NCBI GenBank assembly: GCA_963733095.1
Contig: CAVTBV010000014.1
Span: forward strand, 32,001 to 96,000
DNA: 64,000 nucleotides
Direction of reading: 5' to 3'
From: Candidatus Bathyarchaeota archaeon
GTDB lineage: Archaea > Thermoproteota > Bathyarchaeia > Bathyarchaeales > Bathycorpusculaceae
The notes under the pieces are model-generated. The model saw only the letters and a program-made list of their open reading frames with translations, was not told the DNA's origin and made no database searches. This document shows, piece after piece, positions 1-64,000 of this stretch. Position 1 is the stretch's first letter. The number at the start of each line of letters is the position of its first letter. Both the position numbers and the translations under genes were made by a program.

Positions 1-48
1 TCAAATGAGTTTTGATAATTTCATTTAAAAAAAGAAAAATGTTTCCGA

Positions 49-181
49 TTACAACTTTTTCTTTACCTTGTTGGCAACCTTTTTTGTTTCTTGAGCACCC
101 ATTAATCCGGCTTTCTTTGTTTCTTCGGAGGCTTTTTTGCTGCTTCTTCAGTTTTCTTCTTAGCTTTGCCTAAAAAGACAT
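49..181 (-). pseudogene. Small Lys/Ala/Glu-rich helical protein, reading frame broken at two homopolymer runs
   Basis: Manual translation gives MSFLGKAKKKTEEAAKKASEETKKAGLMGAQETKKVANKVKKKL only if one base is added to a T run and one to an A run; could be sequencing error. Confidence 0.45.
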
Positions 182-186
182 CTTGA

Positions 187-371
187 TTAATCCTTGGCTT
201 CAATTACCTTTGCTATTGCAGCTTTTTCTAAACAGATTCTACGCCGCCTACACAGCCTTCTTTTGAAGCGTATCCTTCACTGACCACAATTATTTCTCCG
301 TTAGCTGCTTTCAACCTAAAACGGTATTTTCCTGCTTTGTCTTTATACCACTCAAATATTGGTTCAGGCAT
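187..371 (-). pseudogene. YegP/DUF1508 family protein, frameshifted near C-terminus
   Basis: MPEPIFEWYKDKAGKYRFRLKAANGEIIVVSEGYASKEGCVGGVESV matches the DUF1508 pattern (FRLKAxNGEII..SEGY); one extra T restores the C-terminus. Confidence 0.75.
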
Positions 372-1300
372 AATATCACTGCTGATAAGTTTAATAAAAC
401 TCCTTTAAAACTTTGCGTAATTAATAAAAAAATACAGTAAAGATACCAAATTCACTAATCTTGCGTGAATAAATTTTATGATATAGAAAACCTATTCAAG
501 AAATGTGCCGGAGAACCAATCGAAGAAGGGGTCCTCATTTTCGAAAAATTAAAAAAAAAGTCTCCGCCTTAGAGGATCAATTATGCAAAAAAAATTCGAT
601 CCTATTATTCCTTTTCTATATTCATCTTACGGATTCAATTGAGACATGAATTCTTTCCATTTCAAGAAATTACTCAGGGTTATTCTCGTTTTCTAACATA
701 ATCTTTAGATTAGACTCATTGTCTGCTCTGAGTTTAGTTTTTACATTTTCATCTATTAGAATCACAGGAGATAAGAACCTCTTACTCGGTTTGAGCGCGT
801 AACGCCAATTTTCTGCAAATTGAACATCTTCAAACATGATTGCACACATCAAATCCAAACATCTCTATGGGTTCTAAGTTGAGTTGTGTGCGCAAACATT
901 ATTCCTACGTTAAAACCACATTAGCCAAAAAGCCTACCCAAGAAAGCAAACGTTTCCAAACCCCACGGTGTAGTGTGCAATCTTTAGGCGCCAACCCACA
1001 CAAAGACAAAAAAAGAAACACTGGCTTTAGAGCTTCTAACCAAACGCTGTGTAGATTTAAACGGCAAATGGAAAAATAAGGTTAAGAGCAATATGCTGGA
1101 CACTGTCGAGCAATACGCTGAAAGTTAAGCGTATTAGATTTTGCTAATTTAGCGAACTGTTCTTCGCTTATTGATAGAAGTTTTGGAAATTTAGTGAATT
1201 CTACTTTTCAAAAAAGTTTATTCCAGAAGTAGGGATATCACTAAATTGTAATTAGCACATAACTAAAATCAGAACAGAACGCATTAGGGGGAGACTTTGG

Positions 1301-1447
1301 GTGAAGTCAGAAGTGATTAATCCGAATCTGAAGAATAATCGCTACTATGGCGGAATCGCATTGTACCTACTAACTAACAAGGTCGAAAACAAGGCACAGA
1401 CGCAGGTCAAGTGTAAATATGAAACAAAACGAGAAGCAATTTACTAA
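1301..1447 (+). CDS. Possible 48-aa small ORF upstream of the KamA-family gene
   Basis: GTG start after GGGGAG; MKSEVINPNLKNNRYYGGIALYLLTNKVENKAQTQVKCKYETKREAIY; no family recognised. Confidence 0.25.
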   Translation: MKSEVINPNLKNNRYYGGIALYLLTNKVENKAQTQVKCKYETKREAIY

Positions 1448-1548
1448 GGCGTAGCAAAAAGAAACCCACAATTTCGAATTCTATTTTATGTGCCCGCCAG
1501 TTCAGTTAAGAAGATAAACGCACTGGTTAACAAAGGAGATTTGTCTAT

Positions 1549-2706
1549 ATGCTGGAGCATAAAGAATTAGAGAAAAGTATCTCCAACGTAAAGCAGCTCA
1601 AGAGGTACGTAGACCTTGCTCCTGATGAAGCAAAGATGCTGAAAAAAATAATTAGAGTTCATCCTATGCGCATAAGCCCATATTACTTATCGCTTATTGA
1701 CTGGAACGACCCCGATGACCCGATAAGAAAAATGGCAGTGCCTTCTGTTGAAGAGCTAAGCCTTGAAGGATCCTACGACACAAGTGGAGAAACAGAAAAT
1801 ACGGTAGTTCCCGGGCTGCAGCATAAATATTCTGAGACAGCTTTGATTTTAGCTACGAACCAGTGTGCAACATACTGCAGACACTGTTTTAGGAAACGCC
1901 TAGTGGGATTACCAAACGGGGAAATCCTGAGACGCTTTGAGTCTGCCGCCGCTTACGTAAAAAAACATAAGGAAATAAACAATGTTCTAATCAGCGGTGG
2001 AGATCCGTTTGTGCTTGAGAGTGAAATCATCAAGAGGTTCCTCGAAGTCTTGGATAGAATGAAGAATATTAGATTCATTAGGATTGGAAGCAGGGTTCCT
2101 GTTACACTTCCCGCGAGACTTTCTGATCCAAAGCTTCTTGCTATTTTAAAGAAATACTCGAGGAGAGACAGGAGATTGCATGTTGTGACTCATTTCAATC
2201 ACCCCCGAGAAATAACACCTCAATCCATAGGTGCCGTGAACAATCTGCTCGAAGCCGGAGTTTTAGTCAGCAACCAGACCGTTCTGTTGCGCGGAGTAAA
2301 CGAAAGTCCCAGCACACTTACAACCTTGATGAATAGACTCGTGGGAGTTGGAGTCGTGCCCTACTATATTTTCCAGTGTCGTCCAGTCAAGAGGGTCAAG
2401 CATCAATTCCAAGTTCCCTTATGCGAAGGATCTAAGATAGTGGAAAAAGCAAAAGCACAATGCAACGGGCTTGGCAAACGTTTCAAATATATTATGTCAC
2501 ATGTAACGGGGAAGTTGGAGATTCTTGGAATAATGGACAACGAGATTTATTTTAAATATCATGAAGCTAAGGACAGGGAGAACTTGGGCGCTATGTTCAA
2601 GTGCCAAGTAGATGAAAATGCAGGCTGGCTCGATGACTTTAGAGATGCAAAATGGTCTTCAGTCTTTAAACCAGAATATCCGCCCAATCTAACTGGTGCA
2701 AGCTAG
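1549..2706 (+). CDS. KamA-family radical SAM protein (aminomutase-like paralog)
   Basis: GLQHKY, CATYCRHCFRKR (CxxxCxxC), [25 protein letters not shown] motifs; GGAG upstream. Confidence 0.9.
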   Translation: MLEHKELEKSISNVKQLKRYVDLAPDEAKMLKKIIRVHPMRISPYYLSLIDWNDPDDPIRKMAVPSVEELSLEGSYDTSGETENTVVPGLQHKYSETALILATNQCATYCRHCFRKRLVGLPNGEILRRFESAAAYVKKHKEINNVLISGGDPFVLESEIIKRFLEVLDRMKNIRFIRIGSRVPVTLPARLSDPKLLAILKKYSRRDRRLHVVTHFNHPREITPQSIGAVNNLLEAGVLVSNQTVLLRGVNESPSTLTTLMNRLVGVGVVPYYIFQCRPVKRVKHQFQVPLCEGSKIVEKAKAQCNGLGKRFKYIMSHVTGKLEILGIMDNEIYFKYHEAKDRENLGAMFKCQVDENAGWLDDFRDAKWSSVFKPEYPPNLTGAS

Positions 2707-3043
2707 CTGAAGACTAGAAACACAACAAGTTAACTAAAAGAAGAAGAAGCACAAATTTTTCAACCTTCTTCTTCTACTACTAACCTCGTTTTAGCCTCGG
2801 AAACAAGTCCAATTTTTTTTCTTTTTCGATTGCTGATAGGTGTCTTACATCAAGCCTGCATATTCCCTTATCCCTTTAATCGTTGCAAACACAATAAAAT
2901 AAAGCACTTGACAGACTTCTATTCCATTGCTATTTCATCACCAATTAATCCTTTAAACGGCATCTATCCGAGCGGAAAGCAATAATTAACTGAATGACGT
3001 TGTCTTGTCAAATAAAAAAGCGATTTCAAGTTAAGAGGTCCTC

Positions 3044-4141
3044 TTGGTGAACTCTGAAGAGTTAATTTTCGGGAACAAACCGGCCAAAAGAAGAATTCAC
3101 AGACAAACCCGAAAATTCAGTTTCGTGCTCTACCAAGCATTTTATGGTCCGATTGCTTTTGCTAAAGCAGTTTACCGCCAAGTTATTTTGCTGGGCTTAG
3201 TTTTAATATGGGGCGCAGGGATTTTTTATTATTATGATCATTTACCTTTCTTGAGTTCTTTTCTCGCGTCAGTTTCAACGATTACAACCATCGGGTTGTA
3301 CGTTCCAAACGGCGGGAACTTTGTGACTTTGAATCACATGGAAGCGGTGCTCTTAATAATTATGATAATAATATCGGTGGGTGCAGGCGCATCGATAGTG
3401 CAAAGTAGCGTAAGTTTGCTGGCGGATGGTCATCTTGCGAAGAGCGAAGCAGAAAAGCAACTGATAAAGAGAATAAAAAAACACGTCATTGTCTTTGGTT
3501 ACAGCCACCTTGGTAGATATGTTATTGAAAAACTCGACGAGTTAGGCTTTGACTATGTAGTTATTACCAAAGACCCAAATATCTACAATGAGTTGATAAA
3601 AAAAGATGTCTTTGCCATACTTGAATATGAAACACAGCCCATAGTTGCACTGAAAGCTGCTGGAATAGAACGAGCGTCTATGGTTATTGTAGCTCATGAA
3701 AAAGACCCTGAAAACATGCTGACTATACTTAGTGCAAGAAAAATGCGTCCTGATATTAGAATAATCACAGTAGTTCACGATCAAACCCTCATAGAAACTG
3801 CTAAAAACGCAGGCGCCGACATGGTTATACCTTCTTCTGTTACAGTGGGACACTTACTTGCCCTCTCAGCCGTTACCAAAGACTTAGTGGGCGTAGTTTT
3901 CTCAGAAAAAATTGGGGCCCAAGAAATAGCGGAATTCTCGATCTTCAAGTCTTCCAAACTAATTGGGAAAGGGCTGCAGGAAATTTCAAAGGTTGTTGCT
4001 ATAATCGGGGTGGTCCGCGACGGCAAGATAGTGACTAGTCTCTTTGACCCAACTTTTACCTTGAAAGAAAACGATACCGTATTAGTCATAGGTGAGACCG
4101 ATAAACTTCAAAAAATCGAAAAAGAAGCAAATGCAATCTAG
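3044..4141 (+). CDS. 2TM ion channel with RCK (TrkA-N/TrkA-C) domains, MthK-like architecture
   Basis: Two TM helices around pore segment STITTIGLY; HVIVFGYSHLG Rossmann motif; C-terminal TrkA-C (LKENDTVLVIG). Confidence 0.85.
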   Translation: MVNSEELIFGNKPAKRRIHRQTRKFSFVLYQAFYGPIAFAKAVYRQVILLGLVLIWGAGIFYYYDHLPFLSSFLASVSTITTIGLYVPNGGNFVTLNHMEAVLLIIMIIISVGAGASIVQSSVSLLADGHLAKSEAEKQLIKRIKKHVIVFGYSHLGRYVIEKLDELGFDYVVITKDPNIYNELIKKDVFAILEYETQPIVALKAAGIERASMVIVAHEKDPENMLTILSARKMRPDIRIITVVHDQTLIETAKNAGADMVIPSSVTVGHLLALSAVTKDLVGVVFSEKIGAQEIAEFSIFKSSKLIGKGLQEISKVVAIIGVVRDGKIVTSLFDPTFTLKENDTVLVIGETDKLQKIEKEANAI

Positions 4142-4263
4142 AAGATTCTGAATCCCGCGTCTATGGTTTTTGCAAAATTAGTCTCTTGGTACCCGGTCTT
4201 TGTGGGTTGGAACTGCAATTTGAAAGTAATCTTTTATTTATCTTAAAGTAACCAATAACTTGC

Positions 4264-4737
4264 ATGGCAAAAGACGAGATCCCCGTAGTTATCGAAAAAG
4301 TTAATGCAGAAACTTTCGATAATTTTCTGGGTTTAATCAATAAGCTTGCTGAATACGAGAAACTTTCTCCACCTGATGAAGATGCAAAAAGAAGGTTACT
4401 GCGAGACTGTTTATCTGACAAACCCAAATATCAAGCGTTTATCGGAAAAATCGGCGACAAATACGTTTCTTACATGATTTTTTTCTTTACCTATTCGAGT
4501 TTCCTTGCACTGCCAACGCTCTTTCTGGAAGACATCTTTGTACTTGAAGCGTATCGAAGACACGAGGTGGGCAAAAAAATGTTCAACTTCCTAAAAGCCA
4601 CAGCTAAACGCGAAGGATGTGGCAGAATAGAGTTTACGGTTTTGAAATGGAACACGCCCGCGCAAAAATTCTATCAAAAGAACAGAGCCCAACGCTTAGA
4701 ATGGTACTTGTATCGTTTGGTAAGGGAAGATTTTTAG
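4264..4737 (+). CDS. GNAT N-acetyltransferase (spermidine/diamine acetyltransferase-like)
   Basis: LAEYEKL, FFTYSSF, LFLEDIFVLEAYRR, VLKWN motifs. Confidence 0.85.
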   Translation: MAKDEIPVVIEKVNAETFDNFLGLINKLAEYEKLSPPDEDAKRRLLRDCLSDKPKYQAFIGKIGDKYVSYMIFFFTYSSFLALPTLFLEDIFVLEAYRRHEVGKKMFNFLKATAKREGCGRIEFTVLKWNTPAQKFYQKNRAQRLEWYLYRLVREDF

Positions 4738-5603
4738 TTTGGCATACTTGAGGGTTGGGCTGCTTTTCTTTGCAGAAACGTGTTCACAGCATCTATGAGC
4801 GCTTCACAAGCAAACCATCGCTCTTCCAAGGAACCATCTGTCTCCAATGTTTGGATTATTCTGCGGAATTTCTTTATCTCCTCCAGTACAGGTTCCCTTT
4901 TTCTGTCATACTCAGCCCGCAGTTCCTTTTGCTTGGCATTAAAATCCAGCATAACCAATTCAAGTTCCGCCTGCTTATCATTTAATTCCTGCACTATAAC
5001 CATCTCTTTCTGTTCCCTATCTTTTTTAGAAACACCGCGGAAAAACCCCGTTTTCATCCGAATAATCTTATCCTGCTCTTTTTTCAGGTGGTTTATGGTA
5101 CTGTATAGAAGCTTGATTTCGCTTTTTCTTTGACTTTGAATGTTTCCCGTCAAAGTTGCGTATTCTCCGTTGATTTGTTTTAGGCGACTTCTCCAATCTG
5201 TTAGATTCTTTAGTTCTTGATCAAGTGCAACTTCTTTGCGGCGCATGGCTTCAAGTTGAAACTTAATGCTGGCAAGTGCCTGCGCACGCTCCATCAGGAA
5301 TTGTTCATCTGCACCTACGTTTGGGTGTGACTCAAACTCGCTTAGAACATCTGTTACGTTTGTTAGCCAACGGTCAAAGTGCTCGCTGTACGGGGTAGAA
5401 CCAAACTTTTGGATGCCCAACGTATGCAACCGTTTGAGGGTTAATTCCGAAATTTCTCTTTCCGTTAAACTATGCTTCTCTTCCAGTATCGGCTTTTCAA
5501 TGCCTTTACGGATGCGTTTTCTATCCTTCCTTTTTTCGCGAAGAGGTTTTTTGTATCCGTGAATTGGACCTCTGGGCGGTTTCGCGCGAGGTTGGTATCC
5601 CAT
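4734..5603 (-). CDS. Hypothetical coiled-coil protein with basic N-terminus
   Basis: 289-aa ORF, long charged heptad-like central region. Confidence 0.7.
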   Translation of the reverse strand: MGYQPRAKPPRGPIHGYKKPLREKRKDRKRIRKGIEKPILEEKHSLTEREISELTLKRLHTLGIQKFGSTPYSEHFDRWLTNVTDVLSEFESHPNVGADEQFLMERAQALASIKFQLEAMRRKEVALDQELKNLTDWRSRLKQINGEYATLTGNIQSQRKSEIKLLYSTINHLKKEQDKIIRMKTGFFRGVSKKDREQKEMVIVQELNDKQAELELVMLDFNAKQKELRAEYDRKREPVLEEIKKFRRIIQTLETDGSLEERWFACEALIDAVNTFLQRKAAQPSSMPN

Positions 5604-5787
5604 AAACAGAACGTAGCACTCTTGAAGTATTTACTTTGTGCCTAACTGACTCTTAGTATCCTTATCAATAAATCAAAATAAGTGAAAGCGGAGGATCCGT
5701 CGTTTAAAGATCCAAGTACCCATTGTTTTTCGCTCAAACCACAAACGTAATAAGTTTATCTTGCAAAGAAGAATCGGTGAAATGATT

Positions 5788-6285
5788 ATGCCAAAGTTTA
5801 CAGTTAACCCTAGCCGAATTGACCCATATAAGAAATTCAAGTTCATAGTAAAGTGGGATGGTAAAATCGTTGCTGGCGTCTCCAAGATGAGTCCGCTGAA
5901 ACGAACCACAGACGTCATCCTACACAGGGACGGAGGCGACGCTAACGTGGATCGGAAATCCCCCGGTAAAACCCATTATGACGCTATAACTCTGGAGCGG
6001 GGTGTAACTCATGATCTTGAGTTTGAAGGTTGGGCGAATTTGGTGTTTAATAAAAACAGTGGGTCGATGTCTCTTAAGAACTTCCGAAAAGACTTAGTCA
6101 TCGAATTACTCAACGAAGCGGGCGTTCCAGTGATAGCCTACAAGGTTTATAGAAGCTGGGTCTCAGAGTACACTGCGCTGCCTGAATTGGATGCAGGCGA
6201 AAACGCAGTTGCCATACAAAGCATAACCATCCAGCACGAAGGCTGGGAAAGAGACACTGGAGTCGTTGAACCCAAAGAAACATAG
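5788..6285 (+). CDS. Phage/eCIS tail tube protein (T4 gp19-like, Afp1/Afp5 family)
   Basis: DPYKKFKFIVKWDG, PGKTHYDAITLERGVT, FRKDLVIELLNEAG, WVSEYTALPELDA..NAVAIQSITIQHEGW; GGTGA precedes ATG 5788. Confidence 0.92.
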   Translation: MPKFTVNPSRIDPYKKFKFIVKWDGKIVAGVSKMSPLKRTTDVILHRDGGDANVDRKSPGKTHYDAITLERGVTHDLEFEGWANLVFNKNSGSMSLKNFRKDLVIELLNEAGVPVIAYKVYRSWVSEYTALPELDAGENAVAIQSITIQHEGWERDTGVVEPKET

Positions 6286-6306
6286 AACCGCAGGTAGGAT
6301 ACGCAC

Positions 6307-6981
6307 TTGCCAAACATCAATAGAGGAACCCTGATTCTGCTCGCCCCAAACGCCAAAGACGCCTCCATCTCTCAACAGAACGTTTTCTTTGTCTTCCAAT
6401 ACAACCCCGAAAAATTACTCCACACCTTCAACCAATCACTGCCCTCTGCCTTAGCTGCAAACACTTCGGACCCGCAGTGGTTCCCATCTGAGCTCTTCAA
6501 CTTAACCTTTGAACTCGACAGCACTGACCTTGACCCACCAGCTCAAAACCAGACCCTTACAAACTTTGGTGTCCATCCAGCTTTAGCCATGCTAGAGCTA
6601 ATGATGCAACCTCAAGTGGTAGGCAAACAAACATCGTTGCCCATTGTTGTGTTCAAATGGGGTTCAAATCGGTCGGTACCGGTTCGTTTGATCAGCATGA
6701 GCGTCGAAGAACAATCCTTCGATGTAATCTTGAACCCAACTCGCGCCATGGTCAGTTTGACGCTAAGAGTGCTTGATGCTTCCGAAGTCAACGGCAACCC
6801 CGGTGCCCAAAGCGTCTTTTCAAGTCATCAAGGCGTTCGAGCTACGTTGGTTGATGCGTATAAGCTGCAAACTGGGCAGGCGACCTTTGTTGGTGGTGTT
6901 GGGGTTGCAGGCGCCAGCAGAGTGTCAAGTGATGGGGGTTCTGTAGCTAGCGTTTTGGGCGTTCGAAAGAAAAGTGCTTGA
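6307..6981 (+). CDS. Contractile injection system tube-initiator-like protein (CIS_tube/Afp7-related)
   Basis: FQYNPEKL, FELDSTD, GVHPALAMLELM, PIVVFKWG..RSVPVR, EEQSFDVILNPTRAMVSLTLRVL resemble eCIS-locus proteins; TTG start 21 nt after the tube gene. Confidence 0.75.
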   Translation: MPNINRGTLILLAPNAKDASISQQNVFFVFQYNPEKLLHTFNQSLPSALAANTSDPQWFPSELFNLTFELDSTDLDPPAQNQTLTNFGVHPALAMLELMMQPQVVGKQTSLPIVVFKWGSNRSVPVRLISMSVEEQSFDVILNPTRAMVSLTLRVLDASEVNGNPGAQSVFSSHQGVRATLVDAYKLQTGQATFVGGVGVAGASRVSSDGGSVASVLGVRKKSA

Positions 6982-7306
6982 TTCAACCTTTTTAGAAAAA
7001 ATAGGCAGGCTGGGCGAATATTTCAAATCGCTCGGCACCGCTTTCATAAATCATCTAGCTTTTCTGTATTAGTTTTTGTTTTAGATGCTTAATCTATAAT
7101 TTACTTCCTGATGTTTTCAACCGATTCGGCGACAGAAAGTAACCCCCACCTCTCCCGAAAGGTGCTTAAGGGCTTGTTTGCTCTCACAAGAGCATTGAAA
7201 AATACCGAAAGTTAAACTTCACGAGATTTTTCTGCAAAAATCAATTTTGTTTTTCTTAAATTTTGTTTGCTAACATTTAAATCAGGCGTTTAAATGCTTA
7301 GTTGAC

Positions 7307-7394
7307 TGGTGAGGAGCGCCTGTGAAGCGGTTGAATTGCCCCTCTCCCTTTCAATTGGGGTTTTTTCAATCGCGAAGGAGGAACAGACTCACCA
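7307..7394 (+). ncRNA. Candidate structured small RNA (long interrupted hairpin)
   Basis: Nested complementarity TGGTGAG/CTCACCA, CTGT/ACAG, GCGGTTGAA/TTCAATCGC, CCCC/GGGG; TTTAAA ~25 nt upstream; pyrimidine tract downstream. Confidence 0.45.
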
Positions 7395-7401
7395 TTTCTC
7401 T

Positions 7402-7842
7402 CTATCCGCGGTTACCATAACTCTTGTTCATGCAGTCTTGGCAGTAATTTCGCTTGAACCGTTTTATCCGCTTTGGCTGAAAGGGTTTTCCGCATGAACT
7501 GCACTTTATCTGGTTGACAGTTTTGGGGTCGAGTAGTTTGAGTCTTCTTTCAATCTCGCTTCTAACATCCACATCGTTTTCACTAACTAACGCATGAGTT
7601 AGAAGCATTTTGGCTTGTTCTTCACTTTGCTCCCCAAACATTTTGGAAAACACGTTGTTCTTTTTCTGATCCACACTTATCTGAGAGGGCAACATGCAGA
7701 TAAAATTCGACGGGTAACTCTTCGATTTATCTGAGTCGACTACGGCAAAGCGGTAATGTCTGCCCACATAGTTGCCCTCGACGTTATCTTGAGTGAATAT
7801 CTGTAACTTGAACTTCATGATGAACCCATATATAGAAAACAC
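7402..7842 (-). CDS. Hypothetical protein with C-terminal zinc finger
   Basis: CSSCG...YCQDC; true start may be the internal Met (MKFKLQ). Confidence 0.7.
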   Translation of the reverse strand: MFSIYGFIMKFKLQIFTQDNVEGNYVGRHYRFAVVDSDKSKSYPSNFICMLPSQISVDQKKNNVFSKMFGEQSEEQAKMLLTHALVSENDVDVRSEIERRLKLLDPKTVNQIKCSSCGKPFQPKRIKRFKRNYCQDCMNKSYGNRG

Positions 7843-7929
7843 CTGCCAAGCTAATATCTCTTAGTTCTCAAGAAACCCAAATGCCGCTGTAAAAAGTCAT
7901 CAATTATGGCAAAACCCTGGAAATAATCG

Positions 7930-8859
7930 TTATTTGGCTTGCTGTTTTGCTAAATCCTTAGAGTCGCCAAAAATTTTCGTGTAACCAAGTGCTGAAACCA
8001 TTTCTTTAAAGTGGACAGCGATTAGTGCCATTAACGTTAGGAAGGGTATGTACGAGTAATAATAAAGGGGTGTTGTTATGCCTGAGCCAACAACCATGTT
8101 CACGAATCCCGAGCCCATACCTGGATAAAGAAGCATTAGATTCGATATGGCCAATGCGCCGATTCCACTTGCAGCTGCGACTTTGAGGTTCTTGCGGTTG
8201 TACCAAATGAAAAGAGGAATTGCTAATAAACCAAATCTCACGTCAAAAAAACCAAATGCCAATGCAATTCCTGACAGGACTGGCCTGCCTCGGCTGCCAA
8301 GGTAGAAGCTGAGCAGAAGCAGGAAAGTTAGGAAGACTTTGGCTTGTCCTTCTCCCCATTGCCAGTAGTAACTTAGGGACAGCCCTTTATCCGCGGCTGG
8401 GAAAGGCAGCAACAAGGCAATGGTTATCACCGTCAAGGTTATGGCAAGATGTTTGTTGCTTATGAGTTTGTAGATTAAAAATGCCATTACGGGAAGAAGC
8501 ATAAACTGGATTATGTCAAAAGTCAGGAGTGCCTGCTGATAATCCAGAGTGAGGAGAGGTGAGACAACTACCAGAAAAGAGGGTAGGTACTTGTATGCTT
8601 CTGGATGTGGCGGAGTGATTGGTTCTGTACCGCCTAAAGCGCCGAAATGGTAAATCTGGGCTGGGGTATGCCAGAGTCTCCAAGCGCCCACGTAGTAGGC
8701 TGAGAAATCTTTTGACAGTATTGTGCCCGAAGTGGTGATGCCTGGGCTGGGCGTGTAGGTTTCTGGATAAGCAACCACGAATGTGTATAAGTTTAGAGTA
8801 ATTAGCACGGCAACTCCGATGATGAGGAGCGTTTTGATTGTACGGGGTTGAGGTGTCAT
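7930..8859 (-). CDS. GT-C fold membrane glycosyltransferase (GT87/DUF2029-like)
   Basis: DFSAYY, YKYLP, WGEGQ motifs, multiple TM helices; paralog of 25205..26215. Confidence 0.7.
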   Translation of the reverse strand: MTPQPRTIKTLLIIGVAVLITLNLYTFVVAYPETYTPSPGITTSGTILSKDFSAYYVGAWRLWHTPAQIYHFGALGGTEPITPPHPEAYKYLPSFLVVVSPLLTLDYQQALLTFDIIQFMLLPVMAFLIYKLISNKHLAITLTVITIALLLPFPAADKGLSLSYYWQWGEGQAKVFLTFLLLLSFYLGSRGRPVLSGIALAFGFFDVRFGLLAIPLFIWYNRKNLKVAAASGIGALAISNLMLLYPGMGSGFVNMVVGSGITTPLYYYSYIPFLTLMALIAVHFKEMVSALGYTKIFGDSKDLAKQQAK

Positions 8860-9003
8860 TTTTCTCAGCAGTCAGGTGTTTATGGTTTTATTTCACTGTG
8901 CTGGAAACTTTTATACTTGGTTATTATTACGTCGTCAAATCATTTCCGAAAAATCGTGTTACAAATGTAATACGTGCAAAAATGCTTTTATTCAATCTCC
9001 ACC

Positions 9004-9633
9004 ATGAAGCCATCAACTGCTCAAACCCAAGGATTGAATATTAAAATGATGCAAAAACAAAGTAGTGCAAAACGAGCCTCAATAATCGCTATGACAACAG
9101 CACTATACATTGTATTCTTCTTCCTCTCATACTCCGTAACACTGCCAAACTTCACCCTCCTTTACCTGCCAATTATTCTGCTCGGTGTCTTTCCAATTTG
9201 GTTTGGCTGGAGCGGACTAGTGGGCGCAATGATCGGAGGATTCATAGGCGGCGCTTTCGTAGAAGGCTTAGGTTTTCTAGGTATATTCGAATCAGTCGTG
9301 GCGCTTATCATATACGTAATCAACTGGACACTTATTCCCAAAAAAGCCGCTGAAGATGGAAACAAACTCAACTTAATAGGTCTTTTAAGCGTGCTAACTG
9401 TGAGTTTGCTCGTTGGTACAAGCTACATTCTCCTACAATACACTGTTATGCCTCAGCTCTTCACAGTCTCAGAGTCCTTGGTCATTCTGGTTCCAACCTT
9501 CTTGATTAACCTGCCAATTGTATTGATTACTTGTCCGCTACTGATTAGAACAGTGTCTCCTAAATTAAGAACATGGGGGATGTACTCTGGGAGCTTTGCT
9601 GAATGGCGAAGTCGTAACACGAAACCAACGTAA
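9004..9633 (+). CDS. Integral membrane protein, ECF S-component/QueT-like
   Basis: IAMTTALY, PIWFGWSGLVGAMIGGFIG, about six TM segments; start uncertain. Confidence 0.55.
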   Translation: MKPSTAQTQGLNIKMMQKQSSAKRASIIAMTTALYIVFFFLSYSVTLPNFTLLYLPIILLGVFPIWFGWSGLVGAMIGGFIGGAFVEGLGFLGIFESVVALIIYVINWTLIPKKAAEDGNKLNLIGLLSVLTVSLLVGTSYILLQYTVMPQLFTVSESLVILVPTFLINLPIVLITCPLLIRTVSPKLRTWGMYSGSFAEWRSRNTKPT

Positions 9634-9713
9634 TTTTATCCAACTTTTCTTTTTTCTTAAACTTAGAAAATATTTTTAAGTTTTCGACAACTAAAGCAAC
9701 TGAGCGACAAAGC

Positions 9714-10244
9714 ATGAAAATAAGAATCCTGAAACTATCACCCGAATCCCTCGCTGGATTAATGCAAGGCAAAGCATCCACTTTTGCCTATAACTTGCCT
9801 GTCGACGCTGAAATTCTAGACATAAAAATGGACCTGTTCACTAAACAAGTTTCCATGGTGATTAGGAGCGAAAGCTTCGAAGACATTGCCGAAGCCATAC
9901 CAATTCCAGAGGTTCAAATATCAAAAATCTTAGACTCCAAGAACGAACCTCAACCAGCCACGTCACCCATAAAACCTCAAGCCATGCCATCACCTGAACC
10001 TAAATCCAACATTGCAAAGCTGCCTCAGCCCCATCCAAACCGAATGGCATCAAAAATGGAGAATGAATTCAGCCCCGAACAGCGCAAACTCCTCAGCTTT
10101 ACAGTTAAAGAAGACTGCGTCATCGTTAAGCCAGTGATGTTTTTGAAGGCTGAATGGGACGACATAAATGAGGTTGTTAAGGGCATTGGTGGTAAATGGG
10201 TTAAAGGCGACATAATCAGCTACTGGGAAATTCCTCTACAATAG
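9714..10244 (+). CDS. Hypothetical protein, two small domains with Pro-rich linker
   Basis: 176-aa ORF; C-terminal INEVVKGIGGKWV..WEIP. Confidence 0.7.
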   Translation: MKIRILKLSPESLAGLMQGKASTFAYNLPVDAEILDIKMDLFTKQVSMVIRSESFEDIAEAIPIPEVQISKILDSKNEPQPATSPIKPQAMPSPEPKSNIAKLPQPHPNRMASKMENEFSPEQRKLLSFTVKEDCVIVKPVMFLKAEWDDINEVVKGIGGKWVKGDIISYWEIPLQ

Positions 10245-10318
10245 GTCGGAAAGGATTGAGTAAAAAACGAAAAAACTTTAAGCCAGAAAGGGCTAATTTG
10301 AAGGATAGTGAGCTAAAG

Positions 10319-10699
10319 ATGGAAAAAACTGATAAACCTCTAACAAGAGACGCCTTGGTCTCAATGCAAGTCATAGACGCTAAAGGGAAGCTAATGGGCA
10401 AGGTAAAGGATGTTGCTTTCGCAGTCGGAAAAATGGGCATTTCATTAACCATTGAAGATGAAAAGGGAGAACCACACAACGTTGCATGGGAAGATGTCCA
10501 AGCAGCCTCAGACTACATAATTCTAAAGCCCCAGATGGTTCTGCAAAGCACTTATCAACCACAGCAACAACCTGCTCAAACTGCAACTCAACCCGCCCAA
10601 CAGTCAACACAACCGGTTTGTCCAACATGCGGTAGACCTTTAACTTGGATTCCCCAATACCAACGATGGTACTGCTACAACGACAAAAAATACGTTTAA
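10319..10699 (+). CDS. PRC-barrel protein with Q/P-rich linker and C-terminal zinc-ribbon-like motif
   Basis: MQVIDAKGKLMGKVKDV...WEDVQAASDYIILK; CPTCGRPLTWIPQYQRWYCYND. Confidence 0.8.
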   Translation: MEKTDKPLTRDALVSMQVIDAKGKLMGKVKDVAFAVGKMGISLTIEDEKGEPHNVAWEDVQAASDYIILKPQMVLQSTYQPQQQPAQTATQPAQQSTQPVCPTCGRPLTWIPQYQRWYCYNDKKYV

Positions 10700-10807
10700 A
10701 CGCATTTAATTCAATATTTTTATTATTACTTTTTTTTATTCCAGACATCAACAGTGGCAACCTCGTGTGTGAGGTTGCTTCAGTTCAGTTGCCGTGACAG
10801 TTTGGAT

Positions 10808-11719
10808 TTAAGCGCCTAGCAACTTGAGGAAAATTGCCTTAGCAGAGTATAATCGGTTTTCTGCCTGTTCATAAATCACCGCCATAGGGTTCTCGATGGC
10901 TTCTGCGCTTATTTCATATTCCCGGTGAATAGGCATGTCATGCATTATGAAGGCGTTGCTGTCCTTTAGCAGTTGAGCGTTGATTTGGTAGGGCATCATG
11001 AGTTTTATGCGCTTTTCTTTTTCTTGGGCAAACTTTGGGTCTGTGAAGAACTCCATATCAATCCAGGTGTCGGTGTAAACAAAATCTGCCTCCTTAACAG
11101 CCTTCTTTACGTCTAAGGTAGATCGCCAAAGCCCTGTCTCTCTTGCTTCATTAAGCAACTCCTCATCTCTTGCCGCTTCATTAAAAATCGGAGTAACTGT
11201 GGTTATCTCGATGCCTGTTTTGGTGCAGCCTTCGATAAGTGAGTTAGTTACGTTGTTGTGGACGCCGATATAAACGAGTTTGGCGCCTTCTAATTTACCA
11301 TGTTTTTCTTTGATTGTAATTAGATCTGCTAAAGCTTGGCTGGGATGGTACTTCTCGTCGCAACCATTTATTACGGGAACACGCGAAGCATGTGCCATCT
11401 TGAGCAAATCTGAATCGCACAGTAACCGAGCCATGATGCAATCAACATTACGCGACAAATACTGCAATTCGTCAGTTATGTCGGCTAAGGCAAAGTTGGT
11501 TGTTCGCCAATCAATGTACAAAGCGTGTCCGCCCAGCTGAGTCATGGCAACCTCAAACGAAACTCTTGTTCGAGTAGATGTTTTTTGGAAAATCAACGCT
11601 GCAGATTTGCCCTCAAAGGCTTTAAGGTATTTATTGGGGTTTCTTTTAACTTCGATGCCTAAATCAACGAGTGAACCAAGATCTTTGCGGGCTAATTCTT
11701 TGAAGTTAATCAGATGCAT
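10808..11719 (-). CDS. argF: Ornithine carbamoyltransferase family
   Basis: FQKTSTRTRVSF, HPSQALAD, QAENR motifs. Confidence 0.9.
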   Translation of the reverse strand: MHLINFKELARKDLGSLVDLGIEVKRNPNKYLKAFEGKSAALIFQKTSTRTRVSFEVAMTQLGGHALYIDWRTTNFALADITDELQYLSRNVDCIMARLLCDSDLLKMAHASRVPVINGCDEKYHPSQALADLITIKEKHGKLEGAKLVYIGVHNNVTNSLIEGCTKTGIEITTVTPIFNEAARDEELLNEARETGLWRSTLDVKKAVKEADFVYTDTWIDMEFFTDPKFAQEKEKRIKLMMPYQINAQLLKDSNAFIMHDMPIHREYEISAEAIENPMAVIYEQAENRLYSAKAIFLKLLGA

Positions 11720-11821
11720 TTTTTCTGTGCCTTCAACAGACGCAAAGCCAAACCTTCAATTATAAGCTTTATGCAAAAACTTTTTCCAGAACGAAAGTGC
11801 TTCACTGTAAGGGAACAACCG

Positions 11822-12646
11822 ATGATTCTGATAGTAGCTTCAAACAAAGATGTTGCAAGTCTAAACATCAAAGAAAAAATCCTGAGGCGTTACCCATTCA
11901 GTAAGATGGCACAAATCTTCCAGGAAAATCCCATGTACTCTGCAGATATAAACAGCAAAAAAGTGGCTCTAATAACTTTAAACGAAGAATCAGTTAAAGC
12001 CCAAAACCTACCTGAAAAGTTCCCTGACGCAGACTTAATAGTTTTCATTTCGAGACATAGCAGCCAAAGCGGCAGACCAACCCTCTCAGTTCATACACCG
12101 GGAAACTTTGGAGATGCAGAACTTGGCGGATTACCCAAAACGGTCTCAGTTTCTCCCGCCTGCGCAATGCAAACCGCCCTAAAAGCCCTCATGCACTACA
12201 AAGAAACTCTAAGACTAAACTACGACGTATCTTTCGAGTGTACGCATCATGGTCCAAGCTTAAAAATCCCAACGATGTTTGTAGAACTTGGCAGTTCAGA
12301 AGCCCAATGGAGTGACTTGAAAGCAGCAGAAGCCGTTGCTCACTCTGCGATGGCTGCAATTGCGAACTTTTCCGTGACTTCCAACTTGGCTGTTTTAGGC
12401 ATAGGCGGAACTCACTACAACCAGCGTTTTACGCTGATGGCTTTGATGGGCGAGGCAACTTTCGGTCACATGGTTCCCAAGTACACTGTTTCCCTTGTCG
12501 ATTCTGAGGTTTTGAAGCAGTGTGTGGAGCGGACTTTTGAGAAAGTGCCGTTGGCGATTCTGGATTGGAAAGGCATCAGAAGCGAAGATAAGCCCAACTT
12601 GTTGTCCGCGTTGGAGACGGCTGGGTTGCCCTACAAAAAGGTATAG
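11822..12646 (+). CDS. dtdA: D-aminoacyl-tRNA deacylase (archaeal DTD2)
   Basis: SRHSS, LSVHTPGN, ECTHHGP, FVELGS, GIGGTHY. Confidence 0.92.
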   Translation: MILIVASNKDVASLNIKEKILRRYPFSKMAQIFQENPMYSADINSKKVALITLNEESVKAQNLPEKFPDADLIVFISRHSSQSGRPTLSVHTPGNFGDAELGGLPKTVSVSPACAMQTALKALMHYKETLRLNYDVSFECTHHGPSLKIPTMFVELGSSEAQWSDLKAAEAVAHSAMAAIANFSVTSNLAVLGIGGTHYNQRFTLMALMGEATFGHMVPKYTVSLVDSEVLKQCVERTFEKVPLAILDWKGIRSEDKPNLLSALETAGLPYKKV

Positions 12647-12757
12647 GACTTATCTTGTGTAAGGAACGTTTAAAAGGCTTGATACAGTAGTTTTTTAAAC
12701 TAAAAAGTTACAGTAACGTTTATTATATAATAGTGAAATGTTGAGTGTGCGGTAAAT

Positions 12758-12934
12758 ATGGGTATAAAATCTTGGCTAACACAAGCAGCAAGAACCTTAA
12801 AACTATCCGTTAAACCGGATCGTGAAGAGCTATGGCTCTCGATAAAAATCAGCTTCTTAGGTATAGGTGCAGTCGGCTTAATCGGCTTCGTAATTAAACT
12901 CATAGCCACTACAGTTAACCCATCAGGCGCGTAG
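12758..12934 (+). CDS. secE: Protein translocase subunit SecE/Sec61 gamma
   Basis: Not in ORF track; MGIKSWLTQAARTLKLSVKPDREELWLSIKISFLGIGAVGLIGFVIKLI; canonical position upstream of spt5. Confidence 0.92.
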   Translation: MGIKSWLTQAARTLKLSVKPDREELWLSIKISFLGIGAVGLIGFVIKLIATTVNPSGA

Positions 12935-12945
12935 AAGGCAATCCA

Positions 12946-13416
12946 ATGGACAAAAAAGAAGAGCTAAATCAAGTAAAAATTTTTGTTGTCAAAACAACAA
13001 CCGGTCAAGAACGTAACGTAGCGCGCTTAATCGCTTCAAAAGTAGACATGGCTCATATTCCCATAAAGGCTCTTCTCGTTCCAGATACACTCAAAGGCTA
13101 CGTATTCATTGAAGCAGACGGACCACACCTTGTCGAAGAAGCAATCACAGGCGTCAGACATGTCCGATCCAGAATTCCCGGACTCGTGAGTTTCGCAGAG
13201 ATTGAACGGTACATAGTGCGTAAACCAGTCATGGAAGACCTTAACGAAGACGACGTCGTCGAAATTACTGGTGGACCCTTCAAAGGCATGCGTGCTAAAA
13301 TCACAAGACTCGACAAGGCAAAAGCCGAAGTTACCCTCGAACTGCTCGAGGCAACATTCACTTTGCCAATCACAGTACATTCAGACTATGTAAAACTAGT
13401 TGAAAAAGCAAAATAA
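12946..13416 (+). CDS. spt5: Transcription elongation factor Spt5 (NusG)
   Basis: KTTTGQE, LKGYVFIE, KOW motif VEITGGPFKG. Confidence 0.97.
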   Translation: MDKKEELNQVKIFVVKTTTGQERNVARLIASKVDMAHIPIKALLVPDTLKGYVFIEADGPHLVEEAITGVRHVRSRIPGLVSFAEIERYIVRKPVMEDLNEDDVVEITGGPFKGMRAKITRLDKAKAEVTLELLEATFTLPITVHSDYVKLVEKAK

Positions 13417-13429
13417 ACGGTGAAACAAA

Positions 13430-13921
13430 ATGGCAGATAAAAAAGTTGTAGAATTGATCGTCAGCGGCGGACAAGCCAATGCAGGTCCACCATTAGGTCC
13501 AGCTCTTGGCCCATTAGGCGTCAACATAGTGGCTATTGTCAACAAAATCAACGAAATCACGAAAGAATACGCTGGGATGAAAGTTCCAGTAAAAATCAGT
13601 GTTGATACCGAAGACAAAACCTTCGAGGTTACCGTTGGCACACCTACCGCATCAGCACTTATAGTTGCTGAACTCAAAGTTGAGAAAGGTTCAGGTACAC
13701 CCAACTCTGTCAAAATTGGCGACTTATCCATGGAGCAAATCTTGAAGATTGCAAAAATTAAAGGTCCTCAACTGTTAGCTCCAACTGTCAAGAAAGCAAC
13801 TAAAGAGTTGCTCGGCACCTGCGTAAGCTTAGGCGTTACCGTAGAAGGCAAAGATCCCCGAGACGTCCAGAAAGACATAGACGCTGGCAACTATGAACAA
13901 CTATTCGGTACTGAACAATGA
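13430..13921 (+). CDS. rpl11: 50S ribosomal protein uL11
   Basis: GGQANAGPPLGPALGPLGVN. Confidence 0.98.
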   Translation: MADKKVVELIVSGGQANAGPPLGPALGPLGVNIVAIVNKINEITKEYAGMKVPVKISVDTEDKTFEVTVGTPTASALIVAELKVEKGSGTPNSVKIGDLSMEQILKIAKIKGPQLLAPTVKKATKELLGTCVSLGVTVEGKDPRDVQKDIDAGNYEQLFGTEQ

Positions 13922-13976
13922 TAAGCGAATATTTTTATAATGGGTTTCTTATCCCTCATTGGCACGAGGCTTAAAA

Positions 13977-14630
13977 ATGCCCCTAGACACCAAGACTATA
14001 TCAGAAGCAATTAAACAGGCAAAGGCAAAGTCTGGACAGAAAAAATTTAACCAGGCTGTAGACTTGATCCTCGACATTGTTGAGATCGATATGAAGTCGC
14101 CAGAAGGCAAAATTCAAGAGATTGTTGAACTTCCTCATATAACAGCTAAACCAAACAAAATCTGTGTTGTTGCTTCCAGTGGGGACTTTGTTGTTAAAGC
14201 GAAGAATTCTCAAGCTGACAAAGTAATTGAACGCGCAGACTTAGATGCGTTAAACGGCAAGAAGAAAGAGCTACGCAAACTCGCCACTGAATATGACGTT
14301 TTCATCTGCGAAGCTCCCCTTATGCCGCTCGTAGGCAAAACGCTCGGTCCAGTTTTAGGTCCAAGAGGAAAGATGCCTATTCCAGTTCCGCCAAACGCAG
14401 ACATCGCCTCTTTAATTAACAAACACCGCAAAACCGTGGTTGTCCGTATGCGAAGTCAACCAATCATTCAAGTTTCCGTCGGCTCCGAGCAGATGAAAGA
14501 TGAAGAACTTGTCGATAACACCATGACTGTTCTCCGTATGTTAGATGGAAAATTGAAACGTGGCTTGAAAAACGTAAAGTACGCTTTCATCAAGACATCC
14601 ATGGGTGAACCAGTCAAAATTAAAGCTTAA
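13977..14630 (+). CDS. rpl1: 50S ribosomal protein uL1
   Basis: KFNQAVDL, LGPVLGPRGKMP, KTSMG. Confidence 0.97.
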   Translation: MPLDTKTISEAIKQAKAKSGQKKFNQAVDLILDIVEIDMKSPEGKIQEIVELPHITAKPNKICVVASSGDFVVKAKNSQADKVIERADLDALNGKKKELRKLATEYDVFICEAPLMPLVGKTLGPVLGPRGKMPIPVPPNADIASLINKHRKTVVVRMRSQPIIQVSVGSEQMKDEELVDNTMTVLRMLDGKLKRGLKNVKYAFIKTSMGEPVKIKA

Positions 14631-14645
14631 ACGAGAAGAACAAAC

Positions 14646-15512
14646 ATGCCATCCCAACAAGTATTAGAAGCAAAATCAACCGAAGTAGAATCGATAAAAG
14701 ACATACTTAAAGAGTACAAATCCATCGGCATCGCCAGTCTCCAAAAGGTTCGCGCTTCGCAACTTCAGGAACTCAAGAAAAGCATGGCAGGCAAAGTCTA
14801 CCTCCGCGTCCTTAAGAATACGCTAATCAAACTCGCATTAGACCAAATGAACCAAACTGAACTCAAGAAGCTTGAGGATTACTTGGAAGGATCAAACGTT
14901 TTCTTATTCACTGACCTCAACCCCTTCAAGTTGGCATTGTTGCTGGAACGCGGCAAAGTTAAAACAACCGCCAAGTCAGGCGACATAGCCGCGATGGATG
15001 TAGTTATCCCAGCGGGAAACACAGGTCAACCTCCCGGACCAGTCATCAGCCAACTCAACGCAGTCGGATTACCCACAAGAATAGAGTCAGGCAGCGTCTG
15101 GATCAGCAAAGACACCCTAGTTGTCCGTCGAGGCGAAATCATCAACGAACGACTCGCAGGCGTCCTCTCAAAACTAGGCATAAAAGCAGTCGAACTCGGC
15201 ATATCCATGCGCGCAGTCTTCGACAACGGCATGATTATAACCGGAGAACAACTCAAAGTTGACGTTGACGCAACACGCAAGAGCGTTCAAGCAAGCAACT
15301 CAGAAGCTTTCGCATTAGCCCTTGAAATAGGCTACGCAAGCAAAGACACCATCAAACCACTGCTACAACGAGCACACCAGAAAGCAGTCGCACTATCCAT
15401 AAGCGCAACCATACCCACAAAAGATACCATAGCAGACATTATCCGCAAAGCCAATGCAGAAATGACCAGCCTAAACGGCGCGGTCGAAAAGGTTAAGCCT
15501 AAAACAGCTTAA
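14646..15512 (+). CDS. rpl10: 50S ribosomal protein uL10 (P0)
   Basis: KNTL, FTDLNPFKL, PAGNTGQPPGP; operon position. Confidence 0.96.
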   Translation: MPSQQVLEAKSTEVESIKDILKEYKSIGIASLQKVRASQLQELKKSMAGKVYLRVLKNTLIKLALDQMNQTELKKLEDYLEGSNVFLFTDLNPFKLALLLERGKVKTTAKSGDIAAMDVVIPAGNTGQPPGPVISQLNAVGLPTRIESGSVWISKDTLVVRRGEIINERLAGVLSKLGIKAVELGISMRAVFDNGMIITGEQLKVDVDATRKSVQASNSEAFALALEIGYASKDTIKPLLQRAHQKAVALSISATIPTKDTIADIIRKANAEMTSLNGAVEKVKPKTA

Positions 15513-15739
15513 ACTCTTTTTCACCCCATTATTAATATTAAAGCGACCATTTTTTGTTTTTTATTATCAGATTTTTTGCGTCAAGTATCTTGTGCTCATT
15601 TAAAGTGATTGGTAATTTTTTCCTCATGTTTAGTTGCACTTAATTGTTGCAGTGCAGAACGGTTTGGCTGAATCTGGGTTTGGGAATAAAGGTTATGTAG
15701 GTAGACCTGTTTTGCTAGATTATTAGGGAGAAGTTTTTT

Positions 15740-16378
15740 ATGAGGTGTTTGAAGAGTTTTGCTCAGGGTTTTCTGGTTGCAAGCGGGTTAATCTGGGTAT
15801 TCAACATAGCCTCGCTTATCCAAGGCGGAGATGCATGGCTGGGCTTGATGTACCTTCTAATTTTACTCATCCCAATATCCAGCTTAACTGTTCTTAGACT
15901 AAAAAACCAAAACCGCCCTCAACAAGCAGATACAAAGAAATGGCGTAACCTGCTGTTCTCCTTCCAAGGCGTCGCCTTAGGGTTCTGGATGTTTGACATC
16001 CTGACGACTTTTTACGCCATAAATGTTACTGGATTAGCATTCGAGCTTAATCCTTTGGGGTGGCCTTGGGGCATTTTAGGTGCTTTTGCCTTTTTTGGTC
16101 CAGCTTTGGTGTTCTCGTATGTTTTACTATTTAGAATGAAAGACAAATTCTCCTTGTATGTAGCAGTTCCCTTGATGATGTTGACGTTGGGGATGGGTTC
16201 GATGAATTTGGTGGCGGGTGCGCAGAACTTTCAAGTGTTCGTTGACACCGCTGTCCTTGCAAGTGGAGTGCACTTTGGCTTGTTAGCATTAATTGTTGGG
16301 GCAAATTTAGCGGTTCCGTTAGCGTTGAGCCGTATGGTTACTCAGCCTAAACCAAGTTTGAGCCTAAAGAAACTTTAA
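15740..16378 (+). CDS. Integral membrane protein (DUF5658-like)
   Basis: FDILTTFYA...ELNPLG motif; several TM helices. Confidence 0.6.
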   Translation: MRCLKSFAQGFLVASGLIWVFNIASLIQGGDAWLGLMYLLILLIPISSLTVLRLKNQNRPQQADTKKWRNLLFSFQGVALGFWMFDILTTFYAINVTGLAFELNPLGWPWGILGAFAFFGPALVFSYVLLFRMKDKFSLYVAVPLMMLTLGMGSMNLVAGAQNFQVFVDTAVLASGVHFGLLALIVGANLAVPLALSRMVTQPKPSLSLKKL

Positions 16379-16487
16379 TTTGCTTGTGCACCGAAAATTA
16401 AACTGCTACAGCAGTTTAGCGGTTGCAGATGTAGTCTCAGGCTGTAACCACATTATCTTATATATTTTACAAGGTAACTCTTTTCTG

Positions 16488-16637
16488 AGAAAGAAGAAGG
16501 CGCCCCGAAAATAGGTGAGCGGTTCTGACTTTTGCGGAAGCAAGTGAGGTTTTTGCATTTTTCTCCCCTTAACTTCTGTTCGCATAGGTCAGACTGCCAC
16601 TATTTTATCCCGATTAACTTATATCGGAATTTTTTTG
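16488..16637 (+). ncRNA. Candidate structured small RNA with apical TTTTGCATTTT loop
   Basis: TTATATAT at ~16458; AAAATAG/CTATTTT, TCTGAC/GTCAGA and GAG/CTC nested stems; T-tract at ~16630; ends estimated. Confidence 0.5.
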
Positions 16638-16656
16638 TGTGAAACTTATGATGTGT

Positions 16657-17133
16657 TTAGAGTCTTTTTGTCATGACGTATGCGTCTTCGCCGTCTGAGT
16701 AGTAGCCGTTGATTGTTCTGGTAACTTCAAACCCTATTTTCTTGTAGAGTGTTATGCCAGCTTCGTTTGTTACACGTACTTCTAAAAAGCCCTGTTTTGC
16801 CTTGTAGTACTCCATGCCTTCCAGAGCCCTTTTGATTAATGCTGTAGCCACACCTTTGCGTCGGCTCTGCGGCAACACTGCAATAGAAACCACATGTCCC
16901 TTGCGAATTAAGCCGCCAAACCCAAAATTAGACAACCCAACTTCGATACGGCACATGATGTACCCTGACACTTTTCCATCTTCTTCAGCTACGATGAAGG
17001 TTTCTGGGAACCTTTGATGTAAATCTACGAAGAAGAAGTCAGTATAGTTTTCTGGGAGGCAGACGCGGTTGATTTGCATTACGCTCTGCAGGTCGTCAGG
17101 TATAAATTTTCGCAGCGTGAAGGTCTGTTGCAT
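16657..17133 (-). CDS. ard1: N-terminal protein acetyltransferase Ard1/RimI
   Basis: CLPENY, GHVVSIAV, LEVRVTN, YYSDGEDAYVM. Confidence 0.93.
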   Translation of the reverse strand: MQQTFTLRKFIPDDLQSVMQINRVCLPENYTDFFFVDLHQRFPETFIVAEEDGKVSGYIMCRIEVGLSNFGFGGLIRKGHVVSIAVLPQSRRKGVATALIKRALEGMEYYKAKQGFLEVRVTNEAGITLYKKIGFEVTRTINGYYSDGEDAYVMTKRL

Positions 17134-17230
17134 CTTTTCGCCTTGCCTAAACCAAATTTCAGTGTTGAAACTTAAAGGTTACGCTTTAAAGCTTTACCGC
17201 TCGCTTCCCATGTGGCTTGGGCAGGTGCAG

Positions 17231-18514
17231 TTAGGTTTTTGTTTCTTCAGGCGACTTATACAAAGCTAGCGTGTAGCTGCCATATGGCATTGCCCAAACT
17301 CGGGAAGCTGAACCCGCGATTTTGAGTGCTTCTGTTAAGGCGTCGTTTATGGCTCGTGCGGTTTTGAGTTTAAAGATGCTTGTTGCGTAGTAATCTGGTA
17401 GGGAAGAAACCAAAATTATCTGATGGTTCTGCAGCGCCTTTAGGAGGTAGTAGGCTTTGTGTCCGCCCAAAACAAAGTTGCGTTTAACCTCACGCTCCAC
17501 ATTCTTGAGGTCGGATAGCCTTGTCATCCAATCGTAGAATACTTGGTTGCCATGTCCTTCAGGGCATTCAGCTACAAGAATGATTACTCCCCCCCGCTTA
17601 ACCGCATCCAAGGAGTTGTCTAAGCCCTTAAGAGCTTGATACAGACTAATGTCCGCTGGGTAACCGCCTGAACTTACAACGATGATGTCTGAACGTCGAT
17701 CCACTGTCACGCGGAACATTTCGTCCACGAGCTTTACAGCCTCCAAAAATGCCGCTTCTAAATCGCCCGCGAAGGCTTTAACGACTTCGCCCTTCCGGTT
17801 TGCCACGACATTAACGATAAAATCAACTTTTGCCAACCGCGCCGCTTCAGTCATATCCACATGAACAGGATTATCCTCTAAATTCCCTGCCCGCGCACCA
17901 GAATGAACTAGCAACGCATGGTTTTGCCTGATTGTTTCTTCGCCGCAAACAGCTGGCAACACGCTTTTTCTGCCGCCACCGTAACCCGCATAATAGTGAA
18001 AGTTCACATCACCCAAAAGCACCTTCACATCCGCCTCGGCAAAAACGCGGTTCACATACACTTTGTTGCCATGCGTCTTAGTCGTGCCTACATTAACAAG
18101 GTCTGGGGCGCGAAAATCATGACTAATCGCCTTCACACGTTTGAGCACTTCTGCTCCAATCAGCGCCTCGGTTTCTTCAGGCTTAACAGCCCTGTGTGTT
18201 CCGCATCCAAAAATAATCGTCACATTCTCGTCTTTGACGCCTGCCGCGTTGAGTTCGGCAAGGACCGGCAAAAGCATGGCCTCACTTGGCGTCTTACGCG
18301 TTAAATCATCCACAACGATGGCAACCTTGCCCTCCGCCTTAACAATCTCTTTTAGCAGTTTGGAGCCTATAGGTTCCTTTAGCGCCCGCTCAACCTCAGC
18401 CTTCGCATCTGCCGTAGCCGGCTGCTCTTTAGGCTCAACTGTACCAAGCAAGTTCCGGGCTGGAACACGCACGCACACGTCGGTTTTTCCGTAAGGGAGC
18501 CAAACATCAACCAT
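17231..18514 (-). CDS. larA: LarA-family nickel-pincer racemase/epimerase
   Basis: EPIGS, DDLTRKTP, GTHR, HYYAGYGGGRKSVLP, GGYPAD..LYQ..K. Confidence 0.9.
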   Translation of the reverse strand: MVDVWLPYGKTDVCVRVPARNLLGTVEPKEQPATADAKAEVERALKEPIGSKLLKEIVKAEGKVAIVVDDLTRKTPSEAMLLPVLAELNAAGVKDENVTIIFGCGTHRAVKPEETEALIGAEVLKRVKAISHDFRAPDLVNVGTTKTHGNKVYVNRVFAEADVKVLLGDVNFHYYAGYGGGRKSVLPAVCGEETIRQNHALLVHSGARAGNLEDNPVHVDMTEAARLAKVDFIVNVVANRKGEVVKAFAGDLEAAFLEAVKLVDEMFRVTVDRRSDIIVVSSGGYPADISLYQALKGLDNSLDAVKRGGVIILVAECPEGHGNQVFYDWMTRLSDLKNVEREVKRNFVLGGHKAYYLLKALQNHQIILVSSLPDYYATSIFKLKTARAINDALTEALKIAGSASRVWAMPYGSYTLALYKSPEETKT

Positions 18515-19170
18515 GCCAAGTCACACTAACCAATTTATCATGTACTCGACACAAGAAACTATTAAGCCTTATCAAAAAAGTTCAGTTAAGTCTTGTCGGT
18601 TAGGGGGTTCATGTAAACTTTCGTCTGTTTCATACACATGTTCCGACTATAAACACTAAACCACCGGAACCAAAAATAGAAGGAATAAGCAAATTTTACC
18701 ATATTTATTGGGTTACCGCCAAATATTGTACACGTCAATATTTCTCTGTTAGCGTTAAGTTGATTGTTTTCTTAAGTCTTTCTATCAATAGTTAAGTATG
18801 GGGATAGCGGTTTATTGATTGTCAAGTTAACTACGCATCTTTTTGCTTGCGTTTTGTATAGGGGGTATCCATTTGTTTTCTCCTTCCAATCTAATGCCGC
18901 ACGATTCTGATCGGGTCTTGCCATCTAACTTACCATTCGGGGAAAACTATTCCTCCATTCCATATTTGTATCCTAATACCCGACCATTGCACTGTAACTA
19001 TAGAGAGGTAGCCCTGCACGAACCTATTAAGACCATATAGTGGGTCTATGTTGAAACTATAGAGGGGTAGATCGTATTGGCATTTTCTGTGCTACTAGAA
19101 TGTTGAGAAATAAAGGATACGCAACTTCTTTTAAACGCACCTCGCATAGTAGTTCTTGAGGAATCAAGTT

Positions 19171-19860
19171 ATGTCCATCCAGAAAACGCCGGAAAAAAAC
19201 AGCATCCTCTTCGTGTGGCTCAACAACTACGCAGGAATTCTCCTAAAAACCCCCACCAAAACCTTCGCCATCGACCCTGTAGACGTGAAAGCCAAGAAAC
19301 TCCAAAACGTAGACGCCATATTGATAACCCATGAACACTACGACCACCTCGACCCGCCCCTAGTTATAGAGATCCAAAAAGCCACAGGCTGCACCGTAAT
19401 CGCTGACTCCGCCTCAACCAAAAAACTCCAACTTGCCATCCCCAGCGACAAACTCAAAGAAATCAAGCCGGGCATGGAAATTAAAATCGGAGAAGTCTCA
19501 GTCAAAGCAGAAAAAAGCAATCACCCCGCTCAAGCTCCAGTAACATACATCTTAACCAGCGAGGACCAAGTCAAAGTGTACCATACCGCGGATAGTTTGC
19601 CTTTCCCCGAACTCGCGAAAATGGCGCAGAAAGAAAGCTTCGACATGGTGTTTTGCACTGTTGGTATTGCTCCAGGTGCATCGCCGCAGACTGGTTTTGA
19701 AATTGCATGGTTAACTAAGCCTCAGATTGCGGTTCCATATCATACAGGGACTTTTGCGAGTCAGAAGACGTTTGAGGAACTGCTAAAGAAGGAGTTGCCT
19801 CGTACTGCATGCTTGATTCCTGAACAGAACAAGATTTACCAAGTATCCAAGAGGAAGTGA
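19171..19860 (+). CDS. MBL-fold metallo-hydrolase
   Basis: IDP, THEHYDH, YHTAD, PYH. Confidence 0.88.
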   Translation: MSIQKTPEKNSILFVWLNNYAGILLKTPTKTFAIDPVDVKAKKLQNVDAILITHEHYDHLDPPLVIEIQKATGCTVIADSASTKKLQLAIPSDKLKEIKPGMEIKIGEVSVKAEKSNHPAQAPVTYILTSEDQVKVYHTADSLPFPELAKMAQKESFDMVFCTVGIAPGASPQTGFEIAWLTKPQIAVPYHTGTFASQKTFEELLKKELPRTACLIPEQNKIYQVSKRK

Positions 19861-19864
19861 AAAA

Positions 19865-20494
19865 ATGAAAAACCAAACCGCATCCCCAACCCAGAAGGAA
19901 AAAATGGCAAACATACTCTTCAAACTAGACGCCATAAAATTCGGAGTATACAAACTTACCAGCGGGAAAGCAAGCCCATACTACATTGACCTAAGAGTGA
20001 TTCCCAGCTTCCCCGATGCTTTCCACGAAATCTGCGACTCCTACGCCCAATACATAACCAGCCAAATAGGAGTCAAAAACTTCGACCGAATCGCCGCTAT
20101 ACCCTTAGCAGGAATCCCCTTCGCCTCCCAAATCGCATACATCCTCAAAAAACCCTTCCTGTACGTGCGCAAAGGCATTAGGCTGCATGGCAGAGAACGC
20201 CGAGTAGAAGGCATATTGGTTTCAGGAGACAAAGTGTTACTAATCGACGATTTACTTACCACAGGGCTAACCCTAAAGAAAGCTGCCGAAGTCGTGAGAG
20301 CTGAAGGCGGCGTTGTGACTGAATCAGTGGTTTTTCTTGACCGTGAAGAAGGTGGAAGAGAGTTGCTTGAGAAGAACGGCATAAAGCTTCATGCTTTGTT
20401 AAAGGTTAGTGAGATTGCAAATACACTCTATGAGATGGGTGCGATAGATGAAGAGAGCCACAAGACGATATTAAAACAGGTAAAGAAGCATTAA
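19865..20494 (+). CDS. pyrE: Orotate phosphoribosyltransferase
   Basis: LTSGKASPYYIDLR, VLLIDDLLTTG, DREEGG. Confidence 0.93.
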   Translation: MKNQTASPTQKEKMANILFKLDAIKFGVYKLTSGKASPYYIDLRVIPSFPDAFHEICDSYAQYITSQIGVKNFDRIAAIPLAGIPFASQIAYILKKPFLYVRKGIRLHGRERRVEGILVSGDKVLLIDDLLTTGLTLKKAAEVVRAEGGVVTESVVFLDREEGGRELLEKNGIKLHALLKVSEIANTLYEMGAIDEESHKTILKQVKKH

Positions 20495-20501
20495 AACGGG
20501 G

Positions 20502-21062
20502 TTATTCGTAGTAGATTAGGGTGGTTTCTTCGAGTAGCGAATGCAATTTATCTACGGCTTCGTAGACGTCTTGTTCTTTTTTGGCGCCGGTGCAGACCAG
20601 TTTGCCGCTGGCAAAAAGTAGAATCACAACTTTTGGCTCTACCATACGGTAGATTAAGCCTGGGAACTGTTCCGGCTCATACATCGCATGATCCAGCGTG
20701 TAAGCCGCTTTTTCTAAGTCAATCAGGCCGCCCAAAATGCCTGAGGCAACGATGTTTTGTATTTTTAGTTCGGGTTTGCTTATGATTATGATGCCGCCTT
20801 TCTTGAGTTCTTTCACGACTTTTGTCACGGCTCGGCGGGCTTCCTTCTCCGACTTCGCACCCGTACACACCATCTTTCCCGAACTGAAAATCAAAGTGGC
20901 TGTTTTTGGACGTTTTAGGCGGAAGACTAAGCCCGGAAACTGTTCAGGGCGATATTCTACGCCTGGGTAGCCTTTGACAACAGCGTTTAAGTCGACTTTT
21001 TGGTTAAGCGTTGCGGATGCGACTACATTTTCTATGCTTAGTTGTGCTTTAACTTTTGGCAA
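20502..21062 (-). CDS. tbp: TATA-box-binding protein
   Basis: Two repeats NVVAS/NIVAS, YxPEQFPGL, SGKxVCTGAK; TTG start. Confidence 0.98.
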   Translation of the reverse strand: MPKVKAQLSIENVVASATLNQKVDLNAVVKGYPGVEYRPEQFPGLVFRLKRPKTATLIFSSGKMVCTGAKSEKEARRAVTKVVKELKKGGIIIISKPELKIQNIVASGILGGLIDLEKAAYTLDHAMYEPEQFPGLIYRMVEPKVVILLFASGKLVCTGAKKEQDVYEAVDKLHSLLEETTLIYYE

Positions 21063-21100
21063 ACAATCTTTCCCTCGGTTCTATCGCCTTTCTTGAATGT

Positions 21101-21805
21101 TCATTTATCAAAGGCTTTCTTTATAAAGACATCTATAGCTGGCTGTCCTTGGGGGGTGTTGTGCAGTTTTTTCCTCTTATTTTTAGCAAGCGGCATCACA
21201 AACTCGATAATAATTAATAAAATTATCGATGCAACTACAACTGGCAGAGCCCACGAATTACCCCTCATGATTAGGGTAATCCAACCTAACCATGGAATCC
21301 GCAAAATTACCTTTCCCTCAACAAGGTTCTGGGGGACTCCTCTTGAATCGGGAATATTATCATGGTAAATTAGGAACATCGGGCCACAGTGTGGGTCCGT
21401 TGCCGTTGCCCTCGGTCTTGAAGTATAGGGTGCTGTTGATTTCTTGTTCTGAAACGATTCGGTAGACGATGGGTGTTACACCGTTGGGGTTCTTGTAGAC
21501 GATTATGTCGATCTCGAGATAGTTGGCGTTTAAGTCGGCTGGGTTTACTGCCTGAATGATTATGATGTCGCCCTTGTGTAAGGTTTGGGCAAACGGATGG
21601 TCTAACGAGAGCAAGCCATCACGCCCCGCCATAAGGAACGCCATGCTGCCGCTTTCAACAACTCTAATTGGAACTATAACCCTAAAACCAGCTGCATGCC
21701 GAAGAATAGTCCTGCAAGGATGGCAACAATCAAGGCGATGGGGACGGCAGTTTTGAAGTAATCGTTTTTCCAGATTTTCTTTAAATTAACCGCTTGCTTT
21801 GCCAT
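21101..21805 (-). pseudogene. Signal peptidase I (Sec11-type), multiply frameshifted
   Basis: Fragments in different frames: N-terminal TM, RVVESGSM (catalytic Ser), TLHKGDIIII, PIVYRI (His replaced by Tyr), KTEGNGN, GKVILRIPWLGW. Confidence 0.8.
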
Positions 21806-21924
21806 CTGTCGAACCTAACGTTCAGTTTATTAGCAAACGCTTGGTTTTAATACTACCGTTCACTTAAAAAGAAAAAATAGAGCGTGCCAAATGTTGGCAG
21901 CTATCTTTGGTTAGTTTTGGCTGT

Positions 21925-22095
21925 TTAGATTTTTTGTTTACTTAGTACTTCGCGGAATACGTTGCCACATTTTGGGCATTCGTAGAGTCCGATTTCCAGT
22001 TGCATGCGTTTTCCAGCTTTATCTGGTCTACCAGCCATTTTCCATGTCTTTTTTGGCTTTGCTACTTCTGTTGCACATTTTGGACATTTAGCCAT
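21925..22095 (-). CDS. Cren7-like chromatin protein with zinc ribbon
   Basis: Not in ORF track; MAKCPKCATEVAKPKKTWKMAGRPDKAGKRMQLEIGLYECPKCGNVFREVLSKQKI; KTW and IGLY match the Cren7 pattern; GGAG upstream. Confidence 0.8.
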   Translation of the reverse strand: MAKCPKCATEVAKPKKTWKMAGRPDKAGKRMQLEIGLYECPKCGNVFREVLSKQKI

Positions 22096-22382
22096 TTAAT
22101 TTTCCTCCGTGTATATGCTTCCATGCTTTAGGCTGATAAGATAAAAAACTTTCCGTAGTTTTTCCATAGATATTTTTCTTTTTCACGGTGTGATTAAACA
22201 TTTTTTTGTCAATAGCAAAAAGCCATGGTATAAGACATGTCGAAAGTACCTGCTGAATCCCTGCATATTCGCATGGAACAATGCCAAAAATCACAATTTC
22301 GCCTGTTAATAATGATTTTCTGCCCCAACCTTTTTTAAAGCATAAACAAAGCTATCTTCTAACAGTCGAGGGTCACTTTATA

Positions 22383-25259
22383 TTGCACGCCATTTCTGAA
22401 AACGCCTTTGAGATGCTAGTAAAGCCAGTTCGAAGGCTCGTGGAACAGAGGGGATTCTTAAAGCCGACTGAACCTCAAGCAAAAACCATTCCCAAAATTC
22501 TCGAAGGAAAAAACGTCCTGTTAATCTCGCCCACCGCAACGGGCAAAACCGAAGCAGCATTCCTGCCAATACTTAGCATGCTTTTGCAGTTGCCCAAGAC
22601 TCCAGGCATAAAAGTATTGTACATCACGCCGCTGAGGGCCTTGAACCGTGACATGCTCGAGCGGATGCAGTGGTGGTGCAACAACCTTGACATTAAACTG
22701 GCGGTTAGGCATGGCGACACTGAAACAAAGGAGAGAACTCGCCAGTCACAATGCCCACCCGACATCCTCATAACAACGCCAGAAACCCTGCAAGCTATAC
22801 TTACGGGGTGGCTGCTACGTCAGAGCCTCCAGAGTCTCAAGTGGATAGTTATTGACGAGGTGCATGAGTTAGCGGATAGCAAACGCGGAAGCCAACTGTC
22901 CCTCGCGCTTGAGCGCATACGGGATTTAATCGGCAGAGACTTCCAAATGGTCGGTTTATCCGCCACCGTTGGAACCCCCGACAAAGTGGCCCAGTTCCTC
23001 GTCGGCGATAAACGTCCAGTCGAAATAATCCGTGTTCCCGTTGCCAAAATGGTGAAGTTGCAGGTTATTTATCCTAAGCCGACCGAAGAAGACATACAGT
23101 TCGCCAGCAAAATCTACACCCACCCAGAAGTCGCCGCAAGACTCAGAATCATACGCGACTACATGTGCAAACGCAAATCCGTACTCCTCTTCACCAATAC
23201 CCGCTCGGTCTCGGAGGTCTTGGCTTCACGCTTCAAAGTGTGGGATGCTGAATTTCCAATCTCAATTCACCATGGATCCCTAACTAAGCCTTCACGCATT
23301 GCAGCCGAAACAGGCCTCAAAAAAGGTGCCCTCAAAGGCTTAATCGCCACCAGCAGTCTAGAACTCGGCATAGATGTTGGTCACATCGACCTTGTCATCC
23401 AATATATGAGTCCACGTCAGGTTTCACGTTTAATCCAGCGAGTTGGCAGGGCAGGACACACCTATGGGAAACTGTCTGAAGGAGTAATTATCGGGATGGA
23501 TTCTGATGATACGCTTGAAGCGTTGGTTATTGCTAGGCGTGCGTTGAGTGAAGAGTTGGAGCCGCTTTTCGTTCCAGAGAAGCCGTATGACGTTTTGGCT
23601 CATCAGATTGCTGGGCTGCTGCTCAAGAACCGTCGTTTGGCTTTCAACGAAATCTTGGCGTTGGCACGTAACGCTGCTCCCTTCGAGAACCTAACGCTGG
23701 CTGACGTTGAAAAGATACTCAAATACATGCATAATCGGTTTCCACGTTTAGCTTGGGCATCTTTTGAGGATCAAGTGGTGCTAAGGCCCCAGCGGACGAA
23801 GGCGTTGTTTGAGTACTATTTTGATAATTTATCGATGATTCCAGAAGAGAAACAGTTCTTAGTCATCGACGAATCAACCGACACATCCATCGGCGTTTTA
23901 GACGAAGCCTTCATGGCAGAATACGGTAAACCAGGCACAAAATTCATCATCCGTGGCAGCCCATGGCAAATCATCCACGCCACCGAAGAGAAAGTTTACG
24001 TTCGCCCTGTTGACGACCCCACAGGTTCCATACCCAGCTGGATTGGCGAGGAAATTCCTGTTCCCTACGAGGTAGCGCAGGAACTGGCGGAGGTTCGCGG
24101 TTTCGCCGAGGAACAAACCCAACATGGAGCCTCAGGAGAACAAATTAGTGCGATGCTTGCTGAACGCTACCCTGCAGACCAAGAGACCATTCTGCATGCG
24201 TTAGAAGAAACCTTAGAGCAAGTACATAGCGGTTTTCCTGTTCCTACGCCCAAGAGGATTGTGGTTGAGGATTGGGGCGAATTTGTTATCGTGCATTCAA
24301 ATTTTGGTTCACTGATTAATCGAGCGCTGGCTCAGTTTCTGGGGCAGGTGTTGTCTGATAAGCTGGGACGCGGCATCGTTGTGCAGCATGACCCTTACCG
24401 CATCTTTGTACAAACCATGGGCGCCATGACTGCTGAACGCCTCGTTGAGGTCTTAAAAGACATTCAGGGCATGAGTGAAAAAGCTATCAGAGACACGCTG
24501 ACGCAGTCAACGGTGAAGACTGGATTGTTCAAAAGACGCGTAATTCAAGTTGCCCGGCGGTTTGGGGCACTCAAGAAGTGGGCTGACTTTGGCAGCGTAA
24601 GCATCCAAAAATTGATTACGAGTTTTGAGGGAACCCCGATTTACGATGAGGGGCTAAAGGAGGTTTTCTCCAAAGACCTTGACAGCGACGGTTTGGTCAT
24701 GGTGTTGGGACGCCTGCGGGATGGCGCTGTCCGACTGCAGGTGGTTGAGACAGGCGGCAACGCAACTCCAGTTGCCCGCATAGGAATCGAGAGGGTCAGC
24801 ATGAAAACCGACCTTATCCCACCTGAACAGATGCGTGCTGTTTTAGTTGAATCTGCAAAAGCAAGGCTGCTAAATGAGACTGGCAACTTCGTGTGCACAG
24901 CCTGCTGGGATTACATGGAGATGATACGTATCAAAGACCTGCCTGACAAACCCAAATGTCCACGGTGCGGGTCCTATGCGATTGGGATGCTCAAGATTGA
25001 AGAAGAGAAGGCTTTGCCGCTTATCGAAAAAAGAGGAGAAAAACTGGGAAAGAACGAGGAGAAAATGCAGATGTATGCACGGCAAACTGCGGAGTTAATT
25101 GAAAAATACGGTAAAATGGCTGCGGTGGCTTTGAGTGCACGGCGTGTTTCATCAGCGGATGTTAGAGCTGTCTTGGAAAAGGAACCCAAGCTTTCAGACA
25201 AGTTCTACGAATTAGTTCTTGAGGCTGAACGCAAAGAGCTCAGCAAACGGTTCAGGTAA
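22383..25259 (+). CDS. lhr: Lhr-family DEXH helicase with C-terminal Cys4 domain
   Basis: PTATGKT, YITPLRALNRD, DEVH, SAT, HHGSL, ATSSLELGID, QRVGRAGH, PSWIGE; CTAC/CPRC; start uncertain. Confidence 0.93.
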   Translation: MHAISENAFEMLVKPVRRLVEQRGFLKPTEPQAKTIPKILEGKNVLLISPTATGKTEAAFLPILSMLLQLPKTPGIKVLYITPLRALNRDMLERMQWWCNNLDIKLAVRHGDTETKERTRQSQCPPDILITTPETLQAILTGWLLRQSLQSLKWIVIDEVHELADSKRGSQLSLALERIRDLIGRDFQMVGLSATVGTPDKVAQFLVGDKRPVEIIRVPVAKMVKLQVIYPKPTEEDIQFASKIYTHPEVAARLRIIRDYMCKRKSVLLFTNTRSVSEVLASRFKVWDAEFPISIHHGSLTKPSRIAAETGLKKGALKGLIATSSLELGIDVGHIDLVIQYMSPRQVSRLIQRVGRAGHTYGKLSEGVIIGMDSDDTLEALVIARRALSEELEPLFVPEKPYDVLAHQIAGLLLKNRRLAFNEILALARNAAPFENLTLADVEKILKYMHNRFPRLAWASFEDQVVLRPQRTKALFEYYFDNLSMIPEEKQFLVIDESTDTSIGVLDEAFMAEYGKPGTKFIIRGSPWQIIHATEEKVYVRPVDDPTGSIPSWIGEEIPVPYEVAQELAEVRGFAEEQTQHGASGEQISAMLAERYPADQETILHALEETLEQVHSGFPVPTPKRIVVEDWGEFVIVHSNFGSLINRALAQFLGQVLSDKLGRGIVVQHDPYRIFVQTMGAMTAERLVEVLKDIQGMSEKAIRDTLTQSTVKTGLFKRRVIQVARRFGALKKWADFGSVSIQKLITSFEGTPIYDEGLKEVFSKDLDSDGLVMVLGRLRDGAVRLQVVETGGNATPVARIGIERVSMKTDLIPPEQMRAVLVESAKARLLNETGNFVCTACWDYMEMIRIKDLPDKPKCPRCGSYAIGMLKIEEEKALPLIEKRGEKLGKNEEKMQMYARQTAELIEKYGKMAAVALSARRVSSADVRAVLEKEPKLSDKFYELVLEAERKELSKRFR

Positions 25260-26215
25260 GCTGTATTCAGTAATTTTTGTTTAGTTGAATTTTTCTGTAA
25301 GTTGTCCATCGGAGTTTGTTTTGGTTTAAAGAGCTTTGCTTCTATTGCTAAACTAAAATTCGTTCTCATGTCAATCAATGTGATAACTTCAAGTATGGTT
25401 AGTGTGGCGACGGCGATTAGTGGAACCAAATCGTACGAATAAATCTGTGAAACAATGTCACCATTAACTTCTGTTAGCAAAAAGTTCAGTCCTATGTTGT
25501 GGTAGAAGAAAAAGGGCAAGTTTAGCGCCGCAAGAAACGCAACCGCGCCCACCCCAAACTTTAACAGTTTTTGTCTGTTGTACCACAGAAGCAGAGGAAC
25601 GGCGAGGAGTGCCCCGCGGGGGTCGAATGCGGCTACTGCGAATAGGAATGCGGAAAACCATGGTTTTTTAGAGAACCCAAAGTACAGGGCGCCTACGATG
25701 AGAGAGGTTTGGATTACGTGGGCGTTTGCTTGAGCGTAGCCCCAGTAGTAACCGGGTTGGAAAGCAATCAATACCGCGAAGGCAGATATGGCGCCCCATA
25801 ATGGGTTTTTGTCTTCCACGATTTTGTAAACAAAGAACGCCAAGGCAAAGATAGAGACAAACTGCAGTATATCAAAGACGTTGATCGCATCTTGGTAACT
25901 TAACGCAATAAAAGGCGCGAAAAAAATCAGAAAAGACGGTGTGTACTTGAAGGTTTGAACATTTGGAGGAATATAATAGTCACCCGGCTGGTTGCCGCCT
26001 ATGTAGATGGTTGTTGGATTGTGGAATAAACGCCATTCGCCGATGTAGTACGCTGAAAAATCTCTTGCATAAACTGGGGACATGGGCTTAAATGTTTCTG
26101 GATAGGCAGAGAGAAAAGTGAAAGCGTTTAGTGCGACTGCTATGGCAATTACTATGATGAGGATTTTCTTGAATTTAGACTGCACTTCTCTTTCCATCCC
26201 AAGCGGGTTCTGCAA
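25205..26215 (-). CDS. GT-C fold membrane glycosyltransferase (GT87/DUF2029-like)
   Basis: RDFSAYYIGEWRLFHNP, FKYTP; paralog of 7930..8859; 3' end overlaps lhr by 55 nt. Confidence 0.7.
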   Translation of the reverse strand: MQNPLGMEREVQSKFKKILIIVIAIAVALNAFTFLSAYPETFKPMSPVYARDFSAYYIGEWRLFHNPTTIYIGGNQPGDYYIPPNVQTFKYTPSFLIFFAPFIALSYQDAINVFDILQFVSIFALAFFVYKIVEDKNPLWGAISAFAVLIAFQPGYYWGYAQANAHVIQTSLIVGALYFGFSKKPWFSAFLFAVAAFDPRGALLAVPLLLWYNRQKLLKFGVGAVAFLAALNLPFFFYHNIGLNFLLTEVNGDIVSQIYSYDLVPLIAVATLTILEVITLIDMRTNFSLAIEAKLFKPKQTPMDNLQKNSTKQKLLNTAYLNRLLSSLRSASRTNS

Positions 26216-26389
26216 GTTTTTAGCCTTAATTTAAGCCAAGGGATTTTTCATCTTTTACCAAAAGTATTCGAACATGTTATTAGCTTTTCGCGAACTCAGC
26301 AGAATCTTAATTGACAATACAGCAACTTTTTAAGCAAAGAGATTCCTATTTGGCTTAACTGCTTGTTATACTCAGTGGGGCATTAGAGT

Positions 26390-26716
26390 TTGGAAATAAG
26401 CCGAAAAAACCTGCGTAACGAAGTTTTAGAACGCATAAAATATGTTAAAACCTGCGTAATGGCGCGGGAACTCTGCTTACTTGTACGCACCAATAGAGCA
26501 GTTCTGGAACCCCAAGACGTCCAAGAAATCTGCCAATACATCTCAAACCTCTGCAAAGAAGAAGGCTGCAAAGAACCAAGCGAACTGTGCAACAAAGCCG
26601 CAAGCGCTATAGGTAAAGCTGATGAAGAAAGCTACCTCGACTTATGCGCCCAAAGCTGCGTAAAATGCGGCGAAGCCAAAAGACCCCAATCGAAAAAAGA
26701 CGCATATGTGGCATAA
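26390..26716 (+). CDS. Cys-rich hypothetical protein
   Basis: 108 aa with nine Cys in a helical-looking sequence; TTG start. Confidence 0.65.
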   Translation: MEISRKNLRNEVLERIKYVKTCVMARELCLLVRTNRAVLEPQDVQEICQYISNLCKEEGCKEPSELCNKAASAIGKADEESYLDLCAQSCVKCGEAKRPQSKKDAYVA

Positions 26717-26755
26717 AAGCATGACTGTTTATCTTGTAAAAAGAAGGAACTGAAT

Positions 26756-27232
26756 ATGTTTATTGCTCCTTTTGTTCCAAGCCCACAAACCGTTGTCGAA
26801 TACATGCTTAAGCTGGCTGATTTGAAGGCTGGCGAAGTCCTCTTTGATATGGGTTCAGGAGACGGAAGAACCGTGATTACGGCGGCGAAGACTTTTGGCG
26901 CCCGCGGTGTCGGCATTGAACTGCGGGAGGATTTGGCGAAGAAAGCGATGGGTAACATTCATGAGAAAGGTCTTGATGACCGCGTAACAATCATGAACGC
27001 TGACATGTTCAACGTAAACTTAACCTCCGCAGACGTGGTTTACCTCTACTTAACAACTAGCGCTAACGAGAAAATCAAGCCCAAACTAGAAAGTGACCTC
27101 AAAAAAGGCGCACGCGTCGTCTCACATGACTACGAGATTATCGGTTGGCGCCCCACCAAAGTTGAAAACTTCTGCGAAAACCCCAAACTAGGCTACCCTT
27201 CACATACGATTTACCTATACAGAAAACCTTAA
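26756..27232 (+). CDS. Class I SAM methyltransferase (archaeal protein-lysine methyltransferase-like)
   Basis: APFVPSP, DMGSGDGR, ADVVYLYL, GARVVSHDY. Confidence 0.85.
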   Translation: MFIAPFVPSPQTVVEYMLKLADLKAGEVLFDMGSGDGRTVITAAKTFGARGVGIELREDLAKKAMGNIHEKGLDDRVTIMNADMFNVNLTSADVVYLYLTTSANEKIKPKLESDLKKGARVVSHDYEIIGWRPTKVENFCENPKLGYPSHTIYLYRKP

Positions 27233-27302
27233 GTGCCCACTCAGCTTTTTGGAAAAGAATTTAATACTCTTCCATTTTTGTTTCGTTAAGAGGTTTCCTA
27301 AA

Positions 27303-27760
27303 ATGCATTTTGTTCCATGGCAGAACGTTGCGGATTGGCGTTGTAAAGCCTGTGGTTACTGCTGCAAGCCCTAAGTGTTGTTTTAGGTTTTCTTGAGTGG
27401 CTAAATATTTCGAGGTACTTTGGCGTTGAAACCACTGTGTCAGGCTTAGGGCGCTTCTTCCTAAAACGCACCAGCGACGGCTCTGCAGTTTTCTCTGCAA
27501 CAAAGCAAATACATACTTCTGGAGCTTGTAAGGCATGAAGCCAGAAGCATGCAAAATCTGGATCTTCAAAGTGCTCTCAGAACCAAAATACGATGGAGCC
27601 AATCAGGTGGCATTCGACTACATGGGGCATCAAACTCTACGTTTACATAGACACACTATGCAGTGGCTTAAGGTGTGGAACACCAACATGGGATTTTCGT
27701 TACACAACCATAATTCGCTGAACTGGCTTTGGGCATAAGGCACATGCAGTTCAAAACTAC
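27303..27760 (+). pseudogene. YkgJ-family (CxxCxxCC) cysteine-cluster protein, degraded
   Basis: MHFVPWQNVADWRCKACGYCCK followed by stops/frameshifts; later KPEACKIW fragment; 3' end approximate. Confidence 0.7.
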
Positions 27761-27955
27761 CCGATATCAAAGTTATCTGACCCTACCGTAGTTAATGGAG
27801 CCATCTATGCTTCTCCGTATCCAGCGTATCCTGAAAATCCGCAAAAGGCTATCTGAAAAAAATTGATAGAACTGAAGCATGTCATTTTTGATTGCTTTAA
27901 AACGAGATGTAAAAAGATATATAGAATAAAAGAATAAAAAGGACTCAGATTGCAT

Positions 27956-28708
27956 ATGAGAGTAGGACTTTTTGGGTTTGGAAGGGCAGGAAAAGCCGTT
28001 GCGACAGTGTTGCTACAAAACGAAGAAACAGACCTTTGCTGGGTTATCCGAAAATCAAAAGTATTAAAGCATCGATCAGTTCCCGAGTTTCTCGGTATCA
28101 AACACGATAACCAAGGATTAATTTTCCCCAAAGACGAATTGACACCGGAGCAGCTTTTCGACAAACATCCTGTAGACGTTATAATCGACTTTTCTTCTGC
28201 TGATGCCATATTATCTTATGGAAATGAGGCGGCCAAAAAAGGTGTAGCTATTGTAACTGCAATATCCGCTTACCCTGATGAAACAGTAGCTTTATTAAAA
28301 AACTTGTCACGGAAAACAAGAGTGCTCTGGTCTCCCAACATAACTGTTGGAATCAATTTCTTGATGCTGGCAGCTAAAATCCTTAAAAACATTGCACCTT
28401 ACACCGATATCGAAATAATTGAAGAACATTTCAAAAACAAAAAAGAAGTTTCTGGTACGGCTATAAGAATTTCAGAGGCATTAGCACTACCCGACACAGA
28501 TATTAAGTCAGTAAGAGCAGGCGGTATTGTCGGTCGTCATGAGATTATCTTCGGTTTTCCCTATCAAACAGTGCGTTTAATTCATGAATCTATACAAAGA
28601 GAAGCATTTGGTGATGGGGCGTTGTTTGCTGCTACGAACCTTGTCGATAAAAAGAAAGGATTTTACTCTATGGAGAACCTGTTAATACCATACTTTAACA
28701 TGAAATGA
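27956..28708 (+). CDS. dapB: 4-hydroxy-tetrahydrodipicolinate reductase
   Basis: GLFGFGRAG, DVIIDFS, SPNITVGIN, EEHFKNK..VSGTA, SVRAGGIVGRHEI, REAFGDGA. Confidence 0.88.
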   Translation: MRVGLFGFGRAGKAVATVLLQNEETDLCWVIRKSKVLKHRSVPEFLGIKHDNQGLIFPKDELTPEQLFDKHPVDVIIDFSSADAILSYGNEAAKKGVAIVTAISAYPDETVALLKNLSRKTRVLWSPNITVGINFLMLAAKILKNIAPYTDIEIIEEHFKNKKEVSGTAIRISEALALPDTDIKSVRAGGIVGRHEIIFGFPYQTVRLIHESIQREAFGDGALFAATNLVDKKKGFYSMENLLIPYFNMK

Positions 28709-28891
28709 TTATTTCACCAACTATTAAGCTCCCAGAAACGACAGCCAAGCGGAATAAGTAAGATCGTTAGCCTAAAGAACTGCAAAAACCCCTAAATTTC
28801 ATTTCAACAGGTTTGAGCTATTTTGAGGATTAAGTTATTTAGGCAGTTTCAGCTTTTACCCTCAAACATTCCATTCACAAGAGGAAATTGT

Positions 28892-29674
28892 ATGTCTAAA
28901 GCGAAAGTTGGCGTTTCAATGCTCTACTGTTTAGGTGAACCATTCAACCGCATGGTAAAACGTTTAGGAACGATGGATACTACGTACATTGAGATTTTGG
29001 ATGATGGTACTTATGATTTAAACAAATCACGCATCGTCGCGCTTAAAGAAGCAGCAAAATCTTTCAGTTTAGAATACTCGCTTCATGCTCCTTTTGCAGA
29101 CATCAATATTGCCTCGCCCGTTAAGCCCTTACTAAATGCTTCGCTCAAACGCCTCAAACAATCCCTCCAAAACGCATCCGCCATGGATGCTAAACTCTGG
29201 GTCTTCCATCCTGGGCAGCGCACGGGCATAGGACAATTTTATCCGGGAGCCGACTTCAAGCAAATGTGCAAAAGCATTCAAGAATTGTATGCCCTTGCAG
29301 AGGAATACGGCTTAAACATCGCTTTGGAGAATTTGCCATCAAAATACTGGTTCCTAATGAACTCACCCGAAGAGTTCAAAAAAATGTACAGAGAAACAGG
29401 CTTGCCCATCGGGATAACGTTGGATCTTGGACACGCCAACTTGGAGGGACAAATCCACCCCTTCTTTAACCAACTCGCCGACAAAATAGTCCATATTCAC
29501 GCCAGTAACAACGACGGCTCAGACGACCAACACCTCGGTGTCGAAGACGGAAACATCGACTATGACTGGTTTGCCCAAACGCTCAAAAAAATCGGTTACG
29601 ACAAAATTGTAGTCGTTGAATCCATGCATAAGGTACCCCAGAGCATCCAGAAGCTAAAGCAGCTACTCGCTTAA
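28892..29674 (+). CDS. Sugar phosphate isomerase/epimerase (AP endonuclease 2 TIM barrel)
   Basis: SLHAPF, FHPG, ALEN, LDLGHA, HIHAS, DQHL. Confidence 0.85.
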   Translation: MSKAKVGVSMLYCLGEPFNRMVKRLGTMDTTYIEILDDGTYDLNKSRIVALKEAAKSFSLEYSLHAPFADINIASPVKPLLNASLKRLKQSLQNASAMDAKLWVFHPGQRTGIGQFYPGADFKQMCKSIQELYALAEEYGLNIALENLPSKYWFLMNSPEEFKKMYRETGLPIGITLDLGHANLEGQIHPFFNQLADKIVHIHASNNDGSDDQHLGVEDGNIDYDWFAQTLKKIGYDKIVVVESMHKVPQSIQKLKQLLA

Positions 29675-30583
29675 GGGCAGTTCAAGCTCCATAAAGTCCT
29701 CGGCAAGGACCGTGTTGGGGAATTTTTTTTTTGCTTGATCCAGAAGCAGCCCTGCGTTTGGGTAACGCGCACTTATGTGGGACAAAACCAGCTGTTTTGC
29801 CTCAGCCGCCTTCGCTTGCCCAGCCGCTTGGCTAGGCGTCGAATGACCATCCACCGCGGCTTTTTCAGCTAATGAATCGTCAAAAGTGCAGTCATGAATA
29901 ACCAAATCAGCGCCCTCCGCGAATTTTGCGAAGGTTTCGAAGGGTTTGGTGTCGCCTGTGTAAACGATTTTGCGTCCAGCCCGCATTGGGCCCATCACAT
30001 CGCTTGGCTTAACCACTTTGCCATCTGCTAACGTGATTTCTTCGCCTCTCTGCAGCTTCGACCACAACTCCCCCGCCGCCACGCCAAGCTCCACCGCTTG
30101 TTTGGGGTAGAACTTGCCTGGACGTGGCTTCTCCACAAACGCAAAAGCATAGCTCTCTACGGCATGGTTTGATTTGGTTGCTATAACGCTGTATTCTTCT
30201 TCGTCGCAGATGACGCCTTCGAATAGGATTTGGTTGATTTCAACTGGGTAGTTTAAACCAAAATTGAGGGTTTCTTTGGTGCAGACCAAAAATTCCTTCA
30301 GCCCAACTGGACCATAAATCTGCACGGGCTCCTTGCGGTCCATCAACGCCATTGTCTGCAGAAGCCCGGGTAATCCAAGCACATGGTCACCATGCAGGTG
30401 AGTGATGAAAATCTTCATTTTACGGTGAAAACTGACCTTTGCGCCCATCATTTGCCGCTGTACGTTTTCGCCGCAGTCAAACATCCACTGGTCTCGAGGG
30501 CCTTGGACCACAACCGATGGCAAGCTCCGTTTTAAAGTTGGTACACTACCGCTTGTTCCCAAGAACACTACGCGAAGACTCAT
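29663..30583 (-). CDS. rnz: Ribonuclease Z
   Basis: FLGTSGSVPT, DCGE, THLHGDH, YTGDT, HST, SHISARY. Confidence 0.96.
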   Translation of the reverse strand: MSLRVVFLGTSGSVPTLKRSLPSVVVQGPRDQWMFDCGENVQRQMMGAKVSFHRKMKIFITHLHGDHVLGLPGLLQTMALMDRKEPVQIYGPVGLKEFLVCTKETLNFGLNYPVEINQILFEGVICDEEEYSVIATKSNHAVESYAFAFVEKPRPGKFYPKQAVELGVAAGELWSKLQRGEEITLADGKVVKPSDVMGPMRAGRKIVYTGDTKPFETFAKFAEGADLVIHDCTFDDSLAEKAAVDGHSTPSQAAGQAKAAEAKQLVLSHISARYPNAGLLLDQAKKKFPNTVLAEDFMELELPLSE

Positions 30584-31626
30584 GGGCTCACCTTTTCGAA
30601 TACTGCAATTTCCCGAGTTAAGGACTGGTGGATATAGGCGAAGTGGGATTCCACATGCCGATAACCCAACTTGGTTCCAAGTCGGGAGATGTTTAATGTT
30701 TTAGGTGAAGCTATACAAATCCGTTGCCCCACCCCAAGGAGCTCAAACGATGAAGCTAAAACCCCCTCAACTAACCGCTTAGTTGTTGATTTCAACGTGC
30801 TTGAAGAGCGACCATACGGTGGGTCAGTAACCACACAATCGACCTTGAAGAAAGGGGGTTTCTGCGAATCTGCCAGCACTAATCCTTCTGCATCAATGTT
30901 GAAGAAGCGCAGGTTTTTCTGTGTGCCCAAAATCATTCGCCTTTGCGCATCTACTCCGACTGCTCGGCAACCAATGAATGTGGCTTCGATGAGGGAGGTG
31001 CCTGTTCCACAGAAAGGGTCAAGCAACAGAGACTCAGCCTTTGCGTGAGCTAAATTTACCATGCAGCGCGCCATCTTCGACGGCATCGCAGAGGGGTGGA
31101 AGAAGGGTTTTTTGCGGGGACGCCGCTCAGAGAAGGTTTTGCTGGTTATATCGGTTAGTTTCAAACCTAAGATAATTTTTTCGTCCGTTATTATGCCTAT
31201 GAAGGTTTTATCTGGGTTTTTCAAGCTGACTTTACTTCCATCAGTGCCGTTCAAGATTTGCTTGCCCAACGTGCTCTCCAGAGTCATCGTGTTTAGCGCT
31301 TGGTTAGCATAGTTTTTTATACGGTTTATACGCACAACAAAGCTTTCGCCTGCTTTAAGGACGGCTTTGAAGTCTGTTTCTGACGCCGCTTTCGCGATGT
31401 CAGAAGAGTTTGCGTTTGCCACGAATAACTCTTGGGCGCAAAAACGAGTATACGCCGAGCGCACTTGGACAGCCTTAACGCAGTCCAACTCGGATTCTAA
31501 CCTCAGGATTTGGTCAAACTCTGAAGCATTAGAGTAGCTATAGCCTTCGGCTTCCAAAATCGCTTTAACTTCGGCGGCTGGCAGCGACTGGTTCTCGCCA
31601 GAAAGCAAAAAGAAGAGTTTGATCAC
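30580..31626 (-). CDS. trmG10: tRNA (guanine10-N2)-methyltransferase, THUMP + MTase (Trm11/TrmG10)
   Basis: LLSGE, RRPRKKPFFHP, DPFCGTG, TDPPYGRSS. Confidence 0.88.
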   Translation of the reverse strand: MIKLFFLLSGENQSLPAAEVKAILEAEGYSYSNASEFDQILRLESELDCVKAVQVRSAYTRFCAQELFVANANSSDIAKAASETDFKAVLKAGESFVVRINRIKNYANQALNTMTLESTLGKQILNGTDGSKVSLKNPDKTFIGIITDEKIILGLKLTDITSKTFSERRPRKKPFFHPSAMPSKMARCMVNLAHAKAESLLLDPFCGTGTSLIEATFIGCRAVGVDAQRRMILGTQKNLRFFNIDAEGLVLADSQKPPFFKVDCVVTDPPYGRSSSTLKSTTKRLVEGVLASSFELLGVGQRICIASPKTLNISRLGTKLGYRHVESHFAYIHQSLTREIAVFEKVSP

Positions 31627-32507
31627 TAATTCGCGCCTTTCAATTCTTGACTAATCAATGGTGCCAACGAAACCTTACTGACGTTTCCCGGAACACTGTC
31701 GGTACCCACTATTTCCTCAACGCCTGCATCCAAAATGCGCTTCTCCGCATCGCCAATCAGCAAGCCATGCACGCAGCCACAGAAAACATGTTTAGCTCCT
31801 TGTTCTATGAGGATTTTTGCTGCTCCAACGATGGTGCCGCCTGTGCTGATGATGTCGTCGAGGATTATGACGGTTTGGTCTTTCACGTTTAAGCCCTCGG
31901 CGGTTTGAACCGTTTGTCCTGTGTAGCGGTCGCGAGTTTTATTGAGATGCCCCACGTCACCTCCTAAAACCGCCTGCGCTTGTTTTGCTATGTACATTGC
32001 GCCTTTGTCTGGGGACAGTGCGTATGCGCCTTTGTGGGCTTTTTTGACGAAATATTCTGCTATGAGTGGGATGGCGCTTAGGGTTTTGGCCGGAAATGGA
32101 AACTGCGCCAGAGTCGGTTCAGAGTGAATGTTAACGGTTAGGAACTGGTCGATTCCTGCAGCTTTAAGCATGCGCGCGATGGTTTCAACGCTTATGCCCT
32201 CGCCTGAGAGGAACATTTTGTCTTGACGGGCATACGCCAAGTAGGGCACTACAGCGGTGACTTTCCTTGCGCCCGCACGCTTAGCCGAATCAGATAGGAA
32301 TGCTAACTGGAAAAGCCTGCCATCTTGCATGGGTGGACACGTGGTTTGAACAATCGCAACGTCTTCGCCTTGAACATTGCCATCTAAACGCACATACGAT
32401 TCTCCATCAGGAAAAACCTTTGAAACAACAGGAACATTTGGAAAACCAGTTTGTGCTGAAACTGCTTCAGCAAGCTCTTTTGACGCTGGACCAGAGATAA
32501 TCTTCAT
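31626..32507 (-). CDS. prs: Ribose-phosphate pyrophosphokinase
   Basis: FPDGESYVR, PYLAYARQD, SPDKGA, DDIISTGGT. Confidence 0.96.
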   Translation of the reverse strand: MKIISGPASKELAEAVSAQTGFPNVPVVSKVFPDGESYVRLDGNVQGEDVAIVQTTCPPMQDGRLFQLAFLSDSAKRAGARKVTAVVPYLAYARQDKMFLSGEGISVETIARMLKAAGIDQFLTVNIHSEPTLAQFPFPAKTLSAIPLIAEYFVKKAHKGAYALSPDKGAMYIAKQAQAVLGGDVGHLNKTRDRYTGQTVQTAEGLNVKDQTVIILDDIISTGGTIVGAAKILIEQGAKHVFCGCVHGLLIGDAEKRILDAGVEEIVGTDSVPGNVSKVSLAPLISQELKGAN

Positions 32508-32662
32508 GTTATTTTTTTCCTCTCTTCTTAGAGATGCAGTTGCTTAGTTTTTAAGCATTTATCTATTCCTCAAGCGAGCGTTACTTTTACTTCAAAAAGT
32601 CTACTATTGCATAACAGTTTTAAGTCCTACCACAATTTTTCATAAGAAAAGGATTGACCTGC

Positions 32663-33448
32663 ATGGATACTTGGCGTTTACTTCCATTAGAAACTAATAA
32701 TGCGTTCATGAACATGGCGATTGACGAAGCAATCTTGAATGCGAGAATAGCCGGGCAGGCACCGAATACGTTGCGGTTTTATCGTTGGCAACCCTCCGCT
32801 GTGAGCATTGGAAAGAACCAGAATCCTGAGAATGAACTTTACCTTGACGCTTGTAAACAGCAGGGCATTGATGTGGTTCGGCGAGTTAGCGGCGGCGGCA
32901 CCGTTTACCATGATTTCGAAGGTGAGGTCACCTACAGCGTAACCGCCCAAACCGCAGTTTTCGGCACAGGCGACATAACGGCTGTTTACTTCAAGATTTA
33001 CGAGGCAATAACTGATGCGCTCCGTCTCTTGGGTGTTCCAGCCGATTTTAGCAGCGGAGACGCCAAAAACTGCCCAAACCTAACTGTTAAGGGCAAAAAA
33101 ATTTCGGGAAGCAGCCAAACCATTACCCGCGGTGTCGTTCTTCAACATGGCACAATACTGCGCAGTGTAGATTTACCCAAAATGTTTACGCTCCTAAAGC
33201 TCAAAGACGCATCCTGCACCCAAGCCGCCGACATCGCCAAACGCAAAATCACAAGCATCCAAAACGAATTAGGGCACCAAATCTCTCCCGAAACTATAGC
33301 TAACGCTCTTGCCCAAGGTTTCAAAGCAATCCTCAAAATTCAACTCGAACCAAACGAATTAACCCAGACTGAAAGAGAAACGGCAAACAAACTATACAAA
33401 CAAAAATACATAACAAAAGAATGGACTTTCAGCGGAAAAACCGCTTAA
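32663..33448 (+). CDS. Lipoate-protein ligase A / octanoyltransferase family
   Basis: NMAIDEA, LRFYRW, VVRRVSGGGTVYHD, KKISGS, QHGT. Confidence 0.92.
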   Translation: MDTWRLLPLETNNAFMNMAIDEAILNARIAGQAPNTLRFYRWQPSAVSIGKNQNPENELYLDACKQQGIDVVRRVSGGGTVYHDFEGEVTYSVTAQTAVFGTGDITAVYFKIYEAITDALRLLGVPADFSSGDAKNCPNLTVKGKKISGSSQTITRGVVLQHGTILRSVDLPKMFTLLKLKDASCTQAADIAKRKITSIQNELGHQISPETIANALAQGFKAILKIQLEPNELTQTERETANKLYKQKYITKEWTFSGKTA

Positions 33449-34863
33449 GCCTTATGCCAACGTACGCCCTGCGCGGTATCTTCAAGCACGATGCCCATGG
33501 CTTTGAGTTGGGCTCGGATTGCGTCTGCTTCTTTCCAGTTTTTGGCTTTTCGGGCTTCCTCACGCTTCTGTACTAAAGCGTCAATATCTGAGGGCAATGC
33601 TTCCTCGACTTCTACTTTGCCGATGACACCTAGGGCTTCGTCCATGCGCATCATTAAGCCGCCGACTTCTGCTGCTTCCTGTTTGCTGACCAAGTTGGCA
33701 TCGAGTAGACTGTTGATTTCTCGGACAAAATCAAACAGCGATGAAAGCGCTATGCCGATGTTTAAGTCGTCGTCCATGGAGCCGCCGAAACATGCTTCAA
33801 GCTTAGCGGTTAAGGTGGCGACTTTTCCTGTGGCTGTTGTACCCTCAACTTCATGCAAGCGGCGCACAAAGTTACGCAGTCTTTCAACTGCAGCTTTTGA
33901 GGCTTCCAATCCTTCGAAGGTGAAGTTGAATTGCTGCCGATAATGCGTCGACATCAACAGGTAACGGATGACGATTGTGTCATAGCCTTTGGCTAAGAGG
34001 TCGCGGAGCGTGTAAAAGTTGCCGAAGCGTTTCGACATTTTCTTGCCTTCAACTTGCAGGTGCTCGTTATGCATCCAGTAGTTGACGAATTTCTTGCCTG
34101 TCGCAGCTTCAGATTGGGCAATTTCGTTTTCATGGTGGGGGAACATGTTGTCGACGCCTCCACAGTGGATATCGAAGGTTTCGCCAAGATATTTCATGCT
34201 CATGGCGGAGCATTCGATGTGCCAGCCGGGGCGTCCCTTGCCCAACTCTGTCTCCCAATAAACATCGCCGTCTTCGGGAGTCCATGCTTTCCAGAGGGCG
34301 AAGTCTTGGGCTTCTTCTTTGGCGTATTCGTCTTGGCTGACGCGTGCGCCAGCTTTGAGTTCGCCGACTTTGATGTGGGACAGTTTACCGTAGTCTGGGA
34401 ACTTGCAGACGGAGAAGTAGATGGAGCCGTCTTCACCTTTGTAAGCGATGCCTTTAGTGATTAATGTCTTGATTAGCGCGACCATTTCTGGGATGTGGTC
34501 GGTAGCTTTGGGGTACACTTCTGCGGGTTCTATGTTTAGAGCTTTGATATCCTCAAAGAATGCTTTCACATAGAAATCTGTGAACTGACGAAGCGGCACA
34601 CCCTCATTTTGGCTGCCCTTAATCGTTTTATCATCAATATCTGTCAAGTTCATTACATGGGTAACTTTAAAGCCCCGCTGCACCAGCCAACGCTTAAGCA
34701 AATCCTCAAACAGAAAAGCCCGAAAATTCCCAATATGTGCAAAATCATAAACTGTGGGACCGCAAGTGTACATTTTCACATTATCCGCTTCTAACGGATT
34801 AAAAACCTCTTTTTTACGTGTTAAGGTGTTAAAAAAACAGATTCTCGACTGCGTGGATGTCAC
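33445..34863 (-). CDS. cysS: Cysteine--tRNA ligase
   Basis: [34 protein letters not shown]. Confidence 0.98.
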
Positions 34864-35151
34864 TTTCTCAGCTCGAACAAAATACGGAGCCGAAATTATT
34901 TAAGCATTCCAGTGGGTGCGGGGGCACGCGTGCGTGGGAGAGAGTAAGAGTACGAGCGTGCGTTTGTGAGTTCAGGGAGAGAGAGAGAGAAAGATTTGGA
35001 TCCTATTAGGAACTCATTGCAGAAACTTATAGGGGGTAGGCAAGTTCTCTAAAGGGGGCAGACCAGCATTAGTTGAAAACAAGCGTATTAGGATGTTTAA
35101 ATTCAGAATTATCAGTTTGGCGCTTCAAGTAGAAAAGGTGTGTTGTGGGTT

Positions 35152-36447
35152 TTAGCTTTGCAATAGTTCTCCTTTAAGGTATGTTGCTGAAGCCTCGACA
35201 ACTTTGACTTTCAGAGTTTTGCCCAGCAAGCTAATCGTACTTTTCAATACGATAGGTTTGTAGGCAAAGTTGCGTCCCACCCACGAACCATCCACTTTGC
35301 CCTTCTCATCAACCAGCACTTCACCACTCCAGCCGACCCAACGCAGATTCCGCTCAGCCGAAAGCCGCTTCACCAACTCCGACGCAACGGTGCTTCTGCG
35401 TTTAGTTTCTTCTTTATCCACCAACCCGTCATTTATTTTGGCAGCCACAGTTTTGGGTCGAGCAAAAAACTTGGAAACATTAACCACATCAGGCTTAATT
35501 ATCTCCAAAAGCCTAAGCGTATTATCAAAAGCCTCTTCGGTTTCGCCTGGAAAACCAACGATTACATCTGTTGCTAACGTTAGTTGGACGAATTCGTTTC
35601 TGAAAGCGTTCACTATTCCCTTAAACTCTTCAGCAGTATAGAATCTGCGCATGTGCTGGAGCACTGTGTCATCGCCGCTTTGGACAGGCAAATGTAAAAA
35701 CTTGAAAATTTTAGGGTTATCAAACGCTGTTATGAGTCGGGTTTGCATTTCGGTAACCAAGTTGGGGGTCATCATGCCTACTCTGACGTGGAAATCCCCC
35801 GTTAAACCTCCCAGCGCCGTCAGTAGCTCTGCAATGTCTTTTCCCAAATCTCGTCCATAAGCGGCGGTGTCCTGCGAGGTAATCCAGAACTCTTTGAAAC
35901 CAGCATTATAATCGCTTTGCACTCGCTCGGTTACTTCTTTGATGCTGTAGCTTCGTAGGTGTCCGCGGGCGAAAACGACGCAGCAGTAAGAACAGGAGCC
36001 TAAACACCCAAAATTTATCGGCACAATGCTTACCACTGGATTCGAATCCTGTCTTGGCAGGTTCAGTAGCGGCTTCTCTTTGACCGGAGCCAACTCAATT
36101 ACGTTCTCGCCAGCTAGAACGCGGTTTGCCACATTGACGATTTCTTTTCCGACTGCGGGACCAACAGCTCCGTCAAAGTGAGCTTCGAGGCATAGGCGTT
36201 CAAAACTAATTTTGGGTAGGCAGCCTGCGATTATGATTTTTTTGTTTTGTGGGGCTTGTTTTAGGGCTGCTATTATGCGGTTTTCTGTGGGTCCTTTGAC
36301 TGCGCAGGTGTTGTAGATGAGTAGGTCTGCTTCGGGTTCTGATTTTGCTATTTGGTATCCAGCCTTGGCTAGGCAACCTGCTAAGACCTCGCCGTCTGCT
36401 ATGTTGGAGGAGCAGCCGAAGTTTTTTATGAAAACCCGCATGACCAT
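35152..36447 (-). CDS. tRNA t6A37 methylthiotransferase (archaeal MtaB/e-MtaB type)
   Basis: FGCSSN, NTCAVK, GCLP, CLGSCSYC, HLPVQSG, IVGFPGET, C-terminal TRAM. Confidence 0.92.
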   Translation of the reverse strand: MVMRVFIKNFGCSSNIADGEVLAGCLAKAGYQIAKSEPEADLLIYNTCAVKGPTENRIIAALKQAPQNKKIIIAGCLPKISFERLCLEAHFDGAVGPAVGKEIVNVANRVLAGENVIELAPVKEKPLLNLPRQDSNPVVSIVPINFGCLGSCSYCCVVFARGHLRSYSIKEVTERVQSDYNAGFKEFWITSQDTAAYGRDLGKDIAELLTALGGLTGDFHVRVGMMTPNLVTEMQTRLITAFDNPKIFKFLHLPVQSGDDTVLQHMRRFYTAEEFKGIVNAFRNEFVQLTLATDVIVGFPGETEEAFDNTLRLLEIIKPDVVNVSKFFARPKTVAAKINDGLVDKEETKRRSTVASELVKRLSAERNLRWVGWSGEVLVDEKGKVDGSWVGRNFAYKPIVLKSTISLLGKTLKVKVVEASATYLKGELLQS

Positions 36448-36656
36448 GTTATATCGTTCGTTAGTTGCTTCAACAAGGAATAAAAACGTAATCCTTTGTG
36501 TGTCTGAATTGACACTTACTTGCTTCAACCATGATTCTCTATTTATAAAGGGGTGGAACGAACATGTTTAGAGCATATTTGCCACATAATATATAGAAGT
36601 ATAACCAAGAATACATGCTTTAGTTATCTGCCCACCAGTTACGGGAGAAAATCCTG

Positions 36657-36812
36657 ATGAAACTAATCACTCTGTATCTGCCTGAAACGTATATAAAAGC
36701 TTTGGACCAGTTGGTAGACGAAAGATTCTATCCAAACCGAGCCGAAGCCATCCGAGTAGCAATTCGAGATTTAATCAGTGCTGAAGTTTGGAGGCGAAAA
36801 GGCATTGACTAA
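36657..36812 (+). CDS. Ribbon-helix-helix regulator, CdrS-like
   Basis: Not in ORF track; MKLITLYLPETYIKALDQLVDERFYPNRAEAIRVAIRDLI (PNRxEAIRxAxRD signature); GGGAG upstream. Confidence 0.85.
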   Translation: MKLITLYLPETYIKALDQLVDERFYPNRAEAIRVAIRDLISAEVWRRKGID

Positions 36813-37092
36813 AAACCTGCACGAAGACGCTCTAAAATCCCACTTAACAGCCCTTGACCCAAAGATTGAAGTTGTTCCAAGCCTAATGACCAACAACCTG
36901 GCTATTGGCGCATCCAATCTCATATCCAAACCTAAAAACAAAATGAAAACAAGGATGGTTAAAGCTAAAGTGACAACTAAAAAAAGCCGCTTAGAAAAAG
37001 CCACCAGCCACCTCTACGACTTAGAAGACAGCTGCGGACCCGAAAAAACGTTGAACATCGATTTCGGGCTCTACCAAATGGAAGACTACTAA
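36805..37092 (+). CDS. Short hypothetical protein translationally coupled to the RHH gene
   Basis: TTG start overlapping the RHH 3' end after GGAGG; ends LYDLEDSCGPEKTLNIDFGLYQMEDY. Confidence 0.55.
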   Translation: MTKNLHEDALKSHLTALDPKIEVVPSLMTNNLAIGASNLISKPKNKMKTRMVKAKVTTKKSRLEKATSHLYDLEDSCGPEKTLNIDFGLYQMEDY

Positions 37093-37175
37093 GCCTTCCT
37101 TTCCAAATTTTTGATTTAAGTTTTTAGTGTCTTGTTGGAAAAAGCTATTATTCCCAAAGAACCGATTTCTTCTAC

Positions 37176-37886
37176 ATGAATAGTATCTTGGCTCAAATCA
37201 GAGTAGACCTTAAAGCTGCAGTAGATGAAAAGACTCAAAAAAGCTTTCGGCGTTTCTTCAAAGAACAAGTAAAATACTACGGCGTCAAGACTGAGACCGT
37301 GGGCAAAATCGCTAAAAAACACTGGAGTCAAGTTAAGACTTTAGATAAGCAATCTATTTTTAAGCTTTGTGAAGAGCTTTTTTGTTCCGATTACACAGAA
37401 GAAGCCTTCATTGTTTCCTTCTGGTTACCCAACTACATCCAGCAACTTGAACCGGGCGATTTGAGAGCCTTCAAGGGATGGATTGAATGCTACATTAACA
37501 ATTGGGCTAAATGCGACGGCTTCTGCAACCACACCATCGGCGACCTAATCCAAAAGCACCCAGAAGCAATAAGCGAAGTGAAGAGTTGGGCTAAAAGTGA
37601 GAACCGCTGGCTTAAACGTGCTTCGGCTGTATCTTTGATAGTTCCTGCCAAAAAAGGCTTGTTTCTGCAGGATGCTTTCGAAATCTGCGATATACTCTTG
37701 GTAGATGGGGATGATATGGTGCAGAAGGGTTATGGGTGGTTGCTTAAAGAGGAAAGCCGAAAACACCAAAAAGAAGTTTTCGACTATGTCATTAAGAACC
37801 GCAAGGTCATGCCGCGAACTGCATTGCGGTATGCTATAGAGTTGATGCCAAAAGAATTCAAAGATGAAGCCATGAAAAAAGATTAG
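37176..37886 (+). CDS. DNA alkylation repair protein (AlkD-like HEAT-repeat glycosylase)
   Basis: NNWAKCD, WAKSENRWLKR, DMVQKGYGWLLKE, MPRTALRYAIE. Confidence 0.9.
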   Translation: MNSILAQIRVDLKAAVDEKTQKSFRRFFKEQVKYYGVKTETVGKIAKKHWSQVKTLDKQSIFKLCEELFCSDYTEEAFIVSFWLPNYIQQLEPGDLRAFKGWIECYINNWAKCDGFCNHTIGDLIQKHPEAISEVKSWAKSENRWLKRASAVSLIVPAKKGLFLQDAFEICDILLVDGDDMVQKGYGWLLKEESRKHQKEVFDYVIKNRKVMPRTALRYAIELMPKEFKDEAMKKD

Positions 37887-37923
37887 ACATTTTGAAATAG
37901 AATTTATGTCTATTTCTACTCTT

Positions 37924-38949
37924 TTATTGTTTCTTAGCCTTTTTTATAGTAGCTGCATGGCCAACTCTTAGTTTTTCGATATCTGCTCTCTGGGGTGGCT
38001 CAACTGTTATGGTTTTGTTTAGTGTTTCCTGTCCAAATTTAACGGTGACTTTTCCAGATCTAGCATCCGAATAAGAAGCGGTTAATTTAGCAGCCGTTTC
38101 AATCGCAACCTTAGTTTTAGGTCCTTGCAAAAGGGTTGTTGGTCCAACGATGTCTGAGAGTTCAAGAAGATAATCGCTTTTTATTTTGTTAGCTAATAAA
38201 AACTTGTTTTCTGCCTCGTTTCTACCAACTATTATTTTGTTTTTGCCAAGCCTAAAGTGCCTGCCTACCCGCAGCAAGGCTACATCTGCCATGGATATGC
38301 GTTTCTTGTTTTCGAAGAGGTCCAGCAGTTTTTTTGAATATTCCTCACATGTGAGTAGGCAGCCGCCTGCTGGTGAGGGAAAAACGGTAATTCCGTATTC
38401 TTTTGCGAGCTTAAACTGAGGCTTGCGCGACCTACCCTGAATGCTGAGCAGCTTGTTTCGGTCAACGAACCCTTTTTTTTCTGCAACCGTTTCAGGTAGC
38501 AACTTCGCTGATAGCGGCCTCAAAAGTTTTCCTTTTAACCCTGATTCTTCAGCAATAGTCTTCAAGGCTGGTCCATGCTGAGACATGGGTCGTTCACCCA
38601 AAACTTCGCCTGTAAAGATAAAGTCTGCGCCGATTTCTTTGGCGTATTTTTTTGCTTTTTTTAAGATGAAAATTTTGCAGTCGACACAGGGGTTTAGGTT
38701 TTTGCCATAACCGTGCTTTGGTTTTCGTAACATACGCAAATAATCTTGTTCAACACATAGCATTTTTAGCGGCACTTTAAGTTGCTCTGCGGCTTGAGTG
38801 GCTTCACTTGACCCATCTTTTTTAGGGATGCCGAAGGGAGTTTTTACGTTGAAAGTTATCACTTCGATGCCTTGCCGTCGAATGAGTTCTGTGGCAAGAA
38901 TGCTGTCTAAGCCGCCTGAAAGCAAACTTATGGCTTTAACACGGGTCAT
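37924..38949 (-). CDS. ThiI/MnmA-related PP-loop tRNA sulfurtransferase-like protein
   Basis: LSGGLDS, NPCVDC, TGEVLGERPMSQ, LLRPLSAK, PAGGCLLT, VGRHFR. Confidence 0.85.
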   Translation of the reverse strand: MTRVKAISLLSGGLDSILATELIRRQGIEVITFNVKTPFGIPKKDGSSEATQAAEQLKVPLKMLCVEQDYLRMLRKPKHGYGKNLNPCVDCKIFILKKAKKYAKEIGADFIFTGEVLGERPMSQHGPALKTIAEESGLKGKLLRPLSAKLLPETVAEKKGFVDRNKLLSIQGRSRKPQFKLAKEYGITVFPSPAGGCLLTCEEYSKKLLDLFENKKRISMADVALLRVGRHFRLGKNKIIVGRNEAENKFLLANKIKSDYLLELSDIVGPTTLLQGPKTKVAIETAAKLTASYSDARSGKVTVKFGQETLNKTITVEPPQRADIEKLRVGHAATIKKAKKQ

Positions 38950-39248
38950 AACGCTGCTATATTTCAGCAAGGCAAAATAATAATGTACCGATGCAAAGAA
39001 AGAAAAATAGCTGAAAATTGTAAGAGGCGATACACCAATATGTGGCACAAAAAAAGTTGCCAATAACATTGAGCAAAAAATAAAAATAACAGAAATTTGC
39101 AAAAGAATACCAGATGTGCAGCTAATTTTTTGTTAAGATCGTTTCGCTACTTAGTGAAGGCAAGTTGGCAAAAACAAATAAAAGCCATAAAACCTAAGGC
39201 TGAAACCAGCAAACAAACAAGCACTTTTGGAGGAGAGAGCAGACAAGA

Positions 39249-40571
39249 ATGATTGTTGAAAATGCCCAGCCGCTGATAAGTTACGAATCATACTTATCAA
39301 AAAACATTCAAAATTTTGTCAGCCTAAGTGAGTGGACAGATTACCAATGGCAACTGAGCAACTCAATAAAAACGATAGAGGATTTTGAAAACTTCACAGG
39401 CATTAAATTCACCCGAAAAGAACGCACAGAACTTAAAAAAACCATCCGTAAATTTCCCCTCAGTATCACACCCTACTATGCTTCCCTAATAGGCATAGAA
39501 AACTATCAAAACGACCCTATATTCAAGCAGGCGTTTCCTAACCCTGCTGAACTTGAAATTTTAAAGTGCGACATGAAAGACCCTCTCCATGAAGATCAAG
39601 ACAGCCCAACAAAGGGTTTAACACATAGATACCCTGACAGAGTGCTCTTTTTAATTAGCAATCGTTGTGCCATGTACTGCAGGCATTGTACACGAAAAAG
39701 AAAAGTCGGAGACCCAGACCATATTCCCTCACGCCAACAAATAATCGAAGGTCTCCAATACATCAAAAACCACAGAGAAATCCGCGATGTGCTCCTCTCA
39801 GGTGGAGACGCCCTCATGCTGCCTAACGATTTTTTGGATTGGATTCTGACAGAGTTAAACAGTATTCCACACGTTGAAGTGGTGCGCATCGGTTCACGAA
39901 CACCAGTTGTGTTGCCCTACAGAATAACTGATGAATTGGTGGAAATGCTCAAAAAACACCACCCACTATGGCTTAATACTCATTTTAATCATCCAAGAGA
40001 ACTTACTCCTTCGGCTAGAGAAGCGCTCAGAAAACTGGCAGATGCCGGCATCCCCCTTGGAAATCAATCTGTCCTGCTTGCAGGCGTAAATGATTGTCCA
40101 CAAATCATGAAAAAACTAAACCAAAAACTTGTACGAAACAGAGTTCGTCCCTACTACCTGTTCCAATGCGATCTCTCAGAAGGCTTGAGCCACTTTAGGA
40201 CGTCGATTGGAAAAGGCATCGAAATTATAGAAAGCCTCCGAGGCCACACAAGCGGATTTGCAGTGCCCACCTTTGTAGTAGACGCTCCTGGTGGCGGAGG
40301 AAAAATTCCTATTCAGCCAAACTACGTTATTTCCTGGTCCACACACAAAACTGTAATGCGAAACTTTGAAGGCGTAATCACCACCTATACCGAACCAGAC
40401 AACTACAAACCTGTTAAATGCGGCAAAGACTGCAAAAACTGCATTCTGAAACTAAAACTAGATGATAACGAAAAAACCGCCGTTGGAATAGAAAAACTGC
40501 TAACCGATGCAAATGACGTGATTTCTCTTGTGCCCAAAGGCAATGCACGAATTGAGCGGAGAAAAAAATAG
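39249..40571 (+). CDS. ablA: Lysine 2,3-aminomutase
   Basis: [46 protein letters not shown] (PLP Lys), C-terminal Cys cluster. Confidence 0.93.
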
Positions 40572-41110
40572 GTATTGAAGGCGCCTTAAAAATCAAAGCA
40601 GACTCTAAAAACCTAAAAATAAAACTCAGAAACGCGACTTTAAAGGACATAAAAGAAGTCTACAAACTTCTAGTTGCAAACAGACCATACGTAGGATTAA
40701 ACTCTAGATACACCTATTTTCTTTTGGCTAAGGATTTCTCAGAAACCTGTATAGTTGCTAAATACAACGGTAAAGTAGTTGCGTTCTCTTCTGGATACAT
40801 ACCACCCAATAGACCTGACACTTTTTTTAGTTGGGAAATCGTCGTTCACGAAGACTTTCGTGGAAAAGGTTTGCAATTGCGGATGCTTCTTCACCAAATA
40901 AAGATGACAAAAATAAAATTTTTTGAAGGCACAGTTAATCCCTCAAATAAAATTTCCAGGAACAATTTTGTCAAGTTGAGCCAAGCGTTGAATTCGAAAT
41001 TTGAGGAAAGCGTCTTGTTTAGTGAGGAGGATTTTGAAAATGATGGGCACGAAGCTGAGGTCTTATTTAGGATTGGTCCGATCGAGAACGTAAAAGACCA
41101 ACTTGATTAA
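40568..41110 (+). CDS. EctA-like (diaminobutyrate acetyltransferase-type) GNAT; start non-canonical or fused to upstream gene
   Basis: Frame open from 40556; [53 protein letters not shown] match EctA motifs; similarity extends upstream of the first TTG (40724). Confidence 0.8.
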
Positions 41111-41246
41111 TGAGCTTAGTCGGTGAATTGGAACAATTTTCTATTTTATCCGTATCTTCCGTCGCTTACTCTCTGGATTGTAGAATAATTTAAAAACCTA
41201 GATGCGAATAGTCAATTGAATTTATGCTCCTGATTGAGGATTAATT

Positions 41247-42356
41247 GTGGACGTCAGCATCTTCATCCCTGTTTACAAAGAATCCACTCAACTAGCTGGC
41301 ATGCTGAAAGAACTTAACTCGCAGAACGTCTTGAAAGAAATTTTTGTTACAGTGGACGAGCCAACAGAGGAATTTTCCGAAGAAATAAAACATATTCCTA
41401 AAGCGAACGTTCAATTCATCGTTAACAAAGAACGCATCGGAAAAGCTAACGTATGTAACAACACCGTCAAACTCTCCACAGGCAAAGTGTTGCTTTTCCT
41501 CGACTCAGACGTTGCGCTCCCAAACGACCCAGAATACCTCAGAAAAATCATCATGGAAATGCAACATACCGATATACTCGACATAAAAAAAATAGTCACC
41601 AAAGGCAAATCTTTCCTATCAAAGATGGCGTATTACGAATACTTAACTTTCAATGCTAGTTCTTGGATATCTTCAAGGTACCTGCATAAGTGCCCTGCAG
41701 TAAATGGTGCTGCCTTCGCGATTAAAAGGGAAATGTTCGAGAAAGTCAACGGTTTTCGAAAAGTTGTCGCCGAAGACATAGACCTTGCTACCCGCGCTTT
41801 CTTGGCCGATAGCAGTTTCGCCTATACAACGGACGTTGAAGTAAAAAACGAAGTTCATGCGGATTGGCACAAATGGCTTACGCAGCGCAGGCGATGGTCC
41901 ATTGGACAAGCCTTGTGGCTAAAAGACTGGTATAAACAGTTAGGTAAACGCTTCGTCAAAAAGCCCCAGGTTTTCTTACCCAGCCTTTTCTTCCTCTACC
42001 CTTCAGTGGTAGTCTTCGTTTTAAGTGCTGTAGTCCCCAGCTTGTGGATGTACAATTCACTGTTGGTTGTTTCGCTGTTTTTGTCAGTGAAATTCAACAT
42101 TGCCCTGCCGCTTTTACTTATGTCGTTGGGAACTGCAGACGTGATTAAGGTTATGCTCATTTCCATTTCCGGTTTCGCGTTTACCGCCGCGGTTTTCTAT
42201 GGTTTTGCAAGAAAACTCGGGTTTAAACAAGTAAAACTCCATGAATTATTCGTCTACTACTTCTTCTACTCCACCATCTGGATGGTACTGATAATCATTG
42301 GCCACATCCAAGTTTTTGCTTTAGGCAAAAAAGCTGGACCAGGCTGGAAAACTTAA
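41247..42356 (+). CDS. GT2 membrane glycosyltransferase (processive-type motifs)
   Basis: IFIPVYKE, GKA, DSD, AED, QRRRW; C-terminal TM helices. Confidence 0.88.
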   Translation: MDVSIFIPVYKESTQLAGMLKELNSQNVLKEIFVTVDEPTEEFSEEIKHIPKANVQFIVNKERIGKANVCNNTVKLSTGKVLLFLDSDVALPNDPEYLRKIIMEMQHTDILDIKKIVTKGKSFLSKMAYYEYLTFNASSWISSRYLHKCPAVNGAAFAIKREMFEKVNGFRKVVAEDIDLATRAFLADSSFAYTTDVEVKNEVHADWHKWLTQRRRWSIGQALWLKDWYKQLGKRFVKKPQVFLPSLFFLYPSVVVFVLSAVVPSLWMYNSLLVVSLFLSVKFNIALPLLLMSLGTADVIKVMLISISGFAFTAAVFYGFARKLGFKQVKLHELFVYYFFYSTIWMVLIIIGHIQVFALGKKAGPGWKT

Positions 42357-42603
42357 ATCTGTTCTTTTGGGTCTTATATTAAATCTAGGTAGTTGTGGCT
42401 GGATAACTCCTATAGCATAACAACAATCAACAGGTCGTTTCACATATTGCGTTTTGTTGTCTGCGTTAGGTATGGGTTGAAGGCCTGTTACGCAAGCAAC
42501 CATAAGTAGACAGAATAAAAAGTTCATGATTAAGCAGATACCTTTTGCCATTAGCGATAGGTAAAATTATATGTAAAGGTGTTTTCATTACAGTGCTCTA
42601 TGT

Positions 42604-42705
42604 GGGTCCGTGACGCAGTACGGATAGCGTGTCAGCCTTCTAACGCCCCGTTAAGGGTGTGAAGACAGCTGAAAGTCATGGGTTCAAATCCCATCGGACC
42701 CGCCA
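42604..42705 (+). tRNA. tRNA-Arg(TCT) with 24-nt intron at 37/38 (42643..42666), encoded CCA
   Basis: Acceptor GGGTCCG/CGGACCC, D stem ACGC/GCGT, anticodon stem TCAGC/GCTGA, T loop GTTCAAATC; BHB-like CTTC/GAAG helix with TAA and ACA bulges. Confidence 0.93.
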
Positions 42706-42910
42706 TAAAAATTAGGCGAATTGTTGATTTAGCTAAAGCGCACTGTTTGATCGTTTAAGAGGAAACTCTATTAACCGATGTGCAGCGTTTTAACTGCTTT
42801 CTAAAATCTTTTCATTCACAATCAATTGGTTCGAATAATGAGAGTTAATTATCAGAATTTACTGTTTACATATTACAATCCGAATTGATGTTAAGTGGGC
42901 TTTTATTTAA

Positions 42911-43690
42911 TTAAAATAATGCCTCACTCATAATACGTTTAAGGATAACTGCCCCGTGCCGCATTTTCAATTTTTTCTCCCCGAGTCTCTGCCGATACTG
43001 AATTGGAACTTCAACAGACTTGTAACCTTTCTTCTCAATTAGGCTATTTAGTTCCACTTCTATGTCGAAGCTCTTTGACTTTACCTTCCAATCTATTAGA
43101 ATTTCTCCTCTAATAACACGTAAACCTGTAAGAGGATCGCTTAAATTTACGCTATTGAGCATCCTATGAGCGAACGCGAGAAGTTTGTTTCCCAAATAGA
43201 ATCGACTTCGAAGCGCCTCGGAGTCTACCTGACCATTGAATCGGTTTCCACAAACCATGCCAACCTCTGGGTCCTTCTCCAAAACTTCAATCATTTCTCG
43301 AACGTACTTAGCAGGATAAGTAAAGTCAGCATCCGTGAGTATAATGTAGTCTGTTTTGTTATCGGTTTGTTTTAGCGCCTTGGCGATAGCATCTCCTTTT
43401 CCGAGCCCATCCTGAAAGACCACATCCGCCCCAAGATTCTTCGCAACTTCTACTGTTCTGTCGGAACTGTGACCATCCACTACCAAGATGTGGGAAGTGA
43501 AAAGCGCTTCTTTAAGCTCCGCTATTGTAAGTCCAATGCCTTCCTCTTCATTCAAAGCCGCAATCACCGCTATAGAGTGCGGATAGTTTTCCTGTTTTTC
43601 GACATGGGTCTCCATAATTGACAAATCACAAAGTTCTTTAAACAAATTTTTCCTTTCCTGATTATTCTTTAGGCATGATGACTCAACCAT
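42911..43690 (-). CDS. GT2 glycosyltransferase (polyprenol-phosphate glycosyltransferase-like)
   Basis: ALNEEEGI, VVDGHSSDRT, GKGDA, DADFTY, FDIEVEL. Confidence 0.9.
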   Translation of the reverse strand: MVESSCLKNNQERKNLFKELCDLSIMETHVEKQENYPHSIAVIAALNEEEGIGLTIAELKEALFTSHILVVDGHSSDRTVEVAKNLGADVVFQDGLGKGDAIAKALKQTDNKTDYIILTDADFTYPAKYVREMIEVLEKDPEVGMVCGNRFNGQVDSEALRSRFYLGNKLLAFAHRMLNSVNLSDPLTGLRVIRGEILIDWKVKSKSFDIEVELNSLIEKKGYKSVEVPIQYRQRLGEKKLKMRHGAVILKRIMSEALF

Positions 43691-43920
43691 AATGTGCCGG
43701 TTGATTCGTGAACCCTCAAGATAGAACGGTTCACGCGCCTAACAAGCTATTTTATAACATGTAACCGCTTGTTTTAAGCATATGTGACTGTTAGATGGCA
43801 CCTACAATGCACAATATGCATTTGTCATCTGTTTCTTTCAAGTTATTTTAGGTTTATTGTTGCACTCATACAACTACAAATATCTATATCGCACAGCTGA
43901 AACAAACAAGATTTGAAGCA

Positions 43921-44142
43921 CTATACGGCTTCAATTCCTATCGAACTAATAATCTCAAATGAAGGTTTCGAACTCTGCTGTACTCTGACCAGAACCTGAA
44001 AGCGGTTTTCAAATGCAGAAACTAAGTCATCTAAAAGTATTTCTCTATACTCACAAGAGAGCGTCTGGAGTTCATCATTGAAAACAGCAGATAGTTTGTC
44101 TTGTAGTCTCTTTCTGGTTTTTAAGTTCAATTTTGATTTCAT
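43921..44142 (-). CDS. Small hypothetical protein
   Basis: ILLDDLVSAFENRF helical ORF; no family recognised. Confidence 0.5.
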   Translation of the reverse strand: MKSKLNLKTRKRLQDKLSAVFNDELQTLSCEYREILLDDLVSAFENRFQVLVRVQQSSKPSFEIISSIGIEAV

Positions 44143-44367
44143 AATTACATTTCCCAAGTAAGATTCGATTGGTATCTCTGCCTTTAAATGGTTATGAAAA
44201 TAAAATACTTACTTGAAATCACTAAATATGTATGATTCAAGCGGAACGCAGACAGATGTTTATTATTGGGTCGTTTAGCGCGGTTAACTACCCCCAAACA
44301 GAGAGCTTTCTTTCAATCCATCAATCTTTGTGTTGAGTTAACTTAATCGTATCCACCATACTCTGTT

Positions 44368-44799
44368 TTATGCAATCGGTCCGGTTGGGTAGCGTCCCAA
44401 TGCGTCGAGGATTTCTTCGATGGTTGTCTTTTTGCCTACGTTTCGGACAAAATCTGAGGAGACAACGATTCCAACCAGCTTGTTCTCCTTCAAAACGGGA
44501 AGTCTTCTTATCTTGTTGGTTGACATTACTCTTGCTGCTTCTTTGAGTGAGGTGTCAGGGTCAACTGTTATGAGCGTTTTCGTCATTACCTCCCCCAAGT
44601 TTAGGTCTATTGAACTACGTTTGGCTACTATTCTTCGAACTATATCTCGTTCAGTGATTATTCCAACGGGTAGCGACTTGTCTACGACAATTAAGCATCC
44701 TAATCCTTTTGACGTCATGATTTGGGCTGCATCAAAGATGCTTTTTTCCACTTCGATTGTTACAACATCTTTAGTCATTATGTCCTTAACAGCTGGCAT
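44368..44799 (-). CDS. CBS-domain pair protein
   Basis: VKDIMTK, VGIITERD, IRRLPV, LVGIV. Confidence 0.93.
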   Translation of the reverse strand: MPAVKDIMTKDVVTIEVEKSIFDAAQIMTSKGLGCLIVVDKSLPVGIITERDIVRRIVAKRSSIDLNLGEVMTKTLITVDPDTSLKEAARVMSTNKIRRLPVLKENKLVGIVVSSDFVRNVGKKTTIEEILDALGRYPTGPIA

Positions 44800-45111
44800 A
44801 AAACATCAAGATAACCAAAACTTTTGGAGATAAAAGCGTTGTGACGATAATGGGTCTCAATTTGTTTTGATCTGCCCCTTTAGGTTGCTGATAAGACAGT
44901 TCACATCCACACAAAGTCAAAACGCCAAAGAGCGTCCCCGCGGCACACCAAGCCACTTCCACACTTCTATCTGCCCAGTATCTAACCGTCTATTGCGCCT
45001 TCCGCGTAATAGTCCACCGAGGCATTCTTTTTTTAAAAATCCCTTATTAGTTAGGGTTAGGTTTTATCCGATTCGCACGCTGTATGGTGTTTGATACGGT
45101 GTGTTTGTTTA

Positions 45112-45570
45112 ATGGTTAAGGCATTTGTTTTTTACGATTCAAAGTATGGCAATACGAAGCTTTGTGCGGAAAAGGTTGCGGAGGGGCTTCGTAGTGGGGG
45201 TGTGGAGGTTGATTTGGGCTATGTTAAAGAAGTTAGTCCCGAGCACGCGTTGGATTATGATGTATTGGTTTTGGGTGCACCAAACCACATGGGGCGACCC
45301 AGCCAGACTATGAAAAAGTTCGTTAACCAGCTTTCTGCGCTTGGGTTGAAGGGCAAGAAGGTGGCGGTTTTGGGTACTTACTCGGGGAAAGTGCGGTTGC
45401 TTGATAGGGCGGTTAGGAAAATGGGGTGGATGGTGCAGGAGAAATTGCCCGGCTTGATTTTGGTTTCGCCGTCGTTGTCGGTTCGGATTAATGGGGTGTC
45501 GGGTCCTGTGGTGGAGGGAGAGTTGCCTAAATGCATCGATTTCGGCAAAGCCATCGTTGCTAAACTTTAA
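45112..45570 (+). CDS. Flavodoxin-like protein
   Basis: YDSKYGNT, LVLGAPNHMG, LKGKKVAVLGTY. Confidence 0.88.
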   Translation: MVKAFVFYDSKYGNTKLCAEKVAEGLRSGGVEVDLGYVKEVSPEHALDYDVLVLGAPNHMGRPSQTMKKFVNQLSALGLKGKKVAVLGTYSGKVRLLDRAVRKMGWMVQEKLPGLILVSPSLSVRINGVSGPVVEGELPKCIDFGKAIVAKL

Positions 45571-46068
45571 TTTTATGTCCCTTTTTTTTGAAAGGTGTTG
45601 CGCTTTGGTTTCTTTAATAGTCTGGATTGTTTGCTTGCAGCATTGACCTTCTATTATGTAGGGAGATGTTGTATGTGTTCTATACAGTTTATTTGTGCAA
45701 CTCTTAATTCGAAGGCGCATCTTCTAATGTTTTGCCGATATGGCCGCCACTTCACTACTGGTTCATTGCCTTGGTGGATCAACGCTGATGGTGTGAGCCA
45801 CCCTAAACTTGCCATGGAAACCAAACCCACTGCTTACATAATCAACGTATGGTCCATCAAAGTCCAATAGAATTATAATAATTCTTTTCAGTAATTTTGG
45901 GCACAGTTAATTTTGAAAGCTTAGATTTTTTTTAGGTAAGCTTAAAAATGTCTCAATTACAGGATGCGATGTGCTGTTTAGACGCAGCTTTAAGAGTTCA
46001 AAGATTTCCATGTCGACTTGGCAGGTTTCGGCGAATAGTTTTGTTTTCCTGCAAAAATTAAGAAGCAG

Positions 46069-46572
46069 TTACTCAGCTATTGTTTTGATATAATCCCAGA
46101 CTTTATCGCTGACGTAATGCAGAGTTTTAACTACTGGTCCTTTCTTGGTTTGTTTGGCTGTTTCTGCATCGAGTAGGCTCTCGCCTAGCGCTAGCGCTTT
46201 GGCATGCTTCATATCCACGACGAGAACAAGGTCACCTTTAACGAATTCGCCTTCAATGCGTACGATGCCTGGAGCCATAACGGTTGCGCCCTTGCACACA
46301 TAGGGGATAGCACCCATGTCAACCACGACTTTTGGAGCTTTAGCTGCGAACTCACTAAAAAGCAGTGTGGGCAAAATAGAATCGCCTGACTTGAAAAGAA
46401 TGGGCTTTGTGTCGACGAGGTAAATCTCGCCTATATCCGACTCCACGACTTCTACGTTAGCTTTGGCACCGAAAAGTGCGTCCAGGTCGAGGCTTAATTT
46501 TTTTGAGGCTTCTTCTATGATTTGCTTAGCTTCTTTCGCTTTCAGGGGGTACCTGCGTTGTTTTGTTGGCAT
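46069..46572 (-). CDS. PUA-domain RNA-binding protein (MCTS1/Tma20-like)
   Basis: LPTL, VVVDMGAIPYVCKGATVMAPGI, LHYVSD. Confidence 0.9.
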   Translation of the reverse strand: MPTKQRRYPLKAKEAKQIIEEASKKLSLDLDALFGAKANVEVVESDIGEIYLVDTKPILFKSGDSILPTLLFSEFAAKAPKVVVDMGAIPYVCKGATVMAPGIVRIEGEFVKGDLVLVVDMKHAKALALGESLLDAETAKQTKKGPVVKTLHYVSDKVWDYIKTIAE

Positions 46573-46584
46573 CTGTAACCTTCT

Positions 46585-47217
46585 CTATTGCGTTCCTGGT
46601 GAGTTATTTAGTTTTTCTTTGATGTTCTCAGTTTTTTTGGTCCTTTTTCTTTTCATGTATTTTTCTGATAGTTTGCCAAAATCGACCTTGAACAGAATTA
46701 TTGTTATGACGATGGTTAGGACTATCGAAATTACTATCATGGCTTCGGGGCTCAACCATGTTGAGAAGTAGTTTTCAGCTTTATTTCCGATAAAAGCCCC
46801 TGCTACCGTGATTGAAAGTTTGCCCAGAAAATAAGCTGAGAAAAACTTTGTTGGGCTGTACTTCATGAGTCCAAGCGGGATGACTACAGGTTCATCGGGA
46901 ATTGGGGTTGCAGCGGCTAGGAACAGCAGTGGGAACGCCCAGCGCCTAACTTTTATAGCGTCTGCATCAAGGTGTGCTCTTCTCTTTTCGCTGAGGCGTT
47001 TGCTGACAAAGAAAGTGACCATGTAGTAGATGCCTTTGGCTACGGATGCGGCTAAAGCGATTACAAAACCGATGAGGATTAGGGTTGTGATGTCTGCGTT
47101 TGTTATGCCGATGGCAGCTGTGGAGGCGATTAGCAGGTTTGAGGGGCCAGCGAACGGGATTAAGTTGAAGCCGAAGGCAGTAAGAAAGAGGATTATGAAA
47201 TCAATTATCAAAGTCAT
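46585..47217 (-). CDS. DedA/VTT-like membrane protein
   Basis: NLIPFAGP, AATPIPDEPVVIPLGLMKY, FLGK. Confidence 0.78.
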   Translation of the reverse strand: MTLIIDFIILFLTAFGFNLIPFAGPSNLLIASTAAIGITNADITTLILIGFVIALAASVAKGIYYMVTFFVSKRLSEKRRAHLDADAIKVRRWAFPLLFLAAATPIPDEPVVIPLGLMKYSPTKFFSAYFLGKLSITVAGAFIGNKAENYFSTWLSPEAMIVISIVLTIVITIILFKVDFGKLSEKYMKRKRTKKTENIKEKLNNSPGTQ

Positions 47218-47422
47218 TCTTGCTGCCTCCTATTGCGAAAAATTAGGTGTATTCCTGCTTATAAGTGCAAGTCTGCAAACTGCTAAAATTAGAAGGTGTT
47301 GGAGAAAGGATGCTTTAGCGTTCTTGTTTGGGTAGGTGATGTGGGTCCTGATGTGTTTTTGGTCAACAAACTTTTTTAGTAAGTATGACGATACAATACA
47401 CTAATAGGCTCGCAAGCTGGTA

Positions 47423-49630
47423 ATGAAGAAGATGAAAAAACAACTCATCACAATAATAATAATCCTAACCATATTATGCTCACTAACCTCAGTCAAGGAA
47501 GCCTACTCCGATACCGTTGCACCTGCAAAACTCAAAATATACGTCGGTCCAACAAGCGTATTGGCTGACAACAGTTCGTACAATTGCATCTTTGTGCAAC
47601 TGCAAGATTCCAGCAACAAACCAACCCGAGCAGCAGAGGACACCGCTATAAGTCTCTCATCTTCTCAAACAAACATCGGAACAGTTGATTCGTCAATTAC
47701 AATCCTTAAAGGGCAATCATATGCTTCGGCAAACTTTTATGCAACTTTCAGCCCAGGAATTTCGGTAATTGCGGCTGCTGCAACGGGATTTGCAACCGTA
47801 ACAGCCCAAATAACTACTATCGGACCAGTTCCCAACACCGTTGCAGTATACGGCTTTCCATCCACACTTCCCGCGGATGGAAACCAATACTCCGCCATAA
47901 TGGTCCAATTACAAGATTCAAGCGGCACTCCAGCAAAAGCTCCCAAAGACGGAGTACCAGTCACACTCTCCTGCTCTGACACCCTCAACGTAGGTACCGT
48001 CAGCCCAACCGTCGTAATTCCAGAAGGTGAAACTTATGCCATAGCCAACTTTACTACAACTCAGGAAGCTCAGACACAAGGAAAAATATTGTCAGCAACA
48101 GTCACCGCAATATCACAAGGATATGCATCTAAAACGGTTACAATAATCACAACTCCGATAACTCCAAACCCGACTCAACTTAAAATTTATGCAGGACCTA
48201 CCCAAGTTCTAGCTGACCAAGGTTCCTACAAACAAATTGTGGTAGAATTACAAAATGCGACAGGGTTCGTGGGAAAAGTCCTCTCAGATGTGGAAGTAAC
48301 AGTCGCATCATCCGACCAAACTATCGGAGCAGTCGACCAACAATTAACTATCCCTCAAGGTGAAGGTTATGCAGTCGCAACCCTCACTACAACATACAAA
48401 GCTGGATCCACAACATTAACTGCAGTTGCCACAGACCTTCTGAGAAGTCAACTATCCATTGCGACAGTCGGATTTACCCCTTCAAAATTGGCAGTTTACT
48501 GCGTCCCGTCAATGCTCCCCTCAGACTCAACGACATACCCAGCTATCCAAGTGCAACTTCAAGACTCTCAAGGACGACCAGCAAAAGACCCGCAATCAGA
48601 CGTTACAATAAGCTTATTCTCTTCGCAACCAACCGTCGGAACAGTCAGTTCAACATTAACCATACCCTTCGGCAACACACAAGCAACCGGAACCATCAGC
48701 GTTACTAACGCTCCTGGCACAAACACAATAACTGCCCAAGCTTCAAGCTACACCACAGGTCAAGCAACAATAACCACCTACCTTATCGACTTATCACCTA
48801 CCCAAATAACACTGACAGCCGATCCAGAAGCAGTCAACAACAGCGGCAAATCACAAATAACAGCCTACATAACTGCAGACGGTACACCTGTCACAGGAGC
48901 TACAACTAAATTTACTTCAAACAATGGCGGCAAGTTAACCACAGTTATCGACCAGGGAAATGGCTATTACATAACAAACTATACTGCGCCAAGCTTCACA
49001 AAAGCCACAGTTTGCACGATAACAGCAAGTGTCTCAAAAACCGGATATGTGAATTCTCTATCGACAGTTGACGTAACGGTAGCGCCGCCTCCGGCTCCAA
49101 CCGCAACACCAAGTCCAACTGCAACGCCACTGTCAAATTCTTCCCAGACCTCAAACTCAACTTCAACCACTAACAGCACAGGAACATTAAAATTACTAAT
49201 AACAGATGGGGACGGCAACCCCTTATACAATGCCAGCATCTCGTCAACCGTGCAACCAGCCGGCATGGAACCGCTCATCGGTGTCACAAACGAAACAGGG
49301 TATGCTATATTCAACAATGCCCCTCAGGGCTCATACACATTTAGCATAGTTAAAGAAGGCCTGGATCAAGTCAACAAATCAATCAACTTCAAAGGTCAAG
49401 CAGTGACATACATAGCGGTATCGAGCGGAACTGCTCCCTCAACCGACAACAGTCTAATGATAGCAGCTGTTATTATCATAGTGGTTGTCGTCTTAGTAAT
49501 CTTCGGTGTTTTAGTGATTAAGCGCAGAAGAAAAAGTAGACCTAAAATATTTGAGCCCCCCCGCAAAATTCCAAACCCTGCCTCGCAGCTCCCGCAAATG
49601 GAAATGGTGGCAAACTCCCTGCCATTTTAA
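47423..49630 (+). CDS. Cell-surface protein with repeated Ig-like domains, P/T/S linker and C-terminal TM anchor
   Basis: Signal peptide; four repeats of P..L..D..Y..I.VxLQ...LSSS...GTV; hydrophobic helix followed by KRRRK. Confidence 0.85.
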   Translation: MKKMKKQLITIIIILTILCSLTSVKEAYSDTVAPAKLKIYVGPTSVLADNSSYNCIFVQLQDSSNKPTRAAEDTAISLSSSQTNIGTVDSSITILKGQSYASANFYATFSPGISVIAAAATGFATVTAQITTIGPVPNTVAVYGFPSTLPADGNQYSAIMVQLQDSSGTPAKAPKDGVPVTLSCSDTLNVGTVSPTVVIPEGETYAIANFTTTQEAQTQGKILSATVTAISQGYASKTVTIITTPITPNPTQLKIYAGPTQVLADQGSYKQIVVELQNATGFVGKVLSDVEVTVASSDQTIGAVDQQLTIPQGEGYAVATLTTTYKAGSTTLTAVATDLLRSQLSIATVGFTPSKLAVYCVPSMLPSDSTTYPAIQVQLQDSQGRPAKDPQSDVTISLFSSQPTVGTVSSTLTIPFGNTQATGTISVTNAPGTNTITAQASSYTTGQATITTYLIDLSPTQITLTADPEAVNNSGKSQITAYITADGTPVTGATTKFTSNNGGKLTTVIDQGNGYYITNYTAPSFTKATVCTITASVSKTGYVNSLSTVDVTVAPPPAPTATPSPTATPLSNSSQTSNSTSTTNSTGTLKLLITDGDGNPLYNASISSTVQPAGMEPLIGVTNETGYAIFNNAPQGSYTFSIVKEGLDQVNKSINFKGQAVTYIAVSSGTAPSTDNSLMIAAVIIIVVVVLVIFGVLVIKRRRKSRPKIFEPPRKIPNPASQLPQMEMVANSLPF

Positions 49631-49818
49631 GTCCCCTTTAAACACTGCAGATTTTTCTTGAAAAGGAGTCTGCAGAGTTTTTGTTTTTTGAACTCTGTTA
49701 GTTAGGTTTAATGTTGATTTGTTTTCCAAGTTTTTCTTGGTTTAACACTAACTCAATTGAAAGATATGCAGAGAGTAAGTCGTAAACGAATAGAGCCCAT
49801 GAAAACTCGGAATTGAAG

Positions 49819-49922
49819 GGGTAGCAGAACCACGTAACCCGAGAGAAGGAGAAGAGGGGAAAATGCAAAACCCCGGTGAATGTTGGGTGGGTTAAGTGGT
49901 TCTGAGGGGGTGGTTTCTACCC
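49819..49922 (-). ncRNA. Candidate structured small RNA with apical TTTTGCATTTT loop
   Basis: GGGTAG/CTACCC, CAGAACCAC/GTGGTTCTG, TAACCC/GGGTTA, GGGG/CCCC nested stems; strand chosen by loop identity with the 16.5-kb element. Confidence 0.5.
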
Positions 49923-50085
49923 GCTATCATTCAAATAATACTTATGTTGGGAATAATGGTTTGTGTGTCCCAAACAGAATGTACACGAAAAATTGATTTG
50001 ACATCTTAAACAACTTCGTTGTGTCCAATTCATTTTAAGCGTCTCAAACCTAACTTATCAAAATTATGTTCCTGAGGAAACATCA

Positions 50086-50664
50086 TTACTTGCGGTGTCT
50101 ACACTGCTTTCTTAATCTATCTATGACTACAATTGACAGTACGAAGACGAATAAGGGTAGAATCATCAACCAAGAAAACTCTGGAACAGTAGGTGTTGGA
50201 GTTGTTGAAGGACTAGGGGATGGCGATTGTGGTTCTAAAGTTTTGGTGACAGTAAAGTAGACCTGAGAGCAGGCAGTCACTTGTCCCCCAAGACCGCCCA
50301 TAGCAGTTGCTTGGACTACTATTGAGTGTGATGCTTTAGACAATCCATTAAGCGCCACTGTCTCGGTCAAGTTATGTGAAAGTGGGTGTCCGGGTGCAAT
50401 CTCTATGTATGGTCCTCCATCTAAACTGTAGCCAATGTACCAGACTCCTGGGAAGGCTCCAAAATTAGCTATGAGGTCTATATCGTTTGTGTCATACGTT
50501 TTGTTTTGTGGAGAGATAATTGAAACTTCTACATTGCTTGTTCCGCTGCTGTCGTAGGGTGCAGGATTTGCCTCCACTGAATCAATAGTTTGTAATTCAG
50601 ATAAAGAAACGAGTAATAGTATGACTGAAATTCTTGCTAATGATTTGCTAACCATAGCAATCAT
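50086..50664 (-). CDS. Secreted Ig-like protein with PEF-CTERM-like sorting signal
   Basis: Signal peptide, IISPQNKTY, YSLDG, P/S/T linker, VPEF + TM + basic tail. Confidence 0.8.
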   Translation of the reverse strand: MIAMVSKSLARISVILLLVSLSELQTIDSVEANPAPYDSSGTSNVEVSIISPQNKTYDTNDIDLIANFGAFPGVWYIGYSLDGGPYIEIAPGHPLSHNLTETVALNGLSKASHSIVVQATAMGGLGGQVTACSQVYFTVTKTLEPQSPSPSPSTTPTPTVPEFSWLMILPLFVFVLSIVVIDRLRKQCRHRK

Positions 50665-50890
50665 GTTACATTTGAAGTTTTGACAATAAAAGAATTTCTC
50701 AACAAAATTATTTTTAATAGTTTGAGTCAAGGTTTATTGAATAGGATGAAGTAGGTTATTGTGAGAGATGTCAAACATTTCCACATACTCAAATGGGAAT
50801 CATCCAGTATTTCTTTTCTTGAGTCCGTGAGATAGGTTTAAATTGGGAGAGATAAAGTATAGAGAGATAAAGATACATGAGGATTCCAAT

Positions 50891-51118
50891 ATGAGCGAAA
50901 TGACAACCGAAATCCTTGAACAAAACCTCAGCAAAATCGTACTTGTACGCTTAAAAGGCGGTAAAAGCCTCAGAGGCAGGCTGAAGGGTTTCGATCAACA
51001 CTTGAACCTAGTTCTAGAAGAAACAGAAGATACCACAGTTGTTGAAAACCAAAAGAAACTAGGACTCATCATCGTCCGCGGAGACAACGTAGTCCTCATT
51101 TCTCCACCCCCAAGGTGA
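50891..51118 (+). CDS. Sm-like archaeal protein (SmAP1/Lsm)
   Basis: GRLKGFDQHLNLVL, IVRGDNV; adjacent to rpl37e. Confidence 0.95.
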   Translation: MSEMTTEILEQNLSKIVLVRLKGGKSLRGRLKGFDQHLNLVLEETEDTTVVENQKKLGLIIVRGDNVVLISPPPR

Positions 51119-51123
51119 GTTGA

Positions 51124-51312
51124 ATGGGAAAAGGCACTCCATCAATGGGTAAGCGCCAGGGTAAAACCGTACACATCATGTGTAGGCGCTGCGGAAGACG
51201 CGCATACCACGTTCGACATAAACGTTGTGCAGCCTGCGGGTTCGGCGAGCAAGCAACCATCAGACGCTACAACTGGCGAACCAAGACTCTGCAAAGACAA
51301 AGAATCTGCTAA
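51124..51312 (+). CDS. rpl37e: 50S ribosomal protein eL37
   Basis: [24 protein letters not shown]. Confidence 0.97.
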
Positions 51313-51477
51313 GCCGTAAAACAATTATTTCTTTTTAAATTTTTAACTTCAACCTTGTTTCTTTGAACAATCCTGTCCTGCAAAGTAAAAAACAGTCAAC
51401 ACTCAAAACCTTCGTAAAATTATTTCAGGATGCCTTAAAGCACATTTGAAAATGAAAGAAAAGAAAAAAGATTAAAA

Positions 51478-52092
51478 TTACTCATTTAACGCGTTATAGT
51501 AGCCTTTGTCAATTTTGACAAAGATTAGTGGACCTTTGCTCTGCGCCATCTCTCGTGCCCTCCGCAACGAATTGTTTAGTGTTGTGAACAATCTTTCTCT
51601 ATCGGTAAGGTCTTGAAGGTTTTTTTCTCCAAGCTCCATCTTCAAGAGGTTCTCCGCTAAGATTTCTGTCCCGCAAACCTCTCCGTTCTTTATCAGTGTG
51701 GATACCACGACTTCTTGCAGTTCTTGTTTGTGCTCGATTTTACGCCAGAGTGGCTCTGCGTTGGCGAGTGTTTTGGACATTTTGTTCCATTTGTTAGCGT
51801 TCTGGTTGCCTATGAGCAGTTTGACGCGTTCCTTCCATTTCTTAAACCAAATGCCCGTCCAAACTGTCAAGAATGCGTCGAGTTCTTCTGCGTCTTCCTT
51901 GTACAGGGTTTCCAGTTTATCTACTAATTCACATTGGTTTGCTTCTTTTCCAATAAGCTTCCAATGGAATTTTAAGTAGTTGGTGAAGTCTTGACAGGCT
52001 ACCTGCAAAACTTTACGGTCCGAGCCCATAATGTCGAGGGCTTGATCTGCATCTTTCAATTTCTCCCCTATCATAATCTCCACAAAGTTCAT
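51478..52092 (-). CDS. Hypothetical protein
   Basis: About 200-aa ORF, Trp-rich segment WTGIWFKKWKERVKL; start uncertain. Confidence 0.7.
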   Translation of the reverse strand: MNFVEIMIGEKLKDADQALDIMGSDRKVLQVACQDFTNYLKFHWKLIGKEANQCELVDKLETLYKEDAEELDAFLTVWTGIWFKKWKERVKLLIGNQNANKWNKMSKTLANAEPLWRKIEHKQELQEVVVSTLIKNGEVCGTEILAENLLKMELGEKNLQDLTDRERLFTTLNNSLRRAREMAQSKGPLIFVKIDKGYYNALNE

Positions 52093-52229
52093 TCTGTTAC
52101 CGCTCCGCAGCCTTCTCCTTCTCATAGTGCTTAAGATTGAGGTTTTAATTAAACCTTATTTTTTTAGCGGCATATAACTACCTGAGGAAGATTCAGCAAT
52201 ATTACTAGTTTTGATATGTTCAAAAACAG

Positions 52230-52886
52230 TTATTCCACGAAGTCAGGGAGCAAAGTAATATCGGGCAATATCAAATCGGGGCATTCTTTGGCGAGTTCGT
52301 CACGGTGAAATAGTCCTGAGAGTAATGCGACAGTTCTTGCTCCCGCAGCTTTACCTGCACGTACGTCGTTGACGGAGTCCCCCGCTATGATGCAGTCGCA
52401 CATTTCAACGTCTAAGGCTTCCACGCATCGAATTAAGGCTTCAGGCGAAGGTTTAGGCTGAGCAGTATCCATTGCGGTCACTATGTGGGTGAAGTACTTT
52501 GCGATTCCAAAATAGACTAGTTCTTTTTGGATAACTTGGTTTGGGCAATGCCGCATAGTTATTAGTGCCAGCTTGGCCTTTGCTGAAAGTGCCTCAAGGG
52601 TGTCTGAGATGTTTGGGAACAGTTTGGTTTTTGCTTCGGTGACCGAATAATAAGCTTTCAAGTAGACTTGCATGAACTCTTTTGATTCTCCCTGCGTTAA
52701 GTCGTCGATTGTAAGGCGCATCTCTATTCTTCTTGGAATTTCAAGGAAATCTTGGTTCTCCAATGTCTCTTTCCCAATGGCCCGGAATGCAATTCTGGCT
52801 GCTTCACTGTAGGCGCCTGTGGAATCTACGATTGTGCCGTCTAAATCCAGGAAAATACCTGTTGCTTTCCATCTTTTCTGGTTCAT
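52230..52886 (-). CDS. HAD-family hydrolase (phosphoglycolate phosphatase-like)
   Basis: DLDGTIVDS, KPSP, GDSVND. Confidence 0.92.
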   Translation of the reverse strand: MNQKRWKATGIFLDLDGTIVDSTGAYSEAARIAFRAIGKETLENQDFLEIPRRIEMRLTIDDLTQGESKEFMQVYLKAYYSVTEAKTKLFPNISDTLEALSAKAKLALITMRHCPNQVIQKELVYFGIAKYFTHIVTAMDTAQPKPSPEALIRCVEALDVEMCDCIIAGDSVNDVRAGKAAGARTVALLSGLFHRDELAKECPDLILPDITLLPDFVE

Positions 52887-53046
52887 TTATGTCTCTTGTT
52901 GAGAGATTTTCTGGTTTCTTAAATGTTCCCGTGCATTTTAACGGTTTTTTTCCTTTTTTATATTGTTTATATATAGATTATATTGGTTATCTCTATAGGT
53001 ATTTTCAACCACATTGATATCGAATATGTGGAGATGTGAATAGAAA

Positions 53047-53220
53047 ATGTTGTCACGAGATTGTGATGGCTGCTCAAAACTTAAAGAATGTTGCAAACGG
53101 TACCAGAAAGCCTTCAAAGGCGACAAAGTCTATTGCCCAGACGGCACAGCACACTTGATCGATAATGACAGTGTGGATCAAAGTCCTGACATGGTCTGTT
53201 TTTTGCAAGCGTTCCAATGA
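53047..53220 (+). CDS. Small Cys-rich protein (57 aa)
   Basis: Not in ORF track; MLSRDCDGCSKLKECCKRYQKAFKGDKVYCPDGTAHLID...; GGAG upstream. Confidence 0.6.
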   Translation: MLSRDCDGCSKLKECCKRYQKAFKGDKVYCPDGTAHLIDNDSVDQSPDMVCFLQAFQ

Positions 53221-53427
53221 TGGGGAGCTTTAACCTACGAATGCCCTAATCAAATCAAGTAAAACTTTTTTCTATTTTTAATTTTAATCGTTTACTTCTT
53301 ATTTGGCGCTTGTTATGCTTCATATTTTATTTAGTTTCTATTTATTCTGTGAGCAATATATCGACTTTTGTATTCTATGTTGAGTGCCTGTATACCTCGT
53401 TTTCTATAAATCCAAACGGGAAAAAAT

Positions 53428-53592
53428 ATGAAAACAACATATTCAATCGCAGTAGCAATAGTTGTAATCGCCATAAAAATCGGCTCAGTTGCCGCCTACA
53501 CATACATAGGCTCAAATGAAACCCACGCCCAGACCAAACCCAACGCCAACGGCGGCACCAACTGCAAGCCCAACTGCACTGAACAAATTTAA
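53428..53592 (+). pseudogene. Remnant of a PstS-like substrate-binding protein N-terminus
   Basis: MKTTYSIAVAIVVIAIKIGSVAAYTY aligns with PstS MNTKYAIIAIVAIAIILGSVAAYIY; out-of-frame PTP..PTPTAAPTASPTA linker follows. Confidence 0.7.
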
Positions 53593-53756
53593 AAATTATT
53601 TTCCCCGCAATGCTATATGTCTTTTAACTGACGTGACCTCTCTGTTGTACCGAGTTTCTCTATCGAGTAATTTTTTCATAAAAAAAGATGTATAACTTTT
53701 GCCTTTTTTAAAACAAGAATGCACTTAAAAGATACAGGACATAAAAATTAAAAAAA

Positions 53757-54842
53757 TTAGCTTAAAACTGACTCTACGTTCAAATTCAAAACAACTTCAG
53801 AAATGTCGCTGGCGTACTCCGCGGTTCGCCTAACGCTTTCAATCAGCAGTCTCAAGTTAACGATTTCTTCAACTTTAGCATTCTGCGAGCACAAAACAGC
53901 TTCCTTCTCAACTTTGTGCGCCTGGCTTAGTTTTTCGATAACAGTCTCCGCCAGGTTAAAATCGCGTTTGAACAGTGCTTCCATGGAGCTCTCAAACATT
54001 GAAATAGCTAAGGTGCTCAACTGGCTTATCTTTTCTAAAACCTCTTCTTTTACTGGTTCTTTAAGCAGCAGGGTGTTTTCAGCCATTTTTGTGGCGTGGT
54101 CAGCTGTTCTTTCAACGGCTTTTGCAATTAGTCTGTAGCCTAAGCATTCTTTTTGGTTGGTTAAACCGATTTCTTTAACAACCCTTTGATTTGTAACGGC
54201 CAACTTCAAAAGTCTTACTACGTAGAGTCCGAATCGGTTCACTTCGCGGTCAGTTTCTATAACGGCTTTGGCACCGGGGTAGTCGAGTTTTTTTAGTGAT
54301 GCTAAGGCTTCTCTATGCATGGATGACGAGATTATTCCCATTCTGCTTAATGCGTTTTGAACGGTAAGTTCAGGATAGTTAAGCAAAACCTGCAGGGTTA
54401 ATTCGGTTGGAGTGTCGATAACTATTTCTGTTCCGACAAGGTAGTTTCTTGCGAAGCTTTTTAGGTGGTTGCGCAGTTTTGAAGAGAGGACCTTTTGTCC
54501 TTGAGCTCTTATGTGGAGAACGTTGTAGCCGCTCAGGTAGGCTGATATTGCTGTTCTCATGATGGCGTCGGGGTTGTCGTTTATGGATGATTTGATGTAG
54601 GCTTCGTCTTGTTTTTGTTGTTTTGGAAAGCTTGAAGGAGCAATCGATAGTGAGCCATCTTCTTCTTCGCGGACCATCATTGCACTTCCGCGTTTGAGTT
54701 CGTTTTTGGTGGCCCAGTCTTTAGGTAGAGAAAGGATGAAGGTTGAGCCGCCTGTTACCTGGAGTTTACGTTGTTCTTCACTTAGTTTTTCTGTTTCTTT
54801 AGTCAAACTTGACTCCAAGTAACTCTTTTTACGATTAGTCAT
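53757..54842 (-). CDS. Phosphate uptake regulator (AbrB-type DNA-binding domain + PhoU domains)
   Basis: RKLQVTGGSTFILSLPKDWA; ERTADHA; RRTAEYASDI. Confidence 0.92.
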   Translation of the reverse strand: MTNRKKSYLESSLTKETEKLSEEQRKLQVTGGSTFILSLPKDWATKNELKRGSAMMVREEEDGSLSIAPSSFPKQQKQDEAYIKSSINDNPDAIMRTAISAYLSGYNVLHIRAQGQKVLSSKLRNHLKSFARNYLVGTEIVIDTPTELTLQVLLNYPELTVQNALSRMGIISSSMHREALASLKKLDYPGAKAVIETDREVNRFGLYVVRLLKLAVTNQRVVKEIGLTNQKECLGYRLIAKAVERTADHATKMAENTLLLKEPVKEEVLEKISQLSTLAISMFESSMEALFKRDFNLAETVIEKLSQAHKVEKEAVLCSQNAKVEEIVNLRLLIESVRRTAEYASDISEVVLNLNVESVLS

Positions 54843-54938
54843 TATATATGGTATATCTATATAGTCTATAAATTTTATGTAGATATACTATATAACCAAT
54901 GTATAATCTGTAGTTAAACAAAAACGAGGAATGAAAAT

Positions 54939-56051
54939 ATGAACACTAAATATGCCATAATAGCAATAGTTGCAATCGCTATAATACTCGGTTCAGTAGC
55001 GGCATACATTTACCTCTCACAACCCTCAGGCACATCTGGCCAAACCACAACCCTCAACGGCGCAGGAGCAACCTTCCCGTATCCACTCCTTGACTCCATG
55101 ATAGCAAGCTACTCAACAAATGTGAACACCAACGTCCAAATAAACTACCAGCCAATAGGCAGCGGCGGCGGAATTTCGGCAATGCATGACAAAACCGTTG
55201 ATTTTGGAGCCTCAGACGCACCATTAAGCGCAACTGACAAGGCTAATGTACCGAATGCATTGCATATCCCCGAAACAATTGGAGCAGTCACGGTAGCCTA
55301 TAATCTACCTGGCATTGCTTCTGGTCTACATCTAACGGGTCAAGTCATTGCAGACATTTTTGAAGGAAAAATAACCAAGTGGAATGACCCCTCAATTCAA
55401 AACATCAATTCCGGAATTACTCTTCCAAATGAGGGAATAAACACTGTTCACCGCTCTGATGGTTCAGGAACTACCTTCATCTTCACCAGCTACCTCAGCG
55501 CATCAAGCGCATCATGGAACAGCTCTGTAGGCGCAGGTAAATCGGTCTCTTGGCCAGTTGGAACAGGCTCAAACGGCAACACAGGAGTTGCTTCAACGGT
55601 AAACGGCACAAGATACGCCATCGGATACGTCGAATTAGCTTACATCCTACAAAATGGAATGACTGTTGCCGCAGTTCAGAATCCATCGGGAAACTGGGTC
55701 CTGCCCAGCCTTGATTCAACAACGGTTGCAGTTCAATCAGGTGCTTCAAGTGGATTGCCCGCAGGCGATGCAAGCTGGACTAACGTGAGTCTCCTCAACG
55801 CTCCAGACGCAAACGCATACCCCATAGTAAGCTTCACCTACCTGCTTTCGTACAAAGAGCTTAACGTGCTTTCCGACATGACACAGGCTAAGGCAACAGC
55901 TCTGGTCCAGTTTCTCTGGTACGTCGTACATGATGGACAAAACCTCGCCCCTCAACTTTCCTACGCAAAATTGCCCTCCAACGTAGTGCAAATCGACGAA
56001 ACAACAATCAAATCCATAACATTCAACGGACAAACACTTCCAACAACTTAA
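54939..56051 (+). CDS. pstS: Phosphate ABC transporter substrate-binding protein
   Basis: GAGATFP, GSGGG, DFGASD, HRSDGSGTT, AYPI. Confidence 0.97.
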   Translation: MNTKYAIIAIVAIAIILGSVAAYIYLSQPSGTSGQTTTLNGAGATFPYPLLDSMIASYSTNVNTNVQINYQPIGSGGGISAMHDKTVDFGASDAPLSATDKANVPNALHIPETIGAVTVAYNLPGIASGLHLTGQVIADIFEGKITKWNDPSIQNINSGITLPNEGINTVHRSDGSGTTFIFTSYLSASSASWNSSVGAGKSVSWPVGTGSNGNTGVASTVNGTRYAIGYVELAYILQNGMTVAAVQNPSGNWVLPSLDSTTVAVQSGASSGLPAGDASWTNVSLLNAPDANAYPIVSFTYLLSYKELNVLSDMTQAKATALVQFLWYVVHDGQNLAPQLSYAKLPSNVVQIDETTIKSITFNGQTLPTT

Positions 56052-56052
56052 G

Positions 56053-57042
56053 GTGGATAACACTCTGACGCAGTCCCACCCCCAAAACTTTTTTACAAAA
56101 ATAAAAACTATATTAACAGGAGACTTTCTATTCAAGAATATAGCCGCTATCGTGGCGGCTTCAGCAATCGTAATTTTAATTATAACCGGTTACATCCTTG
56201 CAAGCGGCTCAGTGCCTGTAATTCAAAAGTTCGGCTCAAACTTCTTTTTCGGCAGCGCTTGGAACCCTGTTGAGGGCAGAGAAATCTACGGTGCACTCCC
56301 CTATGTGATGGGCACCCTTGTCACTTCAGGTATCGCGCTACTAATTGGTGTCCCGTTGAGTTTGGGAATAGCAGTTTTTCTTGTAGAGATGTCGCCTCGA
56401 ACACTCAGGGTGCCAATCGGCTATTTAGTTGAGTTGTTGGCTGCTGTTCCAAGCGTGATTTATGGACTTTGGGGGTTGTTTGTTTTTCGTTACTGGATTT
56501 TGGATTATGTAGAAAAACCCATATCCACATACCTTGGGTGGATTCCTATTTTTAGCGGAACACCGTTTGGTCTGGATATTTTTACTGCAGGAATTATCTT
56601 GGCAATCATGATAATTCCCACAATTGCATCCATCTCGAAAGAAGTCATAAGCGCCGTTCCAAACAGCATCCGCGAAGGCGCCTACAGCATCGGAGCAACA
56701 AAATGGGAAGTCATCCGCCACTGGGTAATCAGCTATGGGCGCTCAGGAATTTTCGGTGCAGTAATTTTAGGCTTAGGCAGAGCTGTGGGCGAGACAATGG
56801 CTGTTGCAATGCTTATCGGCAATGCTACAGGACCAGCAGCGATGCCTACGTCGCTTTTTAAACCCAGCCAAACTATGTCTTCCCTTATCGCCAACGGGTT
56901 CTTGGAAGCGACTGGTTCCTTGCAGGTTTCTGCCTACATCGGGGTTGGATTAATCCTTCTCATAATCAGCTTGCTCATCAACATTGGTGCAGGCGTTTTG
57001 GTTCATCGTGTATTGAAGGTTAAGGGAGGTGCAATAGAATAA
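56053..57042 (+). CDS. pstC: Phosphate ABC transporter permease
   Basis: WNP, ELLAAVPSVIYGLWG, LGLGRAVGETMAV. Confidence 0.96.
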   Translation: MDNTLTQSHPQNFFTKIKTILTGDFLFKNIAAIVAASAIVILIITGYILASGSVPVIQKFGSNFFFGSAWNPVEGREIYGALPYVMGTLVTSGIALLIGVPLSLGIAVFLVEMSPRTLRVPIGYLVELLAAVPSVIYGLWGLFVFRYWILDYVEKPISTYLGWIPIFSGTPFGLDIFTAGIILAIMIIPTIASISKEVISAVPNSIREGAYSIGATKWEVIRHWVISYGRSGIFGAVILGLGRAVGETMAVAMLIGNATGPAAMPTSLFKPSQTMSSLIANGFLEATGSLQVSAYIGVGLILLIISLLINIGAGVLVHRVLKVKGGAIE

Positions 57043-57869
57043 TCTCCAACTATAGCTTCCGCAAATTCAAGAACCGCCTGTTCTTCATTCTATGCGCCGT
57101 CTGTGTGGTCCTTACGGTTACTCCATTGCTCAGCATCCTTTGGGAAGTCATCGTAAGGGGTGCACCTCAGCTAAGCATTGGCTTTTTGATTAACAACAAC
57201 TCTGGAGGAGGAATTGGACCCGCAATACAGGGCACTCTCATTTTGATTGGGTTAACAAGCCTATTCGGTATCCCTGTTGGAATAATCTCAGGTGTTTACC
57301 TTGCCGAATTCGGAAACAACAAGTATGCAACTGCCATGCGCTCAATCAATGATGTATTAACAGAGTTTCCATCCATCGTCGTCGGCATCACAGCTTATGG
57401 CGTAATAGTCATCGCCCTCATCGGACACTACTCAGCAATTGCAGGAGCTATCGCACTCTCATTCATCCTAATCCCCATCGTCGCAAGAACAACCGAAGAA
57501 TCCCTAAAACTCGTCCCAAACAGCGTCCGAGAAGCATCCCTTGCCCTCGGCGCCCACAAATGGCGAACAACACTAAGCGTCGTATTGCCCACCGCCAAAG
57601 CCGGTTTGCTCACTGGAACACTCCTCGCAGTTGCCCGAATCGCAGGAGAAACCGCCCCCTTAATCATGACAATACTGGGAAACCGGTACTTCTTCCAAGG
57701 CTTAAACCAGCCCATGGCAGCTTTACCCCTTGAAATTTGGCGAGACTCCCTCCAGCCGCAAGCCAGCCTTCAGGCGCAGGGTTGGGGAGCAGCCCTAATC
57801 TTGATTCTCATGGTACTCAGCCTAAACATTATAGTTAGAATAGCAACAAGAGGTAGAAACAAAAGATGA
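57039..57869 (+). CDS. pstA: Phosphate ABC transporter permease; probable ATA start
   Basis: [28 protein letters not shown]; frame open upstream of GTG 57105 to ATA 57039 after GGAGGTG. Confidence 0.93.
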
Positions 57870-58663
57870 CAAGCACAACTAATACTCAAACAAAAGCTGT
57901 TGACCCAGAAATGAAAATGCAGAGTATTGAATTAAACGCTTGGTTTGGGGCAAAACAAGCATTAAAAAACGTAAACATCAATATCAAAGCAAACGCGGTA
58001 ACCGCCATAATTGGGCCATCAGGATGCGGCAAATCCACTTTTATCCGTTGCCTAAACCGAATGCACGAACTCACCCCAACCGCTAAAATGACCGGACAAA
58101 TACTGTTGGACGGACAAAACATCTACGACAAACAAGTTGACCCTGTTCAGGTTCGCCGAAGAGTCGGCATGGTTTTCCAAAAGCCCAACCCCTTCCCAAC
58201 AATGTCCATATACGACAACGTTGCCGCCGGCTTAAAGCTGACAGGCACTAAGAAAGGCAAGAACCTCGACGAAGTAGTCAAACGCAGCTTAGAGCAGGCC
58301 ACCCTTTGGGAAGAAGTTAAAGCTGATTTGAAGAAGCCCGGCACGAGCATTTCTGGGGGCCAGCAGCAGCGTCTCTGCATTGCACGGGCTATCGCGTTGC
58401 AGCCTGAAGTTATCTTAATGGATGAACCATGTTCAGCGTTGGATCCGATTGCGACGGCTAAGATTGAGCGGTTAGTGGTTGAACTTAAACGAGATTACAC
58501 CGTTGCCATAGTTACTCATAACATGCAGCAGGCGTCGCGAGTGTCGGATTATACAGCTTTTATGTACCTTGGCTCGTTAATAGAGTTTGGACCGACACGA
58601 GATATTTTTGAATCTCCCAAAAATCCATTAACAGAAAAATACATAACAGGAGAATTCGGATAG
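57866..58663 (+). CDS. pstB: Phosphate ABC transporter ATPase
   Basis: [35 protein letters not shown]. Confidence 0.97.
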
Positions 58664-58674
58664 GAGACTAAAGT

Positions 58675-59319
58675 ATGAGCAGAATAATTGACCGCGGATT
58701 AGAAGAGGAGTCAGTCTTAATTGTTAGGATGGGTGAGTTAACCTATGATACCCTTGCCCTTTCAATTCATGGGTACCTTGAAGGCAAAAGTGTTCAGAAA
58801 CAAGTTGAGGAAATGTCGGACATTCTTCTTACGATGGCTGATAAGGTTGAAGATGAAACCTTCCAGTTAATCGCCCGTTTCCAACCCGTCGCCACTGACC
58901 TTAGAACCATAAAATCCTACATGAAAATTGCAACAGACTTTGCAAGATACGGCCGATATTCACTCGATATCGCCTTCATCAATGACCAACTGCATGGAAC
59001 AAAAGAATGTGAAACTTGGACCCGTGACTATATAAATGAAATGAGCGAAAAAGTCCTCACAATGGTCAAAATAAGTGTGACAGCACTGAAAAGACAGGAC
59101 ATCACCCTTGCTAAAACGATTTCAGAAACTGAACGCCAAGTCGACAAAATGTACTTCGACTATCTCAACAAACTAATCAAAGAAGAACAAGCTAACAGCA
59201 AATGCGTTCTATCGAGCGCTTTGATGACCCGGTATTTGGAGCGCATTGCTGACCATGCGGTCTACGTTTGTGAATCAATCGTTTACATAGTGACGGGCAA
59301 AAAGGTAAACTTGGGCTAA
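58675..59319 (+). CDS. phoU: Phosphate signalling protein PhoU
   Basis: ARFQPVATDLR, RYLERIADHA. Confidence 0.93.
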   Translation: MSRIIDRGLEEESVLIVRMGELTYDTLALSIHGYLEGKSVQKQVEEMSDILLTMADKVEDETFQLIARFQPVATDLRTIKSYMKIATDFARYGRYSLDIAFINDQLHGTKECETWTRDYINEMSEKVLTMVKISVTALKRQDITLAKTISETERQVDKMYFDYLNKLIKEEQANSKCVLSSALMTRYLERIADHAVYVCESIVYIVTGKKVNLG

Positions 59320-59752
59320 ATCAATCTGGCTCAGAGGCAATTCAATTATAACCTTTGCGCCCTTGCCGAGGTTTTTTTCAAAACTTACGTTTCCACATTA
59401 ACTCAGAACCATTTGTCTGAAGTAGTGCATTATTTTTCAAACGTTAACCTGCTTCTAGTTAATACCAAGAGTGCGCAGGTTTTAGACAATTAAACAATCT
59501 TCCCTAAGGCTTGATATTAACTTGGTAGCTTTTTTACTGTAATTTGGTTTGTCCTCTATTTCGATGAGGCCTCTGTAAGCTTTTCTATTAAACTGCCATC
59601 GATAAATATCTGTTTCAATTCAATTTTCAGACGATGTTTTAGCGATTAATGATAGCATGTTAAACCATATACTGTTAGCGCTATCAACCTAAACCGCCGA
59701 CGCCATAGGTAATATTAAGCTCCGCAACCTAAATGTTATTGGATGATTTTGG

Positions 59753-60655
59753 ATGTCAATTGATGCAGAAGACTTCAAGGTTCCGGCGGGAAAAAAGGTT
59801 AGTTTGAAGGATTATGATTCCAACTGGGTTCCAAAATGGGCCAAAAAACAAGAACAAAAAGAAGGAAAAAAAGCGATAAAAGAACAAGCCTCAGCGCTTC
59901 TTGAAGCCAACAGGCAAAAGCTGATCACTCAACAGGAATTGTTCTGGGCAAGTGCCACCTATTCGATGTTGATTATTCTTCAAGGGATGGATGCCGCTGG
60001 GAAAGACGGCACAATCAATCATGTCATGTCAGGGGTTAATCCACAAGGCTGCCAAGTTGCAAGTTTCAAAACCCCTTCAGCCGAGGAACTAAATCATGAT
60101 TTCCTCTGGCGATACACTAAAGCTCTTCCAGAAAGAGGCATCATAGGAATTTTTAACCGTTCATACTATGAGGACGTGTTGATTGTTAAGGTACGACCCG
60201 AAGTTCTGGAAAAAACGAAATTGCCCCATCAAGACGAAGGGGAACACTTTTGGGCTCAGAGGTATGAGGACATTAATCTGTTTGAACGTCATTTGGTTCG
60301 GAACGGCACGGTTGTGTTAAAATTCTTCCTCAACCTTTCAAAGAAAGAGCAGAAGAACCGTTTGCTTGACCGACTCGAACACGCGGATAAAGAATGGAAA
60401 TTTTCGTTAACTGACCTTTCTGAACGCTCCAAATGGACAGATTATATGGGGGCATATGAAGATATGCTCAATAATACGAGCACTGATTGGGCTCCGTGGT
60501 ATGTTATTCCTGCAGATAAAAAATGGGTTGCTCATGCGTCGATTTCTGAGATTATTCTTTCGGAAATCAAAAAGTTGGATTTAAAATATCCTGTTTTAAG
60601 CAAAGAGCAATGTGATGCTTTGGAAAAAGCAAGAACTGAACTGGAAAAGGAATAA
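59753..60655 (+). CDS. ppk2: Polyphosphate kinase 2 family (class III-like)
   Basis: QGMDAAGKDG, FKTPS, HDFLWR, FNRSYYEDVL, APWYVIPAD. Confidence 0.93.
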   Translation: MSIDAEDFKVPAGKKVSLKDYDSNWVPKWAKKQEQKEGKKAIKEQASALLEANRQKLITQQELFWASATYSMLIILQGMDAAGKDGTINHVMSGVNPQGCQVASFKTPSAEELNHDFLWRYTKALPERGIIGIFNRSYYEDVLIVKVRPEVLEKTKLPHQDEGEHFWAQRYEDINLFERHLVRNGTVVLKFFLNLSKKEQKNRLLDRLEHADKEWKFSLTDLSERSKWTDYMGAYEDMLNNTSTDWAPWYVIPADKKWVAHASISEIILSEIKKLDLKYPVLSKEQCDALEKARTELEKE

Positions 60656-60675
60656 ACAGTTTCGGGATGCCTAAA

Positions 60676-62256
60676 TTATGTATCATGGTTAACTATGCAA
60701 TGTGCATCCAGTTCTTTCCCGAATGCTTCAAAGAATGCTTGTCGGTTCTGGATAATGCTCCACTCTTCCAAGCTGCAATCTGAATCGGAATAAAACGAGA
60801 GCAACACCTGATCTTTGCTCATCTTAACAAATTCAGCCTTCTTCACAAGGCAACAGTGACTTCGATCAAGCTTTTCTGCAAAACGAAGAAAGGTGGAAAG
60901 AACCGCGATTGTATGGTTAGTTTTCTCGTCCAATCCCGTATTTTTCAAAGCCTTCTTCGATGGCAGTTTTTTGCGGTGAAAACGAGCTATGTTGGCCATT
61001 ATTTGAACTTCCTTTTTGTCAAAACCTAAGAGTTCAGCGTTGCTGATGATATAGTGGGAGTGAAGTTGGTGGTTGTTAAACGAGAGAAAATCTCCAACAT
61101 CATGCAAAGTTGCAGCATGCGTCAAAAGTTCTTTTTCGGTTTCTCCAAGGTTGTGAAGCCCGATTTGTTTTGCACTTTCAAAAAGTTGCAGGGCCAAAGA
61201 AGCCACTGTTTCGGAATGTTTCTCGTCAAAGTTGCATGACCTGCCTAAATGCAGAATGCTCCTACTCCTTGTGGGTGCTTTCTGCAGTTCTCGAAAGCCC
61301 TCAAAATTAGACAGATATTCTGAGAGCAATCCATCGCGGAGTTCTCGGTGGCTGATACGGATTTCTTCTATGCCGAATTGTTCCATGATTGCCTCGATTA
61401 TAGCTGCTCCAGCTATTATGATGTCTGCGCGGTCTGGATTGATAGCTGGTACTTTTTTCCTTTCCGCAAGAGGCAGCCAGCAAAGAACCGTCGCAAGCTT
61501 TTTGAGGTTTTTCCTGGTTAACATTAATTCGTTGTTGGGGTTGTTTTTCTTGAACAGTTTGTTTGAGACCTCTGCCAAGTTTATCATGGTGCCTGATGAG
61601 CCCCATGCTAACCTAACGCCGTACTCTAAAACTCTGGGTTTAACCACTTTTATCTTAGTGCAAGCGTAGTGCTTTATTTTCTTGTAGGTTTCAGTTTTTA
61701 TGGGTCCAGTCCAGCCTTCGCCAATAAACTTTGACGTTAGCCGGATTGCTCCCAACCTCAGACTGTTCAAATAGAAGCTTTCATGTTGGTTTCCGATGGC
61801 AATTTCTGTGCTGCCACCGCCTAAATCGATGAAAATGGCTTTTTGGTCGCCAATATCTATACCGCTGGAGACACCTAACCAAATGAGTCGCGCTTCTTCC
61901 TCCCCTGAAATAACATTAACGTTGAGCCCTGTTTTGTCATGGAGGTTTTGCAGAAACTCACATTGGTTTTCGGCTTCTCGAATTGCCGAGGTACCGACTG
62001 ATATTATTTCTGAGGCACCATATGTTTTGGCTAGGTTAGCAAATTTTCCACAGACAAATATTGCGCGCTCCATTGCTTGGGGTTTAAGTATGTTATCTTT
62101 GAATTCATCTTCCCCTAACCTGACGACTTCTTTTTCTTGACTGATGATGGTGTATGAGAAATTTGGGTTTATCCTCACCACTAAAAGACGAACTGCGTTG
62201 GTTCCGATGTCCACGAACCCGACTACATGTCCAGCGGTTTTAACGACTGCTTCCAT
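60676..62256 (-). CDS. ppx: Exopolyphosphatase Ppx/GppA with C-terminal HD domain
   Basis: DIGTNAVRL, TSAIREA, GEEEARL, DLGGGSTE, RADII, LHDVG. Confidence 0.94.
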   Translation of the reverse strand: MEAVVKTAGHVVGFVDIGTNAVRLLVVRINPNFSYTIISQEKEVVRLGEDEFKDNILKPQAMERAIFVCGKFANLAKTYGASEIISVGTSAIREAENQCEFLQNLHDKTGLNVNVISGEEEARLIWLGVSSGIDIGDQKAIFIDLGGGSTEIAIGNQHESFYLNSLRLGAIRLTSKFIGEGWTGPIKTETYKKIKHYACTKIKVVKPRVLEYGVRLAWGSSGTMINLAEVSNKLFKKNNPNNELMLTRKNLKKLATVLCWLPLAERKKVPAINPDRADIIIAGAAIIEAIMEQFGIEEIRISHRELRDGLLSEYLSNFEGFRELQKAPTRSRSILHLGRSCNFDEKHSETVASLALQLFESAKQIGLHNLGETEKELLTHAATLHDVGDFLSFNNHQLHSHYIISNAELLGFDKKEVQIMANIARFHRKKLPSKKALKNTGLDEKTNHTIAVLSTFLRFAEKLDRSHCCLVKKAEFVKMSKDQVLLSFYSDSDCSLEEWSIIQNRQAFFEAFGKELDAHCIVNHDT

Positions 62257-64000
62257 ATCAGCACCATTCTTTTAGCGAAGACCTTTTCAAACAAATCCTT
62301 CTTCTTATTAAAAGCCTGCTCTTCGAGCATGGATCTTGTTTTGGAAACGCATTCAACAGTAATTCTCTTAGTGCTCACTTTCACATTTAGGGCTTCTGCT
62401 ATTGCCTGATGTGTATAATCTAAGGCGTCCGCAACGCGGAGCAGACTCGACAACATCTTTACTTTTTGGACAGTTAACCGATCCAAAGTCGAAAGGTTGT
62501 AGTTGTCTAGTTCGGGCAACGCTTTGCGGTGGTACCTCGCAACACTTGCAATTATCCGCCTTTCCAGTGAAGTGAAGGGCAGCTTCGTTTCGTTAAGGAT
62601 AAGTTTGGCTGACCTTTTGTGGTGGCTGCTCCTGGATCTTACCAAGCCAATATCGTGCAGAATTGCCGCGCATTCAAGCCAGCACCGTTCACGCATCCCC
62701 AAGTTATGTACCTTAATTAAACCGTCAAATAATGATAAAGTAAGTTTACTAACATGGCTGTAATGCTCAGTGTCGGGCCAATACTTTTTTGAAATTTCAT
62801 CCGAAACCTGTACCATTTTGTCGCAGTCTTGAACCATCAAGTCTTCTTTGGCTTGATCCTCTTTGATAATAGTATCCAAAGATACTCCGCGAAGTAGCAT
62901 CTGAGAGAAACTTTCAGGCAAACCCTTCCGTCTTAGGGCTTCAGCTGCGCCCTCAACGTCGTAATCCAACCGAATTAACTCAACTTTAAACGGGTTAAAA
63001 CTTAAAATCGCATAAGCCGCCTGAGGGTTTCCATCGCCGGGTCTACCTACACTTCCAGGGTTCACAAACCAAACTCCTTTTGCCCGTTTGCGGAACTGTT
63101 CATGAGAATGCCCCATGATGACCACGTCTGCTTTAGCAGTGTCTGCCAGAGGTTTCAGACGTTCAATCGGAGTGTCACGGTAAATGTGCTCTTCAATCGA
63201 CTCGGGACTCCCGTGTGTAACAAGCAGTTTTTTGCCTGCCGCTTCAAGCCGAAGTTCACGCGGCAAAGAAAAAAGGTAACATTTGCAGGACCTCTCCAGC
63301 TCTTTTCTCGCAAATTTCAAGGCAAGGTTTTTTTCGCCTTTAGCCCCTGCTTTGCCCTCTACAACATCCAGGTCGTAATTTCCCAATATGCTTAACACGT
63401 TTTTCTCGCACAACAACTCCACAACTTCGTTTGGGCAAGGACCAAAACCTATCGAGTCCCCAGCATTAACAAAAGCGTTGACTCCCCGTGCTTCAGCATC
63501 GACAATAACTGTTTCTAAAGCATTCAGATTAGCATGAACATCTGACAAAACCGCGATTTTCAAATCTGGGTCTACGAGAACCTGTTTTATTTTTTCTTCA
63601 TCTTTCGCCGCGGATTCTGCATTTATTGTTTTGATGAGCTGAACAAAAAAGCCGGTCTGTTTGTTTTCTTCCCAAAAACGAACGAATTCTTCATAGTTTT
63701 CTTTTCTTTTTCCTTTCACAAAGCTCAGGAAATTTGAGAGCGCTTGCTCTATTTTTGCGGTATTGGCTGGTTTCTTCTGTTTCGATTTTGTTTTGACGAT
63801 TGTTTCTTGCAGGAATTTAGGGATATATTCGATCCAGACGTCGCAATCATGTATTTCGCCCAGAATATCCTGAAACGTCTTAATTGTTTCTATTTCCTCT
63901 CCAAGCTTGTTCGGGTAGAGTGACGCAAACGATTCCATGGTGTAACGGAGTTTCTTCGCGCATATTCTCATTTCATGATGTTTTAAAATTTCATTTTCCG
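62223..64000 (-). CDS. CHAD + metallophosphoesterase + HD fusion protein (5' end outside window)
   Basis: H.MRICAKKLRY..E and QDILGEIHD (CHAD); SDVHAN, GD, GNYD, HGSP, GHSH, NPGSVG (phosphoesterase); LHDIG, ARYH, DALD (HD). Confidence 0.9.
   Translation of the reverse strand, partial: ENEILKHHEMRICAKKLRYTMESFASLYPNKLGEEIETIKTFQDILGEIHDCDVWIEYIPKFLQETIVKTKSKQKKPANTAKIEQALSNFLSFVKGKRKENYEEFVRFWEENKQTGFFVQLIKTINAESAAKDEEKIKQVLVDPDLKIAVLSDVHANLNALETVIVDAEARGVNAFVNAGDSIGFGPCPNEVVELLCEKNVLSILGNYDLDVVEGKAGAKGEKNLALKFARKELERSCKCYLFSLPRELRLEAAGKKLLVTHGSPESIEEHIYRDTPIERLKPLADTAKADVVIMGHSHEQFRKRAKGVWFVNPGSVGRPGDGNPQAAYAILSFNPFKVELIRLDYDVEGAAEALRRKGLPESFSQMLLRGVSLDTIIKEDQAKEDLMVQDCDKMVQVSDEISKKYWPDTEHYSHVSKLTLSLFDGLIKVHNLGMRERCWLECAAILHDIGLVRSRSSHHKRSAKLILNETKLPFTSLERRIIASVARYHRKALPELDNYNLSTLDRLTVQKVKMLSSLLRVADALDYTHQAIAEALNVKVSTKRITVECVSKTRSMLEEQAFNKKKDLFEKVFAKRMVLIWKQSLKPLDM

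Follow-up and report, generated by a model that had tools for sequence, protein, structure and literature searches.

To our knowledge, every contractile injection system described to date is built on a baseplate, the structure that nucleates the tube, keeps the sheath loaded and triggers firing. Among the closest described systems are the Afp/PVC eCIS of Serratia (Afp) and Photorhabdus (PVC), represented by the structures 6rao, 6j0b and 6j0n. In archaea, the accessible part of one report presents the haloarchaeal CIS (archaeal T6SS, 9EZM) as a functional system with a 574-aa sheath that acts in contact-dependent antagonism (Zachs et al. 2024, PMC11566945), while a 321-aa one-domain sheath of 'Candidatus Bathyarchaeota archaeon' was modelled as the shortest of a set of sheaths (Evseev et al. 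2022, PMC9230969). The accessible part of the latter article contains nothing on the gene context of that sheath, on tube or initiator partners, on the absence of a baseplate or on selection, and this passing mention is the only one of such a system in Bathyarchaeia or archaea that we found in the accessible portions of the literature.

The locus reported here lies on contig C14 of a Bathyarchaeota MAG (G000; 2.84 Mb, 95% complete), in a stretch of 64,000 nucleotides that was analysed as a whole and is called the window below. It consists of two intact genes on the forward strand, a tube gene (5788-6285) and cis2 (6307-6981), separated by a 21-nt spacer (6286-6306), and it bears out the isolated two-gene module that a sequence-only reading of this DNA had proposed. 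The first gene encodes a tube protein of the gp19/Afp1/Pvc1 type, 165 aa long, which is a member of PF06841 (E 4e-41, 140.4 bits against a cut-off of 28.2) and TIGR02241 (E 3e-41, 140.5 bits against a cut-off of 62.4) and also matches the phrog_4542 tail tube family. The listed ORF opens at 5761, but the ATG at 5788 (MPKF...) is most likely the true start, since orthologues start with MPQF at the corresponding ATG or GTG. Its sequence matches in the PDB are the tubes of the Anabaena CIS (7b5h), AlgoCIS (7adz), Afp1 and Pvc1. Within the spacer, AGGTAGGAT at 6292-6300 is likely to provide cis2, which begins with TTG, with a ribosome-binding site, and GGTAGG-like words together with a TTG start are found in most orthologous spacers when these are aligned. 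A TTTTT run on the same strand (6989-6993), 8 nt past the cis2 stop, could serve as an archaeal terminator.

The product of cis2 is a tube-initiator-like protein of 224 aa, and its TTG start is common to most orthologues. It belongs to PF19266 (CIS_tube; E 1e-7, 32.4 bits against a cut-off of 27), and its alignment profile matches 8kea_P ('tube initiator'), 6rao_G (Afp7) and 9rce_H, the last of which carries the name 'Peptidoglycan-binding protein'. In the AF2 model (pLDDT 82.5), a tube-like beta-barrel core of the Afp7/Pvc7 type (residues 1-160, approximately) is followed by a long helix (165-189) and by a Gly/Ser/Ala-rich tail with a basic end, which is disordered in the model and variable in the alignment of orthologues. 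The best nine Foldseek matches of this model all came from CIS or phage baseplate entries (chains 8kea_P, 7b5h_AK, 7aeb_M, 9gtp_M, 9qgl_7A, 6rao_G, 6j0n_b, 6rbk_A and 8kea_R; E 5e-8 to 4e-7, TM 0.45-0.52), and by model and Foldseek together the protein has the tube-like beta-barrel of baseplate initiator chains. Afp7 and Pvc7 typically carry a C-terminal LysM or peptidoglycan-binding-type domain; a search for LysM in cis2 gave no match at E up to 1, and the helix and disordered tail stand there instead. The gene is not part of a baseplate module either, as it directly follows the tube gene and neither a spike nor gp25 was found in the MAG. The missing region after the tube-like domain would fit a loss of baseplate contacts. 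A complex prediction for the tube with cis2 residues 1-195 scored 0.00 and makes no call either way on their contact.

The cassette is preceded by the motif CCACAAACGTAATAAG (5739-5754, forward strand; consensus CCRCAAAYRTAATAAG), 49 nt upstream of the tube ATG. The motif is conserved 5′ of the cassette in each of the 16 aligned loci, regardless of their flanks, and has a single match at zero mismatches in the 2.84-Mb genome; it is probably a promoter element (BRE/TATA-like) that moves together with the cassette. The TTTATC and GGTGA to which the sequence-only reading had drawn attention are indeed present, at 5755-5760 and 5776-5780, respectively, and TTTATC turns out to be the variable tail of this motif.

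In regard to the neighbourhood, 58 of the 78 window ORFs of at least 110 aa were searched for families, the others being the two cassette ORFs (scanned separately) and 18 ORFs that are either redundant with an open-ended ORF or in overlap with a longer one. Housekeeping genes surround the cassette (TrkA, GNAT, GT87, OTCase, ribosomal proteins, TBP), and sheath, baseplate, spike, capsid and integrase families had no match among the 58 ORFs, in agreement with the earlier claim that the pair sits between unrelated host genes. Likewise, no prophage or myovirus gene (capsid, terminase, portal, integrase) appeared among these 58 ORFs and 22 more that flank the sheath gene described below. Pairwise alignment indicates that the DNA from approximately 5646 to 7290 is present here and missing at the orthologous position in a sister species, the intergenic site between cc289 and znr146 on G002:C9. 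Its edges, obtained by aligning window positions 5590-7415 to L086:1190-1515, with gene order read in L086, are sharp on the left (5645/5646) and fuzzy on the right (about 7150-7290). Terminal repeats were unconvincing, and no integrase or transposase was found among the neighbours. A direct repeat of 14 nt (positions 5695 and 7281, 86% identity) could be due to chance.

The sequence-only reading had suggested, as one of two options, a domesticated and sheath-less system. The second half of that description is wrong at the level of the genome, since the MAG carries one isolated short sheath gene of 359 aa (G000:C3:68796-69875) among housekeeping genes. It has the domains PF04984 and PF17482, aligns over its whole length with Pvc2 (residues 8-356 against 7-351) and with Afp2, and is thus of the single-chain Pvc2/Afp2 type; its best match among solved structures is 9EZM (E 9.5e-114). 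Searches of the genome returned this copy only for PF04984 and the window copy only for PF06841. Sheath and tube are therefore both present, but the core genes do not form one cluster, the tube gene and cis2 being on C14 and the sheath gene on C3.

Family searches of this 95%-complete MAG detected no gp25, Baseplate_J, spike, PAAR, cap (Pvc16_N), T4_baseplate or eCIS_core, with zero matches for PF04965, PF05954, PF14065, PF05488, PF12322 and PF13699; as positive controls, G006, G017 and G029 did return gp25, cap and spike in the same searches. The sole Baseplate_J match (C9:196379-196696) was rejected as a false positive, being a pyridine-nucleotide-disulphide oxidoreductase of the thioredoxin-reductase-like kind. 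When all proteins of two complete eCIS loci of the same genus were used in tblastn, only the sheath, the tube, cis2 and generic AAA/PKD matches came back from the MAG, and for the eCIS AAA ATPase these were generic AAA matches of 28-32%. As none of these families was found, no complete eCIS is there to be supplied, and the suggestion that a satellite locus provides components for an eCIS encoded at another site is not supported; the genome-wide HMM check for a full eCIS or tail locus, which could have accounted for the two genes, found none in the MAG. The PF19266 family search overlooked the window's own cis2 and its controls were silent, so that weak families may go undetected, and cis2 was sought by protein queries for this reason.

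An extrachromosomal element, or baseplate proteins too divergent for these searches to recognise, may be compatible with a MAG of this completeness. The genes could then belong to a contractile machine that still fires, with a baseplate or anchor made of unrecognisable proteins or encoded on an unbinned element. Tube, cis2 and sheath do retain features of a working eCIS and are strongly constrained, weak families can escape detection, and many ORFs of the window and genome have no Pfam match. We nevertheless consider such a machine unlikely, given that two closed genomes present the same pattern, G014 with tube and sheath 506 kb apart and no match in gp25, cap and spike searches, and G096 with cis2 and sheath 733 kb apart and no gp25 match. 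Furthermore, no third gene accompanies the cassette across five contexts, and cis2 is without the part of Afp7-type proteins that follows the tube-like domain.

The cassette is not peculiar to this genome. Orthologues of cis2, at 54-76% identity, occur in 22 of the 120 species of the genus (G000 included), and the tube gene and cis2 are the only genes common to all 11 named Bathyarchaeota loci, which represent at least five different genomic contexts and have no other eCIS gene in the flanking sequence available. In the metagenome loci, the tube gene is immediately 5′ of cis2 in seven out of seven. At 51-91% identity, the ORFs are intact and of constant length in all seven further sheath loci, in the 15 further cis2 loci, of which one is truncated by a contig end, and in 14 of the 15 further tube loci, the exception being the frameshifted L076. 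Median dN/dS values (NG86, pairs with dS <2.5) were 0.065 for the tube (75/105 pairs), 0.156 for cis2 (62/120 pairs) and 0.118 for the sheath (6/28 pairs), similar to those of flanking host genes (0.19, 0.13 and 0.025), the value of 0.87 for the flanking gene mem219 having been set aside as an outlier from one divergent or mis-started copy (L074). A cassette confined to one genome and evolving neutrally would have pointed to a decaying remnant; recurrence and values well below neutral fit the domestication that had been proposed.

These data also bear on the reading that the genes have no function and are what is left, in decay, of an eCIS or prophage that was lost. The frameshift in L076 and the sheath fragments or stops in G012:C5, G115, G110, G112 and G032 are what such decay would produce, and the complete eCIS found in the genus imply that loss is ongoing. 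However, the relic reading, to which we attach almost no credence, is already contradicted by the intact ORFs of constant length, by dN/dS values of 0.07-0.16 and by the conservation of the promoter-like motif in every locus aligned. We also regard it as very improbable that the products are decoys, an interference-type defence that would poison the assembly of tails of incoming myoviruses or of eCIS particles of foreign origin. A decoy would be expected to look like this, a structural homologue encoded by the host in isolation from the other machine parts, and the cassette shifts its genomic place as many defence genes do; yet the very low dN/dS and slow change of the tube are unlike an arms race, the cassette has no defence-type neighbours, and a scan of IMG/VR viral contigs with the cis2 alignment found no close relative, the sole match (33%) lying inside a complete eCIS.

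The intact short sheath, at 58-76% identity, is found in 28 of the 120 species, and cassette and sheath occur together in 14 against about 5 expected if they were independent (22 × 28/120), an excess that is overstated because related genomes are not independent. Among the 22 cassette genomes, 14 have an intact sheath, two a broken one and six (61-96% complete) no sheath match, and the cassette is lacking from 14 of the 28 sheath genomes. gp25 was detected in 13 of the 120 species and in a single cassette genome (G115, a weak match of 29.9 bits). The cassette motif is absent 5′ of the sheath gene, and sheath loci share another conserved upstream motif; these motifs being different, shared regulation of cassette and sheath is not supported. 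The imperfect co-occurrence counts against a common machine and, together with the unlinked loci and their different motifs, could mean that the tube-initiator pair acts alone, as a non-sheathed tube or ring (e.g. an Hcp-like ring or chaperone), the sheath being separate or unconnected. Other reduced sets without an adjacent sheath would agree with this, namely those of G008 and G030, where a tube paralogue is accompanied by a cap-like Pvc16_N gene, and that of G042, a solitary tube gene. That the pair acts alone seems improbable to us, however, considering the excess of co-occurrences, the clustering of sheath, tube and initiator-like genes in G129 and G114, and the case of G012, where the sheath at the conserved site is broken and yet a second sheath-tube pair is present.

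We favour, at about an even chance, a selected, reduced derivative of an Afp/PVC-type eCIS, an initiator-seeded and probably sheathed tube without baseplate or spike. The tube-cis2 operon with its own promoter-like motif, plus the lone sheath gene, would be the remainder of such an eCIS after this Bathyarchaeia lineage lost the genes for the baseplate wedge, the spike, the cap, the ATPase and the effectors. The genes are not in decay and are maintained by purifying selection in many species. A ring of cis2 could seed or cap one end of a tube-hexamer polymer in the cytoplasm, and the sheath, where present, may polymerise around this tube. Without gp25/wedge, spike and cap, no classical baseplate-triggered, spike-tipped injection would be expected, which points to some other cellular role, and the product may be a structural or dynamic filament. 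In phage T4 and the T6SS, a sheath is not known to reach its extended, contractile form unless a baseplate is present, and for that reason the sheathed tube may not form as proposed.

Compared with the Afp/PVC eCIS, the tube is homologous to Afp1/Pvc1, cis2 is homologous to Afp7/Pvc7 in sequence profile and fold, and the alignment of the sheath with Afp2/Pvc2 runs from one end to the other; the differences are that the genes are unclustered and that no baseplate, spike, PAAR, cap, ATPase or eCIS_core was found. Closer at hand are the complete eCIS of three species of the same genus that were searched in full (G029:C2, G017:C51 and G006:C191), which likely represent the ancestral state. The tube is 59-68% identical to theirs (56-66% to bacterial eCIS tubes), and in the tree the cassette tubes form a single group beside the eCIS tubes (support 77/96, recovered in 79% of bootstrap trees). 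Identity between cis2 and the CIS_tube protein of these loci is 31-38%, and the sheath can be matched to both the N-terminal and the C-terminal portion of their long sheaths (566-704 aa). Their clusters also hold a T4_baseplate/DUF6760 protein, Pvc16_N, an AAA ATPase, an eCIS_core/LysM protein, a Phage_base_V spike, gp25 and Baseplate_J, whereas G000 keeps three genes, with the sheath in its short form and unlinked from the tube gene and cis2.

A reduced triad is also present in the sister species G129 (contig C8) and G114 (contig C6), where a short sheath gene stands back to back with a tube gene and a cis2-like gene. Unlike in G000, the sheath is adjacent and the initiator-like domain forms one protein (382-391 aa) with an AAA ATPase of the eCIS type, and to this AAA domain G000 has only generic matches of 28-31%. 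The triad is 46% identical to the G000 proteins in the sheath, 64-68% in the tube and 33-36% in the initiator-like domain; it is flanked by housekeeping genes, with no baseplate gene among the ORFs scanned within about 4.5 kb, and is split in G123 and G102. We tentatively suggest, with distinctly less than even confidence, that the triad is a new class of CIS-derived machine, a baseplate-less, spike-less and non-injecting sheathed filament of the cytoplasm that arose at least twice within the genus from eCIS, one form having an AAA-fused nucleator. If this were true, the AAA fusion would point to ATP-driven assembly or recycling. Selection maintains the cassette in roughly one species in five of this archaeal genus, which is abundant and mostly uncultured, and the closed genomes gave no sign of a baseplate or spike. 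Either a minimal sheath-tube polymer is useful by itself, an exaptation comparable to the one that turned capsids into encapsulins, or there are baseplates made of components not yet recognised. Surveys of eCIS that demand clustered core genes overlook a sizeable class of reduced derivatives.

The haloarchaeal system (9EZM) is likewise an archaeal contractile system and gives the best structural match to the sheath, but its sheath has 574 aa against 359 aa, and no other part of it was found in G000. The Bathyarchaeota sheath of Evseev et al. (PMC9230969), as far as the accessible part of that article describes it, belongs to the same type as the sheath on C3.

In the window, the cassette consists of two intact, co-oriented ORFs, the tube gene (5761/5788-6285) and the tube-initiator-like gene cis2 (6307-6981), which are 21 nt apart. 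The tube ORF matches PF06841 (T4 gp19 tube; E 4e-41), TIGR02241 and the PHROG tail-tube family, and its true start is most likely the ATG at 5788 (MPKF...), since the orthologues begin with MPQF at the corresponding codon, while cis2 matches PF19266 (CIS_tube) with 32.4 bits against a curated cut-off of 27. The window has 78 ORFs of at least 110 aa. Setting aside the cassette pair and 18 others, each of which overlaps a longer ORF or duplicates an open-ended one, we scanned the remaining 58, and none hit a family of sheath, baseplate, spike, capsid or integrase proteins. The isolated tube and initiator-like pair proposed by the sequence-only reading is therefore borne out, and its surroundings are ordinary archaeal genes (TrkA, GNAT, GT87, ribosomal proteins, Spt5, TBP). 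The far end of the window (53757-63971) is a phosphate/polyphosphate neighbourhood with a PhoU-like regulator, a pst-type ABC transporter, PhoU, PPK2, Ppx/GppA and a CHAD-metallophosphatase-Ppx fusion.

A cis2 profile of 72 homologues matches three solved chains, 9rce_H, 8kea_P (a 'tube initiator') and 6rao_G (Afp7). In the AlphaFold2 model (pLDDT 82.5) a core rich in beta structure extends to about residue 160 and is followed by a long helix (165-189) and a disordered tail. Each of the nine best matches of this model in Foldseek is a chain from a CIS or phage baseplate structure (cyanophage A-1(L) initiators, Anabaena CIS, AlgoCIS, Streptomyces CIS, PVC and Afp; E 5e-8 to 4e-7, TM 0.45-0.52). 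The usual C-terminal module of Afp7/Pvc7-type initiators is LysM, for which the domain search gave no match in cis2, and in 16 orthologues the core is kept as far as '...LVDAYKLQTGQ', beyond which comes a variable tail that is rich in Gly, Ser and Ala and basic at its end. From the profile matches, the fold, the missing LysM and the variable tail, cis2 is therefore a homologue of the Afp7/Pvc7-type tube initiators from which this module has been lost.

In the source genome (G000; a 2.84 Mb MAG of 16 contigs, 95% complete, of which the window is C14:32001-96000) the PF06841 profile found the window copy only, and PF04984 found exactly one sheath, an intact gene of 359 aa on contig C3 (68796-69875), so that the supposed absence of a sheath does not hold at the genome level. 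Phage_sheath_1 and Phage_sheath_1C domains are both present in this short sheath, whose alignments with Pvc2 and with Afp2 run from end to end; its best solved match is the haloarchaeal CIS sheath 9EZM. The gene is isolated among housekeeping genes, with HerA, NurA and a 195-aa ORF upstream and cytochrome c assembly, fasciclin and HIT genes downstream. The 195-aa ORF (C3:68200-68787) stops 8 nt short of the sheath start, a place that it keeps in four sister genomes, with 80-94% identity; its 3′ end holds the motif ACCAATAYRCACAAAAA, which stands ahead of the sheath even where that ORF is missing.

Family profile searches of G000 gave no match to gp25, Phage_GPD, PAAR or eCIS_core, and none to Pvc16_N or T4_baseplate, two families for which the named control genomes were also silent. 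The gp25, cap and spike families, negative in G000, were found by the same searches in three relatives (G029, G017 and G006). A single weak Baseplate_J match in G000 is an oxidoreductase and was rejected. A hidden baseplate is a rival explanation, as weak families can escape detection: a PF19266 search of G000 failed to return even cis2. We therefore added a tblastn search with every ORF of two complete same-genus eCIS loci against the whole of G000, which recovered only the sheath, the tube and cis2, besides generic AAA and PKD matches. By both approaches, no eCIS was found elsewhere in this genome that the cassette could supply, so that the satellite role suggested by the sequence-only reading as an alternative is not supported. 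The complete G029 eCIS is directly preceded by a gene for a PKD protein. One PKD-domain protein of G000 (C14:152833-154182, outside the window) shares 35% identity with that protein across 476 aa, and G000 has many further PKD matches.

Recurrence in related genomes was found in the genus set of 120 species genomes, where cis2 orthologues (54-76% identity) are present in 22, G000 counted, and the intact short sheath (58-76% identity) in 28. Cassette and intact sheath occur together in 14 genomes; the other eight cassette genomes have a broken orthologous sheath (G012, G115) or no sheath match (six genomes, completeness 61-96%), and 14 genomes have the sheath without the cassette. Broken or split sheath copies at the conserved site were seen in L039/L045 (G012:C5), G115:C14:220245-221315, G110:C12, G112:C11 and G032:C166. 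The gp25 family occurs in 13 of the 120 genomes and, among cassette genomes, in G115 only (29.9 bits, distant from the cassette). In two closed single-contig genomes cassette and sheath lie 506 kb (G014) and 733 kb (G096) apart, and gp25, cap and spike gave no match in the former. Tube and cis2 are adjacent in all 11 named Bathyarchaeota loci, with no further eCIS genes within the flanking sequence examined, and across the at least five genomic contexts of these loci they are the only gene families in common; the pair is likewise present in all seven metagenome loci.

Orthologous cassette and sheath ORFs are nearly all intact and constant in length, the sole exception being a tube orthologue (L076, 10001-10496) apparently frameshifted near residue 140 beside an intact cis2, owing either to an error in sequencing or to recent pseudogenization. 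Pairwise Nei-Gojobori dN/dS (pairs with dS <2.5), rough because many pairs are near synonymous saturation, had medians of 0.065 for the tube (0.02-0.16; 75/105 pairs), 0.156 for cis2 (0.09-0.24; 62/120) and 0.118 for the sheath (0.09-0.18; 6/28), beside 0.19 (0.14-0.26; 10/10), 0.13 (0.11-0.18; 8/10) and 0.025 (0.022-0.029; 4/6) for the flanking coiled-coil, GT87 and zinc-ribbon genes. Despite the roughness of these values, neutral decay of the cassette is excluded, and plain decay is the least likely of the rival explanations, another being a decoy role of the cassette genes. In the tube tree, 14 cassette tubes form one group beside eCIS tubes (support 77/96; 79% of bootstrap trees).

The 16-nt motif CCRCAAAYRTAATAAG (window 5739-5754) stands about 49 nt ahead of the start codon in all 16 aligned cassette loci and occurs once in G000; the TTTATC noted earlier is present, but it is a variable stretch right behind this motif. 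The cassette changes place between genomes. G002, a sister species, has only ~300 nt at the orthologous position, an empty site flanked by the coiled-coil and zinc-ribbon genes, and carries its cassette on another contig; compared with that site, the window contains about 1.5 kb of additional DNA, which starts at 5646 and ends at roughly 7150-7290. A search for terminal repeats around the cassette gave nothing convincing, and no recombinase gene was found there. A 14-nt direct repeat (5695-5708 and 7281-7294; 86% identical) lies near both edges of the extra segment and may be due to chance. The adjoining 146-aa zinc-ribbon protein (7402-7842, minus strand) belongs to a multi-copy family with copies 0.8-4 kb from solo Pvc16_N genes (G028, G013, G016) and 25 kb from the G029 eCIS, a proximity that could be an ancestral-locus remnant, a functional link or chance.

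The sheath adjoins fasciclin and HIT genes in at least eight of nine further genomes examined, and no flanking gene matched at the G002 locus. Its upstream motif differs from that of the cassette, and these separate promoter motifs, together with the imperfect co-occurrence, leave room for independent functions of the pair and the sheath. An argument for regarding sheath, tube and initiator as parts of one set comes from G129 and G114, where they form a compact triad with housekeeping genes around it (L113, G129:C8, 9097-12102; L114, G114:C6, 8986-11998). The short sheath there stands back to back with a pair of genes, one for a tube that shares 64-68% identity with the window tube and, right behind it, one for an initiator::AAA fusion. 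The fusion protein (382-391 aa; 382-384 aa in these two) is cis2-like in its N-terminal half (33-36% identical), and in both genomes an AAA domain with 47-48% identity to an eCIS ATPase forms its C-terminal half. G123 has the same tube and fusion pair (L116, G123:C4, 8968-10720) with the sheath ~50 kb away, and G102 has corresponding cis2-type and sheath matches, at match level only, on separate contigs. In G008 and G030 there is an isolated pair made up of a tube paralogue, with 28-30% identity to the window tube, and behind it a short Pvc16_N cap-like gene of 187-192 aa (L058, G008:C13, 9463-10534; L054, G030:C2, 9006-10044), with the sheath elsewhere. G012 keeps an intact pair of short sheath and tube paralogue, whereas its conserved-site sheath is broken, and G042, of another family, has a lone tube gene. 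Given so many such forms, eCIS reduced to a few scattered parts are a recurring theme in the genus. Solo Pvc16_N genes of ~300 aa also occur in several further genomes.

The best-supported reading is that cassette and sheath are a reduced eCIS derivative kept by selection. On this reading, an initiator-like ring would seed or cap a tube polymer, which the sheath, where present, might wrap, presumably in some cellular role; with no baseplate, spike or cap, classical triggered injection would not be possible. In the main texts of open-access articles searched, we found no description of such a baseplate-lacking set in Bathyarchaeota, Bathyarchaeia or archaea. Evseev et al. 2022 (PMC9230969) modelled a sheath of one domain and 321 aa that is encoded in a Bathyarchaeota MAG, in an account of the protein that leaves its gene context undiscussed.

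Tubes 59-68% identical to the window tube lie directly behind a long sheath (566-704 aa) in G029:C2, G017:C51 and G006:C191, and the annotated G029 and G017 loci are complete eCIS clusters with a T4_baseplate/DUF6760 protein, Pvc16_N cap, AAA ATPase, eCIS_core proteins, Phage_base_V spike, CIS_tube protein, gp25 and Baseplate_J. The same arrangement is seen around those tubes of bacteria and Methanotrichaceae that match most closely. An IMG/VR contig filed as viral (L121) also holds a complete eCIS (sheath, tube, cap, ATPase, eCIS_core, initiator, spike, gp25 and Baseplate_J). The sheath of the complete systems of the genus is long and clustered with the tube, whereas that of G000 has 359 aa and lies on a contig other than that of the tube.
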